A stretch of DNA of 64,000 bases, from the NCBI GenBank assembly GCA_963729625.1, contig CAVSOU010000010.1:448001-512000 (forward strand). The letters are read 5' to 3'. A model generated the notes under the pieces. The model was given only the letters and a program-made list of their open reading frames with translations, was not told where the DNA came from and did not search any database. The translations under genes were made by a program, and so were the position numbers. Below are positions 1 through 64,000 of the stretch, in pieces (the stretch's first letter is position 1; each line of letters starts with the position of its first letter). The stretch is from an uncultured bacterium. Its GTDB lineage: Bacteria; Chloroflexota; UBA5177; JANWHV01.

Positions 1-19
1 ACGCGACGCGCTTCTGCAT
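1..19 (-). CDS. 5' end of a gene running off the window (MQKRVA...)
   Basis: Minus-strand ATG at 19, preceded by a G-rich SD (GAGGGGG). Only 6 codons are visible. Confidence 0.45.
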
Positions 20-462
20 AGATCCCCCCTCGCGAGCGTCGTAAAGCAGGCTTGACGCCAGCACTGACGTTCGCGGCCACCCCGAACCCGCGTTTCTCAC
101 CCAGACGGGTGATGCGCGACCTCTGCACCGCCGCTGGCGGAGCCGTCAATCTTTATCTCGTCTGCTACACTATAGTCCATATTGGCATGGTAGCGCCAGT
201 GCTGCCACGAATTTCGTCCCACTGCGTGAAGCGCAGTGGCACTGATTCTCGGATTCCTCACATGCGAGCCGTCCGCCTCGAATCGCCGCAAGTCGGTTTG
301 CCCGCCCAGGGCCTGTGTAGGGCCGCGTGAGAGTGAATGATCTGGCGTGGACTTCGCGGGCTGTAGAGTCGCAGGCGCGCCAAGATCGCGCGGTCGGAAT
401 TTGTGGCGGCAGTTACTCGGCTGGCACAAGATGTGTCGAGACTGGTCCCGGTGGATAGCTGA

Positions 463-2100
463 GTGGGTCAGGACGGTGAGGTGCGACTGGCAGACGCGCT
501 GGGGAGATCCACCCTGGCGTCAGCGGTCGTTGGACGACTGACTCCCGCGTCAATTGCCGCCGCAGTAGCGGGTCTGTCCGCGCTCGCCGTCTACATCCCA
601 TCGTTGGCCCGATCCATCACCTCGGGCTACAACACCGGCGACAGCGGTGAGCTTGCGTCCGCGGCCTATTCCCTTGGCATCAGCCATCCAACCGGTTCCC
701 CTCTGTACACCCTGCTCGGTTTTGCAGTGACGCACCTCAGCACTGCCGAGCCCGCTCTCGCGCTCAATACGTTGTCGGCGGTCATGGCTGACTGCGCGCT
801 GTGTGGCATCGCGTATCTGATCGGTCGGTGTTCTCTCATCGTCAATGACTCCGAATCGGCATGGGTTGTGGTTCCATCTGCCGTCATTGCCTGTACGTCG
901 TTGGCCCTGAGCACGACGTTCTGGACTCAGGCTGTGGTTGCTGAGACGCGAAGCCTGGCCGTGGCGCTCGACACGATCGTACTCATGCTGCTGGTACCCC
1001 CTCACCTCAGCCGAAGGAGAGCGCTTAGCGCCGCACTGGTCTACGGCCTCTCCCTCAGCGCCCATCTGCTGGCCCTGTTTCTTGCCCCGACAGTCGTGCT
1101 GCTCATTCTCCCCTGGGCGCGATCGCGGATAGGGCGCTGGCTGCATGTGCTAGTCTGCCTCGGGCTCGGCCTTTCCTGCTATATCTATCTTCCCGTCCGC
1201 GCCGCCATGCACCCGGCTGCGAACTGGGGAAATCCTGACACACTCGCGCGCTTCTGGTGGGTTGTGTCGGGCCGCGAATATCGGTACGAGATGCTCACTC
1301 TAGGCCCTGGGGACGTGATATCGCGACTCGGAGACGAGCTGCACACCATCATCGTCCAGCTCAATCCTCTGACCGCGGCAATGGCAGTCGTCGGGTTGGT
1401 CGTTCTCATGCGGCGGCGTCCGCTTGTCGCGTCCGCCTTGGCGCTGACATTCGCGCTCGACCTCATCGGCTCGAGCGAGTACCAGGCCGACGCAGCGCCG
1501 ACGTACCTTATGCTCGGCATGCTGTGCGTCTGCTTCTTTGCCGGCATCGGCTGGGTTGCGATCGCGCATCAAGCGGTACGCTTTGTTGCCCCACGGAATG
1601 TTGTCATGGCTGCTTGTATTGCCCTTGCCGTAATAGCCGAGCGCGATCCTGCTCTGGATGCGCACTCTGCTGTCGCCTGGCTTGGCGGCACTACCGTGCG
1701 AGACTCCGGTGTCGACGCACTGCAGGCGCTGCCGCAGCGCGCAATAGTCGACGCCCAGGGCGACGCAAACTCGGTCCCCCTGTGGTATGCCCAGCGCGCA
1801 CTTGGCATGCGAAAGGATGTCACAATTGTCGCGAGCGATCTCCTGACCTTCGCCTGGTATTACCGTCAAGTTCGCTCTCAGCCGGCGTTTGATCCGCGTT
1901 TGATGCGGCCCAGCGATGCCTCGTCGGACGATGGGACCGACATCGCGCTGGTTCAGGAGCGCACGCCGCTCATCGTTCTGGCGGCGCGACCCGGCTATCC
2001 GGTATTCAGTGTTTTGCCGGAACCGTTATGGGCGGCACTCTGCCATGAACAACGCGTCGGTCCGGTATACCGCTGCGTACGCGCCACGCTCGCGCGCTGA
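463..2100 (+). CDS. DUF2723 (TMEM260-like) membrane glycosyltransferase, GT-C-like
   Basis: Motif GDSGELASAAYSLGISHPTGSPLY, FWTQAVVAE, YLPVRA..P..NWGNP, many TM helices. Start uncertain. Confidence 0.85.
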   Translation: MGQDGEVRLADALGRSTLASAVVGRLTPASIAAAVAGLSALAVYIPSLARSITSGYNTGDSGELASAAYSLGISHPTGSPLYTLLGFAVTHLSTAEPALALNTLSAVMADCALCGIAYLIGRCSLIVNDSESAWVVVPSAVIACTSLALSTTFWTQAVVAETRSLAVALDTIVLMLLVPPHLSRRRALSAALVYGLSLSAHLLALFLAPTVVLLILPWARSRIGRWLHVLVCLGLGLSCYIYLPVRAAMHPAANWGNPDTLARFWWVVSGREYRYEMLTLGPGDVISRLGDELHTIIVQLNPLTAAMAVVGLVVLMRRRPLVASALALTFALDLIGSSEYQADAAPTYLMLGMLCVCFFAGIGWVAIAHQAVRFVAPRNVVMAACIALAVIAERDPALDAHSAVAWLGGTTVRDSGVDALQALPQRAIVDAQGDANSVPLWYAQRALGMRKDVTIVASDLLTFAWYYRQVRSQPAFDPRLMRPSDASSDDGTDIALVQERTPLIVLAARPGYPVFSVLPEPLWAALCHEQRVGPVYRCVRATLAR

Positions 2101-2289
2101 GTCTGTGTGACCAGGTCTTCTGAAAGACGAACCGATCGGTCTGCTTGAGCGTTGACGCAGTACCGGCACCCAATTTGCCGCCCAAGGCCCACAGCATTGT
2201 GCTCGGCCCGTTTCCGAAGGCAACCTGGCTCATTCGACCTTGCCTCCTATCCCGGCCAAATCTGCCGACCGAGCAGAGCCGCTCCAATC

Positions 2290-2298
2290 TGCTACACT
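2290..2298 (+). promoter_or_regulatory. Extended -10 promoter (TGCTACACT)
   Basis: TGnTAnnnT upstream of the DUF4012 gene. The same 11-mer TCTGCTACACT occurs at 161-171. Confidence 0.45.
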
Positions 2299-2350
2299 CC
2301 ACATCGTTCTCGCGGGCGAGCCTCCGCCACTTTCCTCAAAGGGCACGGTG

Positions 2351-4315
2351 ATGCGTCAGCCAGCAATTCTTCCGGCGCCGCCGCGAAGGAAGCGCACACG
2401 CGCGTTCCGGCGCTACGTCCTCATACTGTTGCTGTTGCTGGTCGCTGCTGCCGTGGCTCTTGGAATAGGCTTGTGGCCCGCTGCGCGCGCGGCGCGCGAT
2501 GCGGAATCGCAGATAAAGGCCCTTGAGGGCATGAAGTCAGCGCTCGAGGACCGCCCTTCGGTTGCTACCCTGCGTGAGGCTGATACCCGGATCGTGCGAC
2601 TTCATGCCGACATTTCCACGATCAATGGAACCTGGCAGTCGTGGAAAGGCACCGCGCTGTTCCTCAGTCAGCCGTTTCACGCGGTTCACGCCACCTTGCG
2701 ACAAGTGGACCCCCTGCTCGTGTACGGCCGGCAGCTGACCGAAGCAGGACACACGTTGTCGTCGGCGCTCAGTCCTGCCGTTCGTGACATGACAGGACAC
2801 ATCAACCACGCCACTCTTCCCACATTGGTGGCTGACCTGGCACCGACGAGATCCGCGCTGCGCGGCGCCGGCGCTCTGCTTCGCCAGGCCGACGGCACTC
2901 GGCGCCTGATCCTGGCCGACGGGCTGCCCACATCGATCCGGCACGGGCTCTCGCTTCTGGACGCAGTGCTGCCGCGCGCGCCCGACGAACTCGATTCTCT
3001 CGCCGCTCTGCCTGCCGCCCTGGGCGGTGATGGGCCCCGAAACTACCTGTTGGTGCCGCAGAACAGCACAGACTTGCGTGCAACGGGAGGATTCATCGGC
3101 ACGGTCGCGGTGGTGCACGTCGATCGCGGGAAGCTGACGCTGACTCGAGTCGAGGACTCGTATGCAGTCGATCCGGGACTGCGCCCCAATGTCATACCGC
3201 CGCTGCCGCTTGCGCTGCACGGGTGGAGCAGCCTCTTGTTTCGCGACGGCAACTGGTCGGCGGATTATCCGACGACTGCCCAGGTGCTGGAAATCCTCTA
3301 TCGCCTTGGCGCGAAGCAGACGGTCGACGGTGTGATCGCCTTCAATCCCCCGCTCGTTCGTCAAGTGCTGCTGCTCACGGGGCCGGTCGCCGTGCCCGGC
3401 TATCAGGATCGGATCGATGCAAGCAACTTCTTCGAGCGCCTTGACTATCAAGTCAACGTGCTCGGCAAGACGAACAAGGCCTTCGCGTTGGCAGCCTATC
3501 GCGCGGTCTTCTCCCGACTTCTTTCCCTGAAGAACGTCGATGGCAAGCAGGCGGCGAGCAAGCTGCGTGCATCGGTGCGCTCCCGCGACGTCCTCATCTA
3601 TGCGAACGATAGGACTGCCGAAGACGCAGTGCGCTTTGCCGGGGCCGACGGCGCTATCGACGCCACTACCAGGGACTATCTCTACGTCGTGGACACCAAC
3701 ATGAGCCGGCAGAAGATCAACTCTCTCGTCCATGACGACATCGCGTACCGAGCCACGATCCAGCCGGACCGAAGCATCCTGGCAACCGTTACCCTGCGCT
3801 ACACGAATACTGCCGACAGTCGCAACACGCCACCGCTGCAGAGCCCTGGCTACAGCGAATTCGTTCGCGTGCTGGTGCCTGCGGGAAGCAAGCTGCTGAA
3901 GAGCACAGGTCTGGATACGGTGTGGCCGGCGAATGTGCTGCACCACAAGTCCGAGTTCTCAGGGTATTTCACGTTGCCGTCGAAGGCACGCCGAACCGTG
4001 ATGTTCCGGTACCGCATTCCGTCCAGCGTCGATGCTGGCAACACGTACTCGCTTCTCGTGCAGCGGCAACCCGGCTCAGGAAGCTGGCCTGTAGTGATTC
4101 ACCTGACGGCAGCGAATCCCATCCAGCTGACTGGCAACGTTCTGATCACTGGCGTTCTGCGAGGCGACATCGCGCTCAGGCTTGGACTCTTGGGCGGGTC
4201 CGCGCGACCGGCCGCTCCCGCGCCGGTGCCGACTGATGCGCCGCTGAAGCCGGGCTCACAGCCCGAACCATGGTTGACAGTGCCGGATAGCAGCTCACCC
4301 TTGGCGGCCAGCTAG
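2351..4315 (+). CDS. DUF4012 domain membrane-anchored protein
   Basis: N-terminal TM anchor; motifs YLLVPQNSTDLRATGGFIG, RDGNWSADYPT, VDGVIAF, VVDTNMSRQK, LVQRQPG. Confidence 0.85.
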   Translation: MRQPAILPAPPRRKRTRAFRRYVLILLLLLVAAAVALGIGLWPAARAARDAESQIKALEGMKSALEDRPSVATLREADTRIVRLHADISTINGTWQSWKGTALFLSQPFHAVHATLRQVDPLLVYGRQLTEAGHTLSSALSPAVRDMTGHINHATLPTLVADLAPTRSALRGAGALLRQADGTRRLILADGLPTSIRHGLSLLDAVLPRAPDELDSLAALPAALGGDGPRNYLLVPQNSTDLRATGGFIGTVAVVHVDRGKLTLTRVEDSYAVDPGLRPNVIPPLPLALHGWSSLLFRDGNWSADYPTTAQVLEILYRLGAKQTVDGVIAFNPPLVRQVLLLTGPVAVPGYQDRIDASNFFERLDYQVNVLGKTNKAFALAAYRAVFSRLLSLKNVDGKQAASKLRASVRSRDVLIYANDRTAEDAVRFAGADGAIDATTRDYLYVVDTNMSRQKINSLVHDDIAYRATIQPDRSILATVTLRYTNTADSRNTPPLQSPGYSEFVRVLVPAGSKLLKSTGLDTVWPANVLHHKSEFSGYFTLPSKARRTVMFRYRIPSSVDAGNTYSLLVQRQPGSGSWPVVIHLTAANPIQLTGNVLITGVLRGDIALRLGLLGGSARPAAPAPVPTDAPLKPGSQPEPWLTVPDSSSPLAAS

Positions 4316-4332
4316 CAGTTGCATGACGCGGG

Positions 4333-4635
4333 CTAACTTTGCGCTTCAATGGTATAGAACTCCTGCCGTCCCGAGATCACGAGCTCCTGAAGGCGCCCGC
4401 CGGCCTGCTGGAACGCGGGCGAAGCGAACATCTTGACCCGCCACTGCTCCCAGGCGGCAAGACTCTCATGCTGGCTTTCCAGCACAACAGTGTTGAACTC
4501 GCCGCTCAAGTCCGTCAGCAGCCTGGTATGGCTTTGCCGTGATTCCTCAGCGCGCAACGCGCCGTCCCGCATCAGCGCGACGACCTCGGCGACTTTGCCC
4601 CATTTCGCCTGCATGGTGACACGTACCAGAATCAT
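4333..4635 (-). CDS. Small dimeric alpha/beta-barrel (NIPSNAP/ABM-like) hypothetical protein
   Basis: 100 aa, GAAGGAG SD, pattern RLLTDLSGEFNTVVLE..ESLAAWE. Confidence 0.65.
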   Translation of the reverse strand: MILVRVTMQAKWGKVAEVVALMRDGALRAEESRQSHTRLLTDLSGEFNTVVLESQHESLAAWEQWRVKMFASPAFQQAGGRLQELVISGRQEFYTIEAQS

Positions 4636-4770
4636 CTGCTCGACTCCTTCACCGCAAACAGCGCTCCCGATCCGACGACCGGGCGGATCTTCCGGCAGGC
4701 ATTCGGAACCTGTACGAACAGTGTAGCCGGCGCAGCATTAGCGCACAGGAGGGCCGATGCGGCCGCCGGC

Positions 4771-5499
4771 TCAACGGCGGTAGACAGACACGTGCGTGAG
4801 GCTGGCCGAGGTGAACGGTTCTCGCTCCCAGCCGGACCAACGCTCCTTGAGGCGGAGGCCGGCGATCCGCGCCATAAGATCGATCTCGCTCGGCCACGCG
4901 TATCGCGTCACCACCGGGTAAAGGCGCACGCCCTGAGCGGAGAGCGACACATGGACCTCGTCGAGCCGCTGCGTCGCCGCATCGTGCCGGCACACGTCGA
5001 GCCACACCTCGTCAACCCCGACGGCTTCGGCGTCCACGTACTGTCCGTCGCGAAAATGCGTGGGGTCGGGCACGAACGCCTCCACCACAAACGATCCGTC
5101 GTCGGCGAGATGGGCGGCGACGTTCTGGAAACACCGCACCTGATCATCCTGCGTCACCAGGTTGAACAGCGTGTTGAACACCACGTACACCAGCCGGTAC
5201 GTGCCGGAGACCGGCATGTCGGCGAAGTCGCCCATGGTGACCGCGATCGTATCGCCTCCCGGTTTGGCGCGCAGTTTGGCAACCATCTCCGAAGATATTT
5301 CGACGCCGTCGACGTGCACGCCCCGAGCCGCGAGAGGCAACGCGATACGGCCCGTGCCGACCGCGAGCTCGAGCGCTCGGCCGCCTCCCGCCAGCTGGTC
5401 CAGAAACGCGACTGTCGCAGGCGTGTCTGCGCGCTCGGTTAACCGGTCGTACATCTCGGCGAAGCGCTCGCCGAACGTTCTCGACGTAAAGTGTTCCAT
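4771..5499 (-). CDS. Class I SAM-dependent methyltransferase
   Basis: Motif I ALELAVGTGRIA, VDGVEISSEM, GDFAD. Confidence 0.9.
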   Translation of the reverse strand: MEHFTSRTFGERFAEMYDRLTERADTPATVAFLDQLAGGGRALELAVGTGRIALPLAARGVHVDGVEISSEMVAKLRAKPGGDTIAVTMGDFADMPVSGTYRLVYVVFNTLFNLVTQDDQVRCFQNVAAHLADDGSFVVEAFVPDPTHFRDGQYVDAEAVGVDEVWLDVCRHDAATQRLDEVHVSLSAQGVRLYPVVTRYAWPSEIDLMARIAGLRLKERWSGWEREPFTSASLTHVSVYRR

Positions 5500-6055
5500 G
5501 GCCCTACTTTACACAGCCACGTCGCGTTACGCAACCCGCAAGCTGCTTCCTGAAGGAACCAGACGCTTCCTGCGGTTATAGCGTCATTCCGGTCATGCTC
5601 TCTACGTACCACCTGTGCTGGCTGGAAAGCGCATCCAGCGGTGTCAAGAGGCACGAAAAGCGGAAAGGAAGTCGCCGGCGCCTACGTGCGGATGTAGGCA
5701 GGTCCCGATGCTGTGCCCTGAGATTCAGACAGACCTGCTCAAGTGGACGGGCTTTCCGGCCAGCACAGGGGTCTCTCGGGTGATCAGCTGCTCTCAGCGC
5801 ATCGACAAGCGTTGGTCGCGGCCGGCGTAGAGGACGACAGGGCGAAGCTTCTCCAGTTCTGCGCAACCGTACGCTACGAGTGGCCGGCCCAACACGGCTT
5901 ACCCTTGCTCGCGTCTTCCCATGCGGCCTCGTTGGAAGGGGGCCCCCGCCCGCCGAACTTGTAACATTGTCGCATCTGATATGACAGCTTTGACCTGCCA
6001 GGCGACACGTGCTACATATGATATCGGTTCACACACGATAAGGAGGCCACACACC

Positions 6056-6328
6056 ATGCCGTCTACCCGCATCAATGCTCGCCTGTCACCGCCGCTGGCT
6101 GAGTTTGTGGCCCGCATGGTCGGGGAGGCCGGTCTCTACGAGACGCCGAGCGAGTATATCCGCGATCTAATACGCCGTGATATGGAGCAGCGGGACAGCC
6201 GCATGGTACATGGTGCCATTCTCTCCGGGTACCGAGATTGGGCCGACGGCGCCGTACTGGCCTCTACCGGCGACTTTCAGCGGGACATGCAGCTGGTGGC
6301 GCAGAAGGAAGCGCACGGCTGGGCATGA
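6056..6328 (+). CDS. parD: Type II antitoxin, ParD-like ribbon-helix-helix
   Basis: TAAGGAGG SD then ATG at 6056; GLYETPSEYIRDLIR RHH motif; ATGA overlap with the toxin gene. Confidence 0.8.
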   Translation: MPSTRINARLSPPLAEFVARMVGEAGLYETPSEYIRDLIRRDMEQRDSRMVHGAILSGYRDWADGAVLASTGDFQRDMQLVAQKEAHGWA

Positions 6329-6690
6329 CCCGGCGGCCATTTTACCTGACGCGCCAGGCTGCCAGAGACCTGCACGACATCCATTTGCACTCCGTCACGA
6401 AGTGGGGTCAAGAACGCGCCGATGCCTATCTGGCCGAGATTTACGCCGTCTTCGCCAAGGTAGGTGCCTCGCCGGAACTTGGCCGGCTGAGAGCGCATCG
6501 CTCTGTCCCCTTCCTGATGGTACCTGCGGGCCGTCATTTTGTCGTGTACGACCAGGCAGCAGACGGTGTCATTGTGCTGACGGTACTGCACCAGGCGCGT
6601 GATATTGAGCAGATCATCGCTGAGCTGGGGCCGTCCTTCCTCGCGGAAGTAGCCGCGCTGAGGCGCAAGGCACACAACACTCCCGATTGA
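6325..6690 (+). CDS. parE: Type II toxin, RelE/ParE family
   Basis: LTRQAARDLHDI..S..KWG..RADAYL, P.LGR, HFVVY, IVLTVLHQARD. Confidence 0.85.
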   Translation: MTRRPFYLTRQAARDLHDIHLHSVTKWGQERADAYLAEIYAVFAKVGASPELGRLRAHRSVPFLMVPAGRHFVVYDQAADGVIVLTVLHQARDIEQIIAELGPSFLAEVAALRRKAHNTPD

Positions 6691-6736
6691 CGCGTGAGTT
6701 GTGAGAGGACTGGCTGGAAAGGGTATCCACGTGCTG

Positions 6737-7138
6737 TTGAGCTGCCCGAGCGTATGAACGGTAAAGCCCGCCAAGGACCGGCATAGCGCACACCGTGCCT
6801 GTCGGGTTGGCGGACGAGACCAGCGGATCGGGGATGCGTTGGTGCAGCCCATGGTGCTGCCGGGCGGAATTGTAGTAGTGCACGTACTCAGTCAGCACCC
6901 GGAGCACGTGCATCTCGTTCAGGATCAGCAGGTGGTCCAGGCACTCCCGGCAGACACTCCCCACCAAGCGCTCGCAGCAGTCGTTTTCCCTCGCTGCGCG
7001 GTAGGCGGTGCGGACGTCTTTGATGCCGGTAGCAGTGGCCAAAGCCCGGAAGGCTGGTCCGAACTTGGCGTCGTTGTCGCGAATCAGGTGCCTGGGGTGT
7101 TGGCCGAACGGTGTGGCCTCGCGCAGTTGCTGCGGCAT
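6737..7138 (-). pseudogene. Truncated integrase-core (rve) IS transposase remnant
   Basis: HLIRDNDAKFG, CERLVGSVCRECLDHLLI, YYNSARQHHGL, VLGGLYRSY. The N-terminal half is missing and motifs are degraded. Confidence 0.8.
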
Positions 7139-7377
7139 AGATGCCCAGGCTGATCTTTGCGTGGGCAGTCAGTCGCTCAATCTGTGACCTGGAATTGACA
7201 TGGTCGGACTGGAGCTATCTGAGCCACATGGGCCAGGCGCGGCAGCCTTGCTCGCATCGTTCCTGGACCGCAAAGACGCGTTTTGTCCACCGCAAGTACC
7301 CTATATGGTTGTACGCACCTCTGATATCCTAGGGATGGCCCGCCGGGCGGGCGTTTACTAGACGGAGATAAGAATCG

Positions 7378-8088
7378 TTGAACGTGTGGCTCCTAACTCT
7401 TCTCGGCGATGCGGATAGCCACACGATCGACGTGCTCCGCGGAGCAGATGGATTCTGGATCTATTGCCTGGTGTTCTTCCTGATCGTCATACAGGAATGT
7501 GGCGTTCCGCTCCCGGTTCTCCCGAGTGAGGTCGTTCTTCTCAGCGCCGGGTTCTTGGCATCCCAAGGCAAGATCGCTCTCCTGCTGATGGGCCTGTTTG
7601 CCACGGCCGCGACACTGATCGGAAACTCCCTGCTCTATTATGTCAGCCGGCGTTATGGTCGAGTGGCACTCGATCGATACGGCAAGTACGTGATGCTTCG
7701 ACCTGAAAGGATTGATCGCATCCAGGCCTGGATTGGGCGGCGCGGCACGCCTATTCTCATGTACGGGCCGCTCGTTCCGATTCTCCGCGCGTACGTGCCT
7801 GCTTTGGCCGGGATGTTCGGCGTGCCATACCGTCTCTACATCCTTGTGCTCACCGGCGCTGCCCTTGCATGGTCGTTTGGCTTGCTTGTCATCGGACAAG
7901 TCCTCGGCGAGCATTGGCAGGATGCGATTGAGTTCATCAGGAACAATGTGTACCTCGGAGTGATCGCATGTCTCGTAGGTGGAGCCTGCACGTACCTGTA
8001 CGTACGTCAGCAGCACAGGACGGCCGCAATGCGAGCGCAGCATTGGCCCGAAAACGTGCTTCCGCCCCCGCCGCACCGTCTGCTCTAG
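7378..8088 (+). CDS. dedA: DedA family membrane protein
   Basis: QECGVPLPVLPSEVVLLSAG, GNSLLYYVSRRYG, PILRAYVPALAG. Confidence 0.88.
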   Translation: MNVWLLTLLGDADSHTIDVLRGADGFWIYCLVFFLIVIQECGVPLPVLPSEVVLLSAGFLASQGKIALLLMGLFATAATLIGNSLLYYVSRRYGRVALDRYGKYVMLRPERIDRIQAWIGRRGTPILMYGPLVPILRAYVPALAGMFGVPYRLYILVLTGAALAWSFGLLVIGQVLGEHWQDAIEFIRNNVYLGVIACLVGGACTYLYVRQQHRTAAMRAQHWPENVLPPPPHRLL

Positions 8089-8261
8089 CACTCGATCGCC
8101 GCGCGTTCCATGGCCAATCGAGCGTCGCGAGCGGTCCGCCTCCGACGAAGTTTCCGGCAGACCTTCTCGCAGGTAGAATGAAGGGGATTCCGGCATATAC
8201 ACTTTGCCCTTTGGACAAGGTCCACAGCGGCATTCAAACTCTAGCAGGATCGACAAACCAC

Positions 8262-9335
8262 ATGCCCACCGAAATCACCAAGGACCACGTCATTCGGCAG
8301 ATTGTCGACGCGTTTCCAGGCATCGACCAGGTATTTAAAGCACATGGACTTCCCTGCACTGGCTGCCACGTGTCAACGTATGAGACGGTAGCTGGGGGAG
8401 CACGGACCCACTCACTCGATCTTGAAGCCTTGTTGTCGGACTTGAACAGATTCTCGGCCACGGGTGAGGTACCGCCTCCCAAGAAGATCAGTGTCGTGAA
8501 TCGCCAAGCCGCATATCCCGAGCGTCGCGAAAGCATCAAGCACGTCATCGCAATAATGAGCGGCAAGGGAGGAGTGGGCAAGTCGCTTGTCACGGGTCTG
8601 CTTGCCGTCACACTGCGGCGGTCTGGCTACAAGGTCGGCATTCTTGACGGCGATATCACCGGGCCTAGCATCCCCAAGATGTTCGGACTCCCGGCAAAGG
8701 CGATGCCTGAGGGCACTCTAGATGCCCCACGATCGTCTACCGGCATCGCCGTGATGTCCATGAATCTGCTCCTCGAGTCAGAGGACCAGGCCGTGATCTG
8801 GCGCGGACCAATGGTGGCGGGTGCTATCAAGCAGTTCTATAGCGATGTGGAGTGGGGCGAGCTCGATTTTCTCCTGGTCGACCTTCCACCTGGCACGTCT
8901 GACGCACCGATGACCACGATGCAGGCACTGCCTCTCGACGGCGTGATCGTGGTCAGTACCCCACAAGGACTGGCGACCATGGTAGTGGCCAAGGCCGTGC
9001 ATATGGCTCAGAAACTCGACGTGCCTATCCTGGGTGTGGTCGAGAACATGGGTTACTTCAATCTTCCGCATAGTGGGGAGCAGTACGAGCTGTTTGGTCC
9101 CAGCCAGGGACAACACCTTGTGGCAATGACTGGGGCTCCGATGCTCGGCAGGCTGCCCATCGACCCCCGGATCGCGGCACTCTGCGATTCGGGCGAGATT
9201 GAGACCTATGAATCCGGACCATGCAGCGAGCTGTCGGAAAACTTCCTCAAAATCGTCGAGCGGCCGCCTGAGCCTTCGCACGCCGCGGGAAGCCTTCTGC
9301 AAATTGGAAGAATAGCGCGACGGTCCGGAGGCTGA
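8262..9335 (+). CDS. apbC: Mrp/NBP35/ApbC P-loop Fe-S carrier with N-terminal DUF1858 domain
   Basis: SGKGGVGKS, DGDITGPSIP, IWRGPM, DLPPGTSD, ENMGYF. N-terminal HGLPCTGC..ETV.GA..H.LD. Confidence 0.9.
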   Translation: MPTEITKDHVIRQIVDAFPGIDQVFKAHGLPCTGCHVSTYETVAGGARTHSLDLEALLSDLNRFSATGEVPPPKKISVVNRQAAYPERRESIKHVIAIMSGKGGVGKSLVTGLLAVTLRRSGYKVGILDGDITGPSIPKMFGLPAKAMPEGTLDAPRSSTGIAVMSMNLLLESEDQAVIWRGPMVAGAIKQFYSDVEWGELDFLLVDLPPGTSDAPMTTMQALPLDGVIVVSTPQGLATMVVAKAVHMAQKLDVPILGVVENMGYFNLPHSGEQYELFGPSQGQHLVAMTGAPMLGRLPIDPRIAALCDSGEIETYESGPCSELSENFLKIVERPPEPSHAAGSLLQIGRIARRSGG

Positions 9336-9516
9336 ACAGCGTACGCGACGACGCGCGGAACGGTGCGAACTGGGCTGGCTTGTGACCGGCCGCGCGGCCA
9401 CACACCATGTACCGGCGCGCGCGCGGCGACAGCGTGCGTCTGCCTGCGCTGTGGAAGCCCGGCAGGCTGGGCCTGCGTCAGGTCGTGGTGCCGGTCACGC
9501 CGCAAGGTTGGCCGCA

Positions 9517-9684
9517 CTATGTGGAAGGCGTATTTGGTCCAGCACCGCCTTCGAACAGGTTGAACTTGAAGAGCAGGACGAGGCCGACTATGAGTGCCAG
9601 AACAACGATAGCCGTCACGATCGCCAGCCACGCCATCGCACTGTCGTTTGTCTGATCGCCCTCGACTTTGCGGAGTTCGGACAC
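9517..9684 (-). CDS. Small single-pass membrane protein (55 aa), below the ORF-track cutoff
   Basis: GTG start with GAGG SD; MSELRKVEGDQTNDSAMAWLAIVTAIVVLALIVGLVLLFKFNLFEGGAGPNTPST. Confidence 0.6.
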   Translation of the reverse strand: MSELRKVEGDQTNDSAMAWLAIVTAIVVLALIVGLVLLFKFNLFEGGAGPNTPST

Positions 9685-9898
9685 AGAGAGTTGCCTCGCG
9701 TCTGGCCAACTTTCGAGTTGGGACCAAGCACTGCAGACGGCAGATGCACATCACCGCCGAAGCACCGAATCCGCGGAGATTGGCGTTGCCTGCACTCAGC
9801 CGATTGCGAATCCGGCCGGGTTGCGGGGAAATCGGTCCCGCAACCCGGGTGCATATCCAACTCCGATCTGCGAACCTGTCCGCAGCCTGAGCTTCTAC

Positions 9899-10909
9899 TT
9901 ACTTGTACGACCTCGCCATCACGTCCAGGGGGATAGCGGCATAATCGCCCGCATGGCCTGCCTGGCCAAATTGGGTCATCCTCTGCGCCACGACCTTTTG
10001 CATTGCCTCACGGGCCGGCTTGAGGTAGTCGCGGGGATCGAACTTCTCCGGGGTTTCGGTGAACACTTTGCGAATCGCTCCGGTGATGGCCAGACGGTTA
10101 TCAGTGTCCACGTTGACCTTCCGGACGCCGTTCCGGATACCGAGCTGGATCTCCTCGACCGGGACACCCCAGGTCGGCCGGAGCTTGCCACCGTACTGGT
10201 TGATGACATCCTGGAGGTCCTTCGGCACACTGGACGATCCGTGCATAACGAGATGCACCTTTGGAAGTCGCGTGTGTATCTCGATCAGCCGGTCCATCTT
10301 GAGCACCGAACCGTCCGGCTTGCTGGTGAACTTGTATGCGCCGTGACTGGTGCCAATCGCGATCGCCAGCGCGTCAAGGCCCGTCTTCGCGACGAACTCG
10401 ACTGCCTGGTCCGGATCGGTCACGTGCTCGAGTCCCGATCCACCGGCGCCATGGCCGTCCTCAATCCCGCCAAGGACGCCGATTTCGCCTTCCACGGTCA
10501 CGCCTTTGGCGTGCGCCATCTCGACTACCGCACGTGTCGCTTCGACGTTGTAGTCGAAAGTGGAAGGAGTCTTTCCGTCCGGCATCAGCGATCCATCCAT
10601 CATCACGCTGGTGAACCCAAGGTCGATTGCCGACTTGCATGTCTCCACGCTGTTCCCATGGTCGAGGTGCATGACCAAGGGAATCTCGGGATACAGCTCG
10701 GCAGCGGCCAGCATGAGGTGATAGAGAAACTTGTCCTGCGAGTACGAACGAGCGCCGCGACTTGCCTGGATAATCACAGGCGATTTCGTCTCGCGGGCAG
10801 CTTCCATGATCGCCTGGATTTGCTCCATGTTGTTCACGTTGAACGCACCGACGCCGTAGCCGCCCTTGGAGGCCTCGTCGAGAACCTGTCGCATTGAAAC
10901 TAAGGGCAT
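9899..10909 (-). CDS. fba: Fructose-bisphosphate aldolase class II
   Basis: [49 protein letters not shown]. Confidence 0.97.
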
Positions 10910-11184
10910 ACTGTGAGCTCTCCTCTCTTAGAAAGAAACCGGTTCTATGGTAGCGTTTTCTGGGCGCGCATGACAGGCACAAGCGTGGGCCATCGTTCAC
11001 CGGCCCCGTATCGGCGCAAGTTGTAAACATCGCGCACGGGCAGAGTGCCTGCGCCGCACCCCAGATCCCGGCACCGCGCGTTCCCAAGAACCGGACGGAC
11101 ACGATGTCCGCGTCCCGGCAAATGACGGCGCACGGTCGATCGCCGTTGTCGTTCGCCCGTAGCGACTGAGGGACGGGGGTGCCC

Positions 11185-11193
11185 TGGTATACT
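11185..11193 (+). promoter_or_regulatory. Extended -10 promoter of ychF (TGGTATACT)
   Basis: TGn+TATACT followed by GAGGAGG SD and GTG start. Confidence 0.6.
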
Positions 11194-11210
11194 CCCCCGA
11201 GGAGGATTTC

Positions 11211-12317
11211 GTGAGTCTACAAATGGGCATCGTGGGGCTGCCGAACGTCGGCAAGTCCACGCTATTCAACGCGCTGACAGCTGCCGGCGCTGCAGTTGCA
11301 AACTACCCGTTCTGCACTATTGATCCCAACGTCGGCGTTGTGGAAGTACCGGATGAGCGGCTGCACGTCCTCGCCGACATGGTGCATCCGAAGAAGATCG
11401 TGCCAGCCACCATGGAATTCCTGGATATTGCTGGGCTCGTGCGCGGGGCCAGCAAAGGTGAAGGGCTCGGAAATCAATTTCTCGGCCATATACGAGGCGT
11501 GAACGCCATCGGCATGGTGGTGCGCTGCTTTTCCGACACCAACGTCATGCACGTGGAGGGCACTGTCGAGCCAAAGCGCGATATAGAGACTATCACCATT
11601 GAGCTATGCCTCGCCGACTTGCAGGCCGTTACGAAGCGCGCCGACCGTTCCCGCAAAGCCGCAAAATCCGGAGACAAGAAGCTGCTGGCCGAGGCAGATA
11701 CGCTCGACGAGCTTGCGGCGCATCTCAACCAAGGTCTCCCGGCTCGAACATTTGAGCTGACTGAGGGTCTGGCGCCGATCTTACAGGAGCTGCATCTGTT
11801 GACGGCCAAACCCGTGCTGTATATTGCCAATCTCGACGAATCCGACATGGCGACGCTGAATGTGCGCAAACCTGCCAGCCTCGAAGCCGTCGAGGCATAC
11901 GCCAATGCTGAAGGAGCGCAGGCAGTTGCGGTGAGCGCGAAGATCGAAGCCGAGCTCGGCGAGCTCGGGCCGGAAGAAGCTGCGTTTTACTTGTCGGAGC
12001 TTGGCCTTCCCGAGGGCGGCCTGCCACGGATGATCACGGCGAGCTACGCGTTGCTCGATTTGATTACGTTCCTGACTGCCGGTGAGCCTGAAGTACGCGC
12101 GTGGACTATCCGCAGGGGTACACGGGCCCCCCAAGCAGCAGGTACAATCCACACTGACATCGAGCGCGGCTTCATCCGCGCGGAAGTCACGGCCTACAGC
12201 GAACTGATCGCGGCCGGCTCATTTGCAGTGGCACGAGAGCGGGGCGTAACCAGGCTGGAAGGCAAAGAGTATGTGATGCAGGACGGAGACGTTGTCTACT
12301 TCCGCTTTAACGTATGA
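11211..12317 (+). CDS. ychF: Redox-regulated ribosome-binding ATPase YchF
   Basis: GIVGLPNVGKSTLFNAL, NYPFCTIDPN, DIAGLVRGASKGEGLGNQFL, C-terminal TGS domain ending FRFNV. Confidence 0.97.
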   Translation: MSLQMGIVGLPNVGKSTLFNALTAAGAAVANYPFCTIDPNVGVVEVPDERLHVLADMVHPKKIVPATMEFLDIAGLVRGASKGEGLGNQFLGHIRGVNAIGMVVRCFSDTNVMHVEGTVEPKRDIETITIELCLADLQAVTKRADRSRKAAKSGDKKLLAEADTLDELAAHLNQGLPARTFELTEGLAPILQELHLLTAKPVLYIANLDESDMATLNVRKPASLEAVEAYANAEGAQAVAVSAKIEAELGELGPEEAAFYLSELGLPEGGLPRMITASYALLDLITFLTAGEPEVRAWTIRRGTRAPQAAGTIHTDIERGFIRAEVTAYSELIAAGSFAVARERGVTRLEGKEYVMQDGDVVYFRFNV

Positions 12318-12405
12318 GCTGACAGGCACACAGGACCACGAACTCGCGCCCGGGGCCGCGCAGAGTCAGTCCGTGAGGGAAACCCGCCAGTCTCGCTTGG
12401 TGTCG

Positions 12406-12633
12406 ATGCCGGTTGGCGTCTCCATCGACGATCGACGTGCGACCCTCAACTGGGCTCTTTCGGCGGTCATCGCATCGGCCGTGGCGGCCTATATGGCCGC
12501 GGAATCTCGAGGCCCGATGGACGACACCACTAGAGCGAGCTGGGCTGATGAGGAGCTGTATCGCGACCTGCGCGGCGCGGGGCCCTGGCCTTCCGGCCGC
12601 GCTTCATGGCACAGGGCAGAGCGACCCCGGTGA
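12406..12633 (+). CDS. Small protein resembling acyl-CoA carboxylase epsilon / OadG-MmdD C-terminus
   Basis: AVIASAVAAYM..SW..R pattern; stop overlaps the GTG start of the carboxylase (GTGA). Start uncertain (12373 or 12406). Confidence 0.5.
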   Translation: MPVGVSIDDRRATLNWALSAVIASAVAAYMAAESRGPMDDTTRASWADEELYRDLRGAGPWPSGRASWHRAERPR

Positions 12634-14423
12634 GCGGACGCATTGGCACGTCCGAGCGCCGGCTGCGCAGGGTACTCGTCGCCAGCCGAGGCGAGGCAGC
12701 TATTCGAGTAATCCAGGCATGCCGCGAGCTCGGAGCAGTGAGTGTAGCCGTGTACCGGGACGATGAGTCGCACGCACCGCATGTGCGGCTCGCGGACGAA
12801 GCCATCCCGCTCGGCGCATCGCGCGACAGCTATTTGAGCATCGACCGCATGCTCGAGGCGGCGCGTCGTGCCCGTGCCGATGCCGTGCATCCTGGCTCTG
12901 GACTGCTTGCTGAAAGTCCGGACTTTGCACGCGCATGCACAGCGAAAGGGCTGGCCTTTGTCGGGCCTTCGCCTGAAGCCATGATTGCCGTCGGCGCACG
13001 GACACGCGCGCGAAGCTTGGCGGTGCATGTGGGAATCCCGGTACTGGCAGATGAGCCGGAGATCATTCGCGACGACGCCCACGCGGTTGCCGTGGCCTCC
13101 CGTCTGGGATTTCCGCTCTCCGTGCTTCCTAGATCCGGGGCTGGAGGCCGCTCGCTGCAGATAGTACGGAAAGCGGACGACCTGGCGGATGCGATCAACC
13201 GCGTCCGGCATGAGGGACGGGTCTACTATGGTGACGACGGTGTCTGCGTGGAGCGGCATATCGCCGGACGTCGCCGCGTTGATGTGGACGTATTGGCCGA
13301 CATGCACGGCGACGCCCTAAGCCTGGGTCAGCGAGAGTGCCCGGTCCAGTATCTGCACCACAGGCTGATCGAGTTGTCGCCCGCTCGGTTGTCCGCGCAG
13401 CTGAGCCGAAGTCTTGATTCTGCCGCTGTCATGCTGGCGAAGGCCTGTGGGTACACGGGGGCTGGCACGTTCGAGTTCCTGGTTAACGGCGAAGAGTACT
13501 ATTTCCTGGGCGCTGTAAGGTGCCTTCAATCCGGGCACGCAGCAACAGAAATGGTCACGCGGATCGACATGGTGCAAGCCCAGCTGCGAATCGCCGGAGG
13601 CGAGAGAGTCTGGCTCGAACCTGGTGACGTACGGAGCGACGGCCACTCACTGTTGTGTCGAGTTCTTGCAGAGGCTTCCCAAACCAATGCCGTGCACGAT
13701 CGTGGAGCGTTTGCAGTCTATTGCGCGCCAACCGGCCCGGGGCTGCGGATCGACAGTGCGGTCTATGGGCGCTCTGACACAGAATCTTTGCAGGATTCGC
13801 TCATCGCGCAGGTATGCGCGTGGGGCCAAAATTCCGAAATGTCGCGGCAACGTATGATCCGGGCTTTGCGGGAGTTTGGCATTGAGGGCGCCCACACTAC
13901 AATTCCTTTTCTCTTGCGCGCGCTTCGGCATCCGCAAATAGCAGACGGCCATCTTTCCTCTGAGTTGGTTGAGCTTGTAGACGTCGCCGAATACGGCGAG
14001 CACACAAACGGCCGGCAACCTTCGGCGTTGACAGATGGCTTCGAAGACACTGCGCAAAAGAGTGGGAGTGCCAAGGCAGGTGGCAGGCGATTCAAGGTCT
14101 CCGTCGAGGGCCAACCATACGTGGTTGAGGTTGCCGAGCTTCCCCCACCAGGTCGAAGTTCACATCGAAGTCGCGCCGCGCGCCCATTGGTCACGAGGTC
14201 GGACGGCGTAGTAACAAGCCCTATGCGCGGCACGGTTGTGGAGCTGGCAGTATCGGAGGGCACATTCGTAAAAGAGGGCGCCGTACTTTGTACGATCGAA
14301 GCAATGAAGATGGAAAATGAAGTTCGTGCGCCACGTTCTGGGGTCGTTGCCGGCATCGAGGCGCGACCGGGCGACGGCGTCGCTGCCGGAGCGACGCTCA
14401 TGCGAGTGACCACGCAGGGATAG
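12630..14423 (+). CDS. Biotin carboxylase-BCCP fusion with degenerate catalytic motifs
   Basis: BC fold throughout (VLVASRGE, ADEAI, GAGTFEFL, GPGLRIDS) and an intact EAMKM biotinyl motif, but EMNTRLQVEH is replaced by GAVRCLQSGH. Confidence 0.85.
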   Translation: MSGRIGTSERRLRRVLVASRGEAAIRVIQACRELGAVSVAVYRDDESHAPHVRLADEAIPLGASRDSYLSIDRMLEAARRARADAVHPGSGLLAESPDFARACTAKGLAFVGPSPEAMIAVGARTRARSLAVHVGIPVLADEPEIIRDDAHAVAVASRLGFPLSVLPRSGAGGRSLQIVRKADDLADAINRVRHEGRVYYGDDGVCVERHIAGRRRVDVDVLADMHGDALSLGQRECPVQYLHHRLIELSPARLSAQLSRSLDSAAVMLAKACGYTGAGTFEFLVNGEEYYFLGAVRCLQSGHAATEMVTRIDMVQAQLRIAGGERVWLEPGDVRSDGHSLLCRVLAEASQTNAVHDRGAFAVYCAPTGPGLRIDSAVYGRSDTESLQDSLIAQVCAWGQNSEMSRQRMIRALREFGIEGAHTTIPFLLRALRHPQIADGHLSSELVELVDVAEYGEHTNGRQPSALTDGFEDTAQKSGSAKAGGRRFKVSVEGQPYVVEVAELPPPGRSSHRSRAARPLVTRSDGVVTSPMRGTVVELAVSEGTFVKEGAVLCTIEAMKMENEVRAPRSGVVAGIEARPGDGVAAGATLMRVTTQG

Positions 14424-14650
14424 ATTGGGTGCCGGTCATTGCGCAGTTGAAGCCAACGGCCGAGCGCCGTATGGCGCCGTGCGGAGCCGCGTGAATGCGG
14501 GACTCGCCGGCAGGGACTTGCTAGCTTCTGAACCGGGCAAGCGGCAGGATGCGACGCTACCCGGCACGAGCCGATGTTTCGCAGAGCACGCTGACTTGGC
14601 GATAGGGGCACACAGGTGATCGATACGCCGCATTCTCACACCAGGGCGAC

Positions 14651-15145
14651 GTGAATCTGGATACACTCTGGCGGGTGCTAGCGTATGCCAGGGCCGAGAG
14701 TCAAGATGATGTCGACCGGACCGCCGGCATCGTCATGGAGCTATTGGTCGAGCAATCCATCGAGAGTATCATGGCGTTCGACCGTGTATTGTTCAATCTG
14801 GTCGCTCAGGCGTACACGCCCCAGCTTTGGGCCGCGAGCTACATCATCAATTACGGCACAACTGACGCGGGCTTCGAATACTTCGCGGGCTGGCTCATCG
14901 CTAGGGGCAAGGAGACATATGAGGCCGCGCTGGCCGATGCTGACTCACTGACGGACGTCGTCAGCGTCGATGAAGAGGCCGAATGTGAAAGCATGCTCTA
15001 TGTCGCCCAGTACGCCTACGAGCGGCGCATGGGAACCGAGATGCCAATTCGGAACCGGCGTCCGCCCCCCCGCGACGTTACGCTGTTGCGCGAGAGCGAG
15101 CTGCCTCAGCTTTGCCCCAGGCTCTGGGCGAAATTTAGCGCGTAG
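14651..15145 (+). CDS. DUF4240 domain protein
   Basis: AYTPQLWAASYIINYG.TDAGFEYFAGWLIARGKETYE.AL.DAD.L, ECESMLYVA. Confidence 0.85.
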   Translation: MNLDTLWRVLAYARAESQDDVDRTAGIVMELLVEQSIESIMAFDRVLFNLVAQAYTPQLWAASYIINYGTTDAGFEYFAGWLIARGKETYEAALADADSLTDVVSVDEEAECESMLYVAQYAYERRMGTEMPIRNRRPPPRDVTLLRESELPQLCPRLWAKFSA

Positions 15146-15411
15146 GACAGTTCGGCGCGCTACGGCGTCCGGCAGCGTACCAATTCGCTTGCTCGTACCA
15201 TGCTCCCTGAGTAACGGGTGACCCGGCAAAGGGCCTGCTCGAGCACCGGGCAGGCCAAAGACGTCATGGAGCATGTGCTATATAGTTACAGTGAGGGTGT
15301 GTCTGCCTGGGCCAAAGTCGAGTTGCACGCACGGCGAAGCCGTTCAGTGGGGACTAGCTGGACCGCGCGTCAAGGAGCGACGCGAGATCCTCGGAGGCGG
15401 AGAAGAGGCTG

Positions 15412-16347
15412 ATGAACAAGGTCAAGGTGCGCTGCTCTGTCTGCGGAAAACCGTTCAAGACGCCGTCGCTCAAGAAGAATGTCTGCCCGTCATGCGAGGC
15501 GGAGGCCAAGCGCGCAAAGCATCATCAGACTGGGCCCCTCCCGGCTGCGCCGGTGGCCGCTGCTACCTCGTCGGTCGATGTTCGAGCGGCACTGCGAGCT
15601 GCACAGGAAAACCAGGGTCAGTTTGGTGCGTATCGACCGCCCGCTCCGGCCCCGGCTGCGGCGCCTGTAGACTCAGCGCGTGGGCAGGGGGTACACGCGC
15701 CCGCCACTCACCCAAGCAGGCGTGAAGACAGGCCCGCTGTGCGAAAGCCGCGGCCCACGGGTCAGCCACGACAGCGCGTGCCTCATCCGCCCAGGGAACC
15801 AAGGCCCCGCGTCGTGCAGAGGCCGTTTGAGCCAACGCCTGAGCAGACGGAGTCCGTGCGCCTTCGGTATCTGGAGCTCGCCCAGCCGGAGTTCGACGGC
15901 ATTCGGCATCAAATCGCGACCGAGCTCGGCATCCCCTTGCGGGTTATCAAGGATATCATCAAGAAGACTCGCGCAGAGGGTCAAATTCAAAGTTGGTGGG
16001 AACGCAACGGAGGGCTTCCGTCTCAAGAAGATCTCGCTCGCATAAGGGAGCTCTACCTGCCTTTGCTTCCAGAGCCTGATATAGGTGTTCACAAGGCTAT
16101 CGCCGCCCAGCTGCATTTGACCAACACGAGTGTGTACCAAGCAATCGGACAGATTCGGGCACAGCTTGAGCTTCCCCGATATCTTGACCGCGAGGGCGTG
16201 GAGCATTCAGGCGGCATCGCAGACGGCACTGCGGATTACGAACCGCCCGCGATCGAGGACGCCGGTCGGGACGCTGTCGGAAACTCCGCGCCACCCGACA
16301 CTACAGCCTCGGGAGTACCTGAATCCAAGCCGTTCGCCGGCGAATGA
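15412..16347 (+). CDS. Hypothetical protein: N-terminal Zn ribbon plus two HTH-like repeats
   Basis: CSVC..CPSC; repeats GIRHQIATELGIP and GVHKAIAAQLHLT; AGAGG SD. Confidence 0.7.
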   Translation: MNKVKVRCSVCGKPFKTPSLKKNVCPSCEAEAKRAKHHQTGPLPAAPVAAATSSVDVRAALRAAQENQGQFGAYRPPAPAPAAAPVDSARGQGVHAPATHPSRREDRPAVRKPRPTGQPRQRVPHPPREPRPRVVQRPFEPTPEQTESVRLRYLELAQPEFDGIRHQIATELGIPLRVIKDIIKKTRAEGQIQSWWERNGGLPSQEDLARIRELYLPLLPEPDIGVHKAIAAQLHLTNTSVYQAIGQIRAQLELPRYLDREGVEHSGGIADGTADYEPPAIEDAGRDAVGNSAPPDTTASGVPESKPFAGE

Positions 16348-17351
16348 GCGAGCGATTCGGCGTTCGGGAACACGGAACTCCTGAGAGTGACGACCTCGCC
16401 TCCAGGGTGCTTCGTGGCGACGTTCGCGCGATTGCCCGGCTCATCACGTATGTTGAGAACGGCCGGGTGGAAGCCCGACTTGCTCTTGGACGGCTTTTTC
16501 CGCATACTGGCCGCGCGTATGTCATTGGGATAACTGGCGCGCCAGGCGCCGGAAAAAGCACCCTTGTCGACGGCCTTATCCGGCTTGCGCGTGCGGAAGG
16601 AGGCGAGGTAGCCGTGCTTGCCATCGATCCCAGCAGTCCATTTTCGGGCGGCGCAGTCCTTGGCGATCGCATCCGGATGCAGACGAATTCGAGCGATCCC
16701 CATGTCTTCATCCGCAGCATGGGCGCGCGAGGACACCTGGGTGGGCTTGCGCAGGCCACGCGCGATGCCGTGCGAGTGCTCGACGCAGGCGGCTACGCTC
16801 TGATTCTGGTAGAAACTGTTGGCGTCGGGCAGTCTGAACTCGACGTTGCGGCGGCTGCAGACACGACTGTCGTCGTCGTCACGCCGGGCATGGGCGACAC
16901 TGTTCAGACGCTTAAAGCAGGTATTCTGGAGATCGCCGACATCTTTGCGCTAAACAAGGCCGACCAGGATGGCGCTCGCCGGACTCTTCTAGCACTCAAC
17001 AGTGTGCTGCACATGGACTCATGCCGCGCCTGGCGAGCGGAGGTTGTTGAGACGCGTGCACACGAGGGACTGGGCCTGGAGGAACTATGGTCCGCGCTTC
17101 GCCGCCATCGCGCGTATCTCGAGAACGAAGGTGAGCTTATTGCGCGGAGGGCCCATCGCCTTCGTCACGAAGTGCACAGCCTTGTCGACAGCGGGATCCG
17201 TGCGACGGTTATCCCACGTCTGCTTGCGGCCGCTCGCTGGGAGCCGATCATGCAATCCGTGGCAGACCGAAAGCTAGATCCCGCCGCCGGCGCGGAAGAG
17301 ATACTGCGGCAGGTGGCTGTGGCTTCGAGTATCGGGCATGAGCGGTCGTAG
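16344..17351 (+). CDS. meaB: Methylmalonyl-CoA mutase-associated GTPase MeaB
   Basis: GITGAPGAGKST, AIDPSSPFSGGAVLGDRIRM, ETVGVGQSE, KAGILEIAD, NKAD. Confidence 0.95.
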   Translation: MSERFGVREHGTPESDDLASRVLRGDVRAIARLITYVENGRVEARLALGRLFPHTGRAYVIGITGAPGAGKSTLVDGLIRLARAEGGEVAVLAIDPSSPFSGGAVLGDRIRMQTNSSDPHVFIRSMGARGHLGGLAQATRDAVRVLDAGGYALILVETVGVGQSELDVAAAADTTVVVVTPGMGDTVQTLKAGILEIADIFALNKADQDGARRTLLALNSVLHMDSCRAWRAEVVETRAHEGLGLEELWSALRRHRAYLENEGELIARRAHRLRHEVHSLVDSGIRATVIPRLLAAARWEPIMQSVADRKLDPAAGAEEILRQVAVASSIGHERS

Positions 17352-17480
17352 CCGGGTTGGCCGATCTGCGTCGCGCGATGGAATGTGGCTACCATGCGAT
17401 TGAGCAAGTGAAGGTGCCAGGCCCGCTTGGCGGTGAGGTCCCCCGGTCCGGCAGCTACGAGTGCAGATGATAGGTTGAAC

Positions 17481-18050
17481 ATGATTGAGCCGCTACGACC
17501 CCTTCCAGAAAGAGCGCGGCAAATCCTCGAGGCGATGCACGCGCCGCCCAGGTTGCTGGCGCACCTCGCGCTCGTCCACGAAGTCGCCTATGAACTCCTT
17601 GACGGAATGTCCGTGGCGTGGCCTGACCTGCCGATCGACCGCGAAGCTGTGTTGATGGGCTCGGCCCTGCACGACGCGGGGAAGGCGGTTCACCGCGACG
17701 AGCTGACGACGTTGGGCAGCGAGCACGAGGACGATGGGCCGGGCCTGCTTGCCCAGCAGGGCGTGCCTCCTGACATCGCGCGATTCGCACGTACCCATGG
17801 CCAATGGGCAAGTGATCCGTCGGCCACAATCGAGGATCTGATAGTCGCGCTAGCCGACCAGTTGTGGATTGGGAAGCGCGATCAGAGTCTCGAGGACAGC
17901 ATCATCAGGCAGCTGGCAGAATTCAGCAGGGAGCCCCTCTGGAGCGCGTTCGCCGCGTTTGATGAGCTGGAGCTGACGGTGCTCGAGGGAGCCGGTCGGC
18001 GCTTCGCACTGTACAAAGCCATCGCAGACAGCGAAGATCGGCTGTCGTAG
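17481..18050 (+). CDS. HD domain phosphohydrolase
   Basis: HLALVHEVA, ALHDAGK, EH..G, RTH, VALAD. Confidence 0.85.
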   Translation: MIEPLRPLPERARQILEAMHAPPRLLAHLALVHEVAYELLDGMSVAWPDLPIDREAVLMGSALHDAGKAVHRDELTTLGSEHEDDGPGLLAQQGVPPDIARFARTHGQWASDPSATIEDLIVALADQLWIGKRDQSLEDSIIRQLAEFSREPLWSAFAAFDELELTVLEGAGRRFALYKAIADSEDRLS

Positions 18051-18177
18051 CAAAGTCCAATGCCGGGGATCGTGGCCTGCGACGAATCACTCCGCTGATT
18101 GGCGGACCAGTCGGCGCCAGTGCCCCACCGACCTGCAGACGCACACCGGCCATCGGTCAGGAGTTGGCGCTGGCTGC

Positions 18178-19386
18178 TTATTTCAGCGTCTGCATGCGGT
18201 GGTACTCTTCAAACCAGTCTGTCATCCTGCCGGCAAGGAGCTCCTGCTCGGCGAGGCGGTCGCGCTCAAAGGCGGCCTCGATGCCGTCATGGATCAACCG
18301 TTTCAGGCGGTCGGGATCAGGCACCGCCTCCAAGACGATCGCCCCGGCGCTTCGCCGCTCGAGCACGATAGTGCCAATGTTCAGAAGCCGGCCGCTGACT
18401 GGGGCTGAGCAGGCGATTACATCGCGAACTGAGCGCAGATCGGCTGCTCGGTCACGGCGCATGAGGCCGAGCGGGTTGCGCATACTTACGAGTCGCTCCG
18501 ACGTAAGTACGTACAGCCGGCTGCGCCAGTCCCACCAGAGCCAGAAGAGCGATAGCGCGCAGACCATTGCTGACCCGACGGGAGCGAATCGCGAAAGCTC
18601 GGGTCTCCACACAAGAAGCGCGGCGCACGTCCCGGCGCACAAGACGAGTGACACCACCAGGCCCCTCCCCAGCAAGGCGGGGTGCCTGCGCGAGACGAAT
18701 ACGATTGCCTCATCTGCCGCAGGGCCGAGTCGACGCCGCGCGCGCAGTGTCAGCCGCGTGATTCTCTGGAGCTCAATCGTCGGCGTGCAATGCACACCAC
18801 TTCCGCCACGGAAGATTCTCGTCAGGGCGGCCTGTATCTGATCACCTCCGCTGCCGTGCAGGCGACGGTGATCCTCCTGCGCCTCTAGCACAAGTGACCG
18901 CAGCGTTTCCTCCAGCGCACGCGGCCGGGGTACCATCCTGAGAACGAACAAGCTTCCGCGCCCTTCGATATCCACGACGACATCACCGTAGTCAAGTCCC
19001 CACGTTGATTTGCCTGTCTGCACAGCTTCTCGAGGCCGCGCATTGCGCATATATGCCTCGCGACGGCGCACGGTTGCAATGCCCCGCTGCTCGACAATAC
19101 GCAGATTGGTGAGGACATAGGACGTGCTGGCCCATGGGACAACGTGCCGCAGGAGCCAGCTCAGGAACATGATGCCAACAGCCGAGAGAACCACAAGATC
19201 GAAGATGCTCGAGTACCTGGCGAGGCCTGCGGCGGGCAAGCAAAAATCGGCTACCGCGTACGCCGGAAGAAGCCCCAGCAGCGGCACGAGCCAGAACAGT
19301 GGGCGCACCACCGTCCACCAGTGCCGGCGGATTACCGCGACCCGCCTTTCACCAGGTTGAAGCTTGAGTGACGAGGCACCTGTCAT
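18178..19386 (-). CDS. Membrane protein with two bacterial PH (bPH_2) domains
   Basis: Two repeats of RRH.. + 2 TM + YVLTN/SxR..G + YGDV/IGTI. Confidence 0.75.
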   Translation of the reverse strand: MTGASSLKLQPGERRVAVIRRHWWTVVRPLFWLVPLLGLLPAYAVADFCLPAAGLARYSSIFDLVVLSAVGIMFLSWLLRHVVPWASTSYVLTNLRIVEQRGIATVRRREAYMRNARPREAVQTGKSTWGLDYGDVVVDIEGRGSLFVLRMVPRPRALEETLRSLVLEAQEDHRRLHGSGGDQIQAALTRIFRGGSGVHCTPTIELQRITRLTLRARRRLGPAADEAIVFVSRRHPALLGRGLVVSLVLCAGTCAALLVWRPELSRFAPVGSAMVCALSLFWLWWDWRSRLYVLTSERLVSMRNPLGLMRRDRAADLRSVRDVIACSAPVSGRLLNIGTIVLERRSAGAIVLEAVPDPDRLKRLIHDGIEAAFERDRLAEQELLAGRMTDWFEEYHRMQTLK

Positions 19387-19411
19387 GACGTTGCCGCCCG
19401 CCGGGATGCGA

Positions 19412-20677
19412 TCAGCGCCGCCAGAACCTACCCGTCGCGGCCTGGCTCTTCGGCTTAGCCGGTTCTTCAGGCGATTCGGCATCCCCTGCCAGAAAACGGG
19501 CAATGTCGAAAATGTTCTGGCTGATTTGCGCATCGCGCGCACTCAAAACAAATGGTGTCCCACTGTTCGCTGCCGCCGTTGCGCGCTTGCCGTCGCTGAC
19601 AACGCGCCAGCGTAGCTCCTGCTTCAGGAATGCCTCGAGGTCTTTCAAGTGGCCGGGCGGCACGCTGTTCGAACGCATGAGGATGGGAACGATCTTCTCC
19701 ATGTCGTAGTTGAGCAGCCGAACCACGCGCAGGAACGAGTTCAGGTTCTTCATGGCGGGGAGATCGGGGCCGATTGGCACGAGGATCGTGTCGGCTACCT
19801 CCAGAACAGCCAGAACTCGCTCGTCATAGCTGGGCCATGTATCCACAAGCGTGAACAGGAACAACTGCTTGAGGATACCCAGAATGCGTTGCATCTGTTC
19901 GCCTCGGATGCTGTCACCCTCTTCCGGCCGCAGCGGAGCCAACAATACTTGCAGTCCGGTGTGGTGACGAATGAGCGTGTCGACAACCACCTCGGGAGTC
20001 AATTGGTCCCCATCGCCTACCAGCTGCAGGATGGACCGTGTAGGCTGCAGCTCGAGAAACACCTCGTGACTGCCGAAGCTGATGTTCCCGTCGACGAGCG
20101 ACGTCGCATGCCCTGCCAGCTGCAGCGCAAGCGCCAGATTGACCGCCAGCGTCGAGGTGCCCACGCCACCTTTTGGGCTGAAAAGCGCGACTACTTGATG
20201 CGGTCTGTCCGACGCAATAGCTTGAGTCGCCAACGCCGAGGCGAGATGCGAAGTCGGCGCCTTGCCCACCAGGGGACCTGCGAGCGCGCGCAGCTCTTCT
20301 CGCACATCATGTACGGCCTGACGCAGGGCCGCAATCTCGAAGGGATAGCGAAGCACGCGACGAGCCCCCGCGCTCATAGCCTCCGCCAACGCATCAGCCG
20401 TGTAGTTCGACGTATAGCCGATTACGACCGCCGCCGGGTATGAGCCCTGCACCTTGCGCGCATATGCAAGGCGCGAGGACCGATCCGCATCGAGGCCCAC
20501 CAACAGCACGTCTGGGCCAGACCATCCAGGAGGGGTCGCAAGCGGTCGATCGGGAGGCAGAACATGCGGCGTGCAGCCTGCCCCTGCAAGCAACCCCGCT
20601 AGTTGCTGGGCAACGGTCTGGTTTCCCTCGATCACCACGATCTCAAGGTTGTCACCTTCCCGAACCATCTCTGCCAT
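19412..20677 (-). CDS. CpaE/TadZ-like protein (pseudo-receiver plus MinD/ParA ATPase)
   Basis: N-terminal receiver-like domain; FSPKGGVGTSTLAVNLA; AANSGTPFV. Confidence 0.82.
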   Translation of the reverse strand: MAEMVREGDNLEIVVIEGNQTVAQQLAGLLAGAGCTPHVLPPDRPLATPPGWSGPDVLLVGLDADRSSRLAYARKVQGSYPAAVVIGYTSNYTADALAEAMSAGARRVLRYPFEIAALRQAVHDVREELRALAGPLVGKAPTSHLASALATQAIASDRPHQVVALFSPKGGVGTSTLAVNLALALQLAGHATSLVDGNISFGSHEVFLELQPTRSILQLVGDGDQLTPEVVVDTLIRHHTGLQVLLAPLRPEEGDSIRGEQMQRILGILKQLFLFTLVDTWPSYDERVLAVLEVADTILVPIGPDLPAMKNLNSFLRVVRLLNYDMEKIVPILMRSNSVPPGHLKDLEAFLKQELRWRVVSDGKRATAAANSGTPFVLSARDAQISQNIFDIARFLAGDAESPEEPAKPKSQAATGRFWRR

Positions 20678-20864
20678 TCCCTATTCACTTGCGCTTTGGG
20701 TGCAACCCCTTGGGACACGATATCGCGCGACCCTCGCAGGGCCGTAGTGTTTGGGATCGCAAGTCCGTCGCACGCATCTCTTGCCGGATTGTACCGCACT
20801 CTCGGGACATTCCGATAGTACGATGGTGCGCAAGTGGCGTTCTCACGCCGGGCGTGAATACACC

Positions 20865-22469
20865 CTATGGTTGAGGAAGCAGGAACGCGGAGGAGGCTCC
20901 CAGTCCGGCCGGCAGCTTGACCACGGCGTAATGCTGTCTGAGCCACGGCACGTAAGAGCCACATTCCGGCATGGCCAGCAACGTCCGCGTCAGCAGTATC
21001 GCCTTCACGTGATAGCGGCGCGTGGCTCCCTGCGCGGTCGACGGTGACAGGTAGCCGGAGACGCAGCGAATCGTCGACGTATCGGTCAGCTCGGGAGGCA
21101 CCGTGCGGTGCGCCAGCACGGCTATCACCTGATCGTCCACGACCACGGTATCCTGGGGAGCGGTGTGCGCGTCGAGCCACGCCGCAGCCCGGATTTTTGG
21201 CACCATGTTTGCAGATGCGGAAACCGCGACAAAGACATGTCTTGTGTGGTTCAGGGCGTCCGGCAACCAGTGGAGGTAGGCAAGCGCCATGCATGCAACC
21301 ACCATGGTAACGAGTGCCTTTCGAGCGCTGCCCAAACCGCGCAGTGGAATGAAGCCGAGGGTAAGGCCGGCCAAAGCCGCCATCGGCGCCAGGAGAACCG
21401 TGAGGTGATGCACAAATAGAGGTTGGTAATCGACCATTGTCGCCAGATCGGCGGCCAGCCACGCAACAGGGATAAGCGCGAGCCGAATACGCAGGAGCGC
21501 GGCAATCGCGATACCGGCGATACCAAGCGCCACGAGGCCGCGATCCCAACCCAGGAACTGTCCGAACACATCTGCGTTGCCACCGGTAGTCTTTGCCACC
21601 TGGGAGGCCTTGAGATGAAAGCTGATCACCTGGCTCCACTGATCGCCCGACGCAACGAGCGCGAAGGCCAGCACCACAGGCGCTAGACCGCACGCAAGCG
21701 AGACGGCAACATCGCCAAGAATTCGGCGATCCAGCCTATGGCGGTCGAGATCCCACCACTTCAGCGCCAGAGCAACCAGCACCGGCAGCACCAGTGCGAC
21801 GGCAAGCAGCTTCGAGAGCGCGGCTGCCGCAACCAGTGCCGAGGCCAGGGCGATCCAGCCCCGGCGGCCGGATCGCGCATACCGTGCGGCAGCGGCGACG
21901 GCGAGGCTGCCGTACGCCAGCATCGGCGCCTCCGCCTCAATCGCATGCGAAGCGATGACGAAACCCGGAGAAGCCGCGAGCACCACGCAAGCGAGAAGGG
22001 CGCTCCAGCCGCCAGATATCTCCCACGACAACCAAATGACGCCGGCCAATGCCAGTAGGCCGCAGATGAGGGGATACACATAGCCGGCATCAGCTCCTTG
22101 CATGCGCATGGTCAGGGCCAGGCCTTCTAGGAAGAGCAGCGGTTGAGAACTGAACACCTGCGAGAAGACGTGGTAGCCCGCGTTGAGCTGCCAGGCAGAC
22201 TCTATGTAGACTCCCTCGTCGTAGTCGCTCCAGAGCTTCCCGCCCCACGGGGCATAGGTGAAACCGTGCAGATGCCGTGCTTCAAACACGAAGAACACTG
22301 CAAGTGTGGCAAGAAGAAGGACCACAATCAGAGCGCCATCGATCGTCAGACGCCGGGTTCGGCGGCGTGCCGCCAGCGCCCTGAATGCCGCGGTCCGTTC
22401 AGTAGCACCCGCGTCGCCAGTGCCGGCGGTCTGCGCCGCGGCTCCCGGCGGCGGTCCTAACGCGCTCAC
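20865..22469 (-). CDS. ArnT/PMT-like (GT39/GT83) membrane glycosyltransferase
   Basis: DYDEGVY, FSSQPLLF, EAEAP, LSKL, many TM helices. Confidence 0.8.
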   Translation of the reverse strand: MSALGPPPGAAAQTAGTGDAGATERTAAFRALAARRRTRRLTIDGALIVVLLLATLAVFFVFEARHLHGFTYAPWGGKLWSDYDEGVYIESAWQLNAGYHVFSQVFSSQPLLFLEGLALTMRMQGADAGYVYPLICGLLALAGVIWLSWEISGGWSALLACVVLAASPGFVIASHAIEAEAPMLAYGSLAVAAAARYARSGRRGWIALASALVAAAALSKLLAVALVLPVLVALALKWWDLDRHRLDRRILGDVAVSLACGLAPVVLAFALVASGDQWSQVISFHLKASQVAKTTGGNADVFGQFLGWDRGLVALGIAGIAIAALLRIRLALIPVAWLAADLATMVDYQPLFVHHLTVLLAPMAALAGLTLGFIPLRGLGSARKALVTMVVACMALAYLHWLPDALNHTRHVFVAVSASANMVPKIRAAAWLDAHTAPQDTVVVDDQVIAVLAHRTVPPELTDTSTIRCVSGYLSPSTAQGATRRYHVKAILLTRTLLAMPECGSYVPWLRQHYAVVKLPAGLGASSAFLLPQP

Positions 22470-22472
22470 CCG

Positions 22473-25397
22473 CTAGCCCGCTACCCGTTGGGTGATCGGT
22501 TGAAGCGCATACCAGTCACGACCCCATTCAAGGTCCACCTTCACCGGCACCATGAGCGGCATGGCAGTCTCCATTGTCTCGCGTACCAGGGCAGCGGTCT
22601 CTTCGAGTTCTGTCTCGGGCACGCGCAACAGGAGCTCATCATGTACTTGCAGAATCATCCGTCCCCGCAGGCCGTGTGCCTCCAATCGATCGTGCAGGCG
22701 GATCATCGCGATCTTGATCATGTCCGCTGCAGTGCCCTGAACCGGCATGTTGATCGCCTGGCGCAAGGCCTCTTCCCGCAACGACCGGAGCGGCGACTGC
22801 GCTTCCGGAAGATAGCGCCGCCGGTTAAGCAGCGTGCTGACGTATCCGCGTTCCTGCACTTCCTCTTTCACGCGTTCCATGTAGGCGTGCAGCCCGGAGT
22901 ACGTGTCGTTATAGTTCTCGATGAACTCACGCGCCTCCTGCTGGCTCACGCCGGCGCGGGCGGCGAGCCCAAACGCGCTGAGCCCATAGATGATGCCGAA
23001 GTTGACTGTCTTGGCGAGCCGGCGCATGTCGTACGTCACCTGGTCAGGAGGCACGCCAAACACCAGCGAAGCCGTGTTTGCATGCACGTCGATGCCCTGG
23101 TCGAACGCTTCAATCAACCTGGCATCGCGCGAGAGGTGTGCGGCGATGCGAAGCTCGATCTGCGAGTAGTCCGCGGCAAGAAGAATCGACCCCGGATCGC
23201 GGACCACGAACGCACGGCGCACCTTCTGGCCGATCTCTGTGCGAATCGGGATATTCTGCAGATTGGGTTCGGAGGACGACAGCCTGCCCGTCGCGGCGAT
23301 CGTCTGGTTGAAGCTGGTATGCACGCGCCCCGTAAGCGGGTTGATCAGCGCCGGAAGTCCTTCAACATAGGTCGACCGCAGTTTTGTTAACTGGCGATAT
23401 TCCAGGATAAGGTCGACTACAGGATCCTTGCCGCGGAGCCGCTCGAGCACATCGGCGTCAGTCGAGTAGCCGGTAGCGGTTCGCCTGCCCGGAGCCAGCC
23501 CTCGCTCGCGGAACAGCACTGCCTCGAGCTGCTTCGGGGAGTTAATATTGAACGGTCGCCCGACCAACGCGTAGATCTGCTGCTCAATCTGGCCAAACTG
23601 CTCCTGCAGCTCGAGCGACATGGTACGCAGGAACTCGACGTCGAGGTCTACGCCTTCCGCCTCCATGGCCGCGAGTACCGGTACAAGCGGCATCTCGACA
23701 TCGCGAAACAGGTCAATCAGCCCCATCTGTTCAAGTTCCGGCGCAAGCGCGTGCCGCAGGCGAAGCGTAAGGTCAGCGTCCGCCGCCGCGTACGCGGCGG
23801 CGGCAAGGATCGGCACCTGAGCCATTGAGCGCTGGTCCTTGCCGGTACCGATCAAATCGGAAATCGGAGTCATCTGTATGCCGAAACGCACGGCAGCCTG
23901 ATCCTTCAATCCGAGTCCGCGCTGGGCCGGGCTGAGCAAGTAGGCGGCGATCATGGTGTCGAACGCGATGCCGCGCATTTTGGCGCCGTGCGTCATAAGA
24001 ACCGTCATGTCGTACTTGATGTTGTGGCCAATTTTGGCAGCTCCGGCATCTTCAAACCACGGGCGAAGACCTTCGAGCACCCGCTCCATGGGCAACTGCG
24101 CGCCTTCAAGATGGCCAACTGGGATGTAGTACCCAATGCCCTCATCGCATGCCAGCGCGATACCGACCAGCGCTGCCTGCATCGGATCCTTTCCGGTTGT
24201 TTCCAGATCGATAACCCAGTCGGGGCGCACGCGCATTCTCTCGATCAGCGCTGCGAATGCCTCCTCGGTATCGATGACAAACGACTCCGTCGGCGCCAGC
24301 GACTGGGGTATGTGCACGTCCACTGGTTCGACGACAGGCGGAGGCACGTCGAGCAATTCGAGCGCTGGCAGCGCCACGCCTTGAACTGACTTGTCTGTAA
24401 GCGGAGACATTGGCTCCCCCCGCGCATCACTGGTGGCGGCGTCCAGCCCGGCAAAGAGCCCGACATTCAGGGGCTCCGGCCGGCCACGCAGGGGAGCAGC
24501 GAACGTGGGTTTCTCAGGTCCTCCGGGCAGGCGGTCGATCAGGCTGAAGAACTCAAGCTCGGTAAACAGCTTGAACACGCAGTCATGATCATATGAGTCG
24601 CGAGTCGCGCGCTCCAACTCAAGTGCAACTGGCACGTCCGTGACAATCGTCGCGAGAAACTTGCTGGCAATTGCGTGTTCGCGTCTGTCAGCCAGGAGGC
24701 GCCGCGTGCGCTCCGGGAGCTCCTCGACGTGGTCGAACAAGTTCTCAATGGTGCGATATTCACTCAGAAGCTTGGATGCGGTCTTGGCGCCGATTCCCGG
24801 CACGCCCGGTATGTTATCGGAAGTGTCGCCAACCAGGGCCTTGTAGTCCGGGATCAGTTCGGGCGGAAGACCGAAGCGCGCCTCGACGGCCGCCGCATCA
24901 TACAGGCTCACCATCGTGGGACCGCGTCCGGGTGTAAGGACCTTCACGTGGGGACCGACGAGCTGCAACGTATCCAGATCGCCGGAGAGTATTAGCGCGT
25001 CCACTCCGGCGGAAGCGGCCTGTCGGGACAGAGTCCCCAGTATGTCGTCGGCCTCGAAACCAGGCATCTCATAGGTCGGGAATCCGAATGCCGTGACCAG
25101 CTCGCGGATACGCCCGACTTGGAGCACGAGCGAATCCGGCATAGGCGGCCGATGACCCTTATAACCGGCAAACCTGTCATGCCGAAACGTTGGCATGGAA
25201 AGGTCGAAAGCCACGGCTCCGTGAGATGGGGCCTCGGTCTGCAGCGTCTTGAGAAGAATACTTGCGAAGCCAAACGTAGCATTAGTCGGCTCGCCGTGCG
25301 ACGTGCTCATACTGGAGTCGGCAGTGGCGTGAAACGCCCGGTAGAGGAGGGCATGCCCGTCGATCAGAAGCAGCTTAGCCACGCCCATCGCTCCCAT
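22473..25397 (-). CDS. polA: DNA polymerase I
   Basis: LIDGHALLYRAFHA, EADD, DLETTG, TGRLSSSEPNLQNIP, DYSQIELR, AKTVNFGIIYG, QVHDE. Confidence 0.98.
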   Translation of the reverse strand: MGAMGVAKLLLIDGHALLYRAFHATADSSMSTSHGEPTNATFGFASILLKTLQTEAPSHGAVAFDLSMPTFRHDRFAGYKGHRPPMPDSLVLQVGRIRELVTAFGFPTYEMPGFEADDILGTLSRQAASAGVDALILSGDLDTLQLVGPHVKVLTPGRGPTMVSLYDAAAVEARFGLPPELIPDYKALVGDTSDNIPGVPGIGAKTASKLLSEYRTIENLFDHVEELPERTRRLLADRREHAIASKFLATIVTDVPVALELERATRDSYDHDCVFKLFTELEFFSLIDRLPGGPEKPTFAAPLRGRPEPLNVGLFAGLDAATSDARGEPMSPLTDKSVQGVALPALELLDVPPPVVEPVDVHIPQSLAPTESFVIDTEEAFAALIERMRVRPDWVIDLETTGKDPMQAALVGIALACDEGIGYYIPVGHLEGAQLPMERVLEGLRPWFEDAGAAKIGHNIKYDMTVLMTHGAKMRGIAFDTMIAAYLLSPAQRGLGLKDQAAVRFGIQMTPISDLIGTGKDQRSMAQVPILAAAAYAAADADLTLRLRHALAPELEQMGLIDLFRDVEMPLVPVLAAMEAEGVDLDVEFLRTMSLELQEQFGQIEQQIYALVGRPFNINSPKQLEAVLFRERGLAPGRRTATGYSTDADVLERLRGKDPVVDLILEYRQLTKLRSTYVEGLPALINPLTGRVHTSFNQTIAATGRLSSSEPNLQNIPIRTEIGQKVRRAFVVRDPGSILLAADYSQIELRIAAHLSRDARLIEAFDQGIDVHANTASLVFGVPPDQVTYDMRRLAKTVNFGIIYGLSAFGLAARAGVSQQEAREFIENYNDTYSGLHAYMERVKEEVQERGYVSTLLNRRRYLPEAQSPLRSLREEALRQAINMPVQGTAADMIKIAMIRLHDRLEAHGLRGRMILQVHDELLLRVPETELEETAALVRETMETAMPLMVPVKVDLEWGRDWYALQPITQRVAG

Positions 25398-25462
25398 GCC
25401 TTGCCCGTGTCACACGGCACTATGGACTATTGTACGATATCGGCGAGCATAGACGCCCCGGT

Positions 25463-26776
25463 CTACTGGCTCCGCGCGACAAGTTCCACCGCTGCCGAGA
25501 AGATGTCGATGCCCTCTTCCAGCTCCCACTGGCTGACATTGAGCGGTGGCATGAAGCGAATGCACTGGTCGTGCGGACCACAGGTCAGCAGCAACATGTG
25601 CCGATCCAGGGCGGCCTGGCGCACTGCCTCCGCGAGTCGCCCGCTTGGGGAGCCGTCAGGCTCGACGAACTCGGTCGCGAGCATCAAACCAAGGCCCCTC
25701 ACATCGCCAATGATCGGATAGCGGTCTTTGAGAGCCTGCAGTCTCGCGCGAAAGCAGTCGCCCATGCGCGCGGCGTTTTCCACCATACCCTCCTCGCGGA
25801 TGACGTCGATTGTGGCGCAGGCTGCGGCGCAGGAGACGGGGTTACCTCCGAAGGTGCTCCCATGGGCTCCCGTGCTCCAAAGGTCCATAATGTCGCGCGT
25901 GCTGGTCACGGCGCTGAGCGGGAATCCGGATGCAATGCCCTTAGCCATCACCTGTATGTCGGGGATCACCGCGTGATGGTCGCTCGCCCACCATCTTCCG
26001 GTCCGGCCGAAGCCGGACTGGACCTCATCGAATACGAGCAGCATGCCGTGACGGGTGCACAGATCGCGCAACTCGCGAAGAAACCCTGTCGGCGCCGGCA
26101 GGTAGCCACCTTCACCTTGCACGGGCTCGATGATCACCGCCGCTACGCTCGCGGGGTCGACCACCTGTTCAAGCATCCGCTCGAGAAACTGCATACAGCC
26201 CTGACAGCATGCCTTGGGCTCATGACCGAGCGGGCAGCGGAACGTATTCGGAAACGGCGCGAAGTACGTCGAAGGCACGAAGGCCTCGTATCCTTTGCGG
26301 TAGTGCACCTTCGAGCTCGTAACGCTGATTGCCCCGAGCGTTCGCCCGTGGAAGCCGCCCTGGAACGCGACGACAGCTGGGCGCTTGGTCGCGAACTTAG
26401 CCAGCTTCAGCGCTGCCTCCACCGCTTCGGACCCGCTGTTACCAAAGAATGTCACATCCAGGCCGCTTGGAGTGATCTCGGCGAGCTTCGCGGCAAGCTC
26501 GATATTCGGGCCGTAGCGCACGGCGCTGGCGGACGGATGAACGATACGATCGATCTGCGCCTTCGCCGCTGCAAGCACCTTGGGGTGCGAATGCCCGGTA
26601 TTAACCGAGGCAATGCCCATGACGAAATCCAGATAGCGGTCGCCTCCGGGGGAGTACACGAAGCTACCGCTGCCGCGCTCGACGAATACATCAGTCGTGC
26701 GGTGCACAACTCTTGCCAGATGCTGATCCTCGAGCTCGCGGAGGCGCGCGATCCCATCCAGTTGCTCGCCGATCAT
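25463..26776 (-). CDS. gabT: Class III aminotransferase (4-aminobutyrate aminotransferase-like)
   Basis: NSGSEAVE, FHGRT, IEPVQGEGG, FDEVQSGFGRTG, AKGIASGFPLS, HGSTFGGNP. Confidence 0.85.
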   Translation of the reverse strand: MIGEQLDGIARLRELEDQHLARVVHRTTDVFVERGSGSFVYSPGGDRYLDFVMGIASVNTGHSHPKVLAAAKAQIDRIVHPSASAVRYGPNIELAAKLAEITPSGLDVTFFGNSGSEAVEAALKLAKFATKRPAVVAFQGGFHGRTLGAISVTSSKVHYRKGYEAFVPSTYFAPFPNTFRCPLGHEPKACCQGCMQFLERMLEQVVDPASVAAVIIEPVQGEGGYLPAPTGFLRELRDLCTRHGMLLVFDEVQSGFGRTGRWWASDHHAVIPDIQVMAKGIASGFPLSAVTSTRDIMDLWSTGAHGSTFGGNPVSCAAACATIDVIREEGMVENAARMGDCFRARLQALKDRYPIIGDVRGLGLMLATEFVEPDGSPSGRLAEAVRQAALDRHMLLLTCGPHDQCIRFMPPLNVSQWELEEGIDIFSAAVELVARSQ

Positions 26777-26961
26777 GGCCAGGCCCCTTCCCAGGCGGCG
26801 CTTATGTCAAAGATATTCAACCGTTCTGCCTCGCGCCGCGGAGCATGGACGGGCGGCAGCCGGCGATGCAATTGGAAGAATGTCGGGGTGCGCCGCCCCA
26901 CACTGCCAGTGTAGCCGTGGCCGCCACCGCGCTGCAACAGAAAGAGAGCGGGAATCCGCAC

Positions 26962-26970
26962 TGGTATAAT
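26962..26970 (+). promoter_or_regulatory. Extended -10 promoter of icd (TGGTATAAT)
   Basis: Perfect TGnTATAAT about 100 nt upstream of icd. Confidence 0.65.
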
Positions 26971-27067
26971 CTGTTTCGGAGGCGGCCGGCGCCTGCCTCC
27001 GGCGCGCTGCGGCCGGCGTGGTCCAGGCGCGAGCGCACCTGTTACGCATGAAAGTCGAGGAAAAGCC

Positions 27068-28312
27068 TTGGCGAATTGGAAGCATATCGCCGTGCCGAGA
27101 ACCGGGGATCGCATTACGTTCGAGAACGGCATGCCGCAGGTGAGCGACGTGCCTATCGTGCCGTTCCTTCGAGGCGATGGTATAGGGCCCGATATTTGGG
27201 CCGCCAGCCAGCCCGTGCTTGACGCTGCCGCCGGTCTTACGTCGGACGGACGGCGCCGTATTTCCTGGATGGAAGCTTTCGCCGGCGACCGCGCCATGGA
27301 CCTGTATGGCGAGTACCTGCCTGGCGAGACGATCGAGGCGCTGCGGGAGTACGCGGTAGCAATCAAGGGCCCGCTCACGACACCGGTTGGCGGAGGCATT
27401 CGCAGCCTGAACGTGACTCTTCGGCTTATCTTCGACCTCTATGCGTGTATCCGTCCAGTTCGCTACTTTGACGGCGTCCCCAGCCCGGTCAAGGAGCCCA
27501 GCAAGTTGGACGTCGTCATATTCCGCGAGAACACGGAGGACGTGTACTCCGGCATCGAGTTTGCCAGTGGCTCGCCGGAGGCGGCCAAGCTCATCGCTTT
27601 CCTGCGGGACGAACTGGGCAAGACCGTTAGGCTGGATTCTGGCATCGGCATCAAGCCCATGAGCAAGTTCGGCACCGAGCGTCTGGTCAGGCGTGCCATA
27701 CAGTACGCGATCGACCACCATCGCTCGAGTGTGACCATCGTTCATAAGGGCAACATCCAGAAATTCACTGAAGGCGCATTCCGCGACTGGGCATACGGCC
27801 TGGCGGCCCGCGAGTTCGCCGGGCGCACGGTGCGCGAGGACGAGATAGGTGCCGATGGTCCTGGAAACAGAGTGATCGTGAAAGATCGCATCGCGGATGC
27901 CATGTTTCAACAGGTGTTGCTCCGTCCCAGTGAGTATTCGGTGCTTTCCATGCCGAACCTGAACGGCGACTACTTTTCCGACGCGTGCGCGGCGCAGACT
28001 GGTGGGCTTGGGATGGCGCCAGGGGCGAACATCGGCGACAACGCAGCCATCTTCGAAGCAACGCATGGAACGGCGCCCAAGTACGCCGGCAAGGACCTGG
28101 TGAATCCAGGCTCAGTCATCCTTTCGGGAGCCATGTTGTTCGAGTACTTCGGCTGGCAGGATGCCGCGGACTTGATCTACGAAGGCGTGAAGCGGACAAT
28201 CGCGGCCAAGACCGTCACGTATGATCTGGAGCGCCAGATGCCCGGCGCCACCAAGGTGTCGTGCTCGGAGTTCGGCCGCGAGATCGTGAAGCACATGCGT
28301 GCTGCGGCCTAG
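27068..28312 (+). CDS. icd: NADP-dependent isocitrate dehydrogenase
   Basis: [53 protein letters not shown]; TTG start. Confidence 0.96.
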
Positions 28313-28538
28313 AGGCGCAAGCCGGTATGTTTGATGAGAACCAGAAACGAAGTTGTCAACCGCACCTCTGGTCGCCCTTGACGGCAGCCCGCTAAGGGCC
28401 TACACCAAAGCAGACGAACTTCGATTCACGCTCCGCGGTCGCCCGCGCGCGACTCGAAGTCCAGGCTAGACTGTGACGCTATATAGTTGAGGCGGACGCT
28501 GGATCAGCGTCGCTCGCGACCAGGAGGGCAGCCACGAT

Positions 28539-30221
28539 ATGGACGATCCGGTGATCCAACATGAGGTTCTCGTGGTCGGCGCCGGCTTGGCCGGCATGCG
28601 CGCCGCGGTTGCCGCCCGCGAAGCAGGCGTCGATACCGCCATCCTCTCGAAGGTGCACCCCATGCGCAGTCACTCTGGCGCTGCCCAGGGAGGCATCAAC
28701 GCCGCCGTCGCCAAAGACGATAGCTGGGAGAATCACTGGTTCGACACGGTCAAAGGAAGCGACTATTTGGCGGACCAGGACGCAGCCGAAATACTGACGC
28801 GCAGCGCTCCCGAGAACATTTATGAGCTCGAGCACCAGGGTGTACTGTTCAGCAGATGGCAGGATGGCCGTATCGCCACGCGCCCGTTCGGTGGGGCAGG
28901 CTTTCCACGTACCTGCTTTGTTGCCGACATCACCGGACATGTCATCTTGCAGACGGTCTACGAGCAGGTGCTCAAGAATGGGGCGAAGGTCTATGAGGAG
29001 TTCTTCGTCGTATCGCTCATCGTCGAGGACGGCACCTGCAAGGGTGTGGTCGCCCTGGACATCATGACGGGTCGGCTGGTCGCCTTTCGCGCAAAGGCGG
29101 TCGTGTTCGCGACCGGCGGCGCCGGACGAGTGTTCTTCAAGAGCACCAACTCGCTGATCAATACGGGCGACGGAGCTGCAATTGCCTATAGAGCCGGCGC
29201 GCCAATCGAGGACATGGAATTCATACAGTTCCATCCCACAACGCTGGCGGCCAACGGCGTGCTGATCACCGAAGGCGCGCGCGGAGAAGGGGCGTATCTC
29301 CTCAACGCCGAGGGCGAACGCTTCATGTTCAAATACGCGCCAAGCAAGGGCGAGCTTGCCAGTCGCGACGTGGTGTCGCGGGCCGAGTGGACGGAGATTC
29401 TGGAGGGCCGTGGCGTAAATGGCTGCGTCCTGCTCGATCTGCGGCACCTCGGCGAGGCCCGGATCCAGGAGCGCCTGCCCCAGATTCGAGAACTGGCAAC
29501 CGACTATGCTGGTGTAGACCCTGTGGAAGAGCCATTGCCAATCCGGCCGGGAGCCCATTACACCATGGGCGGAATCCGCGTCGACACCCACTGCGCTTCA
29601 CCGGTCCAGGGTTTCTTCGCGGCCGGTGAGTGCTCGGCTGTAAGCGTGCACGGATCGAATCGTCTTGGCGGGAATTCGCTGCTCGAGACGGTGGTCTTCG
29701 GCAAGATCGCCGGGACGAGCGCCGCTCAATTTGCCAGGGAGCACGACTACGCTGAGCTTCCTGCCGATGCAGTGCAATCTCAGGAACAGCGCCGCCAGCG
29801 ACTGTTCAATAATCCGGGCAAAGAGAAGGTGGCAGATCTTCGCGACGCGATGCAGGCGGCAATGAACGAGCACTTCCACATATTCCGCTATGAGAAGCAG
29901 ATGGCGGCAGGTGTCGACAAGATTCGAGCGCTGCGAGAACGCTATGCCAGCGTGTCCATCGCGGATACGTCCCTCGTCTTCAACACGGCGGTCTGCGAAG
30001 CGCTGGAGTTGGATTCTATGCTCGACATAGCAGAGGTCATCGCCACCGGAGCCATCGCGCGCACTGAGAGTCGGGGCGCGCATGCTCGGACCGACTACAA
30101 GGATCGCGACGACGTGAATTGGCTCAAGCACACGGTTGCATCATACTCACCCGACGGTCCGCGGCTCAGCTACGCCCCGGTTACCATGGGTAAGTTCCAG
30201 CCAATGGAGAGAGTGTACTGA
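28539..30221 (+). CDS. sdhA: Succinate dehydrogenase/fumarate reductase flavoprotein
   Basis: GAGLAG, RSHSGAAQGG (covalent FAD His), QFHPT, HYTMGG, HGSNRLGGNSL, ESRGAH. Confidence 0.95.
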   Translation: MDDPVIQHEVLVVGAGLAGMRAAVAAREAGVDTAILSKVHPMRSHSGAAQGGINAAVAKDDSWENHWFDTVKGSDYLADQDAAEILTRSAPENIYELEHQGVLFSRWQDGRIATRPFGGAGFPRTCFVADITGHVILQTVYEQVLKNGAKVYEEFFVVSLIVEDGTCKGVVALDIMTGRLVAFRAKAVVFATGGAGRVFFKSTNSLINTGDGAAIAYRAGAPIEDMEFIQFHPTTLAANGVLITEGARGEGAYLLNAEGERFMFKYAPSKGELASRDVVSRAEWTEILEGRGVNGCVLLDLRHLGEARIQERLPQIRELATDYAGVDPVEEPLPIRPGAHYTMGGIRVDTHCASPVQGFFAAGECSAVSVHGSNRLGGNSLLETVVFGKIAGTSAAQFAREHDYAELPADAVQSQEQRRQRLFNNPGKEKVADLRDAMQAAMNEHFHIFRYEKQMAAGVDKIRALRERYASVSIADTSLVFNTAVCEALELDSMLDIAEVIATGAIARTESRGAHARTDYKDRDDVNWLKHTVASYSPDGPRLSYAPVTMGKFQPMERVY

Positions 30222-31180
30222 TGAAGTCGACGTTCGTGATCCAGCGGTATATCCCGGGAAAAGATGAAGCGCCGCACTTCGAGCGCTATGAGTTGGACCT
30301 GTGGGATGAAGCAACCATCCTGGATGGTCTGAACACCATCAAAGACCGGTTCGACGATTCGCTCTCGTATCGGCGCGCATGCCGCCACTCGATATGCGGC
30401 TCATGCGCCATGGTGGTGAATGGCTACACGAAGCTCGTCTGCAAGACCCCTATCGCGCAAGAGCTCAAACGCGGACGAACCGAACTGCGCATCACGCCAA
30501 TGCGCACCATGAAAGTGGTCAAGGATCTCGTCGTGGATATGGCGCCGTTCTGGAAGCACTTTCGGGATGTTGATCCGTGGTTGCAGCCTGGCTCCGCCAA
30601 CGTGCCGGGGCCGGATGAGGAGTATCGCGTAACGCCGGCACAGTTGGCCCCTTCCCGCAAGGATCTCAACTGCATACTGTGCGCCGTCTGCTACTCGGAC
30701 TGCAGCGTAACTGAGGTCGACAGTCACTTCGCCGGGCCGCCGGCTCTGGCTAAGGCGCACCGGTTTGTTACGGACCCGCGAGACAGCAAGCGGAAAGAAC
30801 GGCTGGAGAAGCTTGTCGATCTCGGTCTCTGGGACTGTGCCCACGCATACAGTTGCATGGAGTGCCCAAAACACGTCGATCCGGCGAGCGCAATCGCCGA
30901 TTTGCGCCGCATGTCCATTGAAGCCGGCATAACGAGGAACATCGGCGCCAAGCACAGCCAGGAGTTCACCAAGAGCATAGGCCGGGGTGGGCGCCTGGAT
31001 GAAACTCGACTTGTGATGGAGCTTACCGGCATCACCAACGTCGCCGGCCAGATTCGAAACGCGCCCCAGGGCATGCGGATGCTGCTCAAAGGGAAACTGC
31101 CCTTGCCGATGCTTCAGAAGGTTGATAACCCGAAGGAAGTCCACCGCATTTTCGATACCGTGGGCACGAAGGAAGAGTAA
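30221..31180 (+). CDS. sdhB: Succinate dehydrogenase Fe-S subunit with C-terminal extension
   Basis: CRHSICGSC, CILCAVCYSDC, CAHAYSCMECP, plus an HdrC-like helical tail. Confidence 0.92.
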   Translation: MKSTFVIQRYIPGKDEAPHFERYELDLWDEATILDGLNTIKDRFDDSLSYRRACRHSICGSCAMVVNGYTKLVCKTPIAQELKRGRTELRITPMRTMKVVKDLVVDMAPFWKHFRDVDPWLQPGSANVPGPDEEYRVTPAQLAPSRKDLNCILCAVCYSDCSVTEVDSHFAGPPALAKAHRFVTDPRDSKRKERLEKLVDLGLWDCAHAYSCMECPKHVDPASAIADLRRMSIEAGITRNIGAKHSQEFTKSIGRGGRLDETRLVMELTGITNVAGQIRNAPQGMRMLLKGKLPLPMLQKVDNPKEVHRIFDTVGTKEE

Positions 31181-32053
31181 ATGAAGTACGCATATTTCAC
31201 TGGCTGCGTGGCTAAAGGCACGTGCCCGGAGCTCCATTACTCCACGGTGAAGCTGGCGAAAGTCCTGGGCATCGAGCTGTGGGAAATGACCGATGCAACG
31301 TGCTGCGGCGCAGGGGTCATACGCGACGAGAATCCTGAGCTGCAGATCGCGCTCAACGCGCGCACGTTCGCCATGGCCGAGGCGGCCGGTATGGATATCG
31401 TCAATATTTGCAGCACGTGCCAGCAGAACCTTGGCCAGGACCGTCGCGCGCTGCGCGACGACCCCGAGCTACTCGGCCGCGTGAATGATGTCCTCGCTCA
31501 AAGCGGCCTCCATTACAGCGGAAACGTCGAGGTCAAGAACTTGCTCTGGGTGCTCGTCGGCGACTATGGCCTCGAGCGGCTGCGCGAGAAAGTCGTGCGA
31601 CCCCTGACCGGGCTGCGAATAGCGTCCTATTATGGTTGCCAGCTGCTGAGGCCGATTGAGGATACAGGCTTCGAAGATCCGGACAACCCAACTTCATTCG
31701 ACAACCTTATCCGCGCTCTCGGCGGAACGCCCGTGGACTACGCGGGCAAGACGCGTTGCTGTGGGTTCCACATCCTCACCGTGAATGAAGACACCTCGAC
31801 GAAGATGGCGGTTAAGCGGTTAGAAGAAGCCGACGCAGCCGACGCGGACATCATGGTGACACCGTGTCCGCTGTGCCATACGTCTCTCGACGCCTACCAG
31901 CCAAGGGCGACGAAACTTCAGAACAGCTCTGTGAGAATGCCGGTGCTTCACCTTTCTCAGCTGGTTGGACTGGCCTGCGGCCTCGAGGTCGGCGACCTGA
32001 AGCTCAATCGGTTGATGGTGTCACCCCACAAAGCGCTGGCCGGCATATTGTGA
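31181..32053 (+). CDS. CCG-domain (HdrB-like, type-E SdhE) subunit
   Basis: YFTGC, TCCGAG, ICSTC, YYGC, RCCG, TPCPLC. Confidence 0.88.
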   Translation: MKYAYFTGCVAKGTCPELHYSTVKLAKVLGIELWEMTDATCCGAGVIRDENPELQIALNARTFAMAEAAGMDIVNICSTCQQNLGQDRRALRDDPELLGRVNDVLAQSGLHYSGNVEVKNLLWVLVGDYGLERLREKVVRPLTGLRIASYYGCQLLRPIEDTGFEDPDNPTSFDNLIRALGGTPVDYAGKTRCCGFHILTVNEDTSTKMAVKRLEEADAADADIMVTPCPLCHTSLDAYQPRATKLQNSSVRMPVLHLSQLVGLACGLEVGDLKLNRLMVSPHKALAGIL

Positions 32054-32064
32054 CGACCTGAACC

Positions 32065-33432
32065 GTGGCGTCGCGGGGGGAGAGAATGGTCGCGCTCGCC
32101 AAACCCGAAGGTATGACGGATGCGGATGCCGCCATCTGGTGTGACCTCGACGTAATCGAGATGTGCGCGCTCGAGACGGCCAAGGGCAGGGCGATCTGCG
32201 CAACGCCTGTTGGCTCGCGCTATCCGTATGTCTATCCGCGCGACAACGCACAGTGTGCCCGGGCGCTCGGCAAGCTGGTCACGTACTCGCAGTGCAAGGA
32301 CGTGATCGACCGTGCCTTCTCGCTTCTGGGGCACATTGCATTGTATCTGCTGGAGGTCCAGCGGCCCGACGGCTTCTGGGGCCAACGCTATGACGTCGAC
32401 GGAAATGACAAGGCCATCTATCAACAGGAGGACAACGTCGCGCTGGGCATGAGCGCCCTTCTCGACTACCTCTATGCGGCCGAATGGCTCGAGCGCATCC
32501 CTTCGTGGGCCCACCGAATTCGCGACGCGGTTGAAGCCTCGGCCGCGTATGCCATTGACCACTACTATCGCTCCGAGATTAACCTGTTCTACGGCACGAC
32601 ATCGATTCACGAATCGCGGATGGTACAGGGCTACGACATCTGGACTAACTTCGCCTACCTGCGGGCCTTCACGAGAGCCTTCCACGTATCGAGCGGATGG
32701 GGCGGTTTCAATGACTGGTTCCCGACGATCAAAGAATTCTGCCGCCAATTCGAGGATGCGGTGTTCCGCATCTTTATCCACGATGGGCGCTACGTCCGCA
32801 GGATAGATCCGCGAGGCATGTATGACGAGCGCCCCGACTTCATCATGCTGTCGCCGTTCTACTTCGGCTTCCTGAACCGTAACGCCAAGGCGCAGAAGGC
32901 TTCCGCCGACGCCATCGCGGAGGAACTATGGGATCCCGAACTGGGCGGGCTTCAGCGCTATCTCCCGTATACGGAGGATTTCACCTGTCACACGCACAGT
33001 GGCGCCGGTCCGTGGCTCGACTACACACTCGTCCTCGCACAATACCTCTACGTGGCGGGGCACGCGGGTGAGGCAGACAACATCTTGCACCTTGTCGAGT
33101 CGTACCGGACGGACGAAGGGTACCTTGCCGAGCACCTGACCACGCCACGTCGCTTCCATCATTTCTACTCGACGCAGTGGGACACCGGCATCGACTTTCA
33201 GAAAGAATTCGACAAAGAGTGTTTGCTGCCGAACGTCTCGTTTGACTTCATTGTCGAGGAGCTCATCCACATGCGAGATGCCTACCAGCGCGTCAAGAGG
33301 CAGATCGATGAGAATCCCAGCGCGCACTTTCTTCGGTTCGCGACCCCCTTGATGCGAGCACATGCCGAACACGCGCTGGCGGTCCTGGCGCGGCAGCAGT
33401 TTGCCGCCAGGGCAGCGAAAGGGCACAATTGA
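32065..33432 (+). CDS. Glycoside hydrolase family 15-like (alpha/alpha)6 protein
   Basis: YPYVYPRD, GFWGQRY..DG, QEDN, SIHE, GGLQRY, GPW, YLAEH. Start may be 32087. Confidence 0.7.
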   Translation: MASRGERMVALAKPEGMTDADAAIWCDLDVIEMCALETAKGRAICATPVGSRYPYVYPRDNAQCARALGKLVTYSQCKDVIDRAFSLLGHIALYLLEVQRPDGFWGQRYDVDGNDKAIYQQEDNVALGMSALLDYLYAAEWLERIPSWAHRIRDAVEASAAYAIDHYYRSEINLFYGTTSIHESRMVQGYDIWTNFAYLRAFTRAFHVSSGWGGFNDWFPTIKEFCRQFEDAVFRIFIHDGRYVRRIDPRGMYDERPDFIMLSPFYFGFLNRNAKAQKASADAIAEELWDPELGGLQRYLPYTEDFTCHTHSGAGPWLDYTLVLAQYLYVAGHAGEADNILHLVESYRTDEGYLAEHLTTPRRFHHFYSTQWDTGIDFQKEFDKECLLPNVSFDFIVEELIHMRDAYQRVKRQIDENPSAHFLRFATPLMRAHAEHALAVLARQQFAARAAKGHN

Positions 33433-34241
33433 CGCGCATCCTGCTCGACCTGGCCATCGGCGACCTGATGCCGGCTTCAGAGCAGCCGCGAAAGCGTTTC
33501 GACGAGGAGCCTCTGGCGGAGCTCGCCGCGTCCATTGCCGTCTATGGCATGTTGCAGCCGCTGCTGGTGACGCGCAGTTCCCGGCGCGACACGCCGCCTC
33601 GATACCGAATCGTCGCCGGTGAGCGACGCTGGCGTGCGGCGATCATCGCGGAAATACCTTCGGTTCCAGCCCTGTTGATCGGCGATGACGAACGAGTAAA
33701 CCAGGAAATCTCGCTTGTCGAGAATCTTCATCGAGCCGATCTGCAGCCTCTCGAGCTCGCTCAAGCGTACCAGGCAATCATCAAGTCAACAGGCTGCACC
33801 CAGGATGAACTCGCTGCACGGCTGGGGAAGAGTCGCGTGAGCCTAACCAATACGTTGCGCTTGCTCGGACTTGGCTACTCGGCTCAGCAGGCGCTGGCGT
33901 CAAACCGACTCACCGAGGGTCACGCGCGCGCACTGCTCGCAGTTTCGGGCACTGCGCAGGACGCAGCGCTGCAGCGGGTGCTTTCTAGCGGCTTGTCCGT
34001 ACGGCAGACGGAGGCGCTCACAAGGAGGATCATGGCCGAGCGACGGCCGCGTTCGACGTCGAACGTGCAGACTGACCTTCGTGCCTTGACTGAAGCCCTC
34101 CGGTGCGTAGTGAGCGCCCCTATCTCGATAGCGGGAACGGCAGACTCGGGCAGAATCGTGATCGAGTACCATTCGCGGGATGAATTGGAACGATTGTGCG
34201 AGCGTCTCGGCGGCGCGGAACTGGCGGATACCCTGGCCTGA
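33429..34241 (+). CDS. parB: ParB/Spo0J family CTPase DNA-binding protein
   Basis: QPRKRF, GMLQPLLV, VAGERRWRAA, ENLHRADL, HTH TQDELAARLGKSR, GHARAL. Confidence 0.9.
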   Translation: MTRILLDLAIGDLMPASEQPRKRFDEEPLAELAASIAVYGMLQPLLVTRSSRRDTPPRYRIVAGERRWRAAIIAEIPSVPALLIGDDERVNQEISLVENLHRADLQPLELAQAYQAIIKSTGCTQDELAARLGKSRVSLTNTLRLLGLGYSAQQALASNRLTEGHARALLAVSGTAQDAALQRVLSSGLSVRQTEALTRRIMAERRPRSTSNVQTDLRALTEALRCVVSAPISIAGTADSGRIVIEYHSRDELERLCERLGGAELADTLA

Positions 34242-34362
34242 AAGCGGCATCCGCGAACCCTTGAGCGCGCGAGGCTGTATACTACCTCACGGACCAACGA
34301 GTACCACGCGCGGCCTTCCCGGGTCCGCGAAACCACCTGAGAGTCACGGAGCAACACGCGCG

Positions 34363-35373
34363 ATGACCGTGGAGGCGGCAATCTCTCTCGGCTCAGAAAT
34401 ACGCCCGCTGTCAGATGTTGAGCCTCACCGCGGCACGGCGGCAATCGATATTTCGATGGTGATCCCGGTCTACAACGAAGTCGAGAGCGTGCCGAAACTG
34501 CACGAGAAGCTTACTCAGGTCTTGGCGGCACAGGGCTGCAGTTATGAGATTATCTTCATCGACGACGGGAGCACCGACGGCACATTCGGCGCGGTCAAGG
34601 ACTTGTTCGTGCAAGATCCAGCGCATGTGCGCGTGTTGAGTTTCCGGCGCAACTTCGGCAAGACAGCGGGTCTTGCGGCAGGCTTCGACAACTGTCGCGG
34701 CGAGATCATTTTCACGATGGACGCCGATTTGCAGGACGACCCCGAAGAGATTCCGCACTTCCTGGATAAGCTTGCCGAGGGCTATGATCTCGTCTCCGGT
34801 TGGAAGCAGAAGCGCAACGATCCCGTTTCGAAGACTTTGCCGTCCAAGATATTCAACGCGGTCGTGTCGTCCTCGACTGGCGTGCGCTTGCACGATATCG
34901 ACTGCGGATTCAAGGCATACCGCCGAGAGGTCACCGACGAACTCAAGCTCTACGCTGACCTCCATCGCTTCATCCCGGTGATGGCCCACTGGCGGGGGTT
35001 CCGCATCGCCGAGATCCCCGTACAGCATCATGCGCGCAAGTTTGGCAGGTCGAAGTACGGGATCCGTCGTTACGCGCGTGGCGCGCTGGACTTCTTCAAG
35101 GTGCTGTTCCTCACGCGGTACATGCAGAAACCTCTGTCTCTGTTCGGTACGATCGGCGCTGCGCTTTCCATGATCGGGATTCTCTGTGGCCTGTACCTGA
35201 CAGAAGAGCACTTCCGCACCGGCAATATCGGATCTCGACCATTGCTCGACCTCTCGGTGCTTCTCGTGATCACGGGGGTTCAGTTGTTCAGCCTGGGTCT
35301 CCTCGGGGAGATGCTGCGGCACGTGTCCTATCGCCGGGCGGAAGAGTACAGCATCCGGCAGCGCTTGGAATGA
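34363..35373 (+). CDS. GT2 polyprenol-phosphate glycosyltransferase (ArnC/DPM-like)
   Basis: VIPVYNE, DDGSTD, RNFGKTA, MDADLQDDP, two C-terminal TM helices. Confidence 0.9.
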   Translation: MTVEAAISLGSEIRPLSDVEPHRGTAAIDISMVIPVYNEVESVPKLHEKLTQVLAAQGCSYEIIFIDDGSTDGTFGAVKDLFVQDPAHVRVLSFRRNFGKTAGLAAGFDNCRGEIIFTMDADLQDDPEEIPHFLDKLAEGYDLVSGWKQKRNDPVSKTLPSKIFNAVVSSSTGVRLHDIDCGFKAYRREVTDELKLYADLHRFIPVMAHWRGFRIAEIPVQHHARKFGRSKYGIRRYARGALDFFKVLFLTRYMQKPLSLFGTIGAALSMIGILCGLYLTEEHFRTGNIGSRPLLDLSVLLVITGVQLFSLGLLGEMLRHVSYRRAEEYSIRQRLE

Positions 35374-36335
35374 CGCGGCTCACTACAATGTGGCGCAGCA
35401 TCTGGGTGAGATACTCGCTCACTGCGGTGCTTCTTGCCGCTATCCTCTGGAAGGTCAACCCCAAGCAGTTTTGGGACACTGGACACAGCCTCAACCTGAC
35501 TAACCTCGTGTTGGCCATGTCGCTTACAGTGCCATTTCTCTTTCTCAAGGCCTTTCGATGGCACGCCATTCTGCGCGCCGGCAAATGCCGAGCAACGTTT
35601 GCTGAGTCCTTCGTTTCTCTGGTCGGCGGTATGGGCGTAGCGCTGCTGACACCTGCGAGACTCGGGGAACTCACGCGAGCGGCATATCTCTCCGAGCCGA
35701 GGAAAGTACGCGTTGGCGCGCTGGTAATGGTCGACAAGGTATATGACGTGGTAGTGCTGGCGATCCTGGCAATACCCGGAGCGTGGCTGCTGGTCAGCCC
35801 TCTGCTTGCCCTGGCCTTTGCCGCCATCGGGCTTGCCGGGGTGTACCTGGCGGTGCAGCCTCGAGGGCTGCAGACAGCATTTCGCGTGTGCAGGCCATTG
35901 CCCTACTACAAGAAGATCGATGGGGCCATGGGCCGATTCGCGGAGTTCCCGGGCACTGTAGGTTTCGCCTGCCTGATGTACACGCTTGGGTCATTTCTCA
36001 TCGTCCTGGCGCAGTATTGGATTATCTTGCGCGCGTGGAACGTGGGCGGGCTCAACGTCGTCGTGTATTGTTTTCCGATGGTTGTGCTGTCAAACGCCGT
36101 TCCGCTGACCGTCGCCGGGCTCGGCACCCGCGAGGGGCTAGCAATTATCCTCCTCAATCACTATGGGATCGCCCGATCAATTGCGGGCACCAGCGCATTT
36201 CTCATGTTCTTTATGAATACGGCCCTCCCAGGCGTCATTGGAGCCGTGGTGACGCCATTCTTTCGCCCGCCCTCGGCGGTACCCGAAGACCTGGCCATGC
36301 GACCGTCGAGCAGCGAAAGCGTGGTGCAGCCATGA
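35370..36335 (+). CDS. Lysylphosphatidylglycerol synthase TM / flippase-like protein (UPF0104)
   Basis: KAFRW, TPARLGELTRA, DK..D, PLTVAGLGTREG. Confidence 0.85.
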   Translation: MTRLTTMWRSIWVRYSLTAVLLAAILWKVNPKQFWDTGHSLNLTNLVLAMSLTVPFLFLKAFRWHAILRAGKCRATFAESFVSLVGGMGVALLTPARLGELTRAAYLSEPRKVRVGALVMVDKVYDVVVLAILAIPGAWLLVSPLLALAFAAIGLAGVYLAVQPRGLQTAFRVCRPLPYYKKIDGAMGRFAEFPGTVGFACLMYTLGSFLIVLAQYWIILRAWNVGGLNVVVYCFPMVVLSNAVPLTVAGLGTREGLAIILLNHYGIARSIAGTSAFLMFFMNTALPGVIGAVVTPFFRPPSAVPEDLAMRPSSSESVVQP

Positions 36336-38503
36336 CTGCGCCCGCGACCCGGGTCCAACCACAGCGCGCGACTCGCCCGACCCCTGCACGGGACATGGCA
36401 GTCCACGTCCCCAGCCCAGCCGAACGCATGGCACGGTCCAGTACTGAACTGGGATTCTTGGCCGTGACCGCGCTCTACGCGGTGGTGTTTACCGCGATCA
36501 GCCTGCAGCAATATCACGCGTTCGTGCCTCACGCGTTGGACCTTGGCAATATGGCCCAGACGTTCTGGAACACGGTGCACGGTCATCCGTTCAGGTTCCA
36601 GAACATGCGCGCGCACGCATCCGTGGAAGCATTCGGCACTTTGACGCGGCTGAGCTTCCACGTGGAGCCGCTTATCCCATTCATGGCGATCTTCTATTTC
36701 TTTTATCAGCACGTCGAGACTCTTCTGGTGCTGCAGACCCTGGCAATTGCCACGGGCGCCATTCCAACGCGCCTGCTAGCGCGATCGCATCTGCACAACG
36801 GGCTGGCCGAGGTCGCGTTCCCGGTCGCCTACCTGCTCTACCCGGCGCTCGAAGCAGCTAACCTCTACGAGTTTCACCCTGTGGCTGTCGCGGCGCCGCT
36901 GCTCGTGTGGGCGTTCTATTTCGCCGACACCCAACGGTACACGCTCTTCGTGCTCATGGCTACGGCCGCGATGGGCTGCAAAGAAGAGATGGGTCTGCTC
37001 GTAGCCCTGATGGGCGTTTGGATCGCGGTGCGCAACACTGAGTGGCATTTTGGCTCCATCGTCGTCGTGCTCGGCGTGGTCTGGTCGTACATCGCGCTGA
37101 AGGTCGTGGTGCCACACTTCAACCTTGCCGATAGCTCGTACTGGGACCGCTACGTGCCACCCGGCTACTTCGGCAATCAGGTTGTGACCCAGAGCGACGC
37201 CATTCACTTCTGGCGCGACCATCCCGACCTTGTATGGAGCAACTTAACCAGCGAGGCTAAGGTGAGCTATATGCATCGGATACTCTATCCGACCGGCTAC
37301 CTGTCGCTGCTCAGCCCAATTACGCTGCTAGTCGCGCTCCCCAGCCTTGCTCTAATTATGTTAAGTTATGAGCCACACATGATCAGCGGGGTCGCGCATT
37401 ACTCGGCGGAGCTTGTTCCTGTGCTGGTGGTCGCATCGATCCTGGGCGTCGAATGGCTGGCGACGCGCGTAGCGCCCCGGCTGCGTATCCCCCCGGTCAC
37501 TGTCGTCGTGGCGTGCAGCGCCTATGTGCTTGCCGCCGCGGTCTTCAACCAGCACGACAACGGGTTCAGCCCGCTTGCCAAGAGCTTCGCCTATCCGTCA
37601 ATCACCGCGCACGACAAGATCGTGGAACAGATTCTTGCCATGATCCCAGCTAACGCGTCTGTCTCGGCCCAGGATAATCTCGATGCACACCTGAGCGATC
37701 GTGAGCAAATCTACCTCTTTCCCGATACCGATAGTGGTCGGGTCCAGTACATCGCCCTGGACGCCACACAGCCCACCGGCTCGGTGATGCGAGTATGCGA
37801 TCTCGCGGTGCAGGTCATTGGAAACAACGCGGCATGCGACGTGGCCGCCGGCCCCGCAACGCCATCATCGATCCCGAATGCCGACTCGTACAACCGCAAC
37901 GCGTTCTTGCGGAATGGCAAATGGACGATCGTCGCCGCGAACGACGGCATGCTGCTGCTTACGAAGCACCTCAAGGGCGGGCCGCTGGTCACGACGCTAC
38001 CGCCGCAGTTCTGGACGTTTATGGAGCCCCCCGCGACCAGCGTGCCGTCCGGGCCCCCTATTGCGCAGCTAGGGGACTACCTGCAGCTCCAGGCCTTCAG
38101 GCTGAGCAGGACAGAGATCGTCAATCTCAGGAACCCCGACGTGCTGGTAACCACGTGGTGGAAGGTGCTGAAGCCATTGCCGCAGCGATCGCGCCTCATA
38201 CATTATCTCACCGACTACCGAGGCGCGCTTCAGGTGTTCTCCGACGATCAGCAGGCGACCGACTGGCAAGTGCTGAGCCAATGGCAGGTGGGAAGAGTCT
38301 ACAAGGTCCTGTCGTATCAATTAAGTGTCTATACGGCGAAGAGCGGCAAGATCGACGTCGACGTGGGCCTCACCGACAACGATCACCGGTACCAGGTCGT
38401 CGGCTTCAACGAGCCCGTCACGGTGCTCAATGCCGAGACCGGTGTTCTCGCGGTAGGCGGTGGCCGCGTGCTCAAGCTGGCGTCGATTCAAGCGACGCTT
38501 TGA
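36332..38503 (+). CDS. DUF2079 membrane protein (GT-C-like) with extracytoplasmic C-terminal domain
   Basis: DLGNMAQTFWNT.HG, HVEP, LLVLQT, YEFHP, KEE, IP..ASVSA, HLSDRE.IY.FP. Confidence 0.85.
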   Translation: MTAPATRVQPQRATRPTPARDMAVHVPSPAERMARSSTELGFLAVTALYAVVFTAISLQQYHAFVPHALDLGNMAQTFWNTVHGHPFRFQNMRAHASVEAFGTLTRLSFHVEPLIPFMAIFYFFYQHVETLLVLQTLAIATGAIPTRLLARSHLHNGLAEVAFPVAYLLYPALEAANLYEFHPVAVAAPLLVWAFYFADTQRYTLFVLMATAAMGCKEEMGLLVALMGVWIAVRNTEWHFGSIVVVLGVVWSYIALKVVVPHFNLADSSYWDRYVPPGYFGNQVVTQSDAIHFWRDHPDLVWSNLTSEAKVSYMHRILYPTGYLSLLSPITLLVALPSLALIMLSYEPHMISGVAHYSAELVPVLVVASILGVEWLATRVAPRLRIPPVTVVVACSAYVLAAAVFNQHDNGFSPLAKSFAYPSITAHDKIVEQILAMIPANASVSAQDNLDAHLSDREQIYLFPDTDSGRVQYIALDATQPTGSVMRVCDLAVQVIGNNAACDVAAGPATPSSIPNADSYNRNAFLRNGKWTIVAANDGMLLLTKHLKGGPLVTTLPPQFWTFMEPPATSVPSGPPIAQLGDYLQLQAFRLSRTEIVNLRNPDVLVTTWWKVLKPLPQRSRLIHYLTDYRGALQVFSDDQQATDWQVLSQWQVGRVYKVLSYQLSVYTAKSGKIDVDVGLTDNDHRYQVVGFNEPVTVLNAETGVLAVGGGRVLKLASIQATL

Positions 38504-38516
38504 TCGGAGGCCTTGT

Positions 38517-39122
38517 ACGCGCGTAGGCGTCTATGGCGGGACATTCGATCCGATTCACGTCGGTCATCTCGCCGCGGCTGAGGCGGTGCGCGAGGCGCTG
38601 CAACTTGACAGCATTGTCTTTGTGCCCAACTGGCAGCAGCCGCTCAAGACAGACACGCCGCTAGCGAACGCGGCGCAGCGCCTGGCCATGGTCAAGCTGG
38701 CGATCGACGACAACGTGCATTTCCTGGTCAGCGACATCGAGTTGCGGCAAGAGGCGCCCGCATACACGATCGACACCCTTGATGCGCTCAGCAGAGAACA
38801 CCCCCAAGAGCGATTTCAGTTCATTCTCGGCGTCGACGCAGCCAACCAGCTCGCACTTTGGCGCGAGCCGGCTCGCCTGCTGGCCGATTATCAGCCCATC
38901 ATAATGCTGCGGGCAGGGTGGCGAGACCCCGACTGGTCGGCATTGACGGCCATTCACCCGCGCGCCCGCCGCCTGGCCCTCGTGGTCGAAGTGCCATGGC
39001 TCGAGATCGCGTCGCAGGACCTTCGGGCTCGCGTGCGGACAGGAAGATCCGTGCGCTATCTTGTGCCTGAGAGAGTGCGAGAGTTCATTGAGTTACATGG
39101 CCTCTATCGCCTTGACGCGTGA
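38517..39122 (+). CDS. nadD: Nicotinate-nucleotide adenylyltransferase
   Basis: GGTFDPIHVGH, YTIDTL, FILGVD, IASQDLR, YLVP. The best-placed start is ACG at 38517; the alternative is GTG at 38460. Confidence 0.92.
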   Translation, partial: TRVGVYGGTFDPIHVGHLAAAEAVREALQLDSIVFVPNWQQPLKTDTPLANAAQRLAMVKLAIDDNVHFLVSDIELRQEAPAYTIDTLDALSREHPQERFQFILGVDAANQLALWREPARLLADYQPIIMLRAGWRDPDWSALTAIHPRARRLALVVEVPWLEIASQDLRARVRTGRSVRYLVPERVREFIELHGLYRLDA

Positions 39123-39140
39123 GAGACGCGACAGTAGCAT
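39112..39140 (+). promoter_or_regulatory. sigma70 promoter of ffs (TTGACG-17-TAGCAT)
   Basis: Canonical spacing; predicted TSS coincides with the 5' end of the SRP RNA. Confidence 0.75.
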
Positions 39141-39146
39141 ACCATC

Positions 39147-39423
39147 GTGACCGTGCTAGGCGGGGGGATAGCCGTCCCCTGAACGGCAATCCGGCTATAT
39201 GGCCGGCGGAATCCCGGGCTCACGGGTGGCCCCTGTTGGGGACTGCACTTGCTCAGCGGCGTTCAACGCGCTGGGTCCTGACCGGCGGAGGCCCACGAAC
39301 CCCGTCAGATCGAAAGAAGCAGCGGTAAGGGGTGTCCTCCGGGTGCGTCGGGAGTGCCTGGTGCGCAGTCGAAGAGCGGGCGTAAGCCGAACAAGGACAC
39401 TCAAAGGTTTGGTGCACGGTCAC
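39147..39423 (+). ncRNA. ffs: Large (Alu-containing) bacterial SRP RNA
   Basis: Terminal helix GTGACCGTGC/GCACGGTCAC, Bacillus scRNA-like 5' Alu (CCGTGCTAGGCGGGG..GCAATCC..GAATCCC), helix 8 TCAG..GAAA..AGCAG, located upstream of dnaX. Confidence 0.9.
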
Positions 39424-39539
39424 TTACATCGGTTGTACACGGCCGATTCAGTATCCGCCGCGGGTGGTGGCGCCGATCGTACCGCATGCGTGTGATGGGC
39501 GGGTCGCAGCAAGAGCCGGGCTGAGGAGCGATAGCGCGC

Positions 39540-41366
39540 GTGGACGACGGCAGTTCTCTCCTTCCATTGGCGCCGAAGGCCCCGACCGATTCCCTGAGCG
39601 AAGGCGACCGGGCTTCGCTGTATCGCGCTTACCGGTCGCTGACCTTTGCCGAAGTCGTTGGCCAGCGCCATGTCACGCAAACCCTGCGTAACGCGGTCCG
39701 GTACGGCAAGGTTGCGCATGCCTACCTCTTCACAGGCCCGCGGGGGACGGGCAAGACGAGCACCGCGCGGATCCTCGCGCGGGCGGTGAACTGCCTCAAC
39801 CCGCAAGACGGTGAACCGTGCAACGCCTGCACGATCTGCGTGAGCATGTTGCAGCGGCGTTCTCTGGACCTGGTCGAGATCGACGGAGCGTCGAACAACA
39901 GCGTTGAGGACGTGCGCGAGCTGCGTGAGCGCGTGAACCTGCGACCGGCCGAAGGCCGCCGCAAGGTCTTCATTATCGACGAGGTCCACATGCTCTCGAT
40001 TGGGGCATTCAACGCGCTGCTGAAGACGCTGGAAGAGCCGCCAGACCACATCCTCTTCGCGCTGGCGACAACAGAGCTCCATAAGGTGCCCGCCACGGTT
40101 CGATCGCGTTGTCAGCTGCTCGAGCTACATCCAATTTCGGCCGGTGATATGGCTGAACGTGTGCGCTATGTATGCGCAAGCGAGCGCATCGAGGCAACCG
40201 ATGACGTGATTCAGTTCATTACTGCGCAGAGCACGGGCAGCCTGCGCGATGCGCTGAGCCTGCTCGAGCAAATCCGTTCGTTCTGTGGCGATACGCTCGT
40301 TCTCTCCGAGGTTGAAGCCGCACTCGGCGTTGCCCGGAACACGCAGGTGGTCACCCTCGCCGGCGCCATGGCCGAAGGCGACCTCGCCAGTGCGCTGCTG
40401 ATCGCCGGAGACCTGATGGATAGTGGCGTGGATCCTCGGCAGCTGACCAGGCAGCTCGCCGGCTACTGGCGTGAAGCGCTTGTAGCCAGAGCGCGGCAGA
40501 AGCCGATCGATGAACCGAGCGTAGCACAATGCCGTGCTGAACAGATCGTGCCAGTCCTGTATACGCTCATGAGCGTGGAAACCGGTGCTCGACGCTCAGA
40601 TTCGCCCCGCTGGGCTCTCGAGACGGCGATCGCGGAAGCGACCCTCAGGTTTGGCGGCCGGTCGGGCTCACGCCGGAGCGAGCTTCTCCAAGCTGTCGAG
40701 GGCGAGCCACGGGAAACCGCAGACCCTTCGCGCGGGCACGCACCCCAGGAAGCGTCGCTGCCCGTTAGCCCAAGCGACCGGCGCCCGCGGCGGCCCGAGT
40801 CGGGCGCCGGCGCGGAACCTGCTGATCTGGCGACACAGGCCGGTATCGACGCCTCGGCCGGCCAGACCAGCATCGTGGCGCTTCCAGAACAAGAGCCGCG
40901 AGTGCACCAGGCTCTCGCTCCGTCCTCCGCCGCTGAACCGCCCGAACATCGTCCGACTGAAGTGAAGGACGCCGCAGAGGCGGGCCTGGCGCAGCCCGAG
41001 GGTGTTGCAGCGGAGCCTCGGACGCGCTGGCCGATGATATTGCGCCGCCTGCGCGAGAACAACAAGCAGCCAGTTCACGCTCTCCTGCAGAAGGTGGTTG
41101 TCGATTATATTCGGGCCGATGGCCAGGTCCTGGCTCTGCCGTTCCGGCCAGCCGATTCATTCATTCGGTCGCGATTGGAGACGACTGCGAACAGACGGAC
41201 TCTTGAAGAGGCGATCAGTGAGGTCCTTGGTGGCAAGTGGAGCGTGCGCTGTGTTACGATCGAGGAACCAGCCGGCCGGCGGACAGGCCTCGCCGACCTC
41301 GAGTACCTCGAGCAGATCGCTGCCGAAGCGAAAGCTCTGGGTGGCGAGCGCGAAGACGACATCTAG
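39540..41366 (+). CDS. dnaX: DNA polymerase III subunit gamma/tau
   Basis: HAYLFTGPRGTGKTS, Zn finger, IIDEVHML, AFNALLKTLEEPP, SRC, GSLRDALS. Confidence 0.96.
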   Translation: MDDGSSLLPLAPKAPTDSLSEGDRASLYRAYRSLTFAEVVGQRHVTQTLRNAVRYGKVAHAYLFTGPRGTGKTSTARILARAVNCLNPQDGEPCNACTICVSMLQRRSLDLVEIDGASNNSVEDVRELRERVNLRPAEGRRKVFIIDEVHMLSIGAFNALLKTLEEPPDHILFALATTELHKVPATVRSRCQLLELHPISAGDMAERVRYVCASERIEATDDVIQFITAQSTGSLRDALSLLEQIRSFCGDTLVLSEVEAALGVARNTQVVTLAGAMAEGDLASALLIAGDLMDSGVDPRQLTRQLAGYWREALVARARQKPIDEPSVAQCRAEQIVPVLYTLMSVETGARRSDSPRWALETAIAEATLRFGGRSGSRRSELLQAVEGEPRETADPSRGHAPQEASLPVSPSDRRPRRPESGAGAEPADLATQAGIDASAGQTSIVALPEQEPRVHQALAPSSAAEPPEHRPTEVKDAAEAGLAQPEGVAAEPRTRWPMILRRLRENNKQPVHALLQKVVVDYIRADGQVLALPFRPADSFIRSRLETTANRRTLEEAISEVLGGKWSVRCVTIEEPAGRRTGLADLEYLEQIAAEAKALGGEREDDI

Positions 41367-41397
41367 CGGCGCGGGTTAAGAGAAGAGGGGTAGGCTC

Positions 41398-41715
41398 ATG
41401 GGCTTCGATCAACGTGCAATGCGGGACATGATGCGCCAGGCCCAGCAAATGCAGGCCCAAATGGAAAAGGCCCAGCACGCGCTATCCGAAGAAATCGTTG
41501 AAGGCTCGTCCGGCGGCGGCGCGGTAACTGCCACGATCACTGGCCAGCTCGAACTGAAGACTCTGACGATTAGCAAAGACGTCGTCGATCCTGAAGACGT
41601 CGAAATGCTTCAAGATCTCGTCCTTGCCGCGGTCACCGATGCGCTGGAGAAGGCGAAGGCCCGCCAGGCCGAAAAGCTCGGAGCAATCACAGGCGGTCTC
41701 AATCTGCCATTTTGA
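41398..41715 (+). CDS. ybaB: YbaB/EbfC nucleoid-associated protein
   Basis: QAQQMQ, GSSGGGAV, DPEDVEMLQDLV; sits between dnaX and recR. Confidence 0.95.
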   Translation: MGFDQRAMRDMMRQAQQMQAQMEKAQHALSEEIVEGSSGGGAVTATITGQLELKTLTISKDVVDPEDVEMLQDLVLAAVTDALEKAKARQAEKLGAITGGLNLPF

Positions 41716-41886
41716 CCGGCCTCGGGCACGTGCGGGCTCGCGTGCAACGGTCCTGATCGCCGGGAGCCAGCTTGGCGACCTCGCACAATCTGACTCGTTG
41801 GCATGCCATAGGTATGGAGACCCGCGCAGTATGGGCCGCCCTTCCGACAGATTCAGTGCGCGTTTCCCTTATAAGGACTTGAGAGG

Positions 41887-42513
41887 ATGTACAACTCGCA
41901 ACCGGGCACTGCTTCCGTAGCGGAGCCGGTGGCTCATTTGATCGATGAGCTTGGCAAGCTTCCGGGCGTGGGACCGAAGACGGCCCAGCGGCTTGCGTAC
42001 TTCATTCTGCGCGAGCCGGTCGACGAAGCGCGTCTGCTTGCCGATGCGATCCTTCAGGTCAAGGAGCGCATCGTCTATTGCAGTATCTGCTGGAATCTGA
42101 CAGAAATGGACCCATGCGCACTTTGCTCCGACTCCGGCCGAGAAGGAGGGAGCGTTTGCGTGGTGGAGCAACCCCTTGACATCGTGGCATTGGAGCGAAC
42201 TCTCAGTTATCGTGGCCGCTACCATGTGCTGCACGGCGCAATCTCGCCGATGGATGGCATCGGTCCGGGCGAGCTCAAGATCGAGCAGCTTGTGTCCAGA
42301 GTCGCAGCAGGCGAGATAGAGGAAGTGATCCTTGCCACCAATCCGTCGATGGAAGGAGACGCCACCGCTCTGTACATACTGCGTCGGCTTGCATCGTTGC
42401 CGAGGCGTGTGCGGGTGACTCGCCCGGCGCGAGGCCTGCCGATGGGTGGCGATCTCGAGTTTGCGGACGAACACACGCTGAGACAGGCGATCGAAGGACG
42501 GCGCGAGTTCTAG
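41887..42513 (+). CDS. recR: Recombination mediator RecR
   Basis: LPGVGPKTAQRLA, C4 Zn finger, YHVLHGAISP, ATNPSMEG. Confidence 0.97.
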   Translation: MYNSQPGTASVAEPVAHLIDELGKLPGVGPKTAQRLAYFILREPVDEARLLADAILQVKERIVYCSICWNLTEMDPCALCSDSGREGGSVCVVEQPLDIVALERTLSYRGRYHVLHGAISPMDGIGPGELKIEQLVSRVAAGEIEEVILATNPSMEGDATALYILRRLASLPRRVRVTRPARGLPMGGDLEFADEHTLRQAIEGRREF

Positions 42514-42663
42514 CACGCTGCACCGCGGTGCCAAGCCTAGCCTGAACGTATCAGCCAGGCCGCCATCGAGGTCCGCTTTGCCTCCGCGAAATGCCGACCG
42601 CGCGTAGAATAGCTCGCCACTCCGAACGTTCCGTTGTTTCGAACTGGCATCTACATTTGCGGG

Positions 42664-42672
42664 TGGTATACT
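42664..42672 (+). promoter_or_regulatory. Extended -10 promoter of rpsA (TGGTATACT)
   Basis: TGn+TATACT about 95 nt upstream of the start codon. Confidence 0.55.
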
Positions 42673-42767
42673 GAGACATGCAATGACCGTACCAAGGGAT
42701 CGGTGTACCCAAATCCTGGGTGCTGTGGTTCAACTGGCCGGCGTTGACACTACACCACCAGGAGCAG

Positions 42768-44153
42768 ATGTTGATCGAAGAGCAGTCAACCCTACCTCAG
42801 GAACCTGAGGAGACAGTAGCAACGGCCGCCTCCGACGTTGAGCCGGCATCCACCGAGCAAGAAGCGGGCAGCAAAGTCACTCGTGCAGGTGCCGAGCTCA
42901 AGGGTTCGGTGCGCCCGGCGGCGAACGTACCGGCATTGCCGCAGGACGAGAGCGAAGACACTATGGAGTCGCTGCTCGACCACCCGTCAAATGCACTGCG
43001 CACGCTTCAACGAGGCGAGGTTGTCGACGGTATCGTGGCGCGCATCGACCCTGATGAGATTCTTGTGGACATTGGTCTCAAGTCTGAGGGCGTCATCAAT
43101 GGGCGCGAGATGGATAACGAAGTTACCGAGCAGTTGCACATCGGTTCAAACGTGCTTGTGTACGTTATGCAGCCGGAAGGTCCCGAAGGGCATGCCATAC
43201 TGTCCATCAGGCGCGCTCGCATGGAGAAATCCTGGCGGGCTGCCGAAGAGCTCTATCAGGACGACCGTGTGATCGAAGCCGAGGTAATTGACTTCAATAA
43301 GGGCGGCTTGATCGTCGATTTGGGAGTGCGGGGCTTCGTGCCGATTTCGCAGATTCCCGAGCTTCGCGGCCTGTCGAAGGGTCAAGAGGGCGAGCCATCG
43401 GAAGTCATCGATCGTTTGGCACAGATGAAGGGTCGCGTACTCAAGCTCAAGATCATTGAGCTGAACCGAAATCGAAACCGTCTGATCCTGTCGGAGCGCT
43501 TGGCCCTCCAAGAACAGCGGAGTCATCGAAAAGACGAGTTGTTGGCCGAGCTGCTCCCCGGCCAGGTGCGGCGCGGGCGGGTCACGAGCTTGGCCAGCTT
43601 CGGGGCGTTCGTCGATCTCGGCGGCGCCGACGGACTCGTGCATATCTCGCAGCTGTCCTACAGTCGCGTGAATCACCCCAGCGAAGTCCTTTCGGTGGGC
43701 GATGAGATCGAGGTATTCGTGCTCAGTATCGATCCCGATACCAAGAAGATCGCGTTGAGCCTCAAGAAGGCACAGCCCGATCCGTGGTCGCGTGTCGATC
43801 AGAAATACCATGTGGGCGACCTTGTTGAGGGCACGATTACGAAGTTAGCGAAGTTTGGGGCGTTCGCGAAGATTGACGATGGGATCGAGGGCCTCATTCA
43901 CCTCTCAGAGCTTTCCTCAGAGCCCGTAGAAAACGGGAAGGACGTGGTGAGCGAAGGTCAGCGCGTCACGCTTCGCGTCATCAACATCAACCCAACCCGT
44001 CGAAGGCTGGGTCTGAGCCTCAGGCAGGTTGACGAGATTTCGCCCGACCTTCAGGCAATCATGGAAGGGATAGCTTCCCCACCAGAGGACGATCTCCCCG
44101 AGGAGGGCCACTGGGAAGAGGAACCCCCGGAGAGCCCGACCCAAGAAGCGTAG
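42768..44153 (+). CDS. rpsA: 30S ribosomal protein S1 (4 S1 domains)
   Basis: VDIGLKSEG, GVRGFVPISQ, FGAFVDLGGADGLVHISQLS, FGAF..IEGLIHLSEL. Confidence 0.93.
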   Translation: MLIEEQSTLPQEPEETVATAASDVEPASTEQEAGSKVTRAGAELKGSVRPAANVPALPQDESEDTMESLLDHPSNALRTLQRGEVVDGIVARIDPDEILVDIGLKSEGVINGREMDNEVTEQLHIGSNVLVYVMQPEGPEGHAILSIRRARMEKSWRAAEELYQDDRVIEAEVIDFNKGGLIVDLGVRGFVPISQIPELRGLSKGQEGEPSEVIDRLAQMKGRVLKLKIIELNRNRNRLILSERLALQEQRSHRKDELLAELLPGQVRRGRVTSLASFGAFVDLGGADGLVHISQLSYSRVNHPSEVLSVGDEIEVFVLSIDPDTKKIALSLKKAQPDPWSRVDQKYHVGDLVEGTITKLAKFGAFAKIDDGIEGLIHLSELSSEPVENGKDVVSEGQRVTLRVININPTRRRLGLSLRQVDEISPDLQAIMEGIASPPEDDLPEEGHWEEEPPESPTQEA

Positions 44154-44162
44154 TTCGGTGAA

Positions 44163-44191
44163 GATGGGGCGCGAATCTACCGCGCCCCATC
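44163..44191 (+). terminator. Hairpin after rpsA
   Basis: GATGGGGCGCG-7 nt-CGCGCCCCATC, 11-bp stem, no clear U tract. Confidence 0.55.
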
Positions 44192-44231
44192 AGATTCACT
44201 GACAGGATCCAGCTACGGAAGAGAGCATGTC

Positions 44232-46733
44232 ATGAACGAACGGTTCGATAAGTTCACCGAGCGTGCACGCAAGGTGTTGACCCTGGCCCAAGAGGAAGCG
44301 ACTCGCTTCAACCATAACTACATCGGAACCGAGCACTTGCTGCTCGGATTGGTGCGCGAGGGTGAAGGTGTCGCGGCCAAGGTGCTCTTGAACCTTGGCG
44401 TGGAATTGAACAGGGTTCGGAGCGCCGTAGAGTTCATCATCGGCCGCGGCGACCGTCCGACGGTCGGGGAGATCGGACTGACTCCACGTGCGAAGAAAGT
44501 GATCGAGCTCGCGGTCGATGAAGCGCGTCGCCTCGGCCACCACTACATCGGAACCGAACATCTATTGCTCGGACTGGTGCGAGAAGGCGAAGGAATTGCC
44601 GCAGGTGTCCTCGAATCTCTGGGCGTCAACCTTGAGAAAGTGCGCACGCAGACCATCCAAGTGCTCTCACAGAGCAGCCCCACGTCGCATCACGAGCCGA
44701 AGCACGGCAGCAAGACCCCGACGATCGATCAGCTTGGCCTTGATATGACGGCCCAGGCGCGTGCTGGGAAGGTCGATCCGGTAATTGGCCGCGCCGTCGA
44801 AATCGAGCGCGTCATCCAGATCCTTAGCCGTCGGCTGAAGAATAACGCCGCGCTTGTCGGGGAGCCCGGTGTCGGCAAGACAGCTATCGTCGACGGTCTT
44901 GCGCAGCGAATCGTGAATGGTGAAGTGCCTGAGACGCTCGCGGGCAGGCGGCTGCTGACGCTGGACATCGGCTCGCTTGTCGCTGGCACGAAGTACCGTG
45001 GGGAGTTTGAGGAGCGCCTGAAGAAGATCATCGAAGAGATCAAGTCCGCCGGCGATTGCATTCTGTTTATCGACGAGCTGCATACTATCGTGGGAGCGGG
45101 CGCGGCTGAGGGCGCGGTGGATGCCGCGAACATCCTGAAACCGGCATTGGCGCGCGGTGACCTCCAGTGCATCGGTGCCACCACGCTCGACGAGTATCGC
45201 AAGTACATCGAACGGGATGCGGCCCTCGAGCGGCGCTTCCAAATGGTCACGGTAAACGAATCAACAGTGGATGAGACGATCCGCATACTGCATGGACTGC
45301 GACCCCGGTATGAGGCGCACCACCACTTGCAGATCAGCGACGAGGCGCTGCGCGCGGCTGCAGAGATGGCGGAACGCTACATCCCAGATCGATTCATGCC
45401 GGACAAGGCTATCGACCTCATGGACGAGGCCTCCGCTCGCGTGCGATTGCAGCGTACAGGCCAGCCGTTCTCGCTGAAGGAGGCGCTCCAGAACATCGAG
45501 CAGGTGCAGAGCGACAAGGAGCAGGCGATCAAGCTCCAGCAATATGAAGTCGCCGCCGACCTGCGAGACCGTGAGAAGCAGCTTCGCGACAAGATTGCCA
45601 ACCTGCAGTCAACCTGGCAGGACAAGGACCGGGACGGCCCGGCCGAGCGTAACCTTGTCGTCGGCGATGAGGACATCGCCGAAGTCGTCTCGATGTGGAC
45701 AGGCATTCCGGTCAGGCGCATCGCGCAGGAGGAGTCCGAGCGCTTGCTTCAAATGGAAAGCGCGCTGCATGGACGCGTCATTGGCCAGGACGAGGCGATT
45801 TCTACCATCGCCAAGGCTGTCCGGCGTGCACGTACCGGGTTGAAGGACCCCAAGCGCCCGATCGGTAGCTTCATCTTCCTTGGTCCGACCGGTGTCGGAA
45901 AGACTGAGCTGGCCAAGGCGCTGGCCGAGTTCATGTTCGGCAGCGAGGAAATGCTGATCAAGATCGACATGTCAGAATTCATGGAGCGGCACGCCGCTGC
46001 GCGGCTGACCGGAGCGCCACCGGGATACGTCGGCTATGAAGAGGGCGGCCAGTTGACCGAGGCGGTGCGGCGAAAATCGTATTCGGTGGTTCTGCTCGAC
46101 GAGGTTGAGAAAGCTCATCCGGATGTGTTCAACATCCTTCTTCAGATCCTCGAAGACGGCAAACTCACCGACGGGAAAGGGCGCGGCGTCGACTTCCGTA
46201 ACACCATTATCATCATGACGTCCAACGTGGGCGCGAGCCTGCTCAATCGCGAGGCGGCACTTGGGTTCCGCACCGCCAAGAGCGATGAGGACTCCAAGGC
46301 GCGAGAAGACAGGCACCACGAGGAGATGGTTCGCAAGATTACGAACGAGCTGAAGCAGACGTTCAAGCCTGAGTTCTTGAACCGCATCGACGCTACGATC
46401 GTATTCCATTCTCTGCGCCAGGATCAGATACGCGAGATAGTCGAGCTGATGCTGCGGCGCGTGCGAAGCCAGCTTATCGAGCAGGACATGACGCTGGAAG
46501 CGTCGGATCCCGCCAAGGATTTCCTGGTGGAGAAGGGGTACGACGCCGTCAACGGCGCCCGGCCTCTCCGGCGCGCAATCCAGAACTATATCGAAGATCC
46601 ACTTGCGGAGGGCTTGCTCCAGGGCAAGTTCCATTCAGGTGATAGTGTCAGCGTCGACATCGAGAACGGCGAGTTGACGTTGGTCGGCAAATCGAGAGAG
46701 CCGCAGCCGGGTGATGCAGTCTTCGCCGACTAA
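44232..46733 (+). CDS. clpC: ATP-dependent Clp protease ATPase ClpC
   Basis: Two Clp-N repeats, [11 protein letters not shown] middle domain, [11 protein letters not shown] ClpP-binding loop. Confidence 0.96.
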
Positions 46734-46758
46734 TGAATGGCAGGATACGAGCAATGTA

Positions 46759-46788
46759 GCGAGGGGTGGTCGGTCGGCCGCCCCTCGC
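46759..46788 (+). terminator. Hairpin between clpC and radA
   Basis: GCGAGGGGTGGTC..GGCCGCCCCTCGC stem with G-U pairs. Confidence 0.45.
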
Positions 46789-46813
46789 CCCGTTGTGTGT
46801 GGGAGCATCTTCG

Positions 46814-48235
46814 ATGCCTAAGCGGCGAACGAGCTACGTATGCCAGCAGTGCGGTGGTCAGTTCCCCACGCAATACGGGCGTTGCCCAAACTGCTCGACC
46901 TGGAACTCGCTCGTCGAGACTATTGAGGAGGCATCCGCAGGCTCCGTGCCGGCGCGTCCCGCCCGAGCCGGTCTTTCCGCGCGCCCGGTCAGGCTTTCGA
47001 GGGTAGCAACAGACAGCTGGTCTCGAATGCGCGTGCCGATCGCGGAAGTCGACCGCGTGCTCGGTGGCGGAGTAGTTCCTGGATCGCTTGTCCTGCTCGC
47101 CGGCGATCCCGGCATAGGTAAGTCGACTCTCCTTCTACAGCTGTGCACGCAGTTGGCCGTACTGTCACGCGTGCTGTATGTGACCGGCGAAGAATCCGCG
47201 GAACAGGTTAAGATGAGGGCCGACAGACTTGGCACTGTTCCTGATGAGCTGTATATCCTGGCGGAAGTCAACGTTGACGCGGTGCTGCGCGCTGTCCAGG
47301 ATCTCAGCCCATCGCTGGTGGTTGTCGACTCAATTCAAACCATGCAAGTCGAGGAGATTGAATCTGCCGCCGGCAGCGTATCCCAGGTGCGCGAGAGTAC
47401 CGTACGCTTCATGCACATGGCCAAGACAACTCACACGCCTGTCGTCGTCGTCGGCCACGTGACAAAAGAGGGCGCCATCGCCGGGCCGCGCGTACTAGAG
47501 CATATCGTGGATACCGTGCTCTATCTGGAGGGCGAGCGATTCCACGCGTATCGTCTCCTCCGCAGTGTAAAGAATCGCTTCGGCTCGACCAATGAAGTCG
47601 GCGTGTTCGAGATGCGCGACGCGGGCATGGTCGAGGTTACCAATCCATCAGCGCTGTTCCTGGCCGAACGAGGCAAGGCGAGCCCCGGTTCGGCAGTTGT
47701 CGCCACGCTCGAAGGCACCAGACCGCTCCTCGCGGAGATCCAGGCACTTGTCAGCGCCACGACCTTCAGTCTGCCTCGAAGGACGTGCGCGGGCCTCGAT
47801 CTGAACCGGCTACACCTCATACTGGCAATCCTCGGTAAGCGCGCCGGCCTTCCGCTCCACACGTACGACGTGTACTGCAACGTCGCGGGAGGATTGCGCC
47901 TGGGCGAACCGGCCGCCGATCTGCCTCTTGCCCTGGCAATCGTCTCCAGCTACACCGATCATGCGGTGGCCGACGACCTGATTGCCTTCGGTGAACTGGG
48001 TCTATCAGGTGAGGTTCGGGGAGTCGGCAAGGCGGACGACAGGTTGGCAGAGGCGGCCAAACTCGGATTCACACGCTGTGTCCTGCCGGCTGCCAACCAT
48101 CGTGCGCTCCGAGCGCAGAGCGCAGCCAACATCGAGGTCATCCCAATCACTGAGCTGCGCGAGGCGCTGCGCGTCGTTCTCCCTGGGGCAAATCGGCAAC
48201 ACGCGCGAAACGGGGCCGCCGCGATGAGGGACTGA
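46814..48235 (+). CDS. radA: DNA repair protein RadA/Sms
   Basis: C4 Zn finger, GDPGIGKST, KNRFG, Lon-like C-terminal domain. Confidence 0.97.
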   Translation: MPKRRTSYVCQQCGGQFPTQYGRCPNCSTWNSLVETIEEASAGSVPARPARAGLSARPVRLSRVATDSWSRMRVPIAEVDRVLGGGVVPGSLVLLAGDPGIGKSTLLLQLCTQLAVLSRVLYVTGEESAEQVKMRADRLGTVPDELYILAEVNVDAVLRAVQDLSPSLVVVDSIQTMQVEEIESAAGSVSQVRESTVRFMHMAKTTHTPVVVVGHVTKEGAIAGPRVLEHIVDTVLYLEGERFHAYRLLRSVKNRFGSTNEVGVFEMRDAGMVEVTNPSALFLAERGKASPGSAVVATLEGTRPLLAEIQALVSATTFSLPRRTCAGLDLNRLHLILAILGKRAGLPLHTYDVYCNVAGGLRLGEPAADLPLALAIVSSYTDHAVADDLIAFGELGLSGEVRGVGKADDRLAEAAKLGFTRCVLPAANHRALRAQSAANIEVIPITELREALRVVLPGANRQHARNGAAAMRD

Positions 48236-48337
48236 TTGCCGCTAGTCGGCACGGATGGTCGCGCCACGCCTCAAAGTGCCTGGCACTGGCCGGCAGCGTG
48301 ACAATAGTCGTCAAGCATGCGGTCTGACTCGCCAGTC

Positions 48338-49447
48338 TCAGGCATTGGACCCCGTCATATCCGCTCGCGGCGAGGCGTCAGAGTCGCCCACAATGCCTGA
48401 CTGCGAGGGTGTCTCGAGTCCGGCTCCCTCGGTCCCATCCGACGGCGATGCGTCAGTCTCGACGGTAGACGCACCTGCCGGTATGGCACGGTCCGAAGCG
48501 ATAGGCTGTTCGGCAACCGGGCGCTCATCGGCGATTGCACGCGGCGGCAGGTCAGACGGATCCCCGGTGCCGGCAGCGGTATCCCCCGCAGAATCGTCTT
48601 TTGCGCGATCACGTGCTTCGACCGGCCTACGCGCGGCGTCGGAGGCCGTAGGCTCGTCCGTCGAAGCCGCGATGCGTTTTTCGGCGTCCTGACGAGCCCT
48701 CGTCTCCAGGGCAGCCTGCCGTCTCTCTCGCACCAGTGCGGCCCGCAAGCTCCCTAGCTCGCGAGCAAACCTTAGTGCCAGGCGAAACCGCTTCGTCTCT
48801 GGCTCAGCGGGCGCGCGTGGGTGGAATCGGACGCCCACTTCACGGATCTGAGCGCCCTTCTGGCTGGCTCGACAGAGCACTTCAGCATGTATGGCGCCAG
48901 TCGTACCCTCCAGCTCGAGTCCGCGCAGCAGGCTCACACGCATCAGCTTGAGCCCGCAGTTGACGTCCCGGTACTTCAGGCCGTACAGGATCCTTACGGT
49001 GACGCGATAAGCATAGCCGGCGAACCTCCGGGCCAGTGATGTCCCTTTCCCAGCTCGGAAACCGGCGACGATGTCGTACGCATCATCCCACTTCACCAGC
49101 CTTTCGAGATCGGACGGGCTATACTGGCGATCTGGGTCGACGAAGAACGCATACTGCTTGGTCGCCGCGGCGAGCCCCTCGCGCCAGGCCACCCCGTAAC
49201 CTCGGCGCTGAGCGAAGTGCAACACGCGAATCGCGGGATGGGTCGCGGCCATTTCCTCGGCAATACGCCGCGTCCCGTCGGTGCTTCCGTCATCTACGAC
49301 AATTACTTCAAACGACGGCACTACGTCGAGCAGAGCATCGAGTGTTTCAGCAACGACAGGCATGAGGTCTGCCGCGACATTGTGGGCAGGGAGCACAGCA
49401 GATATGCTGCGGATAGGAGCGCCTCGCGAGCGCGGCAAAGGGGTCAT
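48338..49447 (-). CDS. GT2 glycosyltransferase (DPM-like) with disordered acidic tail
   Basis: VLPAHN, VDDGSTDGT, RGYG, DPDRQY, RDVNCG. Confidence 0.85.
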   Translation of the reverse strand: MTPLPRSRGAPIRSISAVLPAHNVAADLMPVVAETLDALLDVVPSFEVIVVDDGSTDGTRRIAEEMAATHPAIRVLHFAQRRGYGVAWREGLAAATKQYAFFVDPDRQYSPSDLERLVKWDDAYDIVAGFRAGKGTSLARRFAGYAYRVTVRILYGLKYRDVNCGLKLMRVSLLRGLELEGTTGAIHAEVLCRASQKGAQIREVGVRFHPRAPAEPETKRFRLALRFARELGSLRAALVRERRQAALETRARQDAEKRIAASTDEPTASDAARRPVEARDRAKDDSAGDTAAGTGDPSDLPPRAIADERPVAEQPIASDRAIPAGASTVETDASPSDGTEGAGLETPSQSGIVGDSDASPRADMTGSNA

Positions 49448-49646
49448 CGCCGAGTGGTTCTTCGTTGCAAACCCATGGCCCTATTATCTGGCATCATCAT
49501 GAGCCGTGTCTATATCGAAACCAACGGGGAACTCGGATCCATCGACAGTTCGAATGAGCTAGACGGTCGAGAGCCTGGCTGGGTTGAGAAGTTGTAACGG
49601 ACGGACCCGCTTGCTGTCCCTAAGCACCTGAGAATCGCACTCAACG

Positions 49647-49675
49647 TTGACACCGGCCTGGCAGTTCGATACCAT
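49647..49675 (+). promoter_or_regulatory. sigma70 promoter of the tRNA pair (TTGACA-17-TACCAT)
   Basis: Consensus -35 and canonical spacing. Confidence 0.75.
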
Positions 49676-49702
49676 TGTTTGGCACGGAGGCGTCCATGCC
49701 TC

Positions 49703-49787
<85 letters not shown>

Positions 49788-49812
49788 GACAACCTGCCCA
49801 TCACTCGTATTC

Positions 49813-49902
<90 letters not shown>

Positions 49903-49954
49903 CCTCTGGCGCACAGCCAGCGCTAGGCTATGTCCAGAAAGGCCGGTCCAACAC

Positions 49955-50926
49955 CTACCCGCGCCAGGTAAGGAAGCCGCCAGCCCAGGTCAGGCCTGCA
50001 CCAAACCCGATGGCGAGCACCCGGTCACCGTCGCGCAGCTCACCGCGCTCCACGGCATCCGCCAATGCAAGCGGGATGCTGGCAGCGGACGTGTTGCCGT
50101 ATTCTTCGATATTGGACAGGACCCGGCGAGGGTCGATCGCCAACCGCTTCGCCGCAGCAACAATCATGCGCTGATTTGCCTGGTGAGGAACGAACCACTC
50201 GAGGTCGTCCATGCCAAGCTCCTCGGCCCGCATGATGCGTTCGGTCACGTCTACGAGCGTGCGCACGCCGAACTTAAACGTATCCGGCCCGTTCATCGAT
50301 ACGCCGCCTGGGATGTGGCCGCCAGGATCCGGTATCGCTGCGCTATACATTGTCAGCATGGATGCCGCGGAACCGTCCGAGCCAAGCTCAAAGCGCGGTA
50401 GTGCACCGGGCAAGGCCGATCTCGCCAGCACGACCGCCGCTGCTCCGTCGCCGAACAATATACACGTGCTGCGGTCCGTCCAATTGAGCACACGCGAGTA
50501 GATTTCGCTTCCAATGACCAGCACCGAACGAGCGGAGCCGATTCGAATCATGCTGTCGGCAATCGCGAGCGCGTAGACAAACCCCGAACACGCCGCCTCG
50601 AGGTCAAATGCGCCGCCGCGGGCGCCGACCGCATGTTGCACGACGCAGGCCGATGCGGGAAAGCCGTAGTCCGGCGTGCACGTTGCGACAATAGTCAGAT
50701 CGACAGCGGAACCGTCAAGGTCCGCCGAACGAAGTGCGCTGCGCGCTGCCGCCACCGCCAGGCTGGTCGTCGTCTCGTACGGCGCGGCAATGTGCCGCCG
50801 ATGAATGCCGGTGCGCGCATAGATCCACGCATCCGAGGTATCGACCGTGAGCGCAATCTCATCGTTCGTCATGACACGCTCGGGGACGAATTTGCCACAC
50901 CCGAGCAACGTTGAGCGATAGGTCAT
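49955..50926 (-). CDS. fabH: 3-oxoacyl-ACP synthase III
   Basis: AACSGF, LFGDGA, PHQAN, GNTSAASIP, GFGAGLTW. Confidence 0.95.
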   Translation of the reverse strand: MTYRSTLLGCGKFVPERVMTNDEIALTVDTSDAWIYARTGIHRRHIAAPYETTTSLAVAAARSALRSADLDGSAVDLTIVATCTPDYGFPASACVVQHAVGARGGAFDLEAACSGFVYALAIADSMIRIGSARSVLVIGSEIYSRVLNWTDRSTCILFGDGAAAVVLARSALPGALPRFELGSDGSAASMLTMYSAAIPDPGGHIPGGVSMNGPDTFKFGVRTLVDVTERIMRAEELGMDDLEWFVPHQANQRMIVAAAKRLAIDPRRVLSNIEEYGNTSAASIPLALADAVERGELRDGDRVLAIGFGAGLTWAGGFLTWRG

Positions 50927-51372
50927 GCGTTGTCTCCGGTCGGCTCAATGTACATCAGTACCTGTCCCTTTTCTACGACGGCGCTCGGCTGGACTTCGAT
51001 CGCCCGTACGATACCCGCGAAATCTGTCTCCACTGGGTTATACATCTTCATACTCTCGATGAGCCCGACGACCTGCCTCTCCGACACAAACGAGCCGATC
51101 GTCACGAATGGCGGACTCTGCGGAGACTCGGTAACGTAGAAGATTCCCGTGAGCGGCGAGATCACTGGTCGCCAGCTGTCGGGATTGAGGTCAGCTTGCG
51201 CCGGGACAGCCTCCATCATAGCGGTCGCTGTGGCGAGCGAACGTTTGAGATACACGCGGTACACCCCAGCACGAAACTCGCATTCCGTAACGGCGGTGCC
51301 GTCCAGTTCGTCCAACAGCGCCGCGACCAGTCCGATCAGGCCCGGCTGGGGTTCAACGGTACGTCGGCCCAT
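50923..51372 (-). CDS. accB: Acetyl-CoA carboxylase biotin carboxyl carrier protein
   Basis: SPLTGIFY..P..PPFV, IESMKM. Confidence 0.9.
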   Translation of the reverse strand: MGRRTVEPQPGLIGLVAALLDELDGTAVTECEFRAGVYRVYLKRSLATATAMMEAVPAQADLNPDSWRPVISPLTGIFYVTESPQSPPFVTIGSFVSERQVVGLIESMKMYNPVETDFAGIVRAIEVQPSAVVEKGQVLMYIEPTGDNA

Positions 51373-52619
51373 CAGCGTGGTCGGTAACGCCGCAGCACCA
51401 TGCTCACATTGTGCCCGCCAAAGCCAAACGAGTTGTTGATCGTCGTGTCGAGTGGGCCCGTCGCTCTTGCCTCATTCGGCACGTAGTCAAGGTCGCACTC
51501 AGGATCAGGGAACTCGTAGTTGATGGTTGGCGGCACAACGCCATCGAGCATAGACTTGATGCAGAAAGCGGCTTCGGCCGTGCCGCCGGCGCCCAACATG
51601 TGGCCGGTGGCGCTCTTGGTCGAGCTGATCGGGATGTGGTACGCGCGCTCCCCGAATACTGACTTGATCGCGGCCGACTCTGCCCGGTCACCGGCAAGCG
51701 TCGACGTTCCGTGGGCGTTGATGTACTGCACCTGGTCCGGATGCACGCCTGCCTTTTCCATTGCCCGCCACATCGCACGCGCGGCACCCTCCCCGCCTAC
51801 GGCAGGCTCGGTCACATGATGCGCATCGGCCGTGGCAGCGTACCCGGCAACCTCAGCGAGAATAGTCGCGCCGCGGTGGAGGGCGAACTCTTCAGCTTCA
51901 AGCAGCAACACCGCAGCGCCCTCCGACAACACGAAGCCGTCTCGCTCCCGGTCGAACGGCCGCGAAGCGCGCTCAGGCTCGTCGTTTCTCGACGAGAGGG
52001 CTCGCATATTGGCGAACGCCGCCATTGAAATGAGCGTAATGGGCGCCTCCGATCCGCCTGCGAGCATCACATCCGCGTCTCCTCGACGGATAATCTCGCT
52101 GGCCTCACCAACAGCATGAGCGCCGGTGGAACAGGCAGAACTGATAGCGAAGTTGGGGCCTTTCATTCCATATTTGATCGATATCTGGCCAGCGGCCAAA
52201 TCCGTGATCATCATGGTGACGAAGAACGGGCTGATGCGCTCCGGACCTCGCTCGAACAGCACCGCGAACTGGTCCATCAAGGTGTTCAGCCCGCCGATGC
52301 CCGACCCGATGATCACGCCGGTCCGATCCGCCATTGACGGTTCGATCGTCAGGCGCCCCTGTGTCAGGGCCTCGTGGACAGTGGCCATGGCCAACAGCGT
52401 AAAACGGTCGCACCGCTTCGCAAGCTTGAAGTCGATGTCAAAGTCACCCGGATCGAATCCGTGTACCTCGCCCGCGATTCGGCACCGGAGCGGCGTGGCG
52501 TCGAAGTATGTCACCGGCCCTATCCCGCTGCGTCCCGCGATCAGCCCACTCCAAGTGGCATCGAGACCGATACCCAGCGGGCTAATAACTCCCATACCAG
52601 TTACGACAACTCGCCGCAC
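51372..52619 (-). CDS. fabF: 3-oxoacyl-ACP synthase II
   Basis: RRVVVTGMG, SACSTG, NAHGTST, GHMLGA, NSFGFGGHN; GTG start after GAGGAG. Confidence 0.96.
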   Translation of the reverse strand: MRRVVVTGMGVISPLGIGLDATWSGLIAGRSGIGPVTYFDATPLRCRIAGEVHGFDPGDFDIDFKLAKRCDRFTLLAMATVHEALTQGRLTIEPSMADRTGVIIGSGIGGLNTLMDQFAVLFERGPERISPFFVTMMITDLAAGQISIKYGMKGPNFAISSACSTGAHAVGEASEIIRRGDADVMLAGGSEAPITLISMAAFANMRALSSRNDEPERASRPFDRERDGFVLSEGAAVLLLEAEEFALHRGATILAEVAGYAATADAHHVTEPAVGGEGAARAMWRAMEKAGVHPDQVQYINAHGTSTLAGDRAESAAIKSVFGERAYHIPISSTKSATGHMLGAGGTAEAAFCIKSMLDGVVPPTINYEFPDPECDLDYVPNEARATGPLDTTINNSFGFGGHNVSMVLRRYRPR

Positions 52620-52668
52620 GTCTCCTCCTCGCACGCCGGGCGCCCCTGGCCCCGGCCGGTCGCAGGGA

Positions 52669-52677
52669 AGTATAGCA
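52669..52677 (-). promoter_or_regulatory. Extended -10 promoter of the fab operon (TGCTATACT)
   Basis: TGn+TATACT on the minus strand, 50 nt upstream of fabF. Confidence 0.55.
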
Positions 52678-52814
52678 TAGCTGCGCCTCCCCGCCCGAGA
52701 GATCACTGCCCGGGCCCGGCGCCGGGCCAGCAACCAGTCCTGCCCCGCGATCGGTCAGAATGCTGTACGTTGTACGCGTGCAGGTCCCTAATATAGGAGG
52801 TTAGTTCGATCGAC

Positions 52815-53774
52815 GTGCAGCCATCCACGTTGGTCCGTGGCGGGGCACTATGCGGGTTTCTGTATACTGCCGTGACCATTGCGACCACACTCTACGTAGA
52901 GTCCCAGCCTGTTCCGCCTACCAAGAGCACGCTAACCAGCCAGCAGAATGACAGGATTCTGCTCAGCTGGGTCCACCAGAACGCCTCTTTGATGGACGTG
53001 TATGTACTTTCCGCGCTCGCGGGCTTCGTGTTGCTTGGCGGAGTTGCGTTCGCTCTGTACGTTATGCTGCGACGGCCGGGATCACGGATGCCCTTGATAA
53101 GCCTGCTCATGGGTGTTGTCGGCTTGTCGCTGAGCGTCGTCGCGGCTGCGTTCGAGCGGCTTGACTATGTGCAGAAGGCCCAACAGTTCGCCAACGCGCA
53201 CGGCTCTGCCGCGGCCAACGCCGTCGTTTCTCCCGCGGTGAAAGCCATTGTGAAGTCCTTTGAGAGCAGCGCCGGCCGAGACTATGCAATTGATACGTCC
53301 GGCCGATTTGCCGTTGTGTTCTGGATCGGCATGATCGGCATTTCATTGATGGCGTTGTACGGCTGGAAGAGTACGCCCGCCCTCGGCTCGTTTGCCACCT
53401 TCTGTGTCGGCGTGCTAGGGTTTACGCCTGTGTTCGCTCTGTGGTCGGCAGGTGCTGGTTTTGGCCTTTGGAGGATCGCGATGCACGGCATGCCGGAGCC
53501 TCCGGTTCGTCGCGACGAGCCGGCTCGCGCCACTCCTCCGGTGCATGCGAGGAGCACTTGGCTATCTCGGGTGCGGCCGCAGCCGCCTGGACCGATCGAC
53601 GTGGAAGCCGTAGATCTTGACGAGGCGCCGCCAAGCAGGATTGTCGTTGCGAGCGAGCCCGAACCTGCACCAGCTGCAATGGCCTCTCGCCCGCCGCGCG
53701 GCACGTCGATTCCCAGGAGCGCTCCCGCACAAGCAAAGGGCAGTAAATCGTCGCGGCCGCGAAAGCGCCGCTGA
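52815..53774 (+). CDS. Multi-pass membrane protein (DUF4386-like) with Pro/Arg-rich tail
   Basis: About 6 TM segments, AGGAGG SD. Confidence 0.6.
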   Translation: MQPSTLVRGGALCGFLYTAVTIATTLYVESQPVPPTKSTLTSQQNDRILLSWVHQNASLMDVYVLSALAGFVLLGGVAFALYVMLRRPGSRMPLISLLMGVVGLSLSVVAAAFERLDYVQKAQQFANAHGSAAANAVVSPAVKAIVKSFESSAGRDYAIDTSGRFAVVFWIGMIGISLMALYGWKSTPALGSFATFCVGVLGFTPVFALWSAGAGFGLWRIAMHGMPEPPVRRDEPARATPPVHARSTWLSRVRPQPPGPIDVEAVDLDEAPPSRIVVASEPEPAPAAMASRPPRGTSIPRSAPAQAKGSKSSRPRKRR

Positions 53775-53874
53775 CGGACAGTCTGCCCGTCATTGCCAGG
53801 GCGTGACGGCACCGCTGTCCGCTTGGGCCAGACCTTTCGAAACGCGCGCTGTGCCGCGGTAGAGGACGCTATCA

Positions 53875-54243
53875 ATGGCAGACGAGCCAGTTCGCAAGAA
53901 GATCGTACTCGACCTGGACTTCTTTGGCCCTCCCGAGCAGCCAAAACCGGGACGGGTGCGTATCTCGCCGGGTGGAATGACGATCGACCTCGAACCAGGG
54001 GAAAGCATCTTCGACGGGGCAACGCGGAACGGAATCGCCATACCAACCGTGTGCGGAGGAAAAGGCACGTGCGGCACGTGTCGCGTCCTCTTTACCACGC
54101 CGCCTCGCGAGCCGACGATACTGGAGCGACAGTTCATCGATCGCGCTGACCTCGGTCGCGGTGTGCGGCTCGCGTGTCGCTCCCGGCCGAATGCAGATGT
54201 CGCCGTGACCATCTTGCCCGAACGGCGCCATTCCAGGCGCTGA
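53875..54243 (+). CDS. 2Fe-2S ferredoxin-like protein
   Basis: IPTVCGGKGTCGTCRV...RLAC. Confidence 0.88.
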   Translation: MADEPVRKKIVLDLDFFGPPEQPKPGRVRISPGGMTIDLEPGESIFDGATRNGIAIPTVCGGKGTCGTCRVLFTTPPREPTILERQFIDRADLGRGVRLACRSRPNADVAVTILPERRHSRR

Positions 54244-54406
54244 AGAGCCAACCACAAGCTGGCGACCGCCGCCCTGCGCCACTCAGCGCTCGCCAATGCG
54301 CACTGTGCTCGCCCGTACACGATTGGGCGCAACTGTGCCACCTAACCGCAGCTTTGTCCGGCAGGAATCATGCTGCGTACAAGTATGCTCAGCATGCTCG
54401 TGCCAC

Positions 54407-54435
54407 TTGACGCGCGTCCCTACATCGGCGATAAT
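54407..54435 (+). promoter_or_regulatory. sigma70 promoter (TTGACG-17-GATAAT)
   Basis: Near-consensus elements with canonical spacing upstream of the ORF at 54474. Confidence 0.7.
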
Positions 54436-54436
54436 T

Positions 54437-54450
54437 AGTACATAAGTTCT
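54437..54450. promoter_or_regulatory. Putative LexA (SOS) operator AGTAC-ATAA-GTTCT
   Basis: One mismatch from AGAAC-N4-GTTCT; overlaps the predicted TSS. Confidence 0.65.
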
Positions 54451-54473
54451 AGTAATTCGAAGGGTGAGCGTGG

Positions 54474-55127
54474 GTGAAGAGAGAGTTTATCGTCAACCGG
54501 CAGGGCAGAGACTTCGTGTTATATGCAGGCCTGCTCGATCAGGCCCATCGCGAAGGGCTGAAGCGTATCACTACCGCACTTGTACAGGCACCTTCCGGCG
54601 AGAATGGCCAAATGGCGATATGCAGGGCTGAGGTGGAAACGGAGCGAGGTGTCTTCTCTGGAATAGGCGACGCGTGCCCCGACAACGTCGGACGCATGAT
54701 CGCAATGCATACAATCAGGATGGCCGAGACCCGGGCGAAAGCGCGAGCGCTGCGCGATGCCATCAATGTGGGCGTGGCCTCGTTCGAAGAGCTGGGCGAT
54801 ATAGATGAGGATCCTGGTGAGACGGGCGGTGGCGCTTCGCAGGCGCATTCGACACGCCCGATGAACGCAGGCCGTCCGGCACCGCAAGCGGTCCCGGACG
54901 TTACTGCCACGCGAAGCGTGATCGCGTCGTCAGACGCTGAAAACGGTGCCGAGTCACGTGCAACACAGCAGCAGATTGATAGGCTGCATAAGCTGCAAGC
55001 TGCCGTCGGTCGCCCCTCCATCGTCAGCAACGACCTCAGTGCCGAAGCTGCTGCTCGCCAGATCACAGAATTGGTGCGAGTGTTTAACGCTCAATCGAGA
55101 GGGCCCGCAAAGTTCGGAAGCCGCTAG
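54474..55127 (+). CDS. Putative single-strand annealing protein (RecT/Rad52 superfamily-like)
   Basis: FVLYAGLL..AH, CRAEV, GIGDA, RMAETRAKARALR, linker, ATQQQ helical C-terminus. Confidence 0.6.
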   Translation: MKREFIVNRQGRDFVLYAGLLDQAHREGLKRITTALVQAPSGENGQMAICRAEVETERGVFSGIGDACPDNVGRMIAMHTIRMAETRAKARALRDAINVGVASFEELGDIDEDPGETGGGASQAHSTRPMNAGRPAPQAVPDVTATRSVIASSDAENGAESRATQQQIDRLHKLQAAVGRPSIVSNDLSAEAAARQITELVRVFNAQSRGPAKFGSR

Positions 55128-55538
55128 GATCTGCAGAGCCGTCCGATGCTCAGGCGGTTCAACGACCTGGCGCCGCGTCTACCTTCCCCCCACTGGACAT
55201 GCAGAGTAATGCTGCTTGAGGAGATCCGATCCCGTGTATCGAAAGCCTGTGCCACCGCTCGGTCATGTTCCGGCCGCCAAATTCTCGCCAACACCGATGA
55301 GCTTGCAGCGCTCCGCTGCCGGGCAGCGAGGCCCCCCCTGGAGCCCTGCCTGCGACCGGCCATGCGGGCGCTGAGATTCTTCGCAGAATGAGAACCAGAA
55401 AGGCGTTCAGCGAGAATCGCGCGCGACACGGATGGCCGAAAGCGACAGGCCTGGTATGCTGTGTGCGAGGGGTAACTGCCCAGTGGCGCCCGTCCGTCAG
55501 CTGTCGACGACGCACCAAGATCAGCCAGCAGCAGGAAT

Positions 55539-56015
55539 ATGGCCAGCAAACGACATAAGAACGGGCGATCGCGCGGCGAGGATGTCGTGCGGATCGAACG
55601 ACTGCCCGACCGCGAGCTTCAGAACGAATGGGAAGGCCTCTTCGTTCCCTATATCTACTGCCCAGGGTGTCGGCACACTTACTCCCCTGACGAGCTCAAC
55701 CGCTTCGACCGTGACGACCCACTTCCATTGCCCGCGCTGAATGACGAAGGCAAACCCGAGGGAGCGCAGGACCTCGATATTGGGTGTAGCCGATGCCGCC
55801 GGTCACGCCTCGTTCGTGTGCTCGTGGATTTCGGCGCCGTCGAGCCGTATCGACTCGGCGATCGGCGGGCGGAAGATGACAGTCAGGTCTACTACCTGTG
55901 CACGTGCCCGCTGTGTGGTAGCCTTTGTCAGGTTCGCCGCAGTCGTGGACTGCGCATGGGCGAGGACTGGTATTGCCAGTCCTGCGAGCTGAGCCTTCAG
56001 CGACGCTGGAGCTGA
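55539..56015 (+). CDS. Cys-rich hypothetical protein (double Zn ribbon)
   Basis: CPGC, CSRC, CPLC, CQSC. Confidence 0.6.
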   Translation: MASKRHKNGRSRGEDVVRIERLPDRELQNEWEGLFVPYIYCPGCRHTYSPDELNRFDRDDPLPLPALNDEGKPEGAQDLDIGCSRCRRSRLVRVLVDFGAVEPYRLGDRRAEDDSQVYYLCTCPLCGSLCQVRRSRGLRMGEDWYCQSCELSLQRRWS

Positions 56016-56138
56016 CTTGCGCTTGCGCCGTATGCCCTCCGGCTCATACACTGCCGGATGAGGGGCGGGCGTGGCGGCTCTGCCCCGTTTCGGGCTTTCC
56101 AGCCCAGCAGGTTGCCGCGCACCGAAGGAGCAGCTGAG

Positions 56139-57068
56139 GTGGTTTTCTCTGTCGAGAACTGGCGTCGCACGCTGGAGACCGATCTTGCGGTGGTGCAAAG
56201 CTTTGGCGCGTTTTCACCCGGCGGACGATACCTTGCCGCCGCGGATGCCAATACCATCGAGGTGCGCGACGCGCTCGCAGGTTCCATCGTGGCAACGGTC
56301 GAGATGCTCGGCGTTACGTCACTCGCTGTGAGCCCTGACGGCAGCCTTTTTGTGGCCGCCGACGACGACGGTCTCGTGGGTGTCTGGGCGTTGTCGCCAC
56401 TGCATTCTCTCTGGAGCGCGCGGCTCGAGCTGCCGTCACCAGCGTACGCTCAGGTCGTCTACGATGTTCAGTTCGCATCGAACAACTTGCTTGCCGTAGC
56501 AAGCAAGCCCGCCGGCGTGAACAATACGCTCGTTGAGATGTGGCCGATGTCTACTGGCGGCATAGAGCGCCCGCGACCAACTTGGCAGAGCGTCATGCTG
56601 AACAGCGATTACGCTGCTTTTAGCCCGAGTCCCGATGGCTCACGTGTCATTCTGGTCACTGAAGATGGCTACTGGGTGATGCTGCCAAATCATGAACGGC
56701 TCTACATTGACGGCTTCTTCGACTCCGGCGAGAATGCCGTCATTGGATTCTCGCCAGACGGCGCGCACGCGGCCGGCATCGAACCTGAAGGCGGCTGGAT
56801 ATACGATGTTTCCACACACGCGATGCGAGAGATAGACGATCTCGGCATGCTCGAAGAGACGTCGGATGTCTGCTGGTCGCCTGACGGAAATATGGTGCTG
56901 ATCACGAGTGAGGATGGCCTGTCGATCTGTACCAAGCAGGCTGAAGGTTTCGCCTACCAGGGCGTCATCGACGGCAGTGCTGGGTTCGAGGCAGCAGCGT
57001 TCGTCGATTCGTCTACTGTGGTGGCTAAGCGCGGCGACTCTTTGATTTTGCTTCAGGCGGCAAACTAG
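56139..57068 (+). CDS. WD40/beta-propeller repeat protein
   Basis: Repeated FSPGG/VSPDG/PSPDG/FSPDG/WSPDG motifs; AAGGAG SD before the GTG. Confidence 0.75.
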   Translation: MVFSVENWRRTLETDLAVVQSFGAFSPGGRYLAAADANTIEVRDALAGSIVATVEMLGVTSLAVSPDGSLFVAADDDGLVGVWALSPLHSLWSARLELPSPAYAQVVYDVQFASNNLLAVASKPAGVNNTLVEMWPMSTGGIERPRPTWQSVMLNSDYAAFSPSPDGSRVILVTEDGYWVMLPNHERLYIDGFFDSGENAVIGFSPDGAHAAGIEPEGGWIYDVSTHAMREIDDLGMLEETSDVCWSPDGNMVLITSEDGLSICTKQAEGFAYQGVIDGSAGFEAAAFVDSSTVVAKRGDSLILLQAAN

Positions 57069-57084
57069 GTGGAGGATCAGCATA

Positions 57085-58509
57085 GTGATCTCTGATACTG
57101 CGTATGACGTTGTGGTTGTGGGCGGAGGACCTGGCGGCTACGTTGCGGCGATTCGCGCATCACAGCTTGGCCTGCGCACGGCGCTGATCGAACGCGAGTC
57201 CCTGGGCGGTATCTGTCTTAACTGGGGCTGCATTCCCAGTAAAGCCCTGCTTCGCAACGCGGAAGTGCTCTCGCTGATTCATAGCGCCAAGGATTTCGGT
57301 ATCACCGTCGGCAATGTGTCGGCGGATTATGCCGCGGCCATGCGGCGCTGTAAGTCTGTTGTGGACAAGCAAGTCAAGGGCGTCGGGTTCCTCATGCGGA
57401 AGAACAATATCGCAGTGCATACCGGCACTGGAAGGCTACAGGGCGCCGATACCGTGAGCGTCACGGACGCTGGCGGGGTCCAGTCGACCTTGCGGAGCAA
57501 GAGCACGATCCTTGCCACGGGTTCTCGCGTGCGCCTGATCGGCGGCGTGGCGATCGACGGCAAGGTCGTCGCGAGCAGTCGCGAGATCTGGTCGCTGGAC
57601 CGACTTCCCGAACGCGTGATTATCCTTGGGGGCGGAGCCATCGGCGTGGAATTCGCCACCGCGCTTCACGCCTATGGAACCGCGGTGACGATTGTCGAGA
57701 TGCTTCCCCGCTTGATACCGCTCGAGGACAAGGACATGTCCGACGGCCTCGCTCGTTCCTTCACCAAGCGCGGCATCAAGGTGCTGACGGGCATGAAAGT
57801 GGATAGAGTTGAAGTGCAGGGAGATATGGCCCGTGTGTTCGTCGGTCCCACGGCAGGCGGCACCGACGACACCCAGGTGCTCGAGGCGGACCGCGTGCTC
57901 TATGCGGTCGGTTTCCAACCGAACACGGAGGACCTGGGGTTGGAAGCTGCAGGCGTGGCTATGGACCGCGGTTACATCAAGGTGAACGCTCGGATGGAAA
58001 CCAACGTACCGGGCGTGTACGCCATTGGAGATGTCGCGGTGCAGGAGAACAGCCCCAAACTGAGTCTCGCTCATGTTGCTTCGGCCATGGGCGAAGTCGC
58101 CGCGGAAGTCATCGCCGGGCATCCGACCATCAAGCTAGACATGAATTCGATGCCGCGCTGCACCTTCAGCGCTCCGCAGGTGGCCAGCATAGGCTTGACT
58201 GAGGAGCAAGCACGCGCGCTGGGCGACGTCCACGTGGGCTCATTCCCGTTCAGACCCAACGGCAAAGCCTCCGCCATGGGTGAGACCGAAGGGCAGATCA
58301 AGATAATCGGGGACGCCCGGACAGGCGAGATCCTTGGCGCGCACCTGCTGGGGCCGGATGTAACCGAGCTGATCGGCGAGTTCAGTCTTGCGCGCTTCCT
58401 GGAAGCGACGCCCGAAGAGCTCGCGCGCTCGGTCCATCCGCATCCGACGTTATCGGAAGTAATCGCCGAGGCGGCGCTGGCCGTTGACGGAAAGCCAATT
58501 CACATGTGA
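57085..58509 (+). CDS. lpdA: Dihydrolipoyl dehydrogenase
   Basis: GGGPGG, GGICLNWGCIPSK, GGGAIG.E, HPHPTLSE. Confidence 0.96.
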   Translation: MISDTAYDVVVVGGGPGGYVAAIRASQLGLRTALIERESLGGICLNWGCIPSKALLRNAEVLSLIHSAKDFGITVGNVSADYAAAMRRCKSVVDKQVKGVGFLMRKNNIAVHTGTGRLQGADTVSVTDAGGVQSTLRSKSTILATGSRVRLIGGVAIDGKVVASSREIWSLDRLPERVIILGGGAIGVEFATALHAYGTAVTIVEMLPRLIPLEDKDMSDGLARSFTKRGIKVLTGMKVDRVEVQGDMARVFVGPTAGGTDDTQVLEADRVLYAVGFQPNTEDLGLEAAGVAMDRGYIKVNARMETNVPGVYAIGDVAVQENSPKLSLAHVASAMGEVAAEVIAGHPTIKLDMNSMPRCTFSAPQVASIGLTEEQARALGDVHVGSFPFRPNGKASAMGETEGQIKIIGDARTGEILGAHLLGPDVTELIGEFSLARFLEATPEELARSVHPHPTLSEVIAEAALAVDGKPIHM

Positions 58510-58555
58510 GCGCGTCGAGCACGATGTCGCACCGAAGGGAACGGACTGGCGGCAG

Positions 58556-59218
58556 ATGAGCGTGATGGAGGTCGGCGAAGACATCAAACGGCGAGTGCCG
58601 ATCATCTTGCATAAGCTCCGAGAGGCATATCCGGATGCGGAGTGCTCGTTGCACTTCTCGACGCCACTCGAGTTGTTGATCGCGACGATTCTGGCCGCGC
58701 AGTGTACCGATGAGCGCGTGAACGTGGTCACCCCTGCGCTGTTCGAACAGTACCCCACAGCCGCGGACTATGTGGCCGCGCCTATCGAGGATCTCGAGAG
58801 GGCCGTCCGCAGCACAGGGTTTTTCCGCAACAAGGCGAAGAATATACAGGCGGCCTGCCGCATGATCGTACTGGAGTTCGACGGGCGCGTGCCACGTACT
58901 ATGAACGAGCTGCTGCGATTGCCGGGCGTCGCCCGCAAGACCGCCAATGTTGTGCTTGGAAACGCCTTCGGCATCGTGGAAGGCGTGGTCGTGGATACGC
59001 ACGCCGGCCGCATCAGCAGGAGGCTTGGATTCACCAAGCACGAAGACCCGGTCAAGGTCGAGTCCGACCTAATGGCAGTCCTGCCGAGGACATCCTGGCT
59101 CGACTACAATCACGAGGCAGTTTTCCACGGCCGCGCCGTGTGCACGTCCCAACGACCGAAGTGCGGCCGCTGCACGATCTCGCCGGAGTGCCCCAGCGCC
59201 GAGTTCCCCCCGGGATGA
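58556..59218 (+). CDS. nth: Endonuclease III
   Basis: ILAAQCTD, LPGVARKTANV, VDTH, C-x6-C-x2-C-x5-C. Confidence 0.96.
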   Translation: MSVMEVGEDIKRRVPIILHKLREAYPDAECSLHFSTPLELLIATILAAQCTDERVNVVTPALFEQYPTAADYVAAPIEDLERAVRSTGFFRNKAKNIQAACRMIVLEFDGRVPRTMNELLRLPGVARKTANVVLGNAFGIVEGVVVDTHAGRISRRLGFTKHEDPVKVESDLMAVLPRTSWLDYNHEAVFHGRAVCTSQRPKCGRCTISPECPSAEFPPG

Positions 59219-60140
59219 GGCCCGCCGAAAGAGGCGATCCGCCCGCCGGGTTGCCGGAAGACCTGGACCCACCGGCGTCGATGCCGGCGGGTGTCTCCGG
59301 CGGATTAGATGCAAGGAAAGCGGCTGGCGCCTCGCCCGTACCTTCGCCACGGACCGAGACTGCGGACGATGCATCGGCGCCGCCGGCATCCAGCAACGAA
59401 CGCATCCTGGTATCCGCTATGGTTAGCGTCGTAGCACTCTTCTTCTCGCTCACGCCATGGCCGTTCATGGAGAAGCTGCGGTCAATCGGCCACGCCTGCT
59501 GCGCCCAGATCCCGAGCCATACTGTTCGATTCGCGGGTCAGCCATGCCTATCGATGCGCGCAACACCGGAATCTACACGGCAGTATTCGTGACGATCGCG
59601 ATGTTGTGGCTGACCGGCAGGCGTAAGGCAGCGCTTTTCGTGAGTCCGCCTATCGGCGTGGTGCTGATGGCCTGTGTCCTGGCTATGATCTTCGACGGCT
59701 TTAACTCGGTCGCGGAGACGCACCACTTTCATACGTTCTATGCGGATAGCAACAACTTGCGCGTCGTTACCGGTACTTTGGCCGGAACAGCCCTGACAAT
59801 ACTCACACTCCCTTTGTTCAACCTTCTCGTCTGGCGGGACCCCGAACCCATCGCAATAGCTGAGGACTTCGGCGAGCTGGCTGGATACATTGTCGCGGCG
59901 TGCGTGATCATCATGACGCTCACCCGAGCCCCTGCATCTCTGTACTACCCCATGTCGATCCTGAGTATTGCTGGGCTTCTGATAACCGTCTCCTTTGTCA
60001 ACGCCTGTATTGGGATAGTGGTATTGCGGCGCCGCAACCAGGTCGATACGCTCAAAGAGTTCGTTGTTCCCGCGCTGGCTGGGTTGGTCGTCACCTGCTT
60101 TGAGTGCGTAGCCATCGCATACTGGTTGACGCGGCACTGA
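59215..60140 (+). pseudogene. DUF2085-like membrane protein split by a frameshift near 59543
   Basis: One frame gives CCAQIPSHTVRFAGQP, and the other continues MPIDARNTGIY..DGFN..NNLRVVTG. Confidence 0.7.
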
Positions 60141-60279
60141 GCTCACGACGCGGCGTGCCGTCGAGGACGAAATTCAGGTAGGCACGGCTAGCGAGGAGTG
60201 GGTGCCGACACCGTTCGCGTGGTATCCTGTCAGAGTTGCGCACGCGGCGCCCCCATTTCCGCCTTCCGGAGGATATCGT

Positions 60280-61731
60280 ATGGCCACCTTCCGAGCTCAG
60301 GGCTTGACCTATGATGACGTGCTGTTGATGCCCAAGCGCAGCGGCATCGCATCGCGCCGCAACGTGAGCACCGCCGCTCAACTATCGCGCGGCCTGAGCC
60401 TGGACATTCCGATAGTAAGCGCAAACATGGATACCGTCACTGAGGCCCCAATGGCAATTGCTATGGCCAGGCAGGGTGGCATCGGCATCATCCATCGCTT
60501 CATGTCCATCGAACACGAAGTGCGTGAGATTCATCAAGTCAAGCGCGCGCAGGGCGCCGTGGTCGAGCAACCATACACGATCCTGGCCAATCAAACCCTG
60601 GCTGAAGCGCGCCGGCTCATGAGCGAGAACAGCGTTACTGGCCTGCTGGTGCTTGACGATCGCGAGCACCTCGTGGGCATACTCACGGCCCGCGATGTGC
60701 GTTTCGCGACCGACGCCACGATCCTGATCGGTTCGCTGATGACGCCACAGGAACGTCTGGTCACCGCGCGTCCCGGGATCGAATCCGATCGAGCACGCGC
60801 GATTCTCGACGAGCACAAGATTGAGAAGCTTCCCCTCGTCGACGAAAGCGGCAAGCTGCGCGGCCTGATCACCAGCCGGGATCTCATGCAAACGAACCGG
60901 TTTGGTGTCTCGGCGCGTGATTCAAAGGGTCGACTCCTCGTCGGAGCCGCCATAGGCGTGGTCGGCGACTATCTGGAGCGAGCACAAGCGTTGCACAGTG
61001 CAGGCGCGGACACGCTGGTTATTGATATTGCACACGGCCATTCCGATAACGTCATCAATGCGATTCGGGCAATCAAGCGGTCCATGTCTGACGTGAATCT
61101 GATCGCCGGCAACGTGGCCACGGCCGAGGGAACACGCGACCTGATCGCGGAGGGGGTTGACGCCGTGAAAGTGGGCGTGGGACCGGGTTCGATTTGCACC
61201 ACGCGCATTGTCACCGGCTTCGGCGTTCCGCAGCTAACGGCCGTGCTGGAGTGCGCCGCGGAGTCGGCGAAACATGGCATTCCCGTTATCGCCGACGGCG
61301 GTGTCAAGGCTTCCGGCGACATCACAAAGGCGCTGGCCGCGGGCGCAGGTACGGTGATGATCGGCAATCTGCTTGCCGGCACCCGTGAGAGCCCGGGCTA
61401 CACGGTGCTGCGCAATGGGCAGCGCTTCAAGATCAGTCGTGGCATGGCCTCACTGAGCGCGACTATCGGGCGGCACGAGCGCGAGGCGCCCGAACAGCAG
61501 GTCGGCGATGAGGGCTTCAACGAGGTCGTACCCGAAGGCGTGGAGGCAGTCGTGCCATTCCGCGGCGACGTAACCGACGTCATCTATCAACTGGTGGGCG
61601 GCGTCCGTTCTGGAATGAGCTACTGCGGCGCGCACACGCTTCCCGAGCTGCGGGAGAACGCCGAATTCGTTCCGATCACGGGAGCGGGCATGCGTGAGAG
61701 CATGCCACATGATGTGCACGTTCTGGCTTGA
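60280..61731 (+). CDS. guaB: IMP dehydrogenase (with CBS pair)
   Basis: [49 protein letters not shown]. Confidence 0.95.
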
Positions 61732-61761
61732 ATCGAAAGGCAAAGGTGCTGGGAACGATTA

Positions 61762-61786
61762 CGTGCGCCGCTGACGGCGGCGCACG
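61762..61786. terminator. Hairpin between convergent genes
   Basis: CGTGCGCCGC-TGACG-GCGGCGCACG. Confidence 0.5.
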
Positions 61787-61957
61787 CTGGCGTGTGTTCG
61801 AAGCGCCAGGGTAACGCTTCCTCGGCAATCTATTGCGATGGCTTTTCCCGGGTACGCATGCCGGTTCTGCACGCATGTTCATAGGATCGGTGCGAGCATT
61901 TGTGGCCTCCCACGGCAACTCCCTCGAACAACTGTCAGCCACGAATCAGGCGAATAT

Positions 61958-63397
61958 TCAGAATCGTGCCGTGCCCGATCGATTTAGTGATTCCAGGAGC
62001 GCCACCGCTTCGTTCACGGAAATCTTGCCGGCCTGCAGATTCTCGAGAATCGCCAGTCGAGGATTGCCACCCGAGAACTCAGGTGATGGGCCCGCGTCCG
62101 GCGAAGTCATCGGAGTCTGTTTGCTCGGCGCCACCTCCGAGAAAGGCGCGTTCGGCGCCGGGAACTCCGCGGAAGCCTGGGCAGGGACATGGAACTCAGA
62201 CGCGCCTGGAGGAAACGCTGGATTGGGCGCCGAGAACGGTCTGGGAGGCTGCGGCGCTACGGGGAACTGTGGCGCGCTGGGTTTGTTGGGCGGCTCCGGC
62301 GATGGCTGCTGGGAGAACCATGCAGCGCTAGGGCTGCCGTCTGCGTTCGCCGAATGCTTCTTAATCGAGATATCGCCGCTGCCGGTGCGCAGCTCGACGT
62401 CGATTGAGCTGTTCCCGATGTTTCCCACGTAGCGGCCACCGTTTCCCGCGTATCGTCCCTGCTTGCCGACGCCGACGAGTGGATACTCTGACTTGACCTC
62501 GCCATTTCGAGTGATGACCTGCAGACGCGCGCCCGGAGGATCCGCGATGGCGACCGTGAGGTCTCCGTGACCCGTGGAAAGCTGGTGGCGCGGCCCGCTC
62601 AGCAAGCTCAAGCAGTCAATATCTCCAGACCCAGAATGCACCGAGAGCCGATGAAGCGAGCCGCGATCCACTGCGATATCGCCAGCGCCGGTCACGACCT
62701 CCAACGACGCTTCACCTCCGATCCGAATATCGACGTCTCCTGCTCCGGACCGCACGTTCCACGCACCGGCGATATCGTCAGCTCTGATGTCGCCTGAGCC
62801 GGTCTGCACTGCGCCGCCTTCATCGCAACCCTTGATCGCTGCATCGCCGGCCCCGGTGTGTGCCGTGATCGGCCCGGCAAAGCGGTCGACACTCAAGTCG
62901 CCCATACCGGTAGACGCTTGCAGGCTTCCAGCGCCTCCCTTGACCTCAATCTCGCCCTTACTCGTGTGCACCGTGCAGTTGCCTGAAAGGTCCTCCACCA
63001 GGACATCGCCCATGCCAGTGGATACGACCAGATCGGGCAGCTCAAGCGTCGCGGGAACGCCGACGTGCAGGTGGGCCGAGCCGAAGCCGCTGAAGTTGAT
63101 ATCGACTGCGAGTATCGATTCTACCGCGCTGCTCACCATCTCCCCGATTGCCGCACCGAAGTTCGAACCCTCCGCGGAGAACATGAGCGGCGGTTTGACT
63201 CGAGACCGAGGTCGCTGACCAGATCCTCCGGATCGTATATGCACGGCGTTCGCCTCACGCTCGACCGATATCGGGCTATCGGATTCGACCAGAATAGAGT
63301 CGCCCCCAATGCGGCGGACGTCAACGTCCCCCCGGGGAACGCGCACCTCCAGGCGACGGACACCATCGATCAAGATCGACTCATTGAACTCGCTCAT
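61958..63397 (-). CDS. DUF4097 beta-strand repeat protein with C-terminal SHOCT-like helix
   Basis: Repeated T/SGxGD motifs; RLAILENLQAGKISVNEAVALLESL. Confidence 0.85.
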   Translation of the reverse strand: MSEFNESILIDGVRRLEVRVPRGDVDVRRIGGDSILVESDSPISVEREANAVHIRSGGSGQRPRSRVKPPLMFSAEGSNFGAAIGEMVSSAVESILAVDINFSGFGSAHLHVGVPATLELPDLVVSTGMGDVLVEDLSGNCTVHTSKGEIEVKGGAGSLQASTGMGDLSVDRFAGPITAHTGAGDAAIKGCDEGGAVQTGSGDIRADDIAGAWNVRSGAGDVDIRIGGEASLEVVTGAGDIAVDRGSLHRLSVHSGSGDIDCLSLLSGPRHQLSTGHGDLTVAIADPPGARLQVITRNGEVKSEYPLVGVGKQGRYAGNGGRYVGNIGNSSIDVELRTGSGDISIKKHSANADGSPSAAWFSQQPSPEPPNKPSAPQFPVAPQPPRPFSAPNPAFPPGASEFHVPAQASAEFPAPNAPFSEVAPSKQTPMTSPDAGPSPEFSGGNPRLAILENLQAGKISVNEAVALLESLNRSGTARF

Positions 63398-63398
63398 C

Positions 63399-63776
63399 TC
63401 ACTGCTTCTCCTCACTCAAGGCACCGAGCAATTCCAGCGCTTCGCTCGCCGAGACTTCTCCGGCGGCCACACGCTGCAAGATGATGTCGCGAGCGCTCGG
63501 CAAAGCCGTAGGCTCGGGCTGCTGCAACGCGCGGATAACCTCTTCAAGCTTGTTCCGGACGGTGGGGTACGAGATCCCCAGCGCTTTCTCCATTTCCGAG
63601 AGATTTCCCCTGCGTTGGACGAACAGCCGCAGGAACGTTGCCTGCTCGTCTGTCAGCCTGCAGAAGTCGCACTGGCGGAATCGGCCGGATATGGTCGTGC
63701 CGCAGCCCTCGCATGTAAGTCCAGATACTACGAGCGGGCTGCCGCAACACGGGCACGCCTCCAACTGCTTGTGCAT
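63399..63776 (-). CDS. DUF2089 protein (Zn ribbon + HTH + SHOCT-like)
   Basis: CPCCG..C..C.T.ISGRF, RGNLSEMEKALGISYPTVRNKL, ILQRVAAGEVSASEA; AGGAGG SD. Confidence 0.9.
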   Translation of the reverse strand: MHKQLEACPCCGSPLVVSGLTCEGCGTTISGRFRQCDFCRLTDEQATFLRLFVQRRGNLSEMEKALGISYPTVRNKLEEVIRALQQPEPTALPSARDIILQRVAAGEVSASEALELLGALSEEKQ

Positions 63777-63795
63777 CCGAAACCTCCTGAATGCA

Positions 63796-63824
63796 AGAAT
63801 AGACCAAATACTTGATAATGTCAA
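63796..63824 (-). promoter_or_regulatory. sigma70 promoter TTGACA-17-TATTCT with overlapping TTGA-N5-TCAA inverted repeat
   Basis: Seen directly upstream of the DUF2089 gene in an AT-rich stretch. Confidence 0.7.
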
Positions 63825-63864
63825 TGGAGAACTTAAATATACTTATTATTTGATCGAGGAGATG

Positions 63865-63920
63865 CGTGCGGATCCGCACGGATCACGATGACCCCACGGC
63901 GATCGCCGTGGGGTCATCGT
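63865..63920. repeat. Two adjacent perfect palindromes (16 bp and 36 bp)
   Basis: CGTGCGGATCCGCACG and ACGATGACCCCACGGCGATCGCCGTGGGGTCATCGT. Confidence 0.85.
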
Positions 63921-63943
63921 AAAAAGTCCAGGGATTAGAGACG

Positions 63944-64000
63944 CTAGAGCTGTCCGAGCTCCGTGATCACGCGTTCGTAGGCGTGGAGAAAATCGCGCTT
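63944..64000 (-). CDS. 3' end of an unidentified gene (..KRDFLHAYERVITELGQL*)
   Basis: Open frame from the window edge to TAG at 63944-63946. Confidence 0.45.
   Translation of the reverse strand, partial: KRDFLHAYERVITELGQL

Follow-up and report, generated by a model that had tools for sequence, protein, structure and literature searches.

A window of 64,000 nucleotides (the whole stretch of DNA that was analysed, positions 448,001 to 512,000 of contig CAVSOU010000010.1) from the genome of an uncultured Chloroflexota bacterium (assembly GCA_963729625.1, here G000, 87% complete) was compared with the corresponding loci of a congener (G001, 95% complete, 10% contamination) and a sister species (G002). 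The locus contains the following features; all dN/dS values are against G001.

11211..12317, + strand: ychF, the synteny anchor common to G000, G001, and G002 (Pfam, locus comparison).
12406..12633, + strand: small ORF of 75 amino acids in the epsilon-subunit position (ATG 12406, TGA 12633).
12630..14423, + strand: acyl-CoA carboxylase alpha subunit, AccA3 type, 597 amino acids, with a biotin carboxylase (BC) domain predicted to be catalytically dead (Pfam, PDB, alignment, tree, AlphaFold, Foldseek).
12663..12983, + strand: BC N-terminal domain, amino acids 12-118, with ANRGE changed to ASRGE and GYGFLSE to GSGLLAE (Pfam; dN/dS 0.156).
12999..13607, + strand: ATP-grasp domain, amino acids 124-326 (Pfam, alignment; dN/dS 0.158).
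13656..13973, + strand: BC C-terminal domain, amino acids 343-448, with R338 retained and N340 gone (Pfam, alignment; dN/dS 0.183).
14085..14138, + strand: two-stranded beta-hairpin RRFKVSVEGQPYVVEVAE, amino acids 486-503 (invariant columns, modelled strands).
14211..14405, + strand: biotinyl (BCCP) domain, amino acids 528-592, with EAMKME and the predicted biotinyl lysine K560 at 14307-14309 (Pfam, alignment; dN/dS 0.132).
14651..15145, + strand: DUF4240 gene, 3' of the alpha gene and in the same place in G001 (Pfam, locus comparison).
15412..16347, + strand: 311-amino-acid ORF, family unassigned, with an N-terminal CxxC...CxxC motif (70% identical in G001, dN/dS 0.13).
16344..17351, + strand: meaB, methylmalonyl-CoA mutase-associated GTPase (PF03308, E = 6.4e-90).
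50923..51372, - strand: accB, in a fabF-accB-fabH cluster; it encodes the ordinary biotin carboxyl carrier protein, with ESMKM.

The alpha gene starts with GTG at 12630 (stop given as TAA/TGA), and an alternative ATG at 12606 would extend the protein to 605 amino acids. A scan of 12200-15500 for promoters and terminators yielded nothing that scored above shuffled controls. The first-pass annotation had described an uninterrupted 597-codon ORF with a BC fold, which is borne out by the ORF call and by four Pfam matches: Biotin_carb_N (amino acids 12-118, E = 4.4e-37), CPSase_L_D2 (124-326, E = 9.5e-38), Biotin_carb_C (343-448, E = 5.2e-21), and Biotin_lipoyl (528-592, E = 2.8e-16). Among PDB sequences 8hz4 matches best (E = 8.9e-101), the AlphaFold model has pLDDT values mostly between 80 and 95 in the BC and BCCP parts, and a Foldseek search returned Mycobacterium smegmatis AccA3 (9yx2_A) as the best match and BC structures at TM scores of 0.85-0.89. 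Domain matches, PDB match, and predicted structure together show a three-domain BC architecture in which the fold is kept. The protein has the AccA3-type layout of a BC part, a short beta-hairpin linker, and a C-terminal biotinyl domain within about 600 amino acids. The hairpin, whose strands are predicted in the AlphaFold model, is conserved alike in the closest relatives of this protein and in canonical alpha subunits, with eight columns (R486, F488, V490, G494, Y497, V499, V501, and E503) invariant among the former. By analogy it is probably the positional counterpart of the hairpin of AccA3 from which, in M. smegmatis, the alpha4/epsilon barrel is built (PMC13612425).

All of the motif changes noted at first pass (ASRGE, GSGLLAES, VGAR, VLPRSGAGG, RRVDVD, QYLHHR, and GAVRCLQSGH, beside an intact EAMKM) are present in the translation, and an alignment to Escherichia coli K-12 AccC confirmed the noted loss of K159, E288, N290, R292, and E296. 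In total eight positions with roles in ATP, Mg, or bicarbonate binding are altered in this protein (P0004): K116R, which sits just ahead of the ATP-grasp boundary, K159L, H209R, K238R, E288G, N290V, R292C, and E296G. Further ATP-grasp changes are G164A, E211D, T291R, and V295S. Retained are E201, Q233, H236, E276, Q294, and R338 (E. coli numbering), the glycine-rich loop in the form GAGGR, and R16, E23, and R366, which we take to be BC dimer-interface residues. The genome's own AccC and all nine aligned canonical relatives keep all eight residues. EAMKME is invariant in 14 out of 14 aligned sequences, and biotinylation is predicted from this motif. The mutant structures E288K (1dv2) and E296A (3g8d) are among the structure and sequence matches of the alpha subunit, and roles of R292, Q294, N290, E275, and E288 are given in a preprint on the pyruvate carboxylase of M. 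tuberculosis. Judged from these substitutions, the BC domain can probably no longer carboxylate biotin with ATP and bicarbonate; with the catalytic residues of the ATP-using half lost, the carboxyl group would have to come from another source.

A search for orthologues with the same substitutions, as the first-pass annotation had proposed, found four other database proteins at 57-68% identity with the same losses. The loss pattern is not a matter of chance, since the same positions are altered in all of them: K159, H209, K238, N290, R292, and E296 are replaced in five out of five members, and H209R, K238R, T291R, and G164A (with K116R in four out of five) are fixed to the new residue. The five proteins, all from uncultured Chloroflexota, form a monophyletic clade (SH-aLRT 100) on a long stem (1.16 changes per site) that is nested inside canonical alpha subunits, the closest canonical Chloroflexota PCC alpha subunits (P0009-P0022) being 44-46% identical. 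Within the clade the BCCP domain has the highest mean identity (69%; the BC parts reach 55-63%), whereas the canonical relatives show the reverse order (58% against 64-69%). Of the 205 columns that never vary in the canonical relatives, the clade has kept 89 unchanged and has taken up a new, uniform residue in 11; the remaining 105 vary. Genome contigs were searched for related loci with the clade alignment and metagenome contigs with P0007, and generic EAMKM-type patterns dominated the results; at least 160 related loci were listed, none of them above 50% identity, whether matched in full or in part. DNA of the clade is thus limited to G000 and G001, as no clade member was among the matches listed.

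Reading frames are open in all five members. Relative to G001 the overall dN/dS of the alpha gene is about 0.16 (NG86 estimator; dN 0.32, dS about 2), a rough value since dS is saturated, and the four domain values listed above (0.132 to 0.183) lie beside 0.13 for meaB. In a comparison with a 95-99% identical strain, seven of the eight differences listed from low-depth contigs were synonymous third-position changes. The alpha subunit has nonetheless changed faster than its potential partners (between G000 and G001 it is 59% identical, AccC 91%, and PccB 87%). Because the four other proteins with the same losses join it in one long-stemmed clade and dN/dS is about 0.16, recent decay is excluded and purifying selection is evident from the codon comparisons. 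The proposal of a retained pseudo-enzyme therefore stands in preference to a decaying gene. Of the two observations that the first-pass annotation had expected from recent decay, one was made: canonical motifs do occur in a close relative, as in G002 ychF and the small ORF are followed immediately by the gene of a canonical alpha subunit (P0011), at the position of the alpha gene in this window. The other was not, dN/dS lying far below 1. The two alpha genes are orthologous by position.

Upstream, the stop codon of the small ORF overlaps the GTG start of the alpha gene as GTGA, and the two genes are, from this overlap, predicted to be translationally coupled. The true start of the small ORF is uncertain, as gene callers also place it at TTG 12292, for a product of 113 amino acids and an overlap with the 3' end of ychF. 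A 151-nt contig from an RNA library exactly matches 12465-12615, a segment of the small ORF; such a match does not show transcription. The small ORF lies upstream of the alpha gene in G000, G001, and G002 (dN/dS 0.26 against G001), and a profile search returned 15 small proteins that share AVIAAAxAAYL...W...GPWPxG..WxEAERPR as a motif. A related ORF (motif judged by eye) lies between pccB and the alpha gene in nine sister-family loci, two of which the profile matches (E = 2.6e-5 and 2.7e-4). No Pfam or PDB sequence match was found for the small ORF at E <= 10, and neither Pfam nor NCBIfam assigns a family to the 15 members. ACC_epsilon (PF13822) gave no match at E <= 10, was silent at this locus in a six-frame genome search, and matches none of the 15, and OAD_gamma matches one of the 15 at E = 0.17. 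The first-pass label of an epsilon/delta-like ORF thus holds for a real, conserved gene in the epsilon position and fails for membership of either named family. As leads only, an ESM Atlas search returned an unnamed cluster at the best score (0.89) and, at rank 10 (score 0.80), a cluster in which 34% of members carry PccX (PF26062). Haloferax has a PccX small subunit, and a literature search on PccX returned nothing relevant. A complex prediction with four copies of alpha residues 468-528 plus the small ORF scored 0.25, against a mark of 0.32, and counts neither for nor against such an assembly. The analysis thus defines a small unannotated protein family encoded at the epsilon position in the PCC operons of Chloroflexota.

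The order pccB-small ORF-alpha was found in nine of the 13 relatives' loci examined, all nine from one sister family and all with canonical alpha subunits. This order supports the suggested link to propionyl/methylmalonyl-CoA metabolism, as part of which meaB had been placed about 2 kb downstream; it begins 1.9 kb downstream of the alpha gene and is coupled through an ATGA overlap to the 311-amino-acid ORF. The genome contains a mutase in addition to meaB. A link to PrpD (methylcitrate cycle) was considered and dropped, since G000, G003, and G004 have PrpD and G001 and G002 lack it, in no correlation with the substituted alpha subunit.

The active BC paralogue and the carboxyltransferase whose search had been recommended were both found. 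G000 and G001 each have two BC genes, the substituted alpha gene and a canonical AccC. The accB product is the usual substrate of AccC, the sole live BC of the genome. A canonical alpha gene could be unassembled in G000, since that genome is just 87% complete; G001 has none either. Carboxyltransferase genes are pccB, on contig C14 of G000 and unlinked to the alpha gene, and accD/accA at C10:212303-214229. PccB, AccC, and the small ORF are conserved alongside the alpha subunit, and in G001 a 1-nt indel breaks the pccB frame.

The best explanation, to which we assign a probability of roughly 0.55, is that the protein is a retained pseudo-enzyme alpha subunit of a PCC-type carboxylase that acts as biotin carrier and scaffold for the PccB-like carboxyltransferase. 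The BC domain would still fold after losing its ATP and bicarbonate chemistry, with the hairpin and the biotinyl domain kept, and the alpha subunit would form a complex with the PccB-like carboxyltransferase, which is encoded elsewhere, and with the small protein of the epsilon position, serving that complex through its presumably biotinylated carrier. As to the carboxyl source, carboxylation of this biotin in trans by AccC is the likeliest candidate because AccC is the sole live BC found in G000 and G001, although we put it tentatively, at somewhat under even odds. Once AccC supplied the carboxyl group, the BC site in cis would be redundant and the domain would be kept for structure. Several points weigh against a carrier of this kind: the alpha and pccB genes are unlinked in G000; a canonical alpha gene may be missing from the assembly of that genome; the G001 indel, if real, would mean that the carboxyltransferase is being lost there; and several former catalytic positions (H209R, K238R, T291R, G164A), fixed to new residues in all five members, seem more in keeping with a newly acquired role in ligand binding than with a remnant kept for structure alone.

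An ATP-independent carboxyl shuttle, in which the biotinyl domain moves CO2 between carboxyltransferases with no BC step, is unlikely. It could run between PccB and AccA/AccD, interconverting methylmalonyl-CoA plus acetyl-CoA with propionyl-CoA plus malonyl-CoA, or take the form of a soluble methylmalonyl-CoA decarboxylase whose remodelled BC pocket handles carboxybiotin. A carrier that is the best conserved part of a protein stripped of its BC chemistry speaks for such a shuttle, and the genome offers two carboxyltransferase systems, the mutase and meaB, while the pocket retains R338, Q294, and E276 among newly fixed arginines. Yet AccC is a simpler carboxyl source, and the partner genes of both known ATP-independent biotin systems were not found: no PYC_OADA (5S-type) domain was found in G000 (87% complete) and OAD_beta was found in none of the five genomes G000-G004 (completeness 83-95%). 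The same results leave the transcarboxylase or decarboxylase role proposed at first pass unsupported, as none of its known partner genes turned up. We know of no enzyme of this shuttle kind.

Improbable too is a regulatory pseudo-subunit, whose dead BC domain would sense a nucleotide or other anion, or pair with AccC or PccB and hold them inactive. New arginines at former phosphate- or bicarbonate-binding positions (K116R in four out of five members; H209R, K238R, and T291R in all five), the GAGGR loop, and the retained dimer-interface residues are all consistent with sensing or pairing, and the non-catalytic ACCase subunits of plants offer a precedent (PMC12706156). A pure regulator, against this, would have no need of a biotinyl domain that is the most conserved part of the protein and carries an invariant EAMKME. 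Quite doubtful is an undescribed ATP-independent biotin enzyme, with the substituted alpha subunit either as the CO2 carrier between PccB-type and AccA/AccD-type carboxyltransferases in a methylmalonyl-CoA:acetyl-CoA transcarboxylase, producing malonyl-CoA at no cost in ATP, or, through its arginine-rich pocket, as a carboxybiotin decarboxylase or allosteric sensor.

A BC domain still competent through an unusual active site could invoke the retained E201, Q233, H236, E276, Q294, and R338 and the replacement of most lost lysines by arginine, but it is very improbable with eight ATP, Mg, and bicarbonate positions altered together and N290, R292, and E296 gone in all five members, when single changes at K238, E288, N290, R292, or E296 lower the activity of E. 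coli BC by orders of magnitude. Slow decay as a pseudogene, or the loss of all function, would suit the raised rate of the alpha gene, the 105 varying columns, and the possible frameshift in G001 pccB, but is largely refuted by the open frames, the omega of about 0.16, the synonymous strain differences, the 89 invariant columns, and the 11 columns fixed to a new residue, and it has only the slimmest chance of being right.

Few enzymes are as conserved as biotin carboxylase, and an alpha subunit with a dead BC and an intact carrier under selection is unusual; a full-text literature search found no description of an alpha subunit with a dismantled BC site kept under selection. The retained pseudo-enzyme raises a testable question, whether a free-standing AccC can supply carboxyl groups to the carrier in a carboxylase complex other than its own. 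If so, fatty-acid and propionate carboxylation would share one ATP-using module. The alternative question is whether a PccB-type complex can work without any BC, and either answer informs the modularity of biotin enzymes and the origin of pseudo-enzymes inside multi-subunit enzymes.

Among known systems, the canonical Chloroflexota PCC alpha subunits (P0009-P0022, P0011, and the sister-family genes) share length, hairpin, and BCCP domain with the protein described here and, unlike its clade, retain every catalytic residue. The small ORF resembles AccE/PccE (ACC_epsilon) and archaeal PccX (PF26062) as a small protein gene beside alpha or beta genes, and differs in the C-terminal motif GPWPxG..WxEAERPR, which is its alone, and in having no PF13822 match. 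The 1.3S subunit of transcarboxylase and MmdC/GcdC of the Na+-pumping decarboxylases are carriers for ATP-independent biotin enzymes. Like the substituted alpha subunit they provide a biotinyl domain to a 12S/PccB-type carboxyltransferase with no working BC; they have no BC domain, whereas the BC fold is kept here, and their 5S and membrane partners are the PYC_OADA and OAD_beta proteins not found in the genomes searched above. Closest in structure is AccA3 of M. smegmatis and M. tuberculosis (PDB 9yx2, 9t97), likewise about 600 amino acids with BC, short hairpin linker, and BCCP, and matched over its full length (598-amino-acid chain, E = 7.9e-95). AccA3 is an active BC, in contrast to a protein with K116, K159, H209, K238, E288, N290, R292, and E296 replaced, and it acts together with a beta subunit of PccB/AccD type and a small epsilon subunit (PMC13612425). 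Finally, the BADC proteins of plants, which PMC12706156 describes as non-biotinylated BCCP look-alikes that modulate the heteromeric ACCase, are likewise paralogues of a biotin-enzyme component that are non-catalytic and have stayed within the system, and on that description they form a mirror image of the present case: a dead carrier with no BC in plants, an intact carrier with an apparently dead BC here.

The reading frame at 12630-14423 encodes a 597-aa acyl-CoA carboxylase alpha subunit (P0004, the "dead alpha") that combines a biotin carboxylase (BC) part, a hairpin and a biotin carrier (BCCP). The ychF gene and a small ORF lie upstream of it, and a DUF4240 gene, a 311-aa ORF of unknown family and meaB follow on its 3' side. 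The GTGA coupling to the small ORF proposed in the first-pass annotation was borne out (TGA 12633 on GTG 12630).

12406-12633, + strand: small ORF, 75 codons, its TGA stop overlapping the dead-alpha GTG as GTGA
12630-14423, + strand: dead alpha, GTG-started, 597 codons; Biotin_carb_N, CPSase_L_D2 ATP-grasp, Biotin_carb_C and Biotin_lipoyl domains
15412-16347, + strand: 311-aa ORF with N-terminal CxxC...CxxC and a proline-rich middle; ATGA overlap with meaB
50923-51372, - strand: AccB, an ordinary carrier in a fabF-accB-fabH cluster (49955-52733)

The genome holding the window (G000) comprises 5.4 Mb in 21 contigs and is 87% complete, and the closest named protein relatives of the dead alpha carry Chloroflexi/Chloroflexota MAG labels. 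By architecture the dead alpha is an AccA3-type alpha subunit. Residues 11-441 match solved biotin carboxylases (PDB 8hz4, E 8.9e-101) and the whole length matches a 598-aa mycobacterial AccA3 chain (E 7.9e-95). An AlphaFold model based on 14 sequences is confident for BC and BCCP (mean pLDDT 76), the linker alone being low; Foldseek ranks AccA3 from the long-chain acyl-CoA carboxylase of M. smegmatis (9yx2_A) first among its structural matches and gives TM 0.85-0.89 for isolated BC structures.

The dead alpha and its relatives were aligned to E. coli K-12 AccC, whose numbering is used for BC changes. Every motif change listed in the first-pass annotation was found in the translated protein, and the alignment it had called for places replacements at active-site positions (K116R, K159L, G164A, H209R, E211D, K238R, E288G, N290V, R292C, V295S, E296G, and N340L), while E201, Q233, H236, E276, Q294, R338 and the EAMKME biotinylation motif are unchanged. 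In the E. coli enzyme these residues serve to bind ATP, Mg and bicarbonate. Partial support for these roles comes from a preprint about the pyruvate carboxylase of M. tuberculosis, in which R292, Q294 and N290 are named as lying next to biotin, and E275, E288 and the G164 loop next to the phosphates. By its catalytic residues the dead alpha falls outside the BCs, and the alignment shows that its predicted BC catalytic site is gone.

Orthologues with the same substitutions had been proposed as a check, and a search of 5.8 billion clusters recovered four further proteins (68, 60, 57 and 57% identity), after which identity drops to 46%. K159, H209, K238, N290, R292 and E296 are lost in all five members, whereas nine canonical relatives and the AccC of G000 keep every checked catalytic position. 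A maximum-likelihood tree of 30 rows, from a quick search with SH-aLRT as its only support measure, groups the dead sequences in a single clade (support 100). The stem of this clade is 1.16 changes per site long, and the clade branches from within the canonical alpha subunits, where P0012, P0013 and P0011 (from G002, another species of the same genus-level group) are its closest neighbours. In a further species of this group, G001, the dead alpha differs very little from P0006. The predicted BC loss is a property of a clade and not an accident of one gene.

The dN/dS comparison suggested in the first-pass annotation gave about 0.16 for the dead alpha against G001 (NG86: dN 0.32, dS 2.0, omega 0.16), with similar values for BC_N (0.156), ATP-grasp (0.158), BC_C (0.183) and BCCP (0.132). 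The neighbouring genes gave 0.05 (ychF), 0.09 (DUF4240), 0.13 (meaB), 0.13 (311-aa ORF, 70% identical in G001 and without a Pfam match) and 0.26 (small ORF); dS is saturated in all six genes, which makes these values rough, yet dN is still far below dS. Contigs from a soil metagenome run (95-99% identical) offer an unsaturated, independent comparison of few sites at low depth: seven of the eight listed differences in the dead alpha are synonymous third-position changes, one codon changes T104 to I, and five of eight are synonymous in the small ORF. Purifying selection acts on the dead alpha in all domains. Identity between G000 and G001 is 91% for AccC, 88% for YchF, 87% for PccB, 67% for MeaB and 59% for the dead alpha, and canonical alphas of G002 and G003/G004 (also of this group) share 60-61% at a greater genomic distance; the rate of the dead alpha is raised yet not neutral. 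The carrier is its most constrained part: mean identity inside the dead clade is highest in BCCP (69% vs 55-63% in the BC parts), the reverse of canonical relatives (58% vs 64-69%). Eight canonical relatives have 205 columns without variation. In the dead clade 89 of these remain unchanged, 105 have become variable and 11 carry a different residue in all members, including H209R, K238R, T291R and G164A. Because new invariant arginines occupy the old pocket, we argue that the BC domain is probably more than inert packing.

The gene order in G001 is the same as in G000 (ychF, small ORF, dead alpha, DUF4240, unknown ORF, and meaB). On a short contig of G002 the canonical P0011 follows a homologue of the small ORF, which itself comes after the 3' end of ychF, so the small upstream ORF sought beside orthologous alphas accompanies a dead alpha in G001 and a canonical one in G002, and the dead alpha is the positional orthologue of a working alpha. 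G003 and G004 have their canonical alpha in another operon (L027/L028, G003:C101 and G004:C270: mutase fragment, unknown 529-aa ORF, pccA, pccB) and no small ORF is detectable. The sister family f3 instead has the order pccB-small ORF-alpha. Among 13 relatives' loci checked, pccB is immediately upstream of alpha in nine, all from f3, and in 9/9 the space between the two genes contains an ORF in which the pattern EExAAVLAAIxxYL...RW..AGRLEA can be read by eye. By this placement the small ORF stands where epsilon-subunit genes stand in actinobacteria. The ancestral context of alpha is shown to be a PCC operon.

The small ORF has no match in Pfam (ACC_epsilon included), NCBIfam or PDB. When a profile built from four copies was run on 1.84 billion representatives, 19 proteins came out at E <= 0.001. 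Fifteen of these are small (58-116 aa) and align, with a C-terminal motif AVIAAAxAAYL...W...GPWPxG..WxEAERPR. The profile matches 5/21 genomes of the class, and in two of them, G012 and G013, the match immediately precedes a canonical alpha. The unpublished genome G018 enters three tallies only (41/41, 5/21, and 21/21 genomes), none of its loci having been read. The ACC_epsilon profile, run over G000, gave seven identical weak matches at separate sites on contigs C7, C8, C10 and C21; each lies inside a 468-469-aa open frame, which looks like a multi-copy mobile element. One 151-nt metatranscriptomic contig is identical to part of the small ORF (12465-12615), too little to speak of expression. 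PMC13612425 describes a nine-stranded barrel in M. smegmatis to which four AccA3 chains each give a two-stranded hairpin and AccE5 gives one strand; AccE5 links this barrel to the carboxyltransferase hexamer. The counterpart hairpin (dead-alpha residues 486-503) is kept in dead and canonical relatives; by analogy, the small protein may take the AccE5 role.

The active BC paralogue and carboxyltransferase looked for in the genome are present as AccC, AccD/AccA (C10:212303-214229) and PccB. The canonical AccC, beside fabD (C10:926 kb), is the sole other BC in G000, and in G001, too, no BC besides the dead alpha and AccC is present. The single PccB-type carboxyltransferase of G000 stands alone on contig C14, and methylmalonyl-CoA mutase is present; both PccB and AccC show strong conservation. 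One extra base near codon 226 puts the pccB of G001 (L221, G001:C8:307731-309198), 87-88% identical to that of G000, out of frame; either a recent mutation or a faulty assembly could account for it, G001 having 10% contamination. We infer that the dead alpha is still biotinylated, would assemble with the small protein and PccB, and would present carboxybiotin to PccB. With no plausible BC activity in cis, the carboxyl group would come from elsewhere, and AccC acting in trans is the most likely source since it is the only live BC in G000 and G001. Alternatively, the complex may run without ATP; searches of G000 (87% complete) for a PYC_OADA (5S-type) domain and of G000-G004 (83-95% complete) for OAD_beta yielded neither. 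The dead alpha might also have become regulatory.

The AccB in the window has ESMKM as its biotinyl-lysine motif (vs EAMKM). Outside it, directly downstream of efp, a 150-aa BCCP-like ORF (G000:C10:157015-157467, - strand; loci L241-L252) lacks the biotinyl lysine, with AAMQLQ where EAMKME is expected. It has a match in 21/21 class genomes (G018 included), the lysine position is Q in 12/12 loci read (AMQLQ or EALQV), and it looks like a class-wide, BADC-like pseudo-carrier.

A search of the full-text literature, with most subscription journals outside its scope, turned up no alpha subunit described as BC-dead. The nearest concept is that of the plant BADC proteins, but these are dead carriers whereas the dead alpha is a dead carboxylase.
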